The position numbers and the translations under genes are program-made. Below the pieces are notes generated by a model. That model was not told the origin of the DNA. It saw nothing but the letters and a program-made list of their open reading frames with translations, and ran no database searches. A stretch of 59,628 nt of DNA, the filler included, from Basidiobolus ranarum (Eukaryota), in NCBI GenBank assembly GCA_040143965.1. It is 12 parts of 12 records of this genome, joined end to end, with 100 filler letters (N's around TTAATTAATTAA, not from the genome) between each part and the next. Parts side by side here need not be neighbours in the genome. Positions count along the whole stretch, not along the records: positions 19,952 to 24,833 come from JASJQH010001797.1; 11 more parts are not named here. One strand, written 5' to 3'. Positions within the stretch are counted from its first letter, which is position 1. Each line of letters begins with the position of its first letter. Shown here piece after piece: positions 1-59,628 of the stretch.

Positions 1-143
1 TTACTACTATCCACATACAACACTATACTACATGAGCGTACCATCAAGAGCCTGGGCATATTTCAACATGCTCACTGATATCAATTCACCAAATAGTCAG
101 TCTAACATCAAACATGGTATTAGCTGTAAGCCTAAGATTATAT
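1..143 (+). mobile_element. CACTA/CMC transposase fragment
   Basis: YYYPHTTLYYMSVPSRAWAYFNMLTD...KPKII closely matches 3113-3256, which lies inside the transposase remnant at 2200-3260. Confidence 0.55.
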
Positions 144-146
144 TGC

Positions 147-325
147 TATATCTCCAAAAAAATCATTGTGTCCGATTGCGGTGGGATAGTGCCATACTGT
201 TCCTTATAGTGTCCAATTGAGTGTTTTAGGACCCAGCCATGGTAATTGACAGATCATGCCAGATGGTGTACTAGCAGGCTGGATTGAGCGGCACAATCTG
301 ACCTGTTCCGATGGAACAAGTCTAT
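147..325 (+). repeat. Unclassified ~180-bp interspersed repeat (family A)
   Basis: Reverse-complement match to 34612-34791; most differences are CG/TG/CA transitions. Confidence 0.75.
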
Positions 326-399
326 TCTCTATTACATCTGTACAAAATGATGCCTAAAATCTATAGGTTATTAGCTAATGAAATACCACTGTCTTTTTC

Positions 400-820
400 T
401 TCAAATAAGGTATTTGCCCTTTTTTCCATGTATCCTTAATGAGTAAACAAGTTCCTAAATAACATAGCTTCTTGTGTAGCAGCAGAGGCTGCCATACACT
501 CTGCTTTGGTAGTAGGAAGTGCTCTGGTTGGCTGTATCATACTATTCGTAGTTGCTGATCCATTACCTTAGAGAAAAGTGGACTCAGGTGTTTATCTTCT
601 ATTTTCAAGGTTTCTTCCCCTATCTGCATCACTATAGCCTTCAGAATTGCATGCATCTGATTTGCCACAGTATTCTAACACTAGATTTATAGTTCCACTC
701 ATATAGTAGAATATTTCTTTTACTGCTGTTGTGTGCTCAGATTCTGGATTTTAGAGGTATTGGCTTACTATTCCCACTGCCACAGCAATGTCTGGATGCA
801 TTCCAGCCATTACATACCTG
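400..820 (-). mobile_element. Ty1/Copia RT C-terminus/RNase H remnant
   Basis: Minus-strand translation ...HPDIAVAVGIVSQY...EGYSDADRG...ALPTTKAECMAASAATQEA matches Copia RPDI and GYSDADWA...ALSTTEAEY motifs; in-frame stops. Confidence 0.8.
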
Positions 821-821
821 A

Positions 822-1760
822 AACTGATTATCAACTTTTTGAGTTTCATGAGTTGAATTTTAAGATCTCATAGAATTATTGCACATGGTGGGCTACAATC
901 TCAACAAACTAAAGATCAACACATGTGTAAAAAACACAACTCAAGTTTTGCACATTTACCACTTGAACTTTGATTTGTCACCATTGAAGTCCTATTTTCT
1001 TTGATATACTCTCCTGAATATTTTTATGAAGTTATTAATACCCAGTGGTTAGCTCATATTCAACACAAGTTTGTATCATTATCTCCATCAAAGTGCACCA
1101 GGGTATTAACATTGCTGAATCAACATTCTTCCAGCTATCTGGCAGAAGCCCTGTAATATTGTGCCACTCTGTATTAAGTTCTTCCCAGATATCTGCATGG
1201 TCAACACCAGACTGAATGTCAAGTTGAATGTTCTTCTTCCAAAGCCCCTTTCTGCATACTTGCACTGTGTTTTTCCCTTCATACTTCTGAAAATACTGCC
1301 CAAGCACTTTGACTATTTTAATATATCCATGTAGTGTGACACTATTGAGGATGTTTTGTGGTGTTTGTGTGGCTTTGTGCTTGTCTTTAAGTTTGGGGCT
1401 AGTTTCAACACTTTGAAAAGTACCAGTTGAGGTTGAAGAGGCATGAGTTTTATTTGCTGTTGCTTTTGCTTGTAGAGAGATGCCAGGTGTTAGATAAACT
1501 TCCAAATTTAGCATTGTTGCAATGGGTATACCTGGTGGCAAGATGAAGTAAGCTTTTTTGCCAGTGTATCTGACTCTAGAAATTCAGATCTATGTAATGG
1601 TGTTGAGAATCCAGTAAGTTGGACAGTCAAGCATAAGCTCACTGGCCCCTTTGCTTTTCTCTTGGGTTTACCAACTTCCTGCTCCTTGTTTACTTCTTTA
1701 GCTGCTTTTCTTTCTTTTCTGTAAATCCCCTGCTAACTCATCTGTGATACCCTCTCAGAA
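822..1760 (-). mobile_element. Decayed second ORF of a putative CACTA/CMC element
   Basis: ORF 1035-1541 is paralogous to 10990-11860 (LNLEVY.PG.S.QAK...STGTFQ); that copy runs into a CCCTAACA terminus at 10843. Confidence 0.5.
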
Positions 1761-2199
1761 CTCTGCTGACAATATTGATGGCATATACTTAGGATCACCC
1801 TTACCTAGGAAGTTCTGCTTTTTCTACAATATTCTTGTCAAGCTGCTGCACAAATGTCTAAAGAAGCCTTGCTATTTTTGTCACAAATTCTTGTGCTATG
1901 ACAGCTGAAGGCTCCATGGATATGGTAACAACAAGCCTAGTCACTGTACATAGACACCAGCTGCACACAGCCTGGTGAAGATCCACAGTAATAAGTGCAC
2001 AAAATCATCTTTAGTATTACCTACTAAGTCCACTTGCTGTGCTTTACCTCAAAATTTTGGTAAAACTGCTGAAAGTCAAGATACTGTGATGTTACTGTGA
2101 TGTTACCACTGCTTTATGATTGGGATAATGCTGGTATAAATGTAACTTAGGTCAAACTATTAAGACCAGACAACTTTCAGAACATGCTGCTGGATAATG

Positions 2200-3260
2200 A
2201 CCTTGGTGATTTGAGTACTGAGAGGAGTATCTCAGAAGAAGAAGTTAATATTTTTGCTATGGACTCTTTTGATTGGCAAGCTTTAGTCCCCTCTTGACAC
2301 TTACTGTAGAGGAACCAGCTTTATTTATTAAGTAGTGGAGAGTTCAATCCAATCTTAGCAACTAAATATTTGTTGGTTTTCTTATACATTTGTCACAGTT
2401 GTTTGGCACCTAATGCTTTCTACAGACCTGGATCAAGTGGAAAACACTTGTCAATTGTTTGACTCATGATCCATTGGTAATAAACTATCTTCATGTACAA
2501 TTTTTTTTTGGCCTTCATTGGTGATCTGAAAAGCCTGAAGTCATATACTGTTTGCACACAATTGGCATTTACTGAAGTAGGTAAATATTGTTCATATTCA
2601 GCTTGTATACCGTTGATACCTTGTCTTAAAGTTTTGATAAAATCAACAAATATAGATCATTGATCTAATACCAAAGTACTCATTGTAAAGCTGATGATGT
2701 TAACAATCTACCTGATGGATATCACTACCAGAATCAGAACAGTCAAGTTTTCTTGAAGAACAAAGATGGTCATGCATTTGCATTGGCTCTGGATGGTTTC
2801 TCACTAAGCAAATATACTGTTGGAAAGGCTTGCTGGCAAATAATTTTAATCTACTTTAATCCTCCTGCTTCTGAACAGTATAAGAGTCATAATATTTTGA
2901 TAATATCCATTATATTGCTTCCTGAGCCTTTAAATGATGAGTTTGAACAGCTATATAATGCAGTTTGATGGTGAAAACTTTTTAAGCCAACATCAATGCA
3001 TGTATTGGTGACACTCCTACCATCAGTAAGTTTAGAGGTTATTGCAGACTCAATGCATTGTCTCACTGTGGATGTTGTCAAATCAATGGAGTTTACTCTA
3101 TCAGGCATACATATTACTACCATCCCAATACAACACTATACTACATGTGTTTACCATCAAGAGCCTGGTCATATTTCAACATGCTCACTGATATCTATTC
3201 ACCAAATAGTCAGTCTAACATCAAGCTTGGTATTAGCCATAAGCCTAAGATTATATAGCC
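2200..3260 (+). mobile_element. CACTA/En-Spm (Transposase_21-like) transposase pseudogene
   Basis: Ordered motifs LAFIGDLKSL..C...CIPLIPCL; ALALDGFS...CWQIILIYFNPP...EPL; CIGDTPTISKFRG...HCGCCQINGVY...YYHP; disrupted by stops and frameshifts. Confidence 0.8.
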
Positions 3261-3479
3261 CAAGGGGATCAGCTGGAGCCAGAGCTTCCCATTAGGCACT
3301 ATGTACTTACTATTCAACACAATTCTATTACTACTTACTTAGCTATCAAGTGGACAATTCAGTATGAATGAGCCATTTGAGAGAGGATCAAAGTTTGAAT
3401 TGTTTAAGAAAATACTTTAAAACACAAAGACACAATCATATTATACCAGGACTCCCAGCAATATGCACTCATCTAAGTG

Positions 3480-4305
3480 TTTATTCCAATACAAAGACTG
3501 GGAGTAGGAGTTTATGCATTCAAGAGGAATCTTGAAAGATTTGTGCCTAATAAGTATGGGCAAATTGGGAGTTGTTTGTGGATATTGTGGATATATTCAC
3601 AAGCCATTAACTCACATTGGCATATCTTTTGCAGATATAGCAACTGTGCAAAGATTTGGAAATTGGGTATGAAAAACTTTGTTAAAGGCTTAAGAAGATA
3701 GATTGAATCTATGCCAGTATTCAATACATATCCTGCTGCATCTACCACTATGATTAGAGATTATAGGCCCTTACTATATATTTTTGGAGTTACCAGTGGA
3801 GGATTCAACACATCAAGGAGACTCCAGAGTATATTAAGCTTCCAATTAAGGGCTCCTTTCAATGTACTCATTGGTTTTTCCATTGTTTGTGCACAATAAC
3901 ACCAACAAAACCCAAATTATGGAATCAAAGAAAGTATAATTTGGCCTAATTTGTTTGTGTGATGACATGATAGTATTTCTAGGAAAGCTGCATGACAAGT
4001 CTATTGGTGAGATAAATCAATATGTGCTGTACCATCATTTTAACTATGGAGCAATCTATTCAAGCAATGACACAGCTACTTGAGGCAGGACATATGTTGA
4101 CTGCAAGTTGGATATATTTCAGCTGAATTGTTTATGGAAATTTCCCAAAAAGCAAGAGCTCATTCTAAATGTGAATAGTGACCAGAGTCTGCTATTTGCC
4201 AAGTGTCAGTGCAATTCAAAATTACAGTTATGTAGCTATTTTTCTCCATAGGAGTGCTGGTAAACCATATTGATGTTGTAGAGTTATATTAAATCAATCA
4301 AGTAT
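3480..4305 (-). mobile_element. CACTA/CMC transposase C-terminal remnant
   Basis: LSLIP*FGFCWCYCAQTMEKPMSTLK resembles the GP.W..W...ER..G.LK motif; homologous pieces at 9981-10100 and 10560-10842. Confidence 0.55.
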
Positions 4306-4891
4306 TGTTGAAGTCAGGTAAATAGTAACTCAATATTTAGTAGTTAGTTTTTTCATATATTGATATAGTACCTAATTCTGCCATTAAAAAATGTGTGTTT
4401 ATTGCTCTAATTGACAGAAATATGAATTAGATCACTTTTACTAATTCTCACTATTTTCTCAAATCTTTTCCAAGTCATCTTACACTTTCACCCATGCTTA
4501 ACAGGCATGTTGTTTAAGATCTAAGCACCTCCAAAAGTACTATTTCATTGTGAACTATAAATGCACATATTCAACTCAATAAAACCCAATTTACTAGTTC
4601 ACAAATCCAAATCTAAAACCCATGGTATATGATGACTAAGCACTAGATGCAGTTGGTAAGGGCACAGTTGTCCTCAATTTAGATCAAAATTCAGCTACAC
4701 CATCTGTAAAACTGGTTGATGTACTCTGTGTGGCAAATAGAGCCAAGAATCTACGCTCAGCAAGCCAAGCAACAGCTCCAGGACTAAGTTTTGTGTTCAG
4801 CAAGGCTTGATGCTCCATCACACATCAGAAAAATATCAAATTAGCTACTGCAATCAAAACTAAAAACTTATAAAAGCTTGGATTTTGAAGG
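4306..4891 (+). mobile_element. Copia LTR (family C2, ~4306-4615) joined to a protease-region fragment
   Basis: Begins TGTTGAAG; matches LTRs at 31568-31916 and 33763-34112; downstream DD*ALDAVGKGTVVLNLDQNS matches ORF 30458-31186. Confidence 0.75.
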
Positions 4892-4991
4892 NNNNNNNNN
4901 NNNNNNNNNNNNNNNNNNNNNNNNNNNNNNNNNNNTTAATTAATTAANNNNNNNNNNNNNNNNNNNNNNNNNNNNNNNNNNNNNNNNNNNN
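4892..4991. other. Artificial contig linker (44 N + TTAATTAATTAA + 44 N)
   Basis: Identical linkers at 9881-9980, 14869-14968, 19852-19951, 24834-24933, 29814-29913, 34792-34891, 39765-39864, 44735-44834, 49702-49801, 54666-54765; the 12-mer gives stops in all six frames. Confidence 0.99.
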
Positions 4992-5000
4992 TTTATTAAG

Positions 5001-5218
5001 CCAAAGACCCATCCCTGATGCCAACGTTCCCTGAAATCCGCAATGAAATCTTGGAGAGAACCAAGTAATACGAATACACATCTTTATTTGTTATCAACAT
5101 TCCACTAACTAGTGATTTAAGACGGCGCCAATTGCACGAGGAGAACCAAAAGAAACGGCAAGCCAAAGAAGACGATGGCTTCTTTGGGAGTAGCTATAAG
5201 AAAAAACTTGTTATGTGA
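5001..5218 (+). CDS. 3' end of an unidentified spliced gene
   Basis: KDPSLMPTFPEIRNEILERT, GT-AG intron 5065-5112 with CTAAC branch point, then in-frame DLRRRQLHEENQKKRQAKEDDGFFGSSYKKKLVM*. Confidence 0.55.
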
Positions 5219-5329
5219 GATTATTTTATTGTTGTATATAAATAGATTCAACATCGTCAATGCTTAACGCCGGCAGTATACTTGGTATTAGAAGAACATA
5301 AATCACTAATCGATATCAAGAAACAAATA

Positions 5330-6383
5330 AATGTCGATTGCCATTCAACTAGTTAGCAGAACCGTAGTGTATCCCGCCTACAGAGTATCTAGATTGTAAC
5401 TGAATCCCAGTTGAGGATTCTAGACCACTCTCTGTGGCATAGGCTAGAGCAAAGGTGACATCAAAGGGCCAGTATCCATATAGACTAACTTAGCATTACT
5501 TATATATCTTCCATAATACTTGAAGCCACATAGCAGTATACCCCAATAGAATGAGCGAATATTAGCCACAGATCTAAATTTGGATAGTTATTGAATATAA
5601 ATTTGAAACTATATAGTTCGGGTTTAATAGAGCCAGAGGAGAGACATGGATAATCTTTTGTGCACATTGATGCCAATACTACCATGATAGATGATTAGAA
5701 CCCCCTTACTCCTATGAATAACCTCTCACCCATCCGTTGTATACCCTGATGTGTGGTGTGAGAGATTGATTCGTCGTTGGGCATTTGCTACGCTTTTGAA
5801 TTTGCCATCGATCAAGTTCGAAACTTATTTCACTATAGTTCCAAGCAAGTATGTCATTTAACAACAAGGTGGCACTTGATACATACATGCATAGTACGAA
5901 ATTCAATGGCATAGTCTTTGTTAGAGATGAGCACCACGCTTGAGAATAGTTGTAAACAGGTAGTATGTTGCTTCGAAATATGCTACTTCTGCTAATTCCA
6001 CTAGCTATAGGTGTATGGAGAGTAACTGTGACTATGTTCCATCGTTTCCCCAAATTGCCATTGGAAACCTTGATCAAATCAAAGAACAATCTCGATAAAA
6101 AGTCACACTGGGCTTGAATTGATAATCTCACCATAAGTGACGTATTAAGCAGTGTATGGTAAAGAATGGATCACCTCAGTTAATACTAGAATTTCCAATA
6201 AACCGCAGCCTGGATATATTCATAGTGACTCATGTAAAGATGGAGTGCTGTTTCAGAATACTTGTGAGTGCTGTATACCTGTTTCCTTCGTAAATCAGGA
6301 GTTCGTCCAAACACAGGGGATCCAATTACCAAGGGTCAATACACCGGTTTATTTAGGAGCTGTCTGGTCGCTAAATGGAACAT
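5330..6383 (-). pseudogene. Possible PPR-protein pseudogene
   Basis: Presequence-like start MFHLATRQLLNK then stops; PPR-like remnants LTPHIRVYNGWVRGYS, IKPELYSF, WNIVTV, WDSVT. Confidence 0.4.
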
Positions 6384-7346
6384 AATAAAACACACGGGAG
6401 TGCATAAAGAGTGTATAGAACATTGTTGGAGGATGTTTACCAAATGCCCTTTACCACTAGCAATAGATAAACAGCAATTTACTTTGCGTTACGATGACTC
6501 CCATCTTATGACCCAAAGCGCCTATGTATATTGCGCAAAATCGGAGATAGCTTAGCTTGTCGGCAATTAGAGATGAGTAGCCAATCAAATTGTCTTCTGA
6601 AATTACCGCTCATTACGTCCAATGATCTCTCCTATTCGTGGGGTATGCAAATGCTACGTTACCAGCCCCCTTTTTATAGATTCTCAGGCGGTGAATTCAG
6701 GATAGAATAGTGCACGTTGCCCTAATCCACCCCCTTTCACATAAACACCAATTTATTGTTACCACAATTTGCATTCATTACCTTTACATTGCGAATTTGG
6801 AGTGCTTCCATTCGCTTCCTTTCCATAGGCACACAGCGGATTGTTGGTCAGCCGCTTGGTCAGCCGCTTGCCGTCAATCACCATAGGTATCGGAGGCAAA
6901 GTATTAAGCCTATTTTGTTTCTCACAATTTACAATACGAATAATATAAGCATATATATTTATTATCCGCGAGGTTGAGGCTAGTAGGATATATTTGTTTC
7001 AAACAGACATTCAAATTGGGAAATCTGGTGCAAGGGTTCGCCAGAATGGTGGTAATTATTACTAGTTGGTCCAATAAAGGCTGATTCTACATTCCGACCA
7101 TTGTTATGAGACTGAGTTAACTATAAATCAGCTGGTGCTAATAGCTTTTACAATAGGAATAATTTATTATCCTATAATCTGATATCCGTGTAACCTCTTC
7201 CATAAATTTGACCCATCTGCTCAGATTCCTAAAAATTCTCGACTTGACCATTTCTCTAACCAAGATATCAATTCATATTGAACCATACACATACCTAAGA
7301 CAAGTGTATTATTTACTTCATATTCATTTTTTTGCCATTTTCAAAG

Positions 7347-8636
7347 ATGAATGTTCATTTCGAGTGCCCTGAGTTGGACCAACTTGCTGCTCTCTGCACG
7401 AAACGTGCTCTATCCGTTCCTCCCGAATCCATCAGTATGGACACTTTCGATAAGGACGATTCACAACTTAGTAAAGCTCGTCGCCATTCAGTTCCTCTTC
7501 AAAAGGCTGTAGAAACAACGTTGAGTCAGCCCATTACACCAGTATTTCCTCAGCTTGCCAGTCCCCTGGATGCTTTGGTTTTTGCTGCTCAAGCGACTGT
7601 TGAGCTTGCAGAGGAGAAGATGAAGCAGGAGCAAGATCCCTCTTCTCCCACTAGGAGTAAAGAATATCAGTGTAATTTTTCGGGCTGTGGTAAACACTTT
7701 TATCAGCTGGCTCATCTTCGCATTCATGAAAGGTAAAGTTTCCCTCTGATTGTAGAGGTTGCCGCTGATAGTATTTGGGTAGTACGTATATCTAACTTTC
7801 ATATGTTTTGCATTCTTTTTCAGATGTCATACTGGAATTAGGCCATATGTAAGCGTCACCTGATAGCATTCTACCGTCTCGAACTCTGTTTTTTAACTTT
7901 TGAGAATAACCATTTATTCTTCAGGTTTGTAAATATGAGGGATGCGATAAAGCTTTTACTCAGCTAGGAAACCTCAAGACGCATGAAAGAAAGCACACCG
8001 GTGAAAGACCTTATGTGGTAAATATCATTGGTGTTTACAGCTGACGAGCAATACGTTTATAAGATGATAGTCTCACACAGCGACTTTTTGGATTAATTCA
8101 GTGTCAACATCCGGGTTGTGAAAAATCTTTCACACAGCTAGGGAATCTAAAAACTCACGAACGGATCCATCAAGCAGTTAAGCCCTATATCTGCTCCATC
8201 TGTGGAAAAGGGTTCCGTCAACGTGGCAATCTCAAGGTGCGTGTTGTTGGAAAATGCATTATCGACTATGTCATACAAAAGTTTATAGCATACCTCCATC
8301 AATTACCTTGCAAATCGACATTTATTTACCAATCCTCACTCCTCTTCACCTATCGATAATATCGAACTTTAGACTCACCAGTTTAAAATGCACTCCGAAC
8401 CGAGCCTACTGAAGGACAGTCTTTCTAAAGACAGCATCTACTTCACTCCCCCCAGCATGCTAATGGAAGGGAAAGAGCTAAAAGCAAGGGTATCCGGCAA
8501 CGTCAACGAAGAGGTCTTTCTACTTGGCCGCATCAAAGATCTTATAAGAAAACGGCAAGTTAGGTCGGATGAAACAGAAACAAATAAGAGACGACCAGTT
8601 ATCATGCCAGCTGACGATAGCGACATAAGTGATTAA
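7347..8636 (+). CDS. AZF1-like C2H2 zinc-finger transcription factor (4 fingers, 5 exons)
   Basis: Exons 7347-7732, 7824-7848, 7925-8017, 8102-8236, 8373-8636 splice in frame at GT-AG; fingers include [29 protein letters not shown]. Confidence 0.9.
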
Positions 8637-9405
8637 GCATCTGTTTTGTTTCTGGTAACTTTGTCCCAGCTTCTCAGTGTATTATATTTCATATCTCACA
8701 GTTTCTGTTCTTTTCAAGTTGCCAGTTATATTCACGTCATTTCTAGTCCTCTCAACGCATCGTGACTACCTTTGACGTTAGTATTTCATTTACCTTTCTG
8801 CATAGTGTATTATAGTTTTGGGTGTATATTAGGGTGTATACTCGGTTGCGTTTTAAAGGTAGTTGATTGCTTTTCAACACCAAGTTCTTTTTCATCACTC
8901 AAAGTTCATCTTTCGGTGTCCGATTTAATGAATGATGTTTATTTTTTTCAAGTGAGCTGCGGTGCTCAAAGCTGAGCATTTTTGCTCTTGAGGCTGCACA
9001 TATTCCTTTATCGACTTTTGTATCATATTTGGATTGATTCGTGATATCTGTTGTCAGTTATAAATGTGTCTCGAATAGAGTTATAATTATTTTAACTGGA
9101 TCGAATATAATAAACAGTAATAGTAATCAATCCCTTTCGAAGCCATGTTTCTCTGACCAACTTCATGATCCTTCACACTTTTCTTTAGGATGTCAAAGTG
9201 CCTAGTAAATGGATTTTGTTTATAAGATCAACCTGTCGAATCAATAATTGAAATCAGCATACATATTGCCTTCATGCATGTTTAACTGAACCATCTACCA
9301 GACGCAGCAAATCCTTATCCTAAAATAGGTCAAAATAAACAATCAATATCCAAGATAAAATTCGTTACTGTTTTCCCCTCCAATTCAGTGTTCATATTAT
9401 TGCCC

Positions 9406-9880
9406 ATGACGACACAGAGAGTTCCCGAGAATACCTTACCACGACCAATTAAGAAACTCGATGAAGCAGTAGTCAATAGAATTGCTGCTGGAGAGGTACT
9501 TGAATATTTGAACTTTCTAATAACTCTCATATGGTGATAGTTAAAATACTTTCTAACTCACCTAAAGATTATACATAGGCCAGCAAACGCACTCAAAGAA
9601 TTACTCGAAAACTCTCTTGATGCGGGTTCAGCCTCTATATCAGTGTTGGTTAAGGATGGTGGCCTGAAGCTCTTACAAATCCAAGATACCGGTCATGGAA
9701 TTAGAGTAAATATATTTATCATGTAGCATACAGTGAGGAGACTACAGTGTTGACCAAGTTTTTCTACTTAAGAAAGAGGATTTAGGAATTGTTTGTGAAC
9801 GCTTTACAACTAGTAAACTAAAAGATTATGATGACTTAATGTCAATTGGAACATATGGCTTTCGAGGTGAAGCTCTTGCT
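9406..9880 (+). CDS. MLH1: DNA mismatch repair protein MLH1, 5' part (cut by contig end)
   Basis: Exons 9406-9495, 9568-9705, 9773-9880: [29 protein letters not shown]...[21 protein letters not shown]...[10 protein letters not shown]. Confidence 0.96.
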
Positions 9881-9980
9881 NNNNNNNNNNNNNNNNNNNN
9901 NNNNNNNNNNNNNNNNNNNNNNNNTTAATTAATTAANNNNNNNNNNNNNNNNNNNNNNNNNNNNNNNNNNNNNNNNNNNN

Positions 9981-11860
9981 AGCTATTTGCCAAGTGTCAG
10001 TGCTATTAAAAATTTCAGATGTTTAGCAATTTTTCCACCATTAGTTTGCTGGTAAAGCATATTGTTGTTGTTGAGTTTTGTCTAATCAGTCAAATATGTG
10101 CATTTGTAGAGACTAAACACAACAAGATTCTTGTATCTTTTGATTCTCATTTTGGCTAGAATACAAAGCCTAAAATATCTAAATAAAGGCATGCATATTC
10201 ATTTGAATTCCTACAGCAGTAAACCCAGTAATTTGCCATTTGAAAACTATATTTTTGCAAAAATTGCTGGATACTGAATAATGCATGCCAAATTTGAGGA
10301 TCAATATTTTAACATGTATGAATACCATTTTGATACTATCAAGAAACCACCATCACACCATCAAAATCCCTGGCAGAATGCAAGCCAATGATAATATGAT
10401 AGTTCTCTGACGGTTTTGCTATTTTGGCGGGTGGATCCAATCCGGATCAAATAAATTTTATTTTTGTTAGGGTTGTATTCTACCTGGACTCTCATCAACA
10501 TCCACTATGCTAGACATTTATTTAAAGCAAAAAATGGAAGTATTGGACTAGTATATATTTAAGTGGAATCTTGAAAAGATTATTGCCTCATAGGTACTGC
10601 CAACATTAGGAGCTGTTGGTGAATATTGTTAACATATTCTTATTGCCTCCACTCACATTGGTGGATCTCAGGTAGATACAGCAATGGTGCAAAGATTTAC
10701 TAATTGGATATGAAAAACTTTATTATAGATGTATAGCATATAGATTGAATCTATGCTGGTATTTAATACATTCCCTGCTACATTTTTCACAATGACAAGA
10801 GGTCATGGGCTCTTGCTATACATTTTGGGAGTTACAAATGCACCCTAACAGAAATTTGAGGATTGTTATTGCTAGAAAATCAATACAATTTAAATCCATT
10901 TTGAAATAACCATTTGCTTACCATCATAAAATTGCCTAGTTAGATTTTATTTTAATCAATTTTTTTGGTTTCAGGAGTGAAATTTCAAAACTTTGCAAGA
11001 TAGTTGTACATCTTTAGCTACAATCTCATAATACAATGGATCAACCCATGTGCAAAAAACATAACTCAAAGTATATATATTTACCACTTGAATGCTGATT
11101 TATCACCTTTGAAATCCCTAGTTTCTTTGATATATTCTCCTGAATATTTGCATGGAGTTCTTCATACCCAAGTTTTAGCTCATATCCAACACAAGTTTGT
11201 GTCAATATCTCTATAAAAGCCTACCATTGCATTAACGTTTCTGAATCACATTCTTCCAGCTATCTGGCAGTTACACTACAATATTTTGCCACTCTGTAAT
11301 AAGAGCTTCTCTGATATCTGCTTCGTCACAGCAGACTGAATGTAAAGATTAATGTTCTTCTTATGAAGCCACTTTCTGCATATTTACACAGTGTTTTTTT
11401 CCTCAATACTTTTGCAAATATTCCTCAAGCATTTGACTAATTTTGTTGTTCTTGTAGTATGATGCTACTGAGGGTGTTTTGTGGTCCTTGTGTAGCTTTT
11501 TTCCTGCCTTTGAGTTTTAGGCTAATTTTGACATTTTGAAAAGTACCAGTTGAGGTTGGAGAGTCATGAGTTTCATTAGCTGCAGTTTTGGCTTGTTGAG
11601 AGGTGCCAGGTCTTGGATAAACTTCCAAATTTAGCACTCTTCCACCTGGTGAGCTTAATTCTATGGTAATATTAAGCCTGTTTCCAGTATATATGCTGGT
11701 ATACCTGACTCTGCAAGTACAGATCTTTGTAATGATGTGAAGAATTTGGCAAGTGAGACAGTAGAGCCAAAACTCACTGGCTCCTTTGCTTTTTCCTTAG
11801 GTTTACAAACTTCCTGCTCCTTAAGTACATCTTTGGCTGCTTCTCTTTGTTTTCCAAGTT
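9981..11860 (-). mobile_element. Nested CACTA/CMC remnants with terminal motifs
   Basis: Homology to 822-1760 and 3480-4305; termini TTTTGTTAGGG ending 10472 and CCCTAACAG starting 10843. Confidence 0.6.
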
Positions 11861-11973
11861 GATAATGCATACATTTTTGAGATGTTGCATGAATAGCCTT
11901 ATACAAGTACCAGTGCCATTTGCTTGCAAAAACCAAGGATAAGCCCCATGAAATACATCAAGACACTTCTTAG

Positions 11974-12035
11974 TATTGAAATTATTTAGAAAGAAATATG
12001 AGTCAGGCCAGGATTTGAACCTGGGACCTCCTTCA
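11974..12035 (-). mobile_element. Truncated copy of the tRNA-carrying LTR-like element
   Basis: Minus strand GAAGGAGGTCCCAGGTTCAAATCCTGGCCTGACTCATATTTCTTTCTAAATAATTTCAATA matches 20611-20671; intact B box; cut by the Copia LTR at 12036. Confidence 0.75.
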
Positions 12036-14868
12036 TGTTAAAGTTTATTGTCTTTATCATATTTGTTCTCTCTATCTTCATACATCAAAATATTTCATAT
12101 ATCATATAGAAGTTAGTTAACATTATATAGTTGAATATCACTTAGCTAAAAATCACAACATATATTATATATATATGTGAATAATGAGAGAATTAGCAAT
12201 TCCATATTGGAAATTTCAAATTTGTTCAAATTGCCCCAAAAGTAGCTCATTTTACTCCCACAGATGTTCTGAACACACCCCCAGTGATAGTTTTCTGTAT
12301 TTCCACCAAAATGTATAAATGCTTTATTTCTGGTCAATAAATAATTTTCTCACAAAGCTATTCACAACTCCACTTGTCTAAAGTTCCTCCAAATGGCCCA
12401 TATCTTCCCAATAGGTTATGAGCCCCATGTTCCAACCTTTACAGAATGACAGAAACCACTACTACCACTTTTTTTAACTCAAGTGTTGAAAAGCTTGATG
12501 GAGAAAATTAAAATTTCTGGAAGTTCAAGATGCAAATCATGCTGGAAGACAGAGAGCTTTGGGATGTAGTCTCTGCAGATGAAAAGGAACCTTCTGACCC
12601 TTTTCTTTTCAAAGTCAACAAGAAAAGAGACAAGAAGGCCTTTAATGTCATTTGTCAAAGTTTGAAGGATTCACAACTTGTAAATATCCAATATACTAAG
12701 ACTTCCCATCAAGCTTGGACTATATTGGATGAGTGTTATGAAGCAAAGAGTCTTGCTAATAGACTCTTTCTCAGAAAAAGATTCTTCAATATAAAGATGG
12801 AAAAGTCCGAAAGCATGGTTACTCATATTGCAAATGTGAGATCTTTGGCAAAACAGCTGGAAAACATTGGTGTAACTTTACAGGAAGAAGATGTTATTTT
12901 GACTTGTCTAAGTAGTCTACCAGAACAGTATTTAAACTTGGTCACAGCTTTGGAAGCAAGATCTGGCAAGTTGTCCTTGGAGTTTGTGGTAGCAAGGCTA
13001 ATGCATCAACATCACAGAAGTAAGAATTTGGAAAAAGAATCTGAGGAAGTGGCTCTTTTTGGAGCTGAAAACCTTAGCTTTGGCAAGTACAAAGGTTACA
13101 AAAGGAGGAAACAAGGTTTATGCTATGGTTGTAACAAACCAGGACACCAGTTAAAAAATTGCAAATCAAGAAATTACAACAAAAGTGAGTAGTCAGAACA
13201 AGCAAATCAGGTTTCAGCCAAAGATGAAGTTTTATTCATTTCTGCCCTGTCAGTGACCTCTGAACAAGACTGTAGGTTGTGGAATTTTGACTCTGGAGCC
13301 TCTCAACATTTCTCTAATCAAAAAAACTGGTTTACAGCACTCAAAACTGACATAAACAAGAAGGTGTATGTGGGAGATGACAGCTACTAGAAGCTCTGGC
13401 AGTGGGAGAAATTGAAGTGGATCTTGGGGGCATCTCTGGGGACATATGTTTGACACTGAAAAACATGCTATATGTGCCTGGGATAGCAAAAAATTTGTTA
13501 TCAGTGAGTAAAGCAACATCTGAGGGATATTGCTTTAATTTTGATCAAAATGGCTGTACAATCAGGGATCAAAAAGGGAATTACGTAGCTTCTGGAGCTA
13601 AGCAAATTAACTTGTATAAACTTTGATATATTAGGCCAATATATCAACAAGTTAATACTGCCACAGCTGAAGAAATAGACTGGAAAATCTGGCATAGGAG
13701 ATTGGGTCATCTAGGAGCTGAAAATATGAAAAATTCAACCAAAAACAAGATGGTTTTGGGACTGAATTTTGTAATTCCACCAGATCTGGAGCTATGAGAA
13801 GGTTGCCTATATGGTAGGCAACAGAGACAGCTGTTTGAAGGCTCTGGAATGAGCAAAATTGATCAACAATTGGGCTTGATACACTCAAATCTGTGTGGCC
13901 CAATGCAGACAAAATCCTTAGGTGGAAAAAGGTATTTTATGACCTTTATTATTGATAAGACAAAATATACTTGGGTTTACTTTCTGGCCAGTAAGGATGA
14001 AGCCTTTGATACCTTGAAGAAGTTCAAAGCAATAGTGGAGACTCAAACAGGTCTAAAGATTAATATTAACTGTACTGATACTGAAGGGGAATATACCTCA
14101 AAACTCTTCTCTAACTTCTACTCAACACATGGGATAAAACAGCAGAATACAGTGCCATATCCTCCACAGCAGAATGGAGTAGCAGAATGTGCAAACGGAT
14201 CAATATTGGAAAGGCAAGTTCAATGCTTCATGATCAAGAGTTACCAAAACAGTTCTGGGCTGAATTGGTTGCAACTGCAGTATATATTAGGAAGGGATGT
14301 CCTTCTAGGTCTCTATTGGCTATGTCACCTTATCAAGATTGGTTCAAAAGTAAACTTGATGTGGCTAATCTCAGAGTTTTTGGAAGTACCACATATGCAA
14401 TGATTCCAGACCAGAAGAGATCAAAATTAGACCATAAAAGCCAGAAATGTCTTTTTTTGGGATGTTGTGATGGGACAAAAGGGTACAGACTGTATTATGC
14501 TGAAAATAAGAAGCTAATCAAGTCAAGGGCCATGGAATTTGCTGAAGAAGGAAAATTTTCAATCAAAACAATCCAGGATCAAGAAAAACAACCAAAAATT
14601 GATGAAAATTCTTCTTTTTCTCACCAGATCCTGATCAGTGAGAAAAATATTGAAAGTCTCTCACCTGCAGTGTCCTTAACCAAGCCTAAGGTGGATTCAT
14701 TGCCTAAATTGGTACCAGAAGTTGTAGTGCCAATTTCCCTTCTTAGGAGATCCAATTGGAGGAGATCTCCACCTGATTACTACTCTCACACTAGCCAAAA
14801 AGAGCCTTGTGCTAATTTAGCCTTTTCCAATGAACCCATATCAGTATAGGAGGCTATGGAGAGTCCCA
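12036..14868 (+). mobile_element. Ty1/Copia retrotransposon (family C1): 5' LTR, gag, protease, integrase; decayed, cut by contig end
   Basis: LTR 12036-12413; gag from 12446 with CYGCNKPGHQLKNC knuckle; protease WNFDSGAS; integrase WHRRLGH, LIHSNLCGPM, PQQNGVAE, SKLDHKSQKCLFLG; stops and frameshifts. Confidence 0.95.
12414..12425 (+). promoter_or_regulatory. Primer-binding site, half-tRNA-iMet (copia/Ty5) type
   Basis: GGTTATGAGCCC directly after the LTR; similar motif at 20787-20798(-) and 31556-31567(-). Confidence 0.85.
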
Positions 14869-15499
14869 NNNNNNNNNNNNNNNNNNNNNNNNNNNNNNNN
14901 NNNNNNNNNNNNTTAATTAATTAANNNNNNNNNNNNNNNNNNNNNNNNNNNNNNNNNNNNNNNNNNNNATTTGGATATTCCATACAAGTAATACATGTTA
15001 CTGATGTATTATTATGCTCTACAAATATTGTAAGTGCTTACACTGCTTTCTTTTTCTGATGACTGACTTTCTTTGGGTTCTTCAAAGTGAGGTAGAGCTT
15101 ACTGGCTCAGAATCACTAATGGTTGAAACAGAGTACGCATGACACGCTCAACAATTGTTCCATATGGTAAACCACTTCACTCAAATTAGTATCGATAGGG
15201 TAACAATCTAGTTATAATAACCAATTACTGATGAACTAAACTTGATTAACAACAAAAGGTACTTAAACACAATTAGCTCATTGATTTATTTGAGTAAGAT
15301 TAGAATGTAACAACCAATGCAACACCGCAGTACGTTGAATCTTCATTTGAAGAAACTACTGAATTAATGCTAATTCAATTTTGTTATGAGTAAAATTAAA
15401 TCAATTTCTTAATATGAACAAAAAGTCGATATTCACTTAAATTTCCTTTTTTTTGACATACACGATTTCTCGTGTCTTTATCACATTTGATATCTTCTT

Positions 15500-18400
15500 A
15501 TGTCGGATATTAATATTGATGCTGAGATTAAGGCTCAACAAGCCGAACGTGAGGCTCGATTAAGAGACCAACAACAATCCACCCATGTTTCTTTAGTTGG
15601 GGATATTGCATACGATACTGATTTATATGGGGGTTCCAATAAATTTGCTGGTTATGAAACTAGTCTTCCAGTGAATGATGTCGACGACGAAGAACAAGTA
15701 AGAAAACCTAAAAGTCTATTATCTTCATATACAGCTCCTAAAGAGATCTATGAAGAATTAGCTGGAGTTGGTGACGATGGAATGGATCCTTTCGAAAACC
15801 GTAATGGAAGTAAAAAAATCGTTGATCGTGAAGATGAATATCACGCTCGTAGATTTAATCGTGCCCTCTCTCCAGAGCGTGTAGATGCTTTTTCTAAAGA
15901 AGCTAATCAAAATTCCGAAGCTAGAACTTATGCTGAAGCTATGAAACAGGTAGAGCTTGAAAAAGAAGAACAAAGAGTTAGAAGAAAGATTGCTGAGAAA
16001 GCTAAAGAAGCTGAGCAAAACGGTCAAGAATTGGAGACACAACAACCCGCTAAAAGAAGACGATGGGATGTAGATGCTCCTGCAAATGATTCTCGTTCCG
16101 AATGGGAAAAACCGGAGGAGGAAGAGTCAACCGCACCCAAGCAGAGCAAGTGGGATGAAACTCCACGAGATACCCCACGTCGAAAGAACCGTTGGGATGA
16201 AACCCCAGTCAGTACTGCTTGGGATGCAACTCCACAGGGAAGTGTAACTGATACTCCAGGAAAGCGTAGATCACGCTGGGATGAAACTCCAGTCAACTCT
16301 AGTGCTTTTGGTGCCACTCCTGTAGGCAGTGTTGGCTTAATGACACCCACACCTAATCAACTGGCTCAACCCATGACTCCTGAAGCCATGAACGCGATGA
16401 GATGGGAAAGAGAGATCGATTCTAGGAACCGTCCATTATCTGATGAAGAGCTTGATGCTATGTTCCCTTCAGCTGGTTACAAGATTTTGGATCCACCACC
16501 AAGCTATATACCTATTAGAACTCCTGCACGTAAGTTAACAGCTACCCCCAGTCCAATGGTCGGGATGAGCGGATTTATGATGCAGGAAGAAGATAGAAAT
16601 CAGACCTATGATTTACCTACTGAAATCCCTGGAGTTGGTAATCTTCCGTTCTTTAAACAAGAAGATATGCAGCATTTCGGAAAGCTTCTCGATAATGTTG
16701 ACGAAAACCAACTATCTGTTGATGAGCTTAAAGAAAGAAAGATTATGCGTCTCTTATTGAAGATCAAAAATGGTACTCCACCAATGCGTAAAGCTGCTCT
16801 TCGCCAAATTACCGATAAAGCTCGTGAGTTTGGTGCTGGTCCACTTTTCAATCAAATCTTACCACTGCTCATGTCGCCTACACTTGAAGACCAAGAGCGT
16901 CATCTTTTAGTCAAAGTAATTGACCGTATTCTTTACAAATTGGACGATCTTGTTAGACCTTTTGTTCACAAAATCCTTGTCGTTATTGAACCTCTCTTGA
17001 TCGATGAAGATTACTACGCCAGAGTTGAAGGTAGAGAGATTATCAGTAATCTTAGTAAAGCCGCTGGTTTGGCAACCATGATTGCTACCATGAGACCGGA
17101 TATCGATCACGTTGATGAATATGTTCGTAATACTACAGCTCGTGCGTTTTCCGTTGTAGCTTCAGCACTTGGAATTCCATCCCTGTTGCCATTCTTGAAG
17201 GCTGTTTGTAAGTCGAAGAAATCTTGGCAAGCTCGTCACACTGGTATCAAAATCGTACAGCAGATATCTATTCTTTTGGGCTGTGCCATTCTTCCACATC
17301 TCAAAAGTCTAGTGGATATTATAGCACATGGACTTGAAGATGAGCAACAAAAGGTACGTACCATTGCCTCTTTAGCCATTGCTGCTCTGGCCGAATCGGC
17401 TGCTCCTTACGGTATCGAATCCTTTGATTCAGTGCTTAAGCCACTTTGGACTGGTATCCGTAAGCACAGAGGAAAGGGTCTGGCTGCATTCTTGAAAGCT
17501 ATTGGGTATATTATTCCATTGATGGATGCCGAATATGCCAATTACTATACAAAGGAAGTGATGATAATCTTAATTCGAGAGTTCCAATCTCCTGATGAAG
17601 AAATGAAAAAGATTGTTCTCAAGGTAATCAAACAATGTGCTTCTACAGACGGAGTGGAATCTCGATACATCAAGGAGGAGATTTTACCCGAATTCTTCAA
17701 AAACTTTTGGGTGAGAAGAATGGCTCTTGACAGACGTAACTACAAGCAGTTGGTAGAGACGACTGTTGAGCTAGCACAAAAAGTTGGCGTAACCGAAATC
17801 GTCGGTAGAATTGTCGAAGATCTGAAGGATGAGTCTGAACCCTACAGAAAGATGGTCATGGAGGCTATTGAGAAGGTTATTAGCGTGTTAGGTGCCGCGG
17901 ATATCGATACCCGCCTGGAAGAGATATTGATTGATGGTATTCTTTACGCTTTTCAAGAACAAACAGTGGAAGATGTTGTCATGTTGAATGGATTCGGTAC
18001 GGTAGTAAATGCTCTCGGCCTGCGTGTTCAACTCTATCTTCAACAAATCTGTTCCACCATTTTATGGCGTTTGAACAACAAATCGGCCAAAGTTAGACAA
18101 CAGGCTGCGGATTTGATCTCCCGTATAGCAATCGTTATGAAGACCTGTGGTGAAGAAAAACTGATGGGACAACTTGGCATTGTGCTGTACGAATACCTCG
18201 GTGAAGAGTACCCAGAGGTGCTTGGATCCATTCTGGGTGCTCTAAAGTCCATTGTAAATGTCATTGGTATGTCCAGTATGACACCGCCCATTAAGGATTT
18301 GCTTCCACGCCTCACTCCAATTTTACGAAACAGACATGAGAAAGTACAAGAGAATTGTATTGATCTTGTAGGTCGTATTGCCGATAGAGGAGCCGAGTTC

Positions 18401-19168
18401 GTTAGTGCTCGTGAATGGATGCGAATCTGTTTCGAATTGTTGGATTTACTTAAAGCACACAAAAAGGGAATTCGTAGAGCAGCTGTTAATACATTCGGAT
18501 ACATTGCCAAGGCCATTGGACCTCAGGATGTCTTGGCCACTTTGTTAAACAACTTGAAGGTTCAAGAACGTCAGAATCGTGTGTGTACAACAGTTGCGAT
18601 CGCCATTGTTTCTGAAACGTGCGCTCCGTTCACCGTACTTCCAGCTTTGATGAATGAATACCGAGTTCCAGAATTGAATGTTCAGAATGGTGTTCTCAAG
18701 TCATTGTCTTGGGTATTTGAATATATTGGTGAGATGGGTAAAGATTATATCTACGCTGTCACACCACTTCTTGAAGATGCTTTGATGGATCGAGATCTTG
18801 TTCATCGTCAAACCGCATGTACTACCGTTAAACATATGGCTTTGGGATCGTACGGTTTAGGGTGTGAAGATGCACTTCTTCATTTGTTAAATTATGTATG
18901 GCCCAACATCTTCGAGACCTCACCCCATGTTATCAATGCAGTCATGGAAGCCATAGATGGATTAAGGGTAGCGTTAGGACCAGCGATTATTCTTCAATAT
19001 GTATTACAAGGACTCTTCCATCCAGCCAGAAAGGTACGTGAGATCTATTGGAAGATATATAACAATGCATATATTGGGGCACAAGACGCACTCGTACCAT
19101 TCTATCCTACAATCGAAGATGATGAAAGAAATCATTATCAACGACATGAAATGGATTATTTCTTGTAA
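15500..19168 (+). CDS. SF3B1: Splicing factor 3B subunit 1 (U2 snRNP, Hsh155)
   Basis: Intact 1222-aa ORF with RWDETP ULM repeats and HEAT-repeat region ([49 protein letters not shown]). Confidence 0.99.
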
Positions 19169-19676
19169 ATTCCATGGGTTATTATTCATTTTGTATTGTA
19201 GCTTAGCTCTAATATCCCTCTAAACAAAAATTTCATCTAAATTTTATCTTGATTATCTTCATTGGAAATCTTTGATTTATATATAGTAGAGTATAGTATG
19301 GATTTGTTGTCGTGCTTTGCTTAAAACATTTTACTTCCATACTACTTCTACTCTACTTTATTCTAATAAACTCCCTTTTTTGTAATATACTCGAATGAAT
19401 TCCCAGGTTAAAGCTATCAAAATTTTGACTTAGGTAGTGGTTTCTCTTAGAATCGAAATGAGTTGTCAGTCGCGTAACGTGATATCTTGAACCGTTTGTG
19501 AGTATCGCTTTAATTATATTAAGTCGTAGATCTTTCCAAACAGTCGATCGTATAAGCTTCCTTCTCTGTTCTTTTATTTGTCATAAATTCTGCTATTATC
19601 TCATTGACGTTCCCATTTGTTATAGGGGATTGTTTATCTCTACATATTGTTTTAAGTGTGAAACATTTCAGAAAAC

Positions 19677-19751
19677 ACTTCTGTGGTGCAATGGAAAGCG
19701 CGTTCTAATAACTGTCGAACCGCTATGGGTTCGAATCCCATCCCAGAAGCA
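19677..19751 (+). pseudogene. tRNA pseudogene with Arg/Asn-like body
   Basis: CTTCTG/CAGAAG acceptor, GTGC/GCGC D stem, ATGGG-TTCGAAT-CCCAT T arm; aberrant anticodon loop, 2-nt insertion, no T-run terminator. Confidence 0.55.
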
Positions 19752-19951
19752 AAAAAGAGAAATTTAAATGATGACGTTACAATAGAAACAGTTATCCCTG
19801 TCCGAAAAGACTATGTGGATAAAAATTGTAGACTGAAATTTCTTTTTTTTTNNNNNNNNNNNNNNNNNNNNNNNNNNNNNNNNNNNNNNNNNNNNTTAAT
19901 TAATTAANNNNNNNNNNNNNNNNNNNNNNNNNNNNNNNNNNNNNNNNNNNN

Positions 19952-20135
19952 GTAAATTCCGATTGAGAATAATTGATAATATCTTAGTGAATTATAAGAT
20001 AACTAAGTACTAAGCTATATATGACTATATAGGTGTTTAGGCAATGCTAATTTCAACAAATAAATCAATAAGTGAAAACCACCAATTCCTCTAATTCTCC
20101 AAACCACTTCCAACAGGCTCCCAAATACTTTAACA
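19952..20135. mobile_element. Two family C3 LTR pieces, one (minus, to 20058) inserted in another (plus, 20059-20135)
   Basis: Matches the C3 consensus TGTTGAAATTAGCATTGCC...CAAATACTTTAACA; abuts the C1 gag fragment. Confidence 0.85.
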
Positions 20136-20388
20136 TAACCATGCTTTCAGACTTTTCCATCTTAATATTGGGGAATTTTTGTCTGAGAAAGAGTCTATTA
20201 GCAAGACTCTTTGCTTCATAACACTCTTCCAATATAGTCCAAGCTTGTTGGGAAGTCTTTGCATATTGAATATTCACAAGTTGTGAATCCTTCAAACTTT
20301 GACAAATGATATTAAAGGCCTTCTTGTCTCTTTTCTTGAAAGCTTCCAATAAAGAAGGGTCAGAAGGTTCCTTTTCATCTCTGGAGAC

Positions 20389-20671
20389 TGTTGAAAGTCT
20401 GGTGACTTGTGATACAAGCAGTAATTCCCAATAGAGGAAAAAATGGAGTATGGTGACTGCATCTGCACACAAAGTCTCAGGCCAATCAGTTGCTTGTATA
20501 GCTCATATGCCAAAGTACCATATATTGACAGACTAGGTTAAGGTTCCCTAGCAATATAGGCATAGTATACAAGGACTGGTAGCTCTGTTGTTAGAGCACC
20601 TTGCTAGAGCAAAGGAGGTCCCAGGCTCAAATCCTGGCCAGACCGATATTTCTCCCTAAATAATTTCATTA
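20389..20671 (+). mobile_element. 283-bp solo-LTR-like insertion carrying a tRNA-like gene
   Basis: TGTTGAAA...TTTCATTA termini; perfect GAGAC TSD (20384-20388, 20672-20676); empty site seen in the paralogous gag near 12570. Confidence 0.88.
20573..20645 (+). tRNA. 73-nt tRNA-like unit inside the LTR (nominal anticodon AGA, short variable arm)
   Basis: GGACTGG TA GCTC TGTTGTTA GAGC A CCTTG CTAGAGC AAAGG AGGTC CCAGG CTCAAAT CCTGG CCAGACC G folds as a cloverleaf with A- and B-box-like motifs; a few mismatches. Confidence 0.65.
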
Positions 20672-21039
20672 GAGACTACATCCCAAAGCTCCCTGTCTTC
20701 CAGCATGATTTGATCTTGAATTTTGACACTTGCATTAATAGAAGTGGTAGTAGTGGTTTCTGTCATACTGTAAAGGTTAGAAAGTGGTGCTCATAACCTA
20801 TTGGGAAAATATGGGCTGTATGGAGGAACTTTAGGAAAGTGGAGTTGTGAATAGCATTGTGAGATAATTATTTATTGTCCAGAAATAAAGCATTTATACA
20901 ATTTGGTGTAAATACAGAAAACTAGCACTGGGATTGTGTTCAGAACATCTGTGGGAGTAAAATGAGCTATTTTTGGGGCAATTTGAACAAGTGTGAAATT
21001 TCCAATATGGAATTGCTAATTCTCACATTATGCACATAT

Positions 21040-21200
21040 CCCTATGAAAAACATGGGAATGAATACCAGAGGAAAACCAGAGAAAACACAAATATAGTGG
21101 TAGGAATGCCATGAGAAAGTTGTTGCAATACCAGCATAATACCATTTTAAAACAGTCAGAAAATAGTATGAAATGCAAATTTCAATTTTTTTTGTTAGGG
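21040..21200. mobile_element. 161-bp CMC/CACTA-type MITE
   Basis: CCCTA...TAGGG ends, inserted in an (AT)n tract; absent from the paralogous LTR at 12146-12200. Confidence 0.8.
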
Positions 21201-21341
21201 ATATATATATAATATATGTTCCAATTTTCAGTTAAGTGATATTGGACTAAGTAATGTTCACTAACTTAAATTTGATATATGAAACAGTTAGGTTTATAAA
21301 GATAGAGATAACAAATTTGATAAAGACAATAAACTTCAACA

Positions 21342-21543
21342 CTTGCAATATCTATAAAAGCCCCATGTATTCCTTGATCAGACTCATGTCTGATCAATGC
21401 CAGTTATCAATCAAGATTCTTGTCAAAGTATCTTCCCTGTCCAGTCTTGTCTTGTCTTGCCTTGTGGTCTACACCCAAGTACTCTCCTGCCTTCTAGCCT
21501 CTTGTTGTTGTTTCCAGTTCTTGTCCAGTTCCTTATTGTGACA
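21342..21543 (+). repeat. LTR-like repeat family D, 3' portion
   Basis: Ends CCTTATTGTGACA; high identity to 42866-43065(-). Confidence 0.75.
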
Positions 21544-21550
21544 GGGAGAG

Positions 21551-21940
21551 TGTTGAAATTAGCTTTGCTTAAACACCTATATAGTGATATATGTTGAAAT
21601 TAGCTTTGCCTAAATACCTATATAGTCATATATAGCCTAGTACTTGGTTATCTTGTAATTTACTAAGATAGTATTTATTATTCTCAATTGGAATTTACTT
21701 AGAATGTTTTTACCAACTTAGAAGTTCTCAGATATATAGATCTTTTCAAACTTATGCTAGAAGCCCCAAACTTTGCACACATGTTCCTGGGACCTTCCTT
21801 AATACATTCTACATGTTTGTTTTTTTACATCCTGACAAAACTATATATGTCAACTTTGTACTCAATAAATCAACAAGTGAAAACCACCAATTCCTCTAAT
21901 TCTCCAAACCACTTCCAACAGGCTCCCAAATACTTTAACA
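21551..21940 (+). mobile_element. Family C3 solo LTR (21592-21940) nested in the start of another C3 LTR
   Basis: TG...CA ends, ATATA TSD; the outer copy is preceded by PPT-like GGGAGAG. Confidence 0.9.
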
Positions 21941-23535
21941 ATATAAAGGATATTCTCAACAAGCACTTTGTGAATTGTCATGCTAAAATGTAGCCAGTCT
22001 ACTCTTGGTAAAACTGACATGCTTAAAAGCTTTCAGAGTCTGAAGGAGAACATTGGCACTTTACTTTCCCAGAGACTTGCAAATTATTAAAAATTAAAAA
22101 ATATTCAATATCTGGGAAACTTTTCAAAATTATAAGTATTATAAAAGCTAGAATAGGCTGTGTTATAAAGTTGGAAACAGTGTCTCTTCTTCAGATGTGT
22201 CAAAGGTCAGAGATCTGACCTTTGGAAAATTTGGGCAAGCCCAATTCTTCCCATATACTAGTGACTTGAGTATATTGTGACAGAAGGGTGTACATGGGGG
22301 ATTACATCCCCCAAACCCCCTGCTTTTTTTTTATACTGGGAAGACTGCATCCCCCATACCCCCTCTTTTCATCCTTACCCTCCCTTACCCTTACCAGAAC
22401 ATCTATACCCTCTTATCTTAACCCATTGGTATCCCAGGAAATTTACCAAATGGAGAGAACAACTTTACCAAGTACAAATGTCACACAAGAAGGATATTCT
22501 GTTTGGGCCATGGTTGTAACAAACCTGGATATTGGATTGGAGAAAGCCCAACATTGGAAATGACATGAAAGAGCATCTTGCAGCTACGACACTCTTCTAT
22601 ATCAATTTGTCATACCAATACTTGAGCATAAGATAAATCAGTGATTGCCTAGGACTTCTCATGTTTACCCTGCCCAAAGTTTTCTATATTAGAACTTTGA
22701 ATGGAATTAAGGTCAGTAAAATCTGCGAGTAAAGTATTGTTCTGAATGTGATTATATTGCGATTTAAATGTTAACCAAATAAGGCTCACTTCTCATCCCC
22801 CCGAATGAAATTTGAAGCATAATCACAGAATATATAATACTGAGCATATATTGAAAAGTTACATATATATTAGAAATTAGTCTCATGAGTCATATATACA
22901 CTATGGGTTCTCAACTTGGGGTATGTAAACTTATGCATTTTACCCGCAAATAGGGCGCGAAGGATTAATAATGTGCTACACGAAATCCAGGTAATGCTTG
23001 CCATGTAGTACGAGTCGACTATTTTGGCTTCCTGAACATCTCATTCGGATTTTTCTTGAGTTTAATCAGATGTCACACACAGTGTTATATTTTTTGCACT
23101 TAGTATAAAAGTTGTCATGATAAATAATAAATGCCCGCACTGAGAAGCCGCACCAGCAAGTGGCTGGGTAAAAAGAGACAGCAATTGCACTTTTATCTCT
23201 TCTAATATACAAAATGTGATATATAGCATACTAAACTCCAATTACGAGATATAAATTGAGTTACCTCAACTAGCCCTAGCCGTACTCTGATTCGCCTATG
23301 GTCTGTTCAAATGGGCGAAGTCAGTGCTACCAGTTATTCTAGTTACATCCAAATTTAACAGTAGTGGCAATGAGCGTGTGTACGTAAATCGGAAAAGCAG
23401 GAATTTAGGTATTGTCCTTTGCATCAGTGTGTGATCATTATTACAATTGCTGATTAGCGGCAAGTTATAACATCTGCTTAAGCTGATGTGGTATTTTCAT
23501 TTTCACCCTTCACCTTTCAATATTCGATATCGCGT

Positions 23536-24804
23536 ATGGTAACCGCCAAAATGGAATTACGCTCTACTGGGCCGCTGGAGAATTGTTCCGTTAGTCGTCA
23601 TTTGGAAGATTTCTATTTTGGTGTTACTTCATTTGTGAAACTCTCTTCGCCAGCTTCTAAAATGACTCGAAGTTTGCTATATGGAAGATTGGAAGAAGCG
23701 GTAAAAGTGGCTTTCTGGTCTAATTTTAACTTTAGAACTACTATAGACTTCTCCTCTGGTAAATTCCTATTCCTGTCCCCCGGTGGAACTCAAATTGATG
23801 TCACTTGGTATGAGAGAAGAGAAGAAAATGCTGTTGACAAAGCGGTGGAAGCTGAAGTAAATAAAAAGTTTCCAGATGACCGGCCACTCTGGAGAGTTTG
23901 GGTAGTTGCCTCTGATGTCGAATTTGAAACATTTGAAATTGGAGTTACTGTACATCACGCATTTGCTGATGGTCTCTCAAGCGCTACTCTTTTGAAAACT
24001 TTTATACGCGCCTTCCTAGCCTCTGAGAAGGAGGGAATATCTCTTTCTGAGAGCACGGTTATCATCGGATATGATCCACTCACGGATACCAAAGTAAATG
24101 AGCTATCACACTCGATCCAGGCGATTCTTCCAAACTCCAAACCACCCGTAGGAGTGCTTTTGAAGGAAAGAGACACTGAAACTCCTCTACACAAGTCTCT
24201 TTCTCCTCAAGACATGTATTGGAGTGGAACGAGAGATTTAGACCTGGAAGCCATTCGAAGGATATCTGCGAAGCCTAAACAATACCCTACGAAGATCAAA
24301 TCTTTCTCCATTTCGCTTGACTCTCTGTCACAAAAGTGTAAACTATATGGAACAACTATTCATGGGGCCCTCTCAACTGCAGCTATATTTGCTACCCATG
24401 TACTCAAACCAACACAACCTTTAAAGTTCGCCACACCTATTAACCTTCGACCACACTGTGATCCGCCCTTGCCAAACGATAGTATTGGCGTGTATGTGTC
24501 CGAAATCTCCACCATCCATGCGCTACCTGAAGAAAAGTTGTATTTGGAAGAGTTTTGGCCTACTGCTATAAAATTTAAGGAGCAACTCAAGAGTTCCCTG
24601 GAGCCAGCCATACATGCTATTCGGTTAATGGAATATGTTGCAGACTCTCGGTTATTATTACATACGGAAAGGGAAGCCCTAGTTCATGTAAACGGACGCA
24701 GAGGCAGCCTGGAAATATCCAACTTGGGAAAGCAGGATTGGACGGATATACCAAAGACGCCATTTGAAATAGAGGAACTTGGATTCGCCCAATCTACCAG
24801 TTAA
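23536..24804 (+). CDS. CoA-dependent alcohol acyltransferase-like protein (ATF1/SLI1/condensation-like), probably prematurely terminated
   Basis: LRSTGPLE N-terminus, RPLWRV, catalytic VHHAFADG, TPINLRP, EISNLG, FAQS motifs; frame continues SGPVFTISV after TAA. Confidence 0.8.
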   Translation: MVTAKMELRSTGPLENCSVSRHLEDFYFGVTSFVKLSSPASKMTRSLLYGRLEEAVKVAFWSNFNFRTTIDFSSGKFLFLSPGGTQIDVTWYERREENAVDKAVEAEVNKKFPDDRPLWRVWVVASDVEFETFEIGVTVHHAFADGLSSATLLKTFIRAFLASEKEGISLSESTVIIGYDPLTDTKVNELSHSIQAILPNSKPPVGVLLKERDTETPLHKSLSPQDMYWSGTRDLDLEAIRRISAKPKQYPTKIKSFSISLDSLSQKCKLYGTTIHGALSTAAIFATHVLKPTQPLKFATPINLRPHCDPPLPNDSIGVYVSEISTIHALPEEKLYLEEFWPTAIKFKEQLKSSLEPAIHAIRLMEYVADSRLLLHTEREALVHVNGRRGSLEISNLGKQDWTDIPKTPFEIEELGFAQSTS

Positions 24805-24934
24805 TCAGGTCCAGTTTTTACCATTTCCGTGATNNNNNNNNNNNNNNNNNNNNNNNNNNNNNNNNNNNNNNNNNNNNTTAATTAATTAANNNNNNNNNNN
24901 NNNNNNNNNNNNNNNNNNNNNNNNNNNNNNNNNA

Positions 24935-24997
24935 GAGGCTCTTCGTCAAGATGCTCGAGAGAATATGCCAGGGGTGGCTTGTTGTATAGTCAATTAA
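24935..24997 (+). CDS. Possible 3' end of a gene with a CaaX-like terminus
   Basis: EALRQDARENMPGVACCIVN* open from the contig start; only 20 codons visible. Confidence 0.3.
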   Translation, partial: EALRQDARENMPGVACCIVN

Positions 24998-25438
24998 CAG
25001 TACTATTTGACAAATGAAATAGCAGCTCCCGAGACGAGTAGGCGGTGAGAGCCTGAAACAGTACTGATTACTATAGTATTATGCCGAGAGCTCTGGCTAA
25101 ATCTATATATTGTGGCAACATATCATTTTGCTAGCAACGGCTTGACATTAACAGACAGGAGCGACTGGTGGAAAAAGCGCGCAAGTATTAAATTTAATTA
25201 CCATTATGGTTATACGCCGTATATATATTATGTATGTCTTTGCTACCTCTCTATTTGGTAGAATGTGTAAGTATGCAAAGGCAGATGTATTAATTAGATA
25301 CAGAAGAATGCCTGCTTACTAGACTTATTGCCAAATAGGAGGTTTAGTGTCGAGTATATTTAGATTTGCGATATTCATTGACAATATTGATTATTTTTAA
25401 TAATATCATGAACAATTTCCCGAGAAAAGATACCATAC

Positions 25439-26801
25439 TCACGCATTGCTTACTTTTTCAACTGTACTGAAAAGTAGAGTCAGCATTTGTTCTTCGCGAT
25501 TCTCATAAAATCTTTGTATTTTACGGAAATATTCCTCGATGAATTCTTCCAATTGAGTTTCATTGCTAAAAACCTGACGTTTAGCTAAGCCTGCTTGAAT
25601 TTGAGGCCAAGTAAAAGCTTTCATTTGCGCGATACCATAATCTCCATGGCCAAACAAACATGGATGCGAATTAGGGGTACACTTAACCAGATTGAGAGTA
25701 GGCACCTCCTGAATGGCTCGCTCAATGTCTTCCCGTATTCGAGGGAACAGTGGGATGGTGGCGGCATCTAAAAGCATAATATCAATATTATTTTCCTCGA
25801 TATGCTGCTGCCATATGTCGTCGAAGTCTTTCAGACCCTCATATTGGCTAAGTACCGAGAACATCATGTGACCGCCATCTCGAAGTTCAATTGAGCGGCT
25901 CTGAAGGAAAGCAACTAACTCTCGATGGCTTTCTTCTTGAAGTTGATGCTTCTCTTGGGCAGTAATTTTGGAAGAAGCAAATGTTAGCGGACGATAGAGA
26001 GGTATGGGAATATCTTGAAGCCAGTGAGCGCAATTAAAAGCCACACCGATGTCCAAGTGGTTACTAGGAAGACACTGGCTGTAAAATGATTTTGCACTAA
26101 TCATAGTCAAGATTTGGTTATCGGGGTTGACCTTAAGAAGGGAATGATATTGATAAGTCAAATTCGGGTCATGTAGGCATTTGAAAACCTCTTCAAAGTC
26201 GTTGGAGGGAAGGTCATTGTGGTAGACCTGGACAGAGAGGGGAGTGGTATCTTTTCTCGTAGCCTGGATAGAATCCAGGATGGCATTGATGATAGTCATC
26301 GAGTTACCTCCATGACTACACCCAAAATCGCCAATTGTAAATGTAGTTGAAATATTCGGTGCCTGGCGTTGCACTACACGGGAAAAAGAGTTAGCAAAGT
26401 GGACTCGCAAGCTTGACTTTGTTTGGAAGATACGGGAAGAAATGTTAGCGAGCAATACTCTGACATGAAGGTGGCTGAATCATTTGAATTTAGTCTATAT
26501 AACTGGAACAAATGTGTACCTAATGCTTTCAATTCGTCGATTCCTAATTGATTAAATTGTGCTTGAATTTTGGAATTCGAATTATAGTCCTTCATCGGCT
26601 GAGTGGTACAATTTTGCGATTCTACAGAATTCCAAAAGGTAAGGATAAGTAACTATAAAAGAACTTGGGGATGATAGCTCTTGGTATGCCCATCAGCCCT
26701 TACCACGAGCTGACCTAAAGTTCTTGTTGAGTTTGTTAGATTTGCAAATTACCTTTTGGAAGAGTGTGGCGTACGCATGGTGACTGGATGTTTTGGCTCA
26801 T
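25439..26801 (-). CDS. SAM-dependent carboxyl methyltransferase (SABATH/Methyltransf_7)
   Basis: Predicted exons 26801-26753, 26621-26520, 26373-25439 join in frame; motifs YNSNSKIQ, IGDFGCSHGGNS, VYHNDLPSNDF, SFYSQCLP, CAHWL. First exon less certain. Confidence 0.88.
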
Positions 26802-27765
26802 GATGAATGAATACTGGTTAGCCAGGTGCTCTTGGCTATACTTATACATTTATTCTCAGCTGTATGCACCCAGGGAATACTACAGTTCGTAGACTTTCAG
26901 CTCTCTAGCGAATACTCCTATTTAGGCTGTGGTTAGCTGTGACAGATGATTACAAACTATAGATAGTGTTTCATCTAAGTCAACACGTAATAATGCGCCT
27001 CCGTTTGTATGGCGTGAGCTCCTGTCTATGTTAAAAGGAGGACATTAGTCTACTCAGCTCTTCTTAAACAGAGACGCTTCAGATATATGGTCTGCACGAT
27101 TATAATAACAAATGAATATATACTGCTTATACATAGTGGCATTCTTCCCCAAGATCCCATTAGATAATAATGCAATTACTAAAGACATGTCTGTAGATGG
27201 AACATTTCATCTCGATTGGATTCAAAGCTGCATATCATGATATCCATAATCCTCATTCAATTTGTTCCAAATTTTTACATCTCCGTTGTGCGGGCTTTTT
27301 AGTTGCTCTAATGTATTAAATAGTAAACGTAAAAGTATATGGATTCGAAATAGCTATCCTTTATTGTAGAGACTGGCATATTCACAACAATCCAGCAAGT
27401 AGCCGCTACTATTGATGATAACTCCTCACTCTCTACGTTGTAAGCCTGTGACTTTCCCTCCCAGTATGCATTTGGGGTTTTTCCTACCCAATAGGTCCTG
27501 AAGTAATATCTGAGTCAAATTGGCTTATTAATCATTGATCCCCTCTATTGATAAACATTCTATAATCGGTGGGCCATATGTCAGATGTTTAACTGCTCCT
27601 GGACCAATGTCCCAGAAGTAGGAACCAGTTATTTTGGCACATAGGAAGTTTCACTACACCCGTACGATTGATCTACCTAGTGCTAAAGATACCCCTTCAT
27701 CAGAATGCTTTTGTAAATCAAGGAACGGGTAAGAATTGAATAAGATAGCAGCAGCATGAAGCATA

Positions 27766-28051
27766 TGTTTAAGCTTCGATCTGTAGCAGATGATAAATGA
27801 TAGCCCTTAGTTTAATTTCTCTAGAAGCAGAGTTATCTCGATTTCTATGTTAGTACGATGATCAAATACAGGATGTTCCGGTTTAACATCACTGTGATAG
27901 CTACTAAGAAGTTGTTCGATCAATAAACAATTAAACTTGATGCTGATTTATGGGGCAGGTAGTTGAAATCTAATAGTACCTGTCTAGAGTTGTGAAGGTC
28001 CCAGATTCAGCTCCTGGTCAGGCCAACATATCTTCACAATTACTTTCAGCA
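27766..28051 (+). mobile_element. Diverged relative of the tRNA-carrying LTR
   Basis: tRNA-like 27953-28025 is also 73 nt with CTAGAG at positions 32-37 and AGGTCCCAGATTCAGCTCCTGG; ends TTTCAGCA 26 nt downstream; left end tentative, no TSD seen. Confidence 0.5.
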
Positions 28052-28537
28052 CCCATAACATCTCAGAAGTCAACACAAGTTACCAGCATTAAATATTGCT
28101 ATCATTTATCAAGGTAGCATATCGCCTCTTTGGTGAGAGCTATTTATAGGATGCAATGACCTTGTTGAACATATGGATGTGATTTGGTAGTCAGATATTT
28201 TGCTTTATTTGTGATACTTGTGGCTACTATTTGTATAGCATGTTTGGTATGTTGAATATTTATTTCTTGAATAATTCACAAATTGAATTCATGCCATATC
28301 CAAGCACTTATAACTGATTCACGTTTTTTTCAAGAATTTCTTAAGATGAAAACTCTGCATTCACGGTGTGGTTCAACCTCATATATAACATGTAGCCCAA
28401 TCCAAGCACAAATCGTAGTCTCTGAGATTGTGAAAGTGACTCCACTACTTTGTGCGACACTATTTATAGTTATATATGTATCAGTTAAGAGAAAATATTT
28501 GGTATTTCCATGTGAGCCAGGATGTTTATGTAAATTT

Positions 28538-28862
28538 TGTTGGAATTAGCATCGCCTAAACACCTATATATAGTCATAAATAGCTTAGTATTTAGTTGTC
28601 ATATATTGACCTAAGATTTACCCATTATTCTCATGAGGAATTTACTTAGAATATTTTTACCAACTTAGAAGTTCTCAGATATATAGATTTTTTAAAGAAG
28701 CCCCAAACTTTGCACAGATGTTCCTGGGACCTTCCTTAACACATTCTACACGTTAGTTTATTTACATCTTGACAAAACTATAAATGTCAACTCAATAAGT
28801 GAAAACCGCCAATTCCTCTGATTCTCCAAACCACTTCCAACAGGCTCCCAAACACTTTAATA
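28538..28862 (+). mobile_element. Family C3 solo LTR
   Basis: Near-full-length match to 43574-43921. Confidence 0.85.
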
Positions 28863-29194
28863 ATTCTACCTTTCCTCATTATATCGAATCTGTGAAGTTA
28901 TCACAAATATTTCTTTAATTAAACCCTATTTTAATGGCTATAGTTGCAATAACTAGTGAAACAGAACAAGTCTTCTACTGCGGCATTATGGAACACAGTG
29001 ATATTTGCTTAAACATGACGTAGAGGAAAAGAATTTTGGTTCAAGAAGTTACTTCTGGAGTTATGCTGAGCATATAAATTGATGATAAACATCAAGGTCC
29101 TTATTTCTGTGTAGAATGTAATAGGATGAGTATATGGAAACTTACTATATTACTATATTAAAACTCTGTTGGCATGTTAGACACACATTTATCA

Positions 29195-29760
29195 GTTTAG
29201 AGTGGCATAGCTTAAGCATCTATATAGTCATACAGTTAGCTACCTAAATCTCACTAGTTATTATTCAATATTTTGAGACTAACTTGGAGGTTCAAGGATT
29301 ATATCATTTTCTCAACTTGTCCAAGAGACCCCAAGCTTAGTACACATGTTTTTGGGATCTTCCTGAACATATTCTACACATTGGTCTATCTACTTCCAAT
29401 AAACTCACTAAATACTTCAATAATATCCAATATATATAAATACTTGCTTTTGCTTGAAGAAAACAATGTGTGCAAACCACATTAAGCTTTCCATGTATCT
29501 AAATACTTGTAGCAGCAACCACTAATAATAGGCTCATATCATATACATTTACCAAGGGAAACATCTTGGTAAACATACTGTTACTTGATGAGATTCCCTT
29601 TATTCTAGATCTAGTGGAATATCCAAGAAAGTTTGAACTGCCTTTTTCAAAGCAATATGTGACCCACTGTTGGTGGATCTTGACATAATGGGGGTAGACT
29701 TGGAGTATTAGAAGCAACTTATGATAGTGTGCTTTAGTTACTTTATTCTTAAGAGTATAT
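29195..29760. mobile_element. Degenerate C3-like LTR (+) and Copia RNase H-end remnant (-)
   Basis: CTATATAGTCAT...AACTTGGAGGTTC similarity to C3; weak HYVKIH...MFTKMF motif. Confidence 0.45.
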
Positions 29761-29913
29761 GGTGACTTATATAGTAGAAAAGTAAATCAATTGTTTGAGA
29801 TATTCAGGAGTTTNNNNNNNNNNNNNNNNNNNNNNNNNNNNNNNNNNNNNNNNNNNNTTAATTAATTAANNNNNNNNNNNNNNNNNNNNNNNNNNNNNNN
29901 NNNNNNNNNNNNN

Positions 29914-31916
29914 ATTAGAGCAATAAACACACGTTTTTGAATGACAGAATTAAGTACTAAATAATCTGAATATGAATAAACTAACTACTAAATAATGAGT
30001 TGCTATTTACCTAATTTCAACAGTTATGTCATCGATAAAGGTCATGAAGTAGATTTTTCCACCAAGTGAGAGGTTTTTCATGGGCCACATAGGTCAGAAT
30101 GAATTGGAGCAAAATTATGAGTGTATTTGCTTTCTCTGGAGCTTGAAAATGGCTGTTCATGATGTTTTCCATATATGCAGTCTTCAAGCAGTTCCAATTT
30201 AGTGATTTTATCAATTTCTAGGCCTGATACATGCTAATTTTGGATCATTTAGGTCTGTTTTTGTTTTCCAATGTGGACATATATTTTATGCCACACTTGG
30301 CAGCTTATTTCCCCAGTTTTGGCCAAGTTTGCATGCTCAGAACATATTTGTTCATTTATAGCTTGGATAAGTTTTGAGTTTTGATCTTGGTTGCTAATTT
30401 GGAAGTATTCTGATCTTTGACAGTGCATTCTACCTTGCTGATTACATAACTTAGTCCTTAAGTTGTTGCTTGGCTTACTGAGAGTGGATCTGTGGCTATA
30501 TTTGACACATAGAGTACATTGTCTAATTGTGCTGATGTTATAACTGAGTTTTGGTCCAAGTTGAGCACAACTGTGACCCAGCCAACTGCATCTAGTATGT
30601 AGTCATCACCTAAGTAGACTTCTCTTGTTTGGATGGGTTTTAAGCTGGAAAACCAATCTTTCTTTTTTGTCATATGCTGGGAAGCTCCTGAATTAATGTA
30701 CCACATATATGAGTCTTCTTTAGTGGTTACTGATAGGGCAGACATGAATAGAAGATTACCATCAATGCTTACTTGATATGCTTGCTCCAATTTTAGCTTT
30801 TTAGTCAAAACTATATTTCTACAAACTTTGATTAAATGGCCTGGTTTTTTGCAATAATTGCAGCTAATTAATTTCCTATTAGGGACATCATTAGTGAAGC
30901 CTGTTGGACCTTTTACAGCTCCAAAAAATGCCAGTTCTGCATAATTCTGCTGAGAATTAGGGCTTCTTAATTCCTCATTCAAAAGCCTAGTATCATCATA
31001 TTCCTTTGTTACTGGCTCTGATCTTGATTCTAGGGCAACTATGAGGTTCCCAAACCTCTCTGGCCAGCTCCCAAGTAGTGTCATAACTAAGTCATATTCA
31101 CTTAGAGGTGACTCAATGCATGAGAGTTGAGCTGCCATAGTTTTTATTGAATTCCTATGACTAAGCAAAGAATCATCAGAATACATCTGAGTTGAGGATA
31201 ACTTTTACCTAAGATATAACTAATTAGCCAGACTTTCAGTCCCACATAGTCCCTCAGGTGTTTCCCAAGCATTTTGGATGTATTTGGCTGATTGTATGTG
31301 CCTCAATTGAGATTCTCTGAGATGTGGACAAAGTGTACATAGAGCTTTACTCTGCTTCCTGTGAAAGGCAGGGATAGCTTCTGGTGGTCCCTTTGGCTCT
31401 ATGCTTCTCCTGTAACAAATCCCTACAGGTACATGTCTTCTAGCACCATTTGCATCTTGAACTTCCAAAGGTGAAAGTAATCACAATCAAACCTCTCCAT
31501 AGACGCAAAAATGCTGATAATAGTACTGGTAGACATCTCTTCAACAGCTAGCTTGGGGCTCATAACCTGCTAAAAGTGTTCAAGGGATTTGGAACTGTTT
31601 TGGAAAAGATTTGGATTTGTGAAATAGACCCTCAAGTTTTATTGAATTTAATATGTCCCATTTATAGTTTGCTCCAAAATAGGATGATTGGACATGCTTA
31701 CATCATCACAAACATATCTGTTAAGCATGGGTGAAAATTTGATATGATTTGGAGAAGATGTGAGAAAGTAGTGGAAGTTGGTAAAATGATCTATTTCATA
31801 TTTCAATCAATTTGAGCAAGAAACACATGTTTTGAATGACAGAATTCAGGACTAAATAATCAGAATATGAATAAACTAACCATCAAATAATGAATTGTTA
31901 TTTACTAATTACAACA
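29914..31916 (-). mobile_element. Ty1/Copia family C2, decayed (LTR 31568-31916, PBS, gag, protease, partial integrase, LTR piece 29914-30022)
   Basis: CNYCKKPGHLIKVC knuckle, WYINSGASQHM protease, GGTTATGAGCCC PBS. Confidence 0.9.
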
Positions 31917-31959
31917 AGCCAAATATTGGTAATTTAACTTTTGATAAAGTAACTTTGAT

Positions 31960-34112
31960 CTAGCCATCTCCTCTATAGTCCTATTAGCACATTCTGCAAC
32001 TACATTTTGCTGTGGAGTATAAAGAACAGTAGTTTGTTACTGAATTCCATGTTTAGAACAAACACTAGTTGAGTCTTTAAAGCAGTATTCTCCACCATTT
32101 TAACTCCTTAGTATCCTTATTTTTTGAGCTGATTCTTTCTCTACCATTGCCATTTAGTGCTGGAATGTAGCTAAGGATTTAGGTGTTGATTTGAGAAAGA
32201 ATACCTAGGTATATCTTGTTTTGTCATCAATAAAGGTCATGAAGTACCTTTTTCCACCTAGTGGGACATTTTCCATGGGCCCATACAGGTCAAAATAAAT
32301 CATGGTAAATTTATGAGTTAATTGGATCTCTCCATAGCTTGAAAAAAACTGCTTATGCAATTTTCCATGTTTACAACCTTCACACAACTCCAATTTAGTA
32401 ATATTTGCACTTCTAAACCAGCAACAAGCTGATATTGATCATTTCGATCAGTTTTAGTTCCCAAATGTGGCCTAATCTTCTCTGCTACATTTGATGCTTA
32501 GTTAGCTAGTTTTGGCCAAGTTTGCATATCAGAATCCAATTTGTTGATTTCTAGCTTGTATAAGTTTTAAGTTTTGATCCCAGTAACTAATTTAGTACTA
32601 AGCTGATCTATGAAATTTCATCCAGACTTGCTGAGCACATAACTTTGTACTTGGGCAGTTTCTTGGCTTACTAAGAGTAGATTCATGGCTATATTTGGTA
32701 CATACAGTATATCATCCAATTTTGCAGATGGTGTAGCTAAATTTTGGTTCAAATAGAGTACAACTGTGCCCTTACCAACTGCATCTAGTGCATAGTCATC
32801 ACCTAAGTAGAATATTGCTGTTTTGGATTGGTTTTAAGCTGGGAAACCAATCTTTCTTGTTTGACATATGCTGCAAAGTTCCTGAATCCATGTACCATGT
32901 TTCTGAGTACTCTTAAGTGGTTACTGACAGGGCAAACATAAATATATTATCCCTGTCAGTGCTTACTTGATTTGCTTGTTTGAAATTTAGCTTTTTGGCA
33001 GAAATCCTTTCCTGGCAATCTTCAATAACATGTCCAGGTTTCTTGCAATACTTGAAGATAAATGAATTGCTACTATGGGGAACCATTATTGGAGCATGTT
33101 GGGCCTTTTACAGCTCCAAAAAATGCCTGTTCTGCATTGTTTTGCTGAGAATTAGGGCCCTGAAATTCCTCATTCAAAAGCCTAGCACCAACATACTTGA
33201 TTGTTGTTGGCTCTGATATTGATTCTAGGGCAATTAAGAGGTTTTCAAACCAGCCTGACTGGCTCCCAAGTAGTGTCAAGACTAAGTCATCTTCATTTAG
33301 AGGTACTCCAATGGATGAGAGCTGATCTGCCATAGTCTTTATCTGGTTTATATGACTAAGCCTAAAGTCATCAGTATTCATCTGAATTAAGAATATATTC
33401 ACCTAACATGTAGCTTATCAATGTAACTTTCATTCTCATATAGCCCCTCAAGTGTTTCCCAGGCATTTTGGAGGTTATGAGCCCATTGTATGTGTCTCAA
33501 TTGAGAGTCTCTTTGTTGTTGACAGAGTGTAAAGAGAGCTCGCCTCTGCTTCTTGTGAAAGGCAAGGATAGCTTCTGGTGGTCCCTTTTGCTCTATTTCT
33601 TCTTCTGTAACTAATCCCTAAAGGTACATGTCATCTAGCACTATTTGCATCTTGAACCTATAAAGGTGAAAGTCTTAACAATCAAATCTCTCTGCGGATG
33701 CAAAAACATTGGTAATATTACTGGTAGACATACCTTTAACAGCCAGCTTAGGGCTTATGATGGGATAAAAGTGTTGAGGGGACTTGAAAGTGTTTTAGAC
33801 AAGATTCGGATTTGTGAATTATTCACTTAGGAATTTTTGAATTCAATATATATCCTATTTACTGTTTACTATGATATGGAATTATTGTATTTGCTTAGAT
33901 CTTAACAAACATGCCAGTCAAGCATGGTTGAAAATTTGTGGTGATTAGGAGGAGTTTTGAGAAAATAGTGAAATTGGTAAAAGTGATCTAATTGATATTT
34001 CTATTAATTAGAGCAATAAGCACATGTTTTTGAATGGCAGAACTGGGTGCTAAATAATCAGAATATGAGTTAATTAACTACTAAATAATGAGCTGCTATT
34101 TACATAATTTGA
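31960..34112 (-). mobile_element. Second Copia family C2 copy, decayed (LTR ~33763-34112, gag, protease, integrase)
   Basis: Paralogous gag (QLSSIGVPLNEDDLVLTLLGS); integrase CEGCKHGKLH...DLYGPMENVPLGGKRYFMTFIDDKTRYT. Confidence 0.9.
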
Positions 34113-34114
34113 CT

Positions 34115-34600
34115 CGTACTTGGGATCATATAGCAATTTATACAGCTTAGAGACCATGTCTGGGTTTCTTAGATCAATAGATCCATCTGGTTGCTCTTTA
34201 TAGATCTCTTCTTCTAAATCTCCATTCAATGTATATCAAGGTTATGGTTGGCTGAGGGTGTCAGTATTCAACCAATGAAACTAAATATAGCCACAGGAGC
34301 AAAAGTCTCATCACAACCTGTTAATATTATGTATACAGCCTCTCATTATCTATTAGTCAGCTTATTCATATTCTGAATATTTAGTACTCTGTTGTGACAC
34401 TCAAAAACATGTGTTTATTGCTCTAATTAATCAAAATAGCAATTAGACCACTTGTACCAATTTTCACCATTTTCTCACAGATTCTCCAATCCACTAGTAT
34501 TTTCACCCATGCTGCACAGGCATGTTTATTATGATCTACATACACCCAATAGTCTTATTTGATAGTACAATATCAATAGGATAGGGTCAATTCAATAAAA
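34115..34600. mobile_element. Copia RT fragment (-, to ~34320) and C2 LTR (+, ~34345-34600)
   Basis: ETFAPVA...NGDLEEEIYKEQPDG motif; LTR similarity to 4330-4590. Confidence 0.7.
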
Positions 34601-34611
34601 CTTTAGTATTT

Positions 34612-34791
34612 AATAGACTTGTTTCATTGGACCAGGTCAGATCGTGCTGCTTGATCCAGTCTGCTAGTACACCATCTGGCGCAATCTGTCAATTACCATG
34701 GCTGGGTCCTGTAACACTCGATCAGACACTATAAGGAACAAGATGGCACTATCCCACCACAATCGGACATGATGATTTTTTTGGAGATATT
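34612..34791 (-). repeat. Family A repeat, second copy
   Basis: Reverse complement of 147-325. Confidence 0.75.
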
Positions 34792-34893
34792 NNNNNNNNN
34801 NNNNNNNNNNNNNNNNNNNNNNNNNNNNNNNNNNNTTAATTAATTAANNNNNNNNNNNNNNNNNNNNNNNNNNNNNNNNNNNNNNNNNNNNCC

Positions 34894-35648
34894 AGCTTTA
34901 TCATTAAGGACTCAATCGAATTTGCCTCTAAAGTACTTCCCCAATATTACGAGACTAGTAAATTAGCCTCATTCACTCGTCAACTCAATGTAAATCTTTG
35001 AAAATAGAAACATTCAACCATATATTATTAATCAATTCTCTCGAATAGATCTACGGATTTGAAAGAGTTTCTGACCGGCGAAGAACAAAGCAGAGTGCTG
35101 CTACATCATCGATAGTCTATTCACATCAGCATTTCAAGCGAGATCAACCAAACTCTCTTCATCTTATTCAGCGCATATCGGGTCCATACCCCAAAGTGAG
35201 AAACCAAGCCGAAATTCTAGCGGAAAATAAAGATATCAGGCCGAAATTACTGCCTTCATCTCTCTCATCAGTATTATCCTCCACTCCACGCGCCAATTTA
35301 CACTCCATATCTCAAGAAGAATGTCAATCAGTATGCACCAAAGATATAGCAGTGGACTGTCCGAGTTGTATGGCTCTTAAATGCGAAGTAGAAGCTTTGA
35401 GAAAGACGATTGAGTATTACAGGTCCTTAGTAGAGAATTCCATAAATTATATTGAAATTCTCACAAATGGCCAAGAAGCTTGTACCGTCGATATATCACA
35501 GTCTTTAATCCCCTCTTTCACCGTGCCTGTCTCGTTAGAAGATGGCTTACTTAGCTTATGGGCCAACTCTGATCCCAATGTATACTCGTATATCTACCCA
35601 TATCCTTCATCTATAGACGATACTCAATGTTTTCCTAGAGTTTCCTAG
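34894..35648 (+). CDS. HSF-type DNA-binding transcription factor, 5'-truncated
   Basis: SFII...FASKVLPQYYETSKLASFTRQLN / intron 34990-35048 / IYGFERV...YSHQHFKRDQPNSLHLIQR, then a short coiled-coil segment. Confidence 0.9.
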
Positions 35649-36299
35649 AAATAGCAGTAATTGGTAGATATTATTGCAAAGTATACTTAGCACCCTATCG
35701 CACCAATTTATTACAGAAAAGCCGAGTCACTATTGATGAAGCGGTTCTGGGAAAATTGGCTTCAATATATTTGTTAGACACTATGAGAATAAACCAATTT
35801 GTTTCCAGAACTAGATATCATTGTGGATTGTGTTTGTAACAGTCATAATTGAGTACTTGTCCTGATACTCGTTTTTATAGCTATTTACTCGCATTATATG
35901 AGATAAACTATAAGGGAATTAATCATTTTGTTTTCACCATTCTTAAATTCGGTTAACTTCCTGTGCTTTCATTCATATCAACATCTCCATTTATTGAAAT
36001 CTTTTGAATGATTTCCTTTGTTACATCGATTCCCTAAGAGTGATGGCTATTACCAACATTGAATTCACCATTAACATTTAAGTGTTCTAGATTCAAATAC
36101 AAAGTTGTACCTATATAGAATAAGTGTTAGCTTTATACCTTATGCCTTTTGGATATTGTAGATTACCTTTCATCTTCAAAGTAGTATGAAAGATTTTGAA
36201 ATTCTGGAAAAGTTAAAAAGGTATGAACAAGTAGATAGAGTAATACTATTCACCACTAGCAGTATCAAAGTCACATTGACCACCTAATCATTACAGAGC

Positions 36300-36790
36300 T
36301 ATACTTATCACTGTAACAATCTATGTTGCAATCAATTCATCTAACCAGGATAAAAATGGGGCAGAGTGAAACTGGAAGAGAAAATACGTAATGTCAAAAA
36401 ACTCAACAAAATCAGATAAGTGATTCATATGATCCAATCAGATTTGGGACATCATGTTGCCTGAAACCTGCTTGCCGAGACACCCCAAGTATATATATGT
36501 GCACTCCTCTTGCTGGATAAAATCAAGATAATGTTTCAAATAATCACTGTCTTTACATAATCAAGATCGATGAGCCGATCACAGCTCCAAGTCAATCCAC
36601 AATAGGTCAAATTCAATTCTCATGGTCAGACAGTTTCATCAAAGACATGAAAGAGAAGAGTATAGAATATTATTATAGTAATGTACATCAAAGCAAGACT
36701 AGTACCAACAATAGACATGCTGCGCAAAGTGGTTGCGGATAACCCTCGTTGCTAGCTCTCTCAGTCAAATGTATACATGTTGGGTGAATT
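36300..36790 (-). pseudogene. Degenerate membrane-protein-like sequence, duplicated at ~39190-39650
   Basis: Shared remnants MSIVGTSL/MSIIGIGL, SCDRL/SCDLL, RFQ...LLSFLTLRIF/LLTILILRIF with many stops; family not identified. Confidence 0.3.
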
Positions 36791-37684
36791 GCAATTGAAT
36801 TCTAGCACTAAGATAACTCAGTTTTCTTCTTCCCAGATCTCACACTTGTCCAACAATCATTTGATTTATCATTATGCCAATACACTCTTTTAACTGATAT
36901 GTCGATCCTTTTTATTCCCGCTAGTGGGTATTGTTTGTGAATGGGATCATAAGATTTACAAAACTCAGGCTTAATCAACTACAAAAACGGTAAAGCCGAT
37001 GGTAATTATATATAACCCGCATGGTATTACTCTAATCACCAAAAGTTCACATGGGGTTTTCCATATTATGTGGGTAACCAATAGAGCAACAAGCACGGCG
37101 CAAGAGCCACAACATTAAACCGAAGCCTGACCGATGCCGATATAAAACAGAAGTGTCTAATTTACAGCTTACTGAAATAGATATGTATCATGGTAAACAA
37201 TTAGTTCGAGTTTGTTCTGCAATTGAGAATAAAAATTAAGCCTGAAAAGCACCATATTATGGATGAAAAATATTTCAGCTAATGTAAATAAGGTTTTTGT
37301 CACTCACAGTTGAGTAAAAATCTCACTTTCCTCTAAATAAATCATGGTTATTACACCATAAACACTATAATGGAATCATCGTGATACCCTAGTCATCCCA
37401 TGGTAAATATGAGCTTGGGCGCGAATAGGGTCATTATAAAGCTCAACCCATATCTAATATATGATCAGCATATTTAGGTAAAACCTTTGCTAATGGTTCT
37501 TTTTATCCAAATGGTAATACCCATATGTACAGACAGGAATCGGTATTGTGGCTGTAGCTCTGTTTGCAATAGATCGCATTCCTCATTGTGTTACTGTTAT
37601 ATTTAGTACAACATTACAAATCAAGAAATCAGCGTAAAGGAAAATAGTAGTAAGGAGTTCACAAAACATAAAATCCGCTGTTTA

Positions 37685-38165
37685 CATTCAACAATACATT
37701 ATCAATCTTGAATAGATTTACCCATATGACAGTCCCCGACCAGCGGAGGACAAAACAGTGTTGTTACATCATCGATAATTTATTCACATTAATATTTCAA
37801 GCGAGATCAACCAGATTCCCTCCATTTTATTCAACCTTTATCAGATTCACATGTAACGCAAGAACTAAAGCCACGATTCTATGAAAAACTAAAGATACCA
37901 AGCCTATCTTACTACCTTCGTCACTCTCGCCAGCACTGACATCCACTCCACATGTCAGTTCACACTCCATATCTCACGATAAATGAGAACCAGTGTGCAC
38001 GAAAGATCCAGCAGTGGACTGTTTGGGTTGTACGACTCTTAAACGTGAAATACTGGGTTTATGGACTAATTTTGATCCTAATCCATATTCTTAGATTTGC
38101 CCGTATCCTTCACTTCACATCCTTCACCTATGGTCGATACTCAATGGTTTCCTAGAGTTTCCTAG
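37685..38165 (+). pseudogene. Decayed tandem copy of the HSF-type gene
   Basis: Colinear with 35010-35648; TAA at 37790-37792 replaces Gln; coiled-coil segment deleted; 3' flank also homologous. Confidence 0.85.
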
Positions 38166-39866
38166 AAATAGAAGTAATGGATGGATATTATTGTGAAGTG
38201 TACTTGCTATCTTTCGCACCAATTTAGTGCCGATTAGCCAAATCATCATTGACGAAGTGGCTCTGTTTGTGAAAAAGTTTCATCGATTTTTGTTGGCAAT
38301 AAAGTAAACCAATTTGTACATCGAACTAGATGCTATTAGTAGAAAGGCAGATTACGCTACTCCGAATTGTGTATACAACAGTCATAACTGAGTACTTCTA
38401 ATCTTTCTATGAAATTTCTGATGGCTTATGGGAAGTAGAATATGTATATAGAGAGAGCGGTGGTGTTAGTATCTTGTCCTGCGTTTCTCAAGCCGGTTTA
38501 GTCAAACAAATCAAAACAGCACTAGTGGAAGCCAAATCGGAGTTACCTACCTCACCCTTTTGCATCTATTTACTCAGACAAAAGTGGTGTCAGAACAAAA
38601 ACCAAATTGGAGCTACCCACCGATGATATCCCAGTTTGTTTATAATTACAATTAACCGCTTATACTCAACACGAAGCGGAACTAAAACTTACAGTATATG
38701 CCTGTTTGGAAAGGTACCCTAGCGAAAACAGTGACGATGTATATATGTTTTACTTCTTAAATGTCTGTATTAGTCAATTTTTCAAGCAACTATGTGATTC
38801 TCACATAATCCCTAGTGATCTAGTATTGATGTGTTCGAGACCCAAGTACCAAGTTGTACTGTCATTCTATATCAATGTTTAGCACAGAAAAAGGAATCCA
38901 TCTCACAAAAGTTAACAATGCCACACATTGTGCATATATACATAATGAATGGTACTGACCCAGAGAGATTAGAATATTCATATTCTTATGTGTTCAGACT
39001 GACCTGTACTGTTTTCTTCATTGTGCCCAATAGGCTTTGGGTTAGTGCATTTTGAAATTCTTATTGAATATTAAAATATGTGAAGAGTAATCTTTGACCT
39101 ATGTCTCATTCACCACAGTCACTCAAAAGTAAACATTAAGAATACTCTTCTTAAAACTCAACATGCACTTGAGAAAATAGTATGTTCTTAGCACTATATA
39201 GACTTAATGATATGTATGTAGCAGCCAATTCAGTCTAGATGCATATAGTATTGAGTGAAACAGGAAGGAAAGATACGTAATATCAAAATGGTTAACAAAA
39301 GCAGATAGAAGTTTCAAATGTATAAATCATGTTTCCAATATACCTGAAACCTGATTCCCTAGATATTATCAAGTTTTATATGTCACCTTTTAGATAAAAG
39401 TCAAGACATTGCTTAATATGGTGACTGCTATTCCACAAAACCAAGATCAGTGAGCAAATCACAGCTTTAGATGCGCAATAGATTGATACAAATTCACAGT
39501 CAAAGAATTTATCCCGAGCCTAAAAAGGAATGATGGTACAAAACTATTATGGTAATTTACTTGCTAAATCAAGGCCAATGCCGATAATAGACATTCTACG
39601 CAAAATTGTTGTGGATAGCTCTCGTCGATAGCCCTCACTGCAAGAGTTGAATCAATATCAAACATATACTTGATCAATTGCACAACATCTTGTTAAGTTC
39701 AGAAATAAAATTGTGACACTACGAATCCTCCGTTTCCACTTCCAAGCTCTCGTATATCCGAATCNNNNNNNNNNNNNNNNNNNNNNNNNNNNNNNNNNNN
39801 NNNNNNNNTTAATTAATTAANNNNNNNNNNNNNNNNNNNNNNNNNNNNNNNNNNNNNNNNNNNNCA

Positions 39867-40958
39867 CTGTGGGAGGCAGTGGATCTGCATTACTGGGTGA
39901 CTGGTGATTACGAGTGGTATCATCCAGATGCCATAAGTACAAACAATGGTAACCTGGAGATAAAAATTACAAAGGAAAACCTACATGATCTAAATTACAA
40001 GTCTGGAATGCTACAGTCTTGGAATAAATTCTGTTTCACCGGTGGTTCTATTGAAGTGAATGTTTCTTTACCAGGACGTGGGGATGTGCCAGGTTTTTGG
40101 CCTGCCATATGGACAATGGGTAATTTGGGCAGAGCTGGATATGGAGCCACCACCGAAGGTACCTGGCCATACACCTACGATTCCTGTGATATCGGCGTTA
40201 CCAAAAACCAATCATTAACTAATAATCTCTCGTGGCTTCCCGGTCAAAGATTGAACAAATGTGTTTGTAAAGGCCAGGACCACCCATCTCCAGGGAAAGG
40301 AAGAGCCGCCCCCGAGATAGATATATTTGAAGCTGCTGGCGTGTCTGGTCAGTTGGGTACCGTCTCTCAATCCCATCAAATAGCGCCATTCAACGCCAAT
40401 TATAACATCAATGATAAATACGTCTACATATATGGGAACAATACTCAAATGAATAGCTATAAAGGAGCTAAACTCCAACAGGCAGTCTCAGCTGTCACGA
40501 CCGTTCCGCCACAATTTTATGAGGGTAAAGGATACCAAACATATGGTTTCGAATACGAACCTGGTCCCAATGGGTATGTTACCTGGCTTATCAATGGCAA
40601 ACCTAGTTTTAGACTCGATGCGGGCGCGATCGGGCCTGATTCCATGACCAAAATAGCGCAACGGTTAATTTCTGAAGAACCGATGTATGTAATCATGAAC
40701 TTGGCAATATCCAGCGGTTTTGGATGGGTTGATTTTGAGCATCTGCCATTTCCATCTACAATGAGGATTGACTATGTTAGATTGTATCAACATCCCAATA
40801 GAATTAATGTTGGTTGCAATCCTAAAGATTTCCCAACCTCCGATTATATCAACAAACACATAAACGCCTACACTAATGCTAATCTAACCACCTGGGCTCA
40901 GGCTGGATACCGTTTCCCTACTTTCAAACTCGACGGCACCTGTCCCAATCCGCCATGA
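39867..40958 (+). CDS. KRE6/SKN1-like GH16 beta-glucan synthesis-associated protein, 5'-truncated
   Basis: WEAVDLHYW.TGD.EWY, SGMLQSWNKFCFTGG, WTMGNLGRAGYGATTEGTWPYTYDSCD, catalytic RAAPEIDIFEA, EEPMY, IDYVRLYQ. Confidence 0.95.
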   Translation: MWEAVDLHYWVTGDYEWYHPDAISTNNGNLEIKITKENLHDLNYKSGMLQSWNKFCFTGGSIEVNVSLPGRGDVPGFWPAIWTMGNLGRAGYGATTEGTWPYTYDSCDIGVTKNQSLTNNLSWLPGQRLNKCVCKGQDHPSPGKGRAAPEIDIFEAAGVSGQLGTVSQSHQIAPFNANYNINDKYVYIYGNNTQMNSYKGAKLQQAVSAVTTVPPQFYEGKGYQTYGFEYEPGPNGYVTWLINGKPSFRLDAGAIGPDSMTKIAQRLISEEPMYVIMNLAISSGFGWVDFEHLPFPSTMRIDYVRLYQHPNRINVGCNPKDFPTSDYINKHINAYTNANLTTWAQAGYRFPTFKLDGTCPNPP

Positions 40959-42865
40959 ACAATAATCAATTAACTGATACACATCTACAACTCACGCACC
41001 ATTGTTTCGATTCATTGTTTACCATTTCGCCGCGTATCACCCATACTTACTGCGCCATCTTCTCAACTATTTTGTACAGTTAAATATATCACAATAAATA
41101 AAGTCCCATCAGAAAAACCCTCTTGAACCTTTATTATAGGGGTTTTTATTTTTTAATGGAATTCGTAATTGACCTAGTTCTAAAGCATAAAATAAGCTAT
41201 GTTTCAAGAGTTTAGTGAGAGAGTTAAGAAGAGATACATTGTTGAACACGTTTGATGTGGCAAATGCCATCATATTAAATGAAGCAATGTTCCGAAGAAT
41301 ATCCATCTATCTAATACAAATCGCGCCAAACCGTATACACCATACACTATACTTTGACGCTTTTAGTATGCAAAAATATCTCAAGACTATACAGAAAAAA
41401 AGATCCTATCCATGAAGTGAACTGGTAAATTTGAATAGCAACAGATAAAGATAATATTTTAAATGAGTCACCAAGTAAAAATTATGTACTTTATCAGTCA
41501 AGATCCAGAGTTAAATCCAGTAACGATTCAGTTTTCATGGATCATAATAAATATCACTTTCTCCATTTATGGACTAATATTGATTGGATTTATCCATATA
41601 TATTACTCATTTCCCAATTCCCTCATGAGGATTCCATAATAATCCCTCAGATCGCAAATCATCCGTGAAAATCATGAAAAACTAACGAATAAAACTACGA
41701 TACGGTTTTCCTTCTAATTTGGTAAAATGTAGGATAACCTTTGGTCGAGTTTGGTCTGACATGGGATTTGTGAACACTTCAAGAGCTAATATTGAGGTAA
41801 TGCCAAAATTATCCGCTCTACAAAAACACTGTATTTGCAAAAAGAAAGACCTGTCCCCATTTAGCACATATCAGGATGGCTGACACTGAAAATTAATCTT
41901 CTTTAGTGAAAATCTAACATCATATATGTTGCACGCTCTAATAGGCTTTCCTCATGCATTTAAAGTTAGTCCAAAGATAGTAATAATTTTGAATTTGTCT
42001 TTAATCTAGGTGTTGCTTGCTCTTGATTTATTTGTCAACAAGAACAACGCGAAGCCACTAGCAACGGAATAATCATATTGCCCGTAACTCAGAGGATGTT
42101 TAAATAAGGATATTATTTGGCCATTAAATTGCTTTTATTTTCTAGAAGTGTCACAGACAATAACACAGGCTTTGAGAGGCTATAACAAGATACCCAATAT
42201 CAGGAGTGCTCAACTACTACGATATCGGAGAGTCATGATATCATCCCAATAAAAATCTTACAGGGTCCCGCTTAGAGTTCTTGAAAGAATGAGGTAGTAG
42301 TAATTTTGAAGAAATCCTCTAGGTACTTCTGATTACCATTAGTATTTCTTTGTATCTTGGGAGTTAAAATTCTCAACGTATATGTATCGAAATGTTCCAC
42401 AGATATTTGAAAATTGAAAAAAGATTCTACAATTTTTCCACTCAACTATCAGTAGAGCACGCGAGTACTGTATATCATCGAATGGTAAATTATAACACAC
42501 AGTTTAAAGTTCCACTGGTTAGAATGATCATTCTTGAATGTATTAGTTTAGGCTATTATTAAGAAACAATTACTATTCCATATTATAGATCAATGTGAAA
42601 ATCAAATGGTGTATCCAGGAGAGAAATAATTAAAAGTCTTGAACCCTACGGAGCCAACAAAATACTTAAGAGCACAATCTTAAAGCTGCTTAAGCAGAGC
42701 AAATCTAACCAATATGAACTTGAGAATAGCAAGGGTTTTGCTAAACTACCACAGAGAGTTGGGCCAATAGACAGCTTGTCTTAGGGATCTGAAGATACTA
42801 ATTAACCTAGGCTTATTCATGTAAATTAGATTGAGATTATTAATCTGATTGTGACACTTAGTAAG

Positions 42866-43400
42866 TGTGACAATAAGGAATTGGACAAGGACTGGAAACA
42901 ACAACAAGAGGCTAGAAGGCAGGAGAGTACTTGGGTGTAGAACACAAGACAAGATAAGACAAGACTGGACAGGGAAGATACTTTGGCAAGAATCTTTATT
43001 GATAACAGGTGTTGATCAGACTGAGGTCTGATCAAGGAATACATGGCACTTATGTAGATTTTGCAGGGTGAAACATAATATACTGAATAGGGAATATACT
43101 GTGGCAAGTTCAAGTGTCAGGGTGTTGAGGACTATGAGGACCAATACAAAGAGGGATGATGTGAGGATGATCAGGTGACCTTCCATGCAAAGGCTTGGCA
43201 GAAATACACTATGTGTGGGATGACATGATTGGTTAGGTTTCATGGAATGTTCCAAAGAACATAACTTCCATATAAGGTAACCTGGATGAACTAACACAAG
43301 ATTGCCAAGAAGGGATGGCATAGCAGATATAATGTCATAATCTAATAACACAAGAGTTCTATTTGCAATGGATGAGTATGCCAAGATAAGAATCATGACA
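42866..43400 (-). repeat. LTR-like repeat family D
   Basis: Match to 21342-21543, terminus TTATTGTCACA; far boundary approximate. Confidence 0.65.
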
Positions 43401-43573
43401 ATAGCTAGCATGATCAGATTGCTATTTTTATAATTTTCACAGCAATGTGCATAGTCAAGTCCATGAGATTTATTTACTTATTTATTCTGCAAGTGACTAT
43501 TTTTAGTGCTGGGAAATCATACAAGCATATGTCTGGGCATCAATGATGCATATGATCAAGGATTGCCTATGAC

Positions 43574-43921
43574 TGTTGAAATTAGAATTGCCTGAACACC
43601 TATATAGTCATATATAGCTTAGTACTTAGTTATCTTATAATTCATTAAGATATTATCAATTATTCTCAATCGGAATTTGCTTTGAATATTTTTACCAACT
43701 TAGAAGTTCTCAGATATTTAGATTTTTCAAGCTTGTGCTAGAAGCCCCAAACTTTGCACACATGTTCCTGGGACCTTCCTTAACACATTCTACACATTAG
43801 TTTGTTTACATCTTGACAAAACTATAAATGTCAACTTTCTACTCAATAAATCAATAAGTGAAAACCACCAATTCCTGTAATTCTCCAGACCACTTCCAAC
43901 AGGCTCCCAAATACTTTAACA
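43574..43921 (+). mobile_element. Family C3 solo LTR, 348 bp
   Basis: TGTTGAAA...TTTAACA with perfect ATGAC TSD. Confidence 0.95.
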
Positions 43922-44469
43922 ATGACATCTTATAATTAGTAGCTAGAGAAGATTGGAATGATTATAGGATTTGATTAGATAAAAATAGACATGTGGAAAG
44001 ATAAGTTGTCAGCAAGTCCAAATGGCAAAATATTAGTACACTGAATTACTATCAAAATAAGAAAATAAAAGATTATATGAGCCAACATATTTGAAATAAA
44101 AATCATTCATTTACTAATATTACTAAACAATCAAAATGTCAGTCCAGCTTAGTTATTTTTTATTTTGGCCACTTATTAGTTGTACAAAGAGGCCAACCAA
44201 TTTATCTGTTAGTATATATATGCTAAATCAGCATGTTGTTTTGGACTCTACCTTCTATCTTCTATTATATCTTACTAAAAATGCATGTAAATCAGAGGCA
44301 GAAGATTACCAAGTCTCATGCCTGTGACTGATTGCTTTATGACATTTGCTATGTCCCTCATTTTATTACTAGCTACTGCATGTTTCACATCTAATTTTGC
44401 AAATACTACATAATGACATACTCATTAACTACAGATGAAAACTCTCATTTACATGTGGGATATATTACT

Positions 44470-44734
44470 AGAAGCCTCAAGGTAATTTAAGATTAGTTGT
44501 AAGTGGCTTAGAGAACTGGAGGATATGGTAGTGTTCAGGAATTCATTTATTTAGTAATAAGGTGACATTTATATTTTCATCAAGATGTAAGAGACAAACA
44601 TGTATATTGTTTTAAGGAAGGTCCCTATTGGGAAAATATGGGCTGTTTGGAGGAACTTTAGAAAAGTGGAGTTGTGAATAGCTTTGTGAGATAATTATTT
44701 ATTGACCAGAAATTAAGCATTTATACATTTTGGT
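44470..44734 (-). mobile_element. Degenerate C3 LTR interrupted by a C1 LTR end (44626-44734)
   Basis: C1 part is identical to 49598-49701 over the shared length. Confidence 0.8.
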
Positions 44735-45214
44735 NNNNNNNNNNNNNNNNNNNNNNNNNNNNNNNNNNNNNNNNNNNNTTAATTAATTAANNNNNNNNNN
44801 NNNNNNNNNNNNNNNNNNNNNNNNNNNNNNNNNNTGAGATTGTAGATACAGCCAATCAGTATTTCAACATATTTCAATGTCCGATACTAACATCGGATCA
44901 GAATCGTGGTTCCTCATAGTTAGCAACTATGGAGCGCAGTAGATTGGTCCCGGTTGATAATAACAATTAGAGTTGTGAGGAAATCTACTGAAGAATACCC
45001 TCGCGAGCAGGCGGTGATGTAGGAGTGAGAAAATAAAGTCAAGACGCAGTCATAAAACAAAACTTCGAAAATTCATAATAATACTAATGGATTGAGAAAC
45101 CTGTCACGTCGTTACTACCCATAAACACTTTAGAGCATATTCGAGTAGTACCAATTTGGTAAAGTTTACTTATCAAATAGTCTCAATGAACACTTAATAG
45201 GCATCTAAATCAGT

Positions 45215-45850
45215 TTAAATACTCTTAATATCTGGAGATTCGTTTAGCTTTCCATAAATATCCTCTATGAGTAATCTTTTGCACTCTGTTATGGGTAGAT
45301 CCAGGGCTCCATGCAGGTGCATCCTCGCAAGCTTTGGTACCTGAAGTAGGAGTAACTTTAGAAGATACGGTTGTTGTTGTAGTACTAGGAGTTTTGGTGA
45401 GTGTTGTACTGGTATGAGTGGCGGTATCTGGTTCCGGACAAGTCGTACGGAATAAGCTGCTAGCATGTTTCTACCAGTGTTAGGATTATCTTGAGCAAAT
45501 TCAGGTATAGTTGGATAGCCAGAGAGATTAACAAGCAACAACTTTGGTCCGGCTATATAACTGCGGGTGGCTTCTTGAGTTTCAATATCGGCGCAATTCA
45601 TGTGATATCCACGAATATCATTTCTGTTAATCTATATCTAAGCTAAGACAACATTCTTACTGCACAATCTCTGTATATGGTCTCTAGCATGGCAAAGGTA
45701 TTGTTTTTGTTGTAAGAAATAGCAAGGCAGCCGTGACCTCCACCATGAGTGGCGCCACCACCAATTTTCTCTTGAAATGAGCCACCAGTTTGTACTATTT
45801 GGACAACCCTACCTTGTCCTTAGCCCTTGTAGGGGTAAATGTCTTATATT
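45215..45850 (-). pseudogene. AA11-like lytic polysaccharide monooxygenase pseudogene
   Basis: GGATHGGGHGCLAISY...TF..LETI..DC and YHMNCADI...GPKLLLVNLSGYPTIPEF motifs; in-frame stops; the usual W.W.N..GNRE segment is missing. Confidence 0.6.
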
Positions 45851-46472
45851 TTGGTTTTGCAAACTATGATTTTGCACATAGAAGTCATGGATCTTGTTAG
45901 TCATTATTGAAATAAGTGCCATTGGTATCTTCTTCACCAAAAGTATTTTTATACGTACGTTTAGTGGTTGCAACCCTAATAGGATAATATTAAAATTTAC
46001 AATTACACCTCCTGAGCAATATACATCTTGTGATATTTGTAGAAGTTTATAACACCTTTGAAGTTATTTGTCTATTTAGTGATGAGTAGATGTCGATCAT
46101 ATGTTTGAGCCACTGGCATATCCTTGGTTCCAATGTAGTTCTCCTCCATAACAGTACATTTTCAATGCGATATGCTCAAAATTGTACACCAACTGATGGA
46201 ATTATGCTCATTAATTTGCTGCATAAGTTTAAATAGGAAATGTCTATAATCAGACATGGAAGCTTCAATATTTATCAAGCAAGGATGGCTACCTTGTCCA
46301 TGTAAATCCTTGGTTGTATTGTTTGTTCAAGTATTACTCTACAACTTACTCCTGGCACAAAAGCAGATGCAAAATGCTTGCAAAAGCATTTCAATAATAT
46401 AAGAAGAGATGTAAGAAAAGTGCATTTGCATATCCTGGACATGTCATTAAGATTTTAATAGCAGTATGTTTA

Positions 46473-46821
46473 TGTTGAAATTAGCATTGCCTAAACACCT
46501 ATATAGTCATATGTAGCTTAGTACTTAGTTATCTTATATTTCACTGAGATATTACCTAATATTCTCAATTGGAATTTACTCAGAATATCTTTTACCAACT
46601 TAGAAGTTCTCAGATATACAGATTTTTCAAACTTTTGTTATAAGCACCAAAATTTGCACATGTGTTCCTGAGACCTTCTTAAACACATTCAACACCTTAG
46701 CTTACTTACATTTTGACAAAACTATAAATGTCAACTTTCTACTCAATAAAACAACAAGTGAAACCCACCAAATTCTCTAATTCTCCAAGCCACTTCCAAC
46801 AGGCTCCCAAGTACTTTAACA
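46473..46821 (+). mobile_element. Family C3 solo LTR
   Basis: TG...CA ends; flanks GTTTA/GTATA (one mismatch). Confidence 0.9.
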
Positions 46822-46839
46822 GTATACACAATAATTGGA

Positions 46840-49597
46840 ACCATTTATCAAGTTTGGAAAACTTAAACAGAAATGCTGCTGCATGAAAAAGGACTTTGGG
46901 ACACTGTTGTAGGAGAAGAAAACAATGTAAACTATCTGAAACCAAAGTTTTGCTCCAGGTTCAAAAAGAACAAAGTGCCTTTAACACAATTTGCCTTGGT
47001 GTTAAAGACAAGTTGCTAATTCAATATTTGGGAGCCAAAACTATCAAGATGGTTTCGAAAGCCTTGGATAACACCTCCCACACATGTTCTGTGGCCAACA
47101 AGATGTTTCTAAGAAGACAATTCTTTAACCTAGAGATGAAGCCAGGAGAAGACATTAAATCACTAATTAAAAGAGTACTATTTTAGTGGATAAAATGGAA
47201 TGCATTGGAGTACCTACTACTGATCAGGATATCACAGTAACAGTCCTGAATAGCCTGCCACACAAGTTTTAGAGCCTAGTAATGGCTCCAGAATCAAGAA
47301 CTGAAAATTCCACCTTAATTTATGTATTTGGCAGACTCCTAAAACAAGATTTATACCAATTAGGATCCATCCATAAGAAGGAAGAAAATGCTCTAATAGG
47401 CTATGAGAAACCTTACTACAAAGGGCAAAATCACTTTAAGAAAAGAAGCAACACCTTAGGTGATTACAGTAAAAGAACTGGGTATTTAACCAAAGATTGC
47501 TTTAAAAGAATTTCAAAAGAAGAAAAATGCACTGAATCTGGAAATGTGGTTACAACAGAAGATTACTTGTTTATATCTGCTCTATTTATGACTGCCAACA
47601 AGGATTTTCAGATATGGTATATTGATTCTCAATCCTACCAGCACTCCACAAATGAAAAACATTGGGTTGTGGATTATGAAAAAATCCCAATTATAAAGGT
47701 CTCTGTGGGAAATGACTGTACATTGGGTGCCATTGGAATGGGAACAATTCAAATCAATTTAACTGGAGCTTCAGAAGAGAAAGTGTATACTGTGAGAGAT
47801 GTGTCACATGCTCCAGATATTGCCAAGATTTAATATTGGTATGAAAGGCCACCTCATAAGGGAAAAAATTTGATTTTTGACAGTCAGGATGCACCATTGC
47901 TTATCAAAATGGGAATTATTTAGCTTCAGGGGAAAAGAATCAGAACTTATAAAAACTTACATGTAATCCAAGAGAATTGTGTGTAAATAAAAGTGATTCC
48001 AATCAAGAAACTATTCAATTATGGCATAAGAGATTTGGCCAAATTGGATTCAATTATTTGAGCCAAATGATCAAAGATTGCCTAATTTCTGGAATTCAAA
48101 TTAACCATCCGGCCAAAATGGAAATTTGTGAGGGTTATATATATAGAAAACAAGCCAGGGAACTACTCAAGAGCTCTGGTTTAATCAAATCTGTCAAGAA
48201 ATTGGACCTAATTCATTACAATTTGTGTGGACCACTGAAAAATTTATTTTAAGGCAGAAAAAGATATTTTATCACATTTATTGATATTTATACAAGATAC
48301 ACTTGGGTCTACTTTATGGAAAGATAACAAGAAGCTCTTTCAATCTTTAGAGATTTTAAAACACTTGTGAACACTGATACTAGTACTAGAATCAGGAAAA
48401 TACATACTGTTAATAGTGGAGAACATTCTAGAACACTATTTAATCACTTTTGCAAAGTTCATGAAATTAAACAAGAAGCTACTGCTGCCTTTTCATCTCA
48501 CCAAAATGGAGTTGCTGAAAGAGCTAACAGGACTATAATAGAAATGGCAAGATCTATGATAAATGCACAAAATTATCTCATAATTTTTGCATGGAATCTG
48601 TTGCTACAGCTGTATATCTGAAGAATAAGAGTCTTACTACAAAACTGTCTAACTCTGCACTATATCAAGCTTTGTTTGGAGTTAAACCTGATGTAAAACA
48701 TTTGGGGATCTTTTGATACATTGCTTATGCCAAAATTATGACCTAAAATCTGACTAAATTTGATCTAAAAAGTAATAAAAGCATATTTCTGGATTATTAT
48801 ACTCAAACTAAGGCCCACAGACTCTTTGATACCAAAACTTCAAAGTTAATCAAGTCCAGGTATGTTTGCTTAATGATTATGAAAAAGTTTCACCCAAAAT
48901 GACCTCAGATGCTGGCAAAAATCAATTTTCTGCTGATCCAATCATTCATATCAAATCTAACCAAAGCAATGAAGAAAATAACATTCCTATGGACCCTTCA
49001 ACCAATATTCTGCCTACCACAGTGCCCAATACAATGCCAGAAGTTGTAGTACCTTTGTCCAAAACCAGGAATTCAAACAGGATCAGAAATAGCCCAGATT
49101 ACTATATTAATGAGTCTCAAAAATGGGCCTATACCTGCACAGCTCAAGTAAATGAACACAAACTGTAAAAGAGGCCTTGAATGGCCCTCACACAAAATTT
49201 TAAGATCAGCAATGGCTTATGAGTATTTGGCTTTGTTTGATAACCAAGTTTAGATTTTAACCCACTTACCTGATGATAGAAATCAATTGGCTGCCAAAGG
49301 GCATTTAAAGCAAAATACAACTCTGATGGCAATATAAAAAGGTACAAGGCTAGACTAGTAGCCAAAGGCTATTCCCAAACACCAGGAATTGATTATACAG
49401 AAGCTTTTGTACCTGTAGGAAAGTTTAATTCAATTAAATTGATTTTAGCAAATTCATCTAAATATCAATTTACTATACATCAAAGGGTTGTTTAAACTGC
49501 TTTTTGAATGATGAGGTTGCTGAGGAGATCTATATGGACCCACCAGATGGTTTTGTGGACCCAGAAAACCCTAAAAAGGTTAGCATACTTTGGAAAA
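46840..49597 (+). mobile_element. Decayed Ty1/Copia gag-protease-integrase-RT
   Basis: ANKMFLRRQFFNLEM, WYIDSQ, LWHKRFGQ, LIHYNLCGP, QNGVAERANRTIIEMARSM, YKARLVAKGYSQTPGIDY, EEIYMD.PDGF in Copia order; many stops. Confidence 0.93.
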
Positions 49598-49701
49598 TAT
49601 TGGGAAAATATGGGCTGTTTGGAGGAACTTTAGAAAAGTGGAGTTGTGAATAGCTTTGTGAGATAATTATTTATTGACCAGAAATTAAGCATTTATACAT
49701 T
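49598..49701 (-). mobile_element. C1 LTR 3' end inserted in Copia RT
   Basis: Matches 12310-12413; cut by contig end. Confidence 0.85.
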
Positions 49702-49801
49702 NNNNNNNNNNNNNNNNNNNNNNNNNNNNNNNNNNNNNNNNNNNNTTAATTAATTAANNNNNNNNNNNNNNNNNNNNNNNNNNNNNNNNNNNNNNNNNNN
49801 N

Positions 49802-50233
49802 TCAGTCTGATCCCCAACTGCGACGTTTTCAGCCCTACTGCGATAGTTGTATCCACGAGATCTGGCTACGTCTCCCATATCTGAGCGGTCAGAACGATTA
49901 TGGGTCATCTGGTGACGATCAGCTTGGCTTTGAGAATGGTGTTGTGCATCTTCATTCAAATCCCTACAGTTAAGCAAAAGGTAAACAAAATGAATACAAA
50001 ATCCAGTCTAATCCTTAGCACACAGTTACTCAATGGAGCAACATCGCACACAACATAGATAACCACTTGGTAAACAAGAATGTGTCACATTACCCATTCA
50101 CTATCAGAGGCTTCAACCCACGTGAGACTCTTTCTTGGTTGATCAAACAAACCAAGCGTTCGACTGAGAATGCATGGGCGGTCCAGGAGACAATGAGTAT
50201 GAGGAATATGGTGTGGATGGCAGTGAGATTCAT
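49802..50233 (-). CDS. Secreted CAP/SCP-domain protein, 3'-truncated
   Basis: Signal peptide MNLTAIHTIFLILIVSWTAHA, LVCLINQERVSRGLKPL, intron, then AQHHS...QMTH...RGYNYRSRAENVAVG. Confidence 0.85.
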
Positions 50234-52100
50234 TTTGGTAGAGCTGTATTATCGATGGCACTGTTGATGATAGAGGCGATAGTCGGTTTGCTAGTGCTAG
50301 TGTTGTCCTTGATAGTTTGCAATGATGACTGATGATGTGGCGACTTGATGCTTATATTCAATTCAGACTATACTTCGGACAAACTCACTCACTGATGAGC
50401 AAATACTTCCGTGGCAGAGAGCTCATTATTGTCCATTTGGGCACAATCTATCGGTTGCATGACTGCATGCTGGTAGACAAGTATCGGAGAGTAGCAAATT
50501 TAGGAACAACTTTCGGTTGGCATCTGCACCCATCCATTGGACTAGCATGACGTTGAGAATGCTTAGCATAGATCTGGTTAGTGTTGCAGCAGATCTTAAT
50601 GGCTTTTAGGGAAGAGGATACAAAGTTTTCAACAATGGATAATCTGTTGACATCTCGGAAACAACTGGCTATATTGTTAGTTTGTCAATATTTGTTGGAG
50701 AGTACAGGAGATCTGATGTTCTTTGAAGCTTTTATAAGGCTAAGCATTTGTTAGATTTGTTCTGCATGGAATAAAGTATCTTCTAGTATAAATAGTATAT
50801 ATTACTAACCATGAAATACAACTAATATCGTCCAATTTGAAGATTGTAACTTTCATTCCAAACGATTCTTGAAATCGGCTTTGGCGCTAATGTTTTCATT
50901 CTATTTAGTGATATGGTTATGCACTACTTGATGTGTTACAGCAATAGAATCACCCATATCCACACATCAATCTAGAATGTACATCCATCTTAATCTAGAG
51001 CAAGGTCACAATTGAACTTTTTGCCAGAATAGTACGACAGAAGATGTATCTTATCGTAGTGCACCTAAATGTATATATATCCATATACTGGTTTATTCAC
51101 TATGTAACTATGCTCCGTTCTGGCCAAAATAGTCTACTTCAGGGGCGCTCTGTATGAATGCTATTCGGACTGGATAATTTTGGTTGACATTGAAAATGGT
51201 GGTTTAACCATGTCTACATAGCCAATACAGCCTAATGTAGTACGAAATTTATTCTATAAAATGATTGGATGGAGACTGTACCTTCAGTAGTAATTTTAAG
51301 TATACATAGTGGAGTTCAAGTGCTTAGGCAGTCGGGTAATGAATCTACATGAGACAACCTCGTTTGATTTAACTATCTCTGTTATTGCTCTACCTGCTAG
51401 CAATCACCCATCGAGCTACGATGGTCTATTTCGGTATTTAATCGGTTTGGTTGACAAGTCAGGATGTAACTAAATTCGATTCTTATCGATTTATTGACGA
51501 ATTTATTAGAAGAGGCCGAAAGTTATCGGTTTTGATATTAGAATGCGCTAGTACCTCTTACTAAGCATAGAAGGTATTTATACCATATAGTAAGAACTAG
51601 AACTAGAACCAGATCCATTCAACTGTAAACCCCCCTGATTATTATATCAGAAACTCCTATCGGTTATATTTGGTAGAGGAATTTTCTTTTCTTTTAGGGA
51701 CCATCCCTGAATTGGGCGATTTTTCAAATATTAGAGTTGCAATACACTCGGCTAAATTTCCATATTATTCATACCCATTTCGACTGATTGGATCGAGAGC
51801 ACCGAGCAGTGTAACAATTACTCATAATACCTGTGACAGGGGTACATCGAAATTCCCTAACAGGAAAGGTAACCATTCAACCCTAAACCTCTCATATCTT
51901 CCCACCCCTTTTTTACATTTGGAAGGTAGTCTAGCCCCAATTCTTTCGTATCACCATATACACACACAACTAAAATAATTATTCAGATATTATTTATGTG
52001 ATTTTAATGTATCAAATAAATCATAGAAATTTGTATTTACAGAGTAAAAAGAAATATATACATAACATCTCGTTCACTTTCAGCCTTAACCCTTAGCTTA

Positions 52101-52799
52101 CTACACTTCATTATTTTTCGTTTTGTCATGGGTTTTCATGTGTTGTCCAAGATTGTCTCTTCTGGAGAAGGTTTTTCCACATCCATCGAATTCACAGGTA
52201 TATGGACGTTCTAGAGTGTGCACCCGGAAATGTCTCTTCAAGTGTTCTAAACGTTTGAATCGCATTGGGCACCCTGGGAATTGACATGAATGCATTTTAC
52301 GATCAACTGAATCTTCTTGATTTCTGTTAAGATATGATTGTGATGGTTGGTACGGGTGGACACGATGAACCGCTGTCATATTGGCTAGTGGTCGAGTGTG
52401 CCAAGTCTCAGTGCAGGATATATCTTTGGAAGCTACAGGGCGGAGCTTCATAGTAGACACCTTAAATGGTTTGGATACCTGTTTGGAATCTGTGGTCGGA
52501 GTTGGAAACTCATATGAAGAGCCAGAACCAGAGCTACAGGAATCGTCGGTTGGCTCGAAATTCAGAAGCTTATATATATTACTGACTCTGGGTGAATCTA
52601 CTGAGCTGGGTTCAGGTGAGAAAGAGGAAATACTGGACTGAGGACTGCTCGGGGCACTCGAGGAACAGGCATAATCGTAGGGTGAGGGGGTTTTAGAAAA
52701 TGAGTGGGAAGTGTTAACTTGATGTAAGATATTATTGAAGCTCAGTTTGCCACCCGAAATAAAAGGTTCAGTGGTCAAAGAATGATGGGAGATCAACAT
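52101..52799 (-). CDS. C2H2 zinc-finger transcription factor (Ser-rich N-terminus, two C-terminal fingers)
   Basis: [55 protein letters not shown]; start codon uncertain. Confidence 0.9.
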
Positions 52800-53589
52800 C
52801 GTCAAAGATAAGCCGAACTGCTGGAATAGGGTAGATTATTGTAAAAACGAGCTAGTGTTGCGATGGCTACAGTTCGGGTGGGAATGTCAACTGAATCCAG
52901 AAAAATATGAAGAACACAGTGTTCCGCTTTGCTTTTATAGAATCAATAAAATTGTTGTCTGGAAAAAAATCCGTAAAAAGGGTACAGTAAAGTGAAATTA
53001 GGGTAGGTTCTTCATTGGGGACCTTCCGGATTAATGTGGAGGGAAAGGAAAGCGTCAATTTCTCGTGATTTGCATCTCCAACAATTTCCAAATGGGTAAA
53101 CATTTTGGTAGGATACTCAATGGTAGCATATGATTGATTACTTGCCTTTTGCCAGAATGTGATTGCTTGTCCAATAGAAACTTGCAAACTTTAACTATTT
53201 CGAGTGTTTTGGGAATGGTGCAACTTTGAACGCGCAATGTGGATTGTAAGGTAACAGAAGAGAGTAAAGATAGATATTTCCTAACAAAGCCTATTTATGA
53301 CCCTTCTTTATTAGTGTGCAAGTGTTGGCTGAGTAATGGTGAATAGGTAATGGTGCTCGTTGATGTTTTCAACAGCTATCGTGCTCTTTTTGTGAGGAGA
53401 TGGTGAATCTGCTATTCCCTATTGGAAATGGCGAATCTGCATATTATTACCTATTGGATGGTGTTAAACCTGGAACTATGACCAAGTATCACAGATACCT
53501 GTAAAGGAATTAGTGCTTCGTAAGGATTATCTATAATGTGCTTAATACAAAAGTCAACGTGATTACCTCTGGTAGAATGGTATCTAGGG

Positions 53590-54665
53590 CTTAGACCATT
53601 TGGATCAAGTCGTACTGTCCATAGTAATTTATGCTCATCAGACCGAGTGAAAAGCGCAATATATTCTGTCCTAGATGTGTTCCAGATTTACGGTCTTCTA
53701 TGAGATATTCTTTTAAAATCTGCTCTCTTTCCTGAGGTGAAGCACTGTGAAATACTTGGAATACCAAATAGAGATGCTCCTTTTTTAGATGCTTCAACTA
53801 GGCTATAGAGAGAAATAAAAAGCGTACGTGGCATAGTCTTTTGTTGACATAGTTTAATACACCTGTCTTTAAACTGTTCAATATCTAAAGGTCCCGATAT
53901 ATCATAGAATATCAGGTAGAATATTAGCAATGTGGAGCGCCTGATAGTTTACTTTACCCATGACAGTTAACAGTATTCAATATCACAAATGGGCGGAAAA
54001 TCATATATCCAGGAAACTTAGTTCTCATGAGACTCAGGTATGGATTGTTGCTACTTTCTATGTAACGGGTTATTGTGGTACTGATTTGGCATTTCCAACA
54101 CAAGACATGAGTGGTCATTGCTTGGAATACAATGTCGTAAATTCCACCATCTTCATGCCGAGTTCAGCTAATTTCAATTCAATACTCCACTCCTTTTGAA
54201 ATCAGATGTAACTCATCCGGCAAGACCCCGTTTATACCCTCTCCACAAAGTATTACTTGTAACTCATCAAGTAACATTTCTCAGATATTGAATACCAGAG
54301 GTGTGTTGCAACACAGTTCATGCGTACCAAAGTTGAATAATCTGTTTTAGCTTAGCATCAGTGAGATGCTCTTGAACATAATCTAAAACACCTTTAGATA
54401 TATCAATGCCAACATGCTCATCACACTGTGATGTTGAATGTTCCCATAAGCATATGCGTTGCATGCCATCTCAAATTCTTCTAATACAGTTTTTTTCTGG
54501 CTGTTGACATCATTTCCTATTAAATATCTTACCAGTCGGTAAACACTCAAACCATCTCCAATGCCAACTATTACCCACTCTTTCACTGAAGAATGTAGAA
54601 ATACAATATCTTGCACTTCTCTTAACTCGACTTGATACTCGTGATTCTTGACCAGCCTGACCATA
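53590..54665 (-). pseudogene. Fragmented unidentified gene
   Basis: Consecutive protein-like frames and GT-AG-like sites with frameshifts and stops; no family recognised. Confidence 0.3.
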
Positions 54666-57600
54666 NNNNNNNNNNNNNNNNNNNNNNNNNNNNNNNNNNN
54701 NNNNNNNNNTTAATTAATTAANNNNNNNNNNNNNNNNNNNNNNNNNNNNNNNNNNNNNNNNNNNNAATAATGATAAGTGTTGGGATGATGGTGAGGTTTT
54801 ATAGTTTTGAAGTGGCTGGCAAATGGTTGCTGACCACAGATAATATTCCAGTCGGCATTTCGGATTCCGTTTTGAAGAGCATTCATTGACCCGAGAATTT
54901 TAGGAAAGATAATAGCAACTTTACAAGGTCGTTTTTGTCTCACCTTTATCGTGTGATCCGTTGCCATATCATAGCATCATGGTAGATTTTCACCTGACCA
55001 AAGAGACCTACATTCTCCTGTAGCCATATTAGGGCAGATCTTTAAGCTCTGTCGCAGATGGTACCCCAAAGAAAAGTGCGACCGAGACTCCAATTCAGAA
55101 AGTAATACAGATGAAGTTGACTCAACATTACGAAACCCCAAATTCCAAATGGTAGCTTTAGCGAGTCGCATGATGCAGTGTTTTTCCACCAATGGATGAG
55201 GACACTTGGTAAGAAATCCCTCAGACCATTCAAGATCAAGATCAGTGTTGGTTCCACACGGAGATGATTGGTGAGGAAGAGCAAGTATCAGATGATGGAT
55301 TTTCGGCACTATAGCGAACCCCGGAGGACCAGCATTCAACGATATAAAGAAGCGGAGTATATGATTGTTGAGCTTGTCATGATCGAAATGGGCGAACATG
55401 ATGAGGCTACTCCCGTGCAACTCCAATACCAAGTAGAAAGGTGTAACAAGAGACATTCTACAAACCATCCTCTTGTATGCCGAGCCTTCCATTCGCACGG
55501 TCTGGTGCATAGATATAAAGCATATATGAATTCTCGATTTCCCCACGAGATGTGATTTTCTAAAACCGTTTCATGCTACCCACGATAACCCAATTTCACC
55601 TCACCCTACCACTCGAAAATCTTTGGAATCCGTTATAGTAACATGCCTGAGGACCCTAACAAAACCAATAACCCACTGTGATCAGGAAAGCAGGTTTGAT
55701 TTAAGTGTGGGAAAAATTGGGTGAAAAATGGCCCTCGATTTTGAAGTGAGCTTGAAACTGCCTAAGCCTCAATTTGTTCCTGCCATAGTATTGGGTAAAG
55801 ATTGCCTGGGAGATCATGCTGCTGACGCTCTATTGCGTATGAATTGCCGTCCATACAAACATCGCCGTAAATGAATTAAAGTTTGTGTACAGATACCATT
55901 TGAATTTAGCAACAATGCCATTGAGAGCGTTTCTAGTTTGTTGCTCGTCATTGTGGAGGCTTTGCCAATATACATGTCATGCCAACTCACAAGAATGTTA
56001 TAATCGGTGACCTAGAATTTTCTTGTAATATCCTCATTTCCGTAACGCTCTGTGATATCCATTCTCGAAGTCATGACACTGTACCACGTTCTCTAATCTC
56101 ACAGCGTGACAGGTTTCATCAGTATGATCTAACGGATCTCTTAGAATCATCTATCTTAACTAGCAATGTCCACCAGACAATTCATGAGACATGTAGCAGA
56201 GTTTCTACTTTATGATCTCATACATCGTATGCTAATTCTACTCAAGAATACTGATTGTATATGCTTCCACTGAATGATGATCCAACGTGTATATATGTCG
56301 TCCACTATGGTAACCATTATATCAGGCAATCTGATTCCGCACTGTGAATTAAGCATGATCTTAAGACCACTAATCCAATTTACCAGTACTGGTTGAATAA
56401 ACAGGCTCAATACACATTCTGCTTATTCCCTACTACATATCTATGCTTCTATATAATGCAAAGGCACTTATGTGACAAGATAATATAAGCAATCCCTTTT
56501 AAAGCCAAGCTACCTTACACAGATTACAGCGCGATAAGGCGATTGAATGAGATGTAACGTAAAGCTAATTAGTAGAGATCGATCATTTTACACGTGGGAA
56601 GATTCCAGCCATGATGTACAACCAATAAATCGAGTGTATTTGAGTAGTTTAATTTACAATCATCCAAAGTTATTAATCTGAAAGCGAGTCTAGAGAATAT
56701 TCGTGTAAGAAGTATGATGCCTTTTTTCATCAAAGAGATGGCTGTTGACCATCTTTGAATGATTATGTCAATTTTAAACCTCTATTGGATTAAGATATAT
56801 AGCTTTACATCACACAGCAACTAGAGTTGAAGACCATTGATATGATGCTGCAAAAGCAATCTGCCCTAGTAGAAAAGAATGACAAATCTTTCATTAATAG
56901 CTGCTACTTTAAGTATTTAAATATTAGAGCTAGGTTTCTGAATATTCATGTAGTATGTTGCCTAAAATCTATATCCTTCATATACCGAGTGGGAACTTTC
57001 AGGACTCACAGAACCATTCCAGTAACTCTAGAATTTTATCAACACAATCCAGTTATCATTCTGCTTTATTTCTAATGTATTTATATATATTTATTTTGGA
57101 ATCAAACTTGCAGTTAATGTGAATCACGTATAACTTTGAAATGTCATCGATATTTCACTCCATCCCAACACCAATAGCAAGGATCTAGTACAATGAGCCA
57201 AAAGTTAGTGATTGATGTGGTATGCCTCATTCGTACATATTTAGTGACCTGGCACTGCTATTGAGGTATTAATGACAAATCTATCATCAAATACATTTCG
57301 AGTTTAAGTAAGCGTTATCTAGAAAGACAAATGTTTCATACATTAACCTTTCCCAAACTCTTCCCTCTATATTCCCGATACCTGAGCAACATGTCCCTAT
57401 TTTTAATTTTCCTTTGATGCCTGGCATCTGTACAAATCTTGATCTAATACCCAGTATAACAGTAAGTACAATTGACACATTTCTTCGAATTATTGTGAAC
57501 ATTTCCAATCTCAAATATTTGCACGAGATTGCAAGCATCAAACCCATTGTCACCCGCGATCTCTGCTGGGTTGCTATTTTCTATTGAAAAATTCCATCAT

Positions 57601-57961
57601 TTGGATTTACAACAAGTAGCCATATATTAAGGTAGCTTCAAAGGAACATAGATATTAAGACATTTTTATAAGAGAGGTATTTGTTCCTAAGGATCCAAAA
57701 GATGCCTTGAAATTCCAGAAGTACTTCTCAGAAGTCAACAGAAAATTCAACTCCGTTTGTCTGCAACAAATCATCCAATGTAGCATTGGAAACTTTGTAG
57801 AGCCTGTGCAAAGTCAAAAATACTGTGACTACTTCCTCAAGAGAAAACCAATCTCTCTTGGATAGAGCAAGAGTTTTTTGTAACGACCCATATTCAGTGA
57901 TTGATTTCATAAAGATTAGAGACAATTGTAGGAGTTGTTATTGAAATGGACATAGTCATCC

Positions 57962-58310
57962 TGTTAAAGTATTTTAGGAGCCTGTTGGAAGTGGTTTGGA
58001 GAAGTAGCAAAATTGGTGGTTTTCACTTCTTAATTTATTGAGTAGAGAGTTGACATTTATAGTTTTGTCAAGATCTAAGCAAATGCACGTGTAGAATGCG
58101 TTAAGGAAAGTCCCAGGAACATATGTGCAAAGTTTGGGGCTCCTAGCTCAAGTTTGAAAAATCTATATATCCGAGAACTTCTGAGTTGGTAAAAATATTT
58201 TAAGTAAATTCCAATTGAGAATAATGGTTGATATCTTAATATTTAGTTATCCTATATTCCGCTAAGCTATATATGACTATATAAGTATTTAGGTTATGCT
58301 AATTTCAACA
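57962..58310 (-). mobile_element. Family C3 solo LTR
   Basis: Full-length reverse match to 43574-43921. Confidence 0.9.
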
Positions 58311-58559
58311 CATTGACCAAAGGATTCTGGTACTGCAGTTGGGGCCATAAAAGCCAGGATCTCATTTCAGACATTCAAGATTTATCATCAAGAAGAGAAA
58401 AGACAGAGTCATGATAAATTCTAAAAAACACTGCTTTATTGGAAGTTGAAGATGATATCACTGGAAAGCTAATATAAGAGGAAAAAAAGAAATATGCTTT
58501 TTGTCATTACTGCTTAAAACCTACTGATTAGACTTAAGAGAGCAAAGCGAGGCATAGTA

Positions 58560-58890
58560 TGTTGAAGTACTTTGAGAGTTGCTGGAAGTGATTTGGAGAA
58601 CTAGGAGAATTGATGGTTTTCGTTTAATGATTTATGGAGTGTAAGTTGACATTCGTACTTTTATCTATAGATATGCAGACAAACAAGAAGAAAATGATCA
58701 GGAAAGTCTTAAAAATAAGTGTACAAACTTTGGGGTCTCCTGGACAAGTCTGAATAATCATACAATCTGAGGACTTCCAAGTTGGTAAATTTTGTAACTG
58801 AAATCCTCATCAAGTCATTGAACAATAAATAGTAAATTTAAGTAGGCAACCATACAACTATATAGATGCCTAAGCTATGGCATCTTGAAT
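58560..58890 (-). mobile_element. Degenerate C3-like LTR
   Basis: Diverged similarity to C3; a gag-knuckle-like remnant CHYCLKP lies just to its left on the plus strand. Confidence 0.6.
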
Positions 58891-59124
58891 GTATTAATCA
58901 ACAAACAGTAAAAAATGCACATTGATATTTTGTTTCAACAAAAGATAATCACTCATTGGCTTTACAATTATTGAGCACCTCTGATATAGTTGGAAATTGA
59001 ATACATTGCTTCAGCAACTTGGAATCAAAAATTGGGAATCAGCAAGTCACTCATTTATGCCTGTGACATGCCAAGTAAAATTTGTTGAGAATGAAGATAG
59101 TAAAGTCATTCAAGGCCAGGTTAT

Positions 59125-59628
59125 TATTGAGATTAGTATCACCTGAACACCTATATAGTCACTTATGGCTTAGTTTTTAGCTATCCTATATTTCACTAAG
59201 ATGTTACCCATTATTCTCCTGAAGAATTTGCTTGGAATATTGACACCAACTTGAGAGTTCTCAGGTATATAAGTGTTTTCAAACTTGCCCTAGATGTTGA
59301 AATTAGCATTGCCTAAACACCTATATAGTCATATATAGCTTAGTACTTGGTTATCTTATAATTTACTAATATATTATCCATTATTCTCATAAGGAATTTA
59401 CTTGGAATATTGACACCAACTTAGAAGTTCTCAGATATATAGATTTTTTTAACTTGAGCTAGAAGTCCCAAACTTTGCACACATGTTTCTGGGACCTTTC
59501 TTAACACATTCTATACATTAGTTTGTTTACATCTTGACAAAACTATAAATGTCAACTATCTACTCAATAAATCAATAAGTGAAAACCACCAATTCCTCTA
59601 ATTCTCCAAACCACTTCCAACAGGCTCC
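59125..59628 (+). mobile_element. C3 LTR (from 59295) nested in an older C3 LTR
   Basis: Outer copy breaks at ...AAACTTGCCCTAGA and a new TGTTGAAATTAGC begins. Confidence 0.9.

Follow-up and report, generated by a model that had tools for sequence, protein, structure and literature searches.

A probable solo LTR of a Copia-dependent element with a tRNA-derived module in an early-diverging fungus

In an early-diverging fungus, a 283-bp insert within the gag gene of a Copia element is probably the solo LTR of a Copia-dependent LTR retrotransposon that carries a tRNA-derived module in its 3′ third and is, by described anatomy, of the Helenus type. That the insert is an LTR with a tRNA-derived module can be said with good confidence, and there is about an even chance that it comes from a TRIM as Helenus is strictly defined. 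It lies in contig 5 of the window (the whole stretch of DNA that was analysed), which comprises 12 contigs of ~4.9 kb joined by N spacers, 59.6 kb in all. Only the host lineage is new here; the anatomy of the element is already published. The insertion locus and its empty counterpart comprise the following features.

20384..20388, plus strand: target-site duplication GAGAC, left copy; one copy only at the empty site 12573-12569
20389..20671, plus strand: insert of 283 bp, read as a solo LTR, TGTTGAAA...TTTCATTA, from the insertion relative to the paralogue and comparison of the termini
20672..20676, plus strand: target-site duplication GAGAC, right copy, read in contig 5
12569..12573, minus strand: empty site in the gag of the paralogous Copia (ORF 12512-13192), from the flank alignments and Pfam Retrotran_gag_2

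The left flank of the insert (20136-20389) matches 12821-12568 of a paralogous Copia copy in contig 3 at 90%, and the right flank (20671-21039) matches 12574-12173 of the same copy at 84%. In contig 3 these two matches adjoin at one GAGAC(T), which lies at 12573-12569 (minus strand). As the flank alignments meet at the empty site and the insert has GAGAC on either side, the 283 bp are a genuine insertion that duplicated 5 bp of its target. The next base (T) is common to both sides, so the boundary of the insert is ambiguous by 1 nt and the duplication is 5 or 6 bp long. The intact gag of the paralogue (12512-13192) is Pfam Retrotran_gag_2 (E 9e-42), which identifies the frame interrupted in contig 5 as Copia gag. 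The initial annotation had described a 283-bp insert with a perfect 5-bp GAGAC duplication that interrupts a gag gene, and had placed the empty site near 12570; the flank alignments and the two flanking copies of GAGAC bear out the former, and the single GAGAC in the contig 3 paralogue bears out the latter.

The module and the parts of the insert around it are arranged as follows.

20389..20572, plus strand: left 184 bp of the insert, a U3-like part; unique in the window and without similarity upstream of copy 3
20573..20645, plus strand: tRNA-like module; 47.2 bits with Rfam tRNA, cloverleaf as minimum-free-energy fold, ARAGORN Ser(aga) at a relaxed threshold only
From 20580, plus strand: box A region of the module, TAGCTC
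20606-20608, plus strand: anticodon position of the module, AGA
20624-20634, plus strand: box B-like sequence of the module, GGCTCAAATCC
20646..20671, plus strand: tail of 26 nt from the tRNA-like part to the terminus; conserved in all three copies in the alignment

The module scores 47.2 bits on Rfam RF00005 (gathering threshold 29) with E 5.4e-7 for the whole window, and it is the sole match to the Rfam tRNA model at E<=1 in the 59.6 kb. Its first base is number 185 of the 283-bp unit, its last base is followed by 26 nt up to the terminus, and its minimum-free-energy fold is a cloverleaf with six of the seven acceptor pairs. ARAGORN calls no tRNA in the insert at default settings and calls Ser(aga) at 20573-20645 when the threshold is set to 90%. 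The variable region is 5 nt long, which makes this a class I (short-variable-arm) cloverleaf with an AGA anticodon. Serine tRNAs carry a long extra arm. In the Rfam tRNA alignment the D loop has no GG, and C stands at T54, directly after the GG of box B. The box A of copy 1 contains TAGCT and its D loop lacks YGG. In the alignment of copies only copy 2 has the exact box B, GGTTC; copy 1 (GGCTC) and copy 3 (GATTC) each depart from it by one base. The sense strand of the insert has no run of four T; such a run first comes at 20721, downstream of the module. The Rfam scan gives only tRNA in the insert, with no 5S rRNA. Judged from its sequence, the tRNA-like part is a pseudo-tRNA and not a sound tRNA gene, and it is rather doubtful that its Pol III promoter is still active in copy 1. 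An earlier description of a 73-nt cloverleaf 26 nt from the terminus thus agrees with the Rfam score and the fold; calling it a complete tRNA-shaped gene is right as to the cloverleaf shape and wrong as to a sound gene, given the ARAGORN results.

A weaker tRNA-like sequence with a good box A and box B is present elsewhere in the window, at 19679-19750 (21.9 bits with the Rfam tRNA model, below gathering; ARAGORN Val(aac) at a relaxed threshold only). It is followed after 9 nt by a C/D-box snoRNA, snoR38 (46.5 bits, 19759-19842), and then by a run of ten T at the contig end. The two form an apparent Pol III tRNA-snoRNA dicistron at 19679-19851 on the plus strand, just 3′ of the SF3b1 ORF. Such dicistrons are known from plants; the host here is a fungus.

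Two further copies of the module are found in other contigs.

11974..12033, minus strand: copy 2, consisting of the T-arm, the 3′ acceptor strand and the tail; ends TTTCAATA, with box B GGTTC intact (BLAST, alignment, covariance model)
27953..28051, plus strand: copy 3, a decayed tRNA-like part with the 26-nt tail; ends TTTCAGCA (BLAST, covariance model)

Copy 2 (12033-11974, minus strand) is 88% identical to copy 1 over 60 nt. Its 5′ part has been removed by a Copia LTR that begins with TGTTAAAG at 12036, and a 5′ truncation of copy 2 is rejected because the copy is cut by the 5′ LTR end of this Copia. Copy 3 is identical to copy 1 at 65 of 99 positions over the whole module, the differences being 17 transitions and 17 transversions (70% over 74 nt by BLAST). 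It gives no Rfam tRNA match at E<=1 and has lost the cloverleaf. Homology to copy 1 sets in with the very first base of the tRNA-like part and extends to the terminal TTTCA. Comparison of the left 184 bp of the insert with the DNA upstream of copy 3 gives a local score of 28 (shuffles 23.6 ± 3.1, maximum 38) and a global score of 2.0 (shuffles 2.5 ± 1.5; maximum of 10 among 44 other contig windows), and BLAST finds no further match to the left 184 bp anywhere in the window. With no counterpart of the left 184 bp at copy 3, only the tRNA-like part and the 26-nt tail are shown to travel together. The left part is seen once, and copy 3 has unrelated sequence in its place, so that the copies do not establish a family of 283 bp. 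Copy 3 has a weak candidate LTR start, TGTTTAAG at 27766; with it the unit would measure 286-287 bp and have the same layout, but its duplication (GCATA/CCATA) matches at four of five positions only and the end must be shifted by one base.

A covariance model (R1) built from the three copies and run on the window without filters returns 18 matches at E<=10, of which only its three source copies are significant; the next best has E 0.27. Among the three copies in 59.6 kb none are paired, and no second LTR, PBS, PPT or internal region of the tRNA-bearing family is seen. The initial annotation had the tRNA travelling with the element. This holds for the tRNA-like part and the tail, common to all three copies, and fails for the left 184 bp, which copy 3 does not share. 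It had also named copies without the tRNA segment, or a tRNA with a duplication of its own, as findings that would speak against it; none of the three copies lacks the tRNA part, and there is no separate duplication around it. A degenerate pattern of the T arm and tail has no match in viral contigs and 42 loci in metagenome contigs. The latter are rejected as further copies: BLAST of the insert gives 10 short matches of 24-66 nt, all within the tRNA-like segment. They reach neither the left part nor the tail and are unrelated tRNA genes.

For comparison with the ends of the insert, the window offers two other LTR families.

12036..12413, plus strand: 5′ LTR of the host-type Copia, TGTTAAAG...CCCAATA, then PBS-like GGTTATGAGCCC
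12414-12425, plus strand: PBS-like GGTTATGAGCCC, directly after the host-type Copia LTR
21592..21940, minus strand: solo copy of the 350-bp LTR family, TGTTAAAG...AATTTCAACA, bounded by the perfect 5-bp duplication TATAT
43574-43921: second solo copy of the 350-bp LTR family, with a perfect 5-bp duplication GTCAT
46473-46821, 57962-58310, 28538-28864 and 59295-59628: further copies of the 350-bp LTR family

[quoted passage not shown] The host-type Copia LTR starts with TGTTAAAG in contig 3 and with TGTTGAAG at 21341, on the minus strand, in contig 5. This Copia family occupies 12036-14868 and 20136-21341. Its copy in contig 5 is nested: the tRNA-bearing LTR interrupts it, fragments of the 350-bp LTR cut it off at 20136, and its own LTR has ~160 bp extra (21039-21201). 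The 350-bp family has at least six copies in the 59.6 kb, with a perfect 5-bp duplication around two of six, a match at four of five positions around one and no clear duplication around three. Ends of this type thus go with 5-bp duplications in this genome. One copy sits within the 3′ end of another (21551-21591). A 9-nt resemblance, GGTCCCAGG, inside the 350-bp LTR gives no tRNA match.

The insert starts with TGTTGAAA, and its three copies end with AATTTCATTA, AATTTCAATA and ACTTTCAGCA. The 5′ end resembles the starts of both the host Copia LTR and the 350-bp LTR family, the solo copies of the latter family showing 5-bp duplications; this start fits an earlier reading of the ends as Copia-style. 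At the 3′ end, copies 1 and 2 have TA and copy 3 has CA. The canonical ending is CA, and the host Copia LTR end CCCAATA also has TA. The ends alone do not fix the orientation of the LTR. Inside the insert there is no LTR-like repeat, only one of 12 nt, and the tRNA-like part is single; the insert is therefore read as one LTR, and the alternative of an entire miniature element contained in the 283 bp is rejected. The tRNA-like part is also rejected as a copied primer of reverse transcription: it is without CCA, in the sense orientation and 26 nt inside the end. In Helenus, too, the tRNA-like parts are not complementary to the PBS of their elements, according to the sections of Kojima (2024, Biology 13:119, PMC10886601) drawn on here.

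Four other explanations of the insert bear weighing against a Helenus-type solo LTR. That the insert is a miniature DNA transposon, be it a Ginger-like element or some other MITE of the cut-and-paste type, with TGT... at its ends and a 5-bp duplication, is highly improbable; the initial annotation had raised this reading too. In its favour are the duplication and a short inverted similarity between the ends, at six of the first eight positions. This similarity stops after 8 nt and amounts to 12 of 40 positions overall, about chance, which argues against a MITE, and the same short ends are carried by LTRs that adjoin a PBS-like motif and gag. A tRNA-derived SINE or LINE-retroposed composite, with a ~99-bp unit as the real element and the 283-bp unit as a read-through or chimeric copy, would account for a copy 3 whose homology has nothing upstream of the first base of the tRNA-like part, for a 99-bp unit seen three times beside a left part seen once, and for the lack, as in SINEs, of a Pol III terminator inside. 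It is nevertheless very unlikely. The tRNA-like part of copy 1 lies in the 3′ third of a 283-bp unit that the duplication encloses as a whole, and a Pol III transcript from the tRNA-like part could not contain the left part. No duplication surrounds the 99-bp unit in copy 1 or copy 3, and what looks like a 5′ truncation of copy 2 is due to a Copia insertion. In place of an A-rich, T-rich or simple-repeat tail there are 26 nt of unique sequence, and the ends match LTR ends of this genome with the same 5-bp duplication. The position of the module in the 3′ third and the absence of a SINE-like head or tail layout agree with the first description of the insert as unlike a SINE.

That the module is a working tRNA gene merely riding on a repeat is barely credible. 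Its Rfam score of 47.2 bits and its acceptor pairing would suit such a gene, but the serine anticodon AGA goes with a 5-nt variable region, the D loop is without GG, T54 is C and ARAGORN rejects the module at default settings. Most such tRNAs in Helenus are described as non-functional in the part of Kojima's account consulted (PMC10886601). The insert could also be a solo LTR left by an LTR retrotransposon of full size, autonomous or else large and non-autonomous, with an LTR that happens to hold a tRNA- or SINE-derived piece; it would then not stem from a miniature TRIM and would fall outside Helenus in the strict sense. The length of 283 bp is ordinary for an LTR, the window contains no visible internal region of the tRNA-bearing family, and the same account has ‘not a few’ Repbase LTRs with tRNA-like stretches, only some of which are TRIMs (PMC10886601). 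This is unlikely, as the module is an entire cloverleaf, boxes included, and is better conserved between the diverged copies than any other part, as in Helenus; these are the only features here that tell the two readings apart.

For the Helenus-type solo LTR, we infer the LTR identity, the Copia partner and the Pol III role. The full element would have had two such LTRs around a short PBS-PPT core and would have been transcribed, perhaps by RNA polymerase III with boxes A and B of the tRNA-like part as promoter. Its RNA would be packaged and reverse transcribed by the proteins of an autonomous Copia, whose integrase would recognise the TGTTGAAA...TTTCA(A/T)(C/T)A ends and insert the element with a 5-bp target duplication, here GAGAC in the gag of another Copia. 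Recombination between the two LTRs would then leave a single one.

The host lineage is indicated by two genes for conserved proteins. An SKN1/KRE6 fragment in contig 9 has as its best named relatives Basidiobolus (68, 63 and 61% identity), then Umbelopsis and Zoopagomycota, with rust fungi at ~55%; contig 9 and contig 5 have in common the 350-bp LTR and the host Copia LTR. For an intronless SF3b1 in contig 4, identity to proteins of chytrids, Mucoromycota and Glomeromycota is 77-82%, and no Dikarya species is among the named entries of its best 120 matches. These similarities place the host among the early-diverging fungi, with no close named relative in the database searched, and not among the Helenus-bearing basidiomycetes of Kojima. 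The SF3b1 reading frame spans 1225 codons without introns (15491-19168). A SABATH-type SAM carboxyl methyltransferase domain (PF03492, E 2.9e-34) lies at 25439-26479 in an otherwise fungal window; the SABATH family is mostly of plants.

The preservation of the tRNA-like part and tail beside a differing 5′ part is a hint, taken from sequence comparison, of a modular LTR. We tentatively suggest, as a possibility short of the favoured view, that Helenus-type elements exist outside Dikarya and that a cassette of ~99 bp, made up of the tRNA-like Pol III module and a 26-nt integrase-end tail, is a selected, transferable unit on LTRs with unrelated 5′ parts (copy 1 versus copy 3). If so, LTR evolution would be modular, with the 5′ part swapped and the Pol III module and end kept, and fungal Helenus would either be much older than the ~130 million years proposed for Pucciniales or have been born independently. 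Confirmation across the genome would extend the range of Helenus/TRIMp3 from basidiomycetes to early-diverging fungi and would touch on the frequency with which LTR elements acquire Pol III promoters. No long-standing question is opened; the suggested mechanism has already been proposed in print. A tRNA match inside a fungal repeat can be a retroelement LTR and not a gene, and such matches inflate tRNA gene counts, as is documented for rusts in the part of Kojima's study drawn on here (PMC10886601).

The insert was initially annotated as an LTR-like fungal element with a tRNA-shaped Pol III-type module, an analogue of Cassandra, and the 5-bp duplication, the empty site, the LTR-like termini and the lack of a long inverted terminal repeat support this. 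The accompanying suggestion that the element might be undescribed fails: the anatomy matches the one that Kojima (2024), in the portion of the paper used here, names Helenus/TRIMp3, and it is thus not an undescribed kind (PMC10886601). Among the papers listed by a non-exhaustive search, none joins TRIM or tRNA-like LTR elements with early-diverging fungal taxa. Of later literature on Helenus, a meeting report, in the part available, does no more than cite Kojima.

The presumed Copia link through the tRNA-iMet anticodon loop has its counterpart here in the host-type Copia with PBS-like GGTTATGAGCCC, presumably a match to tRNA-iMet. The published features of Helenus given in what follows are those of the same portion of Kojima's paper (PMC10886601). 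Helenus elements are TRIMs with a tRNA-derived sequence in their LTRs, and with Ajax and Cassandra they make up TRIMp3; their proposed origin is a SINE (SINE2) landing in the LTR of a TRIM (PMC10886601). The insert resembles them in having its Rfam tRNA match within a duplication-bounded 283-bp unit. Fungal Helenus families make 5-bp duplications and many of their copies are solo LTRs (PMC10886601), as with the GAGAC found on both sides of the insert and once at the empty site. [quoted passage not shown] In rusts, many predicted non-functional tRNA-Ser-AGA, Thr-AGT and other genes are Helenus LTRs (PMC10886601), and the module here is called as Ser(aga) with a class I cloverleaf. Helenus motifs are box A TRGCY...YGG, with YGG in most, and box B GGTTC (PMC10886601), whereas the box A here has TAGCT without YGG and box B is exact in copy 2 only. 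The screening rule for Helenus is two LTRs, a short interior with PBS and PPT and a whole element of <1000 bp (PMC10886601); the three copies here, in 59.6 kb, show neither paired LTRs nor PBS or PPT. The fungal hosts listed are Pucciniales and two Agaricales in Table 1 and Amylostereum areolatum in the text, and the age proposed for the Helenus of Pucciniales is ~130 million years (PMC10886601). In contrast to these basidiomycetes, the host here is an early-diverging fungus, and the likeness to Helenus drawn here is one of published anatomy.

Other systems share part of this anatomy. Cassandra of land plants likewise has an LTR with a Pol III promoter that stems from the gene of a small RNA; as summarised in the same portion of Kojima's paper (PMC10886601), its 5S module has its own terminator, which gives an R region of 18 bp, whereas the module here is tRNA-like, the LTR has no run of four T and the host is a fungus. 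Ajax, a nemertean TRIM with a partial 5S promoter, follows the same TRIMp3 idea and also makes a 5-bp duplication, in what that portion says of it (PMC10886601), but it has a 5S fragment and an animal host where the insert has a tRNA-like part. A tRNA-derived SINE (SINE2) has in common with the insert a box A/box B module without an internal terminator. In the SINE, however, the tRNA part is a 5′ head followed by a LINE-type tail, whereas here it occupies the 3′ third of a unit bounded by a 5-bp duplication, with 26 nt between it and an LTR-type end.
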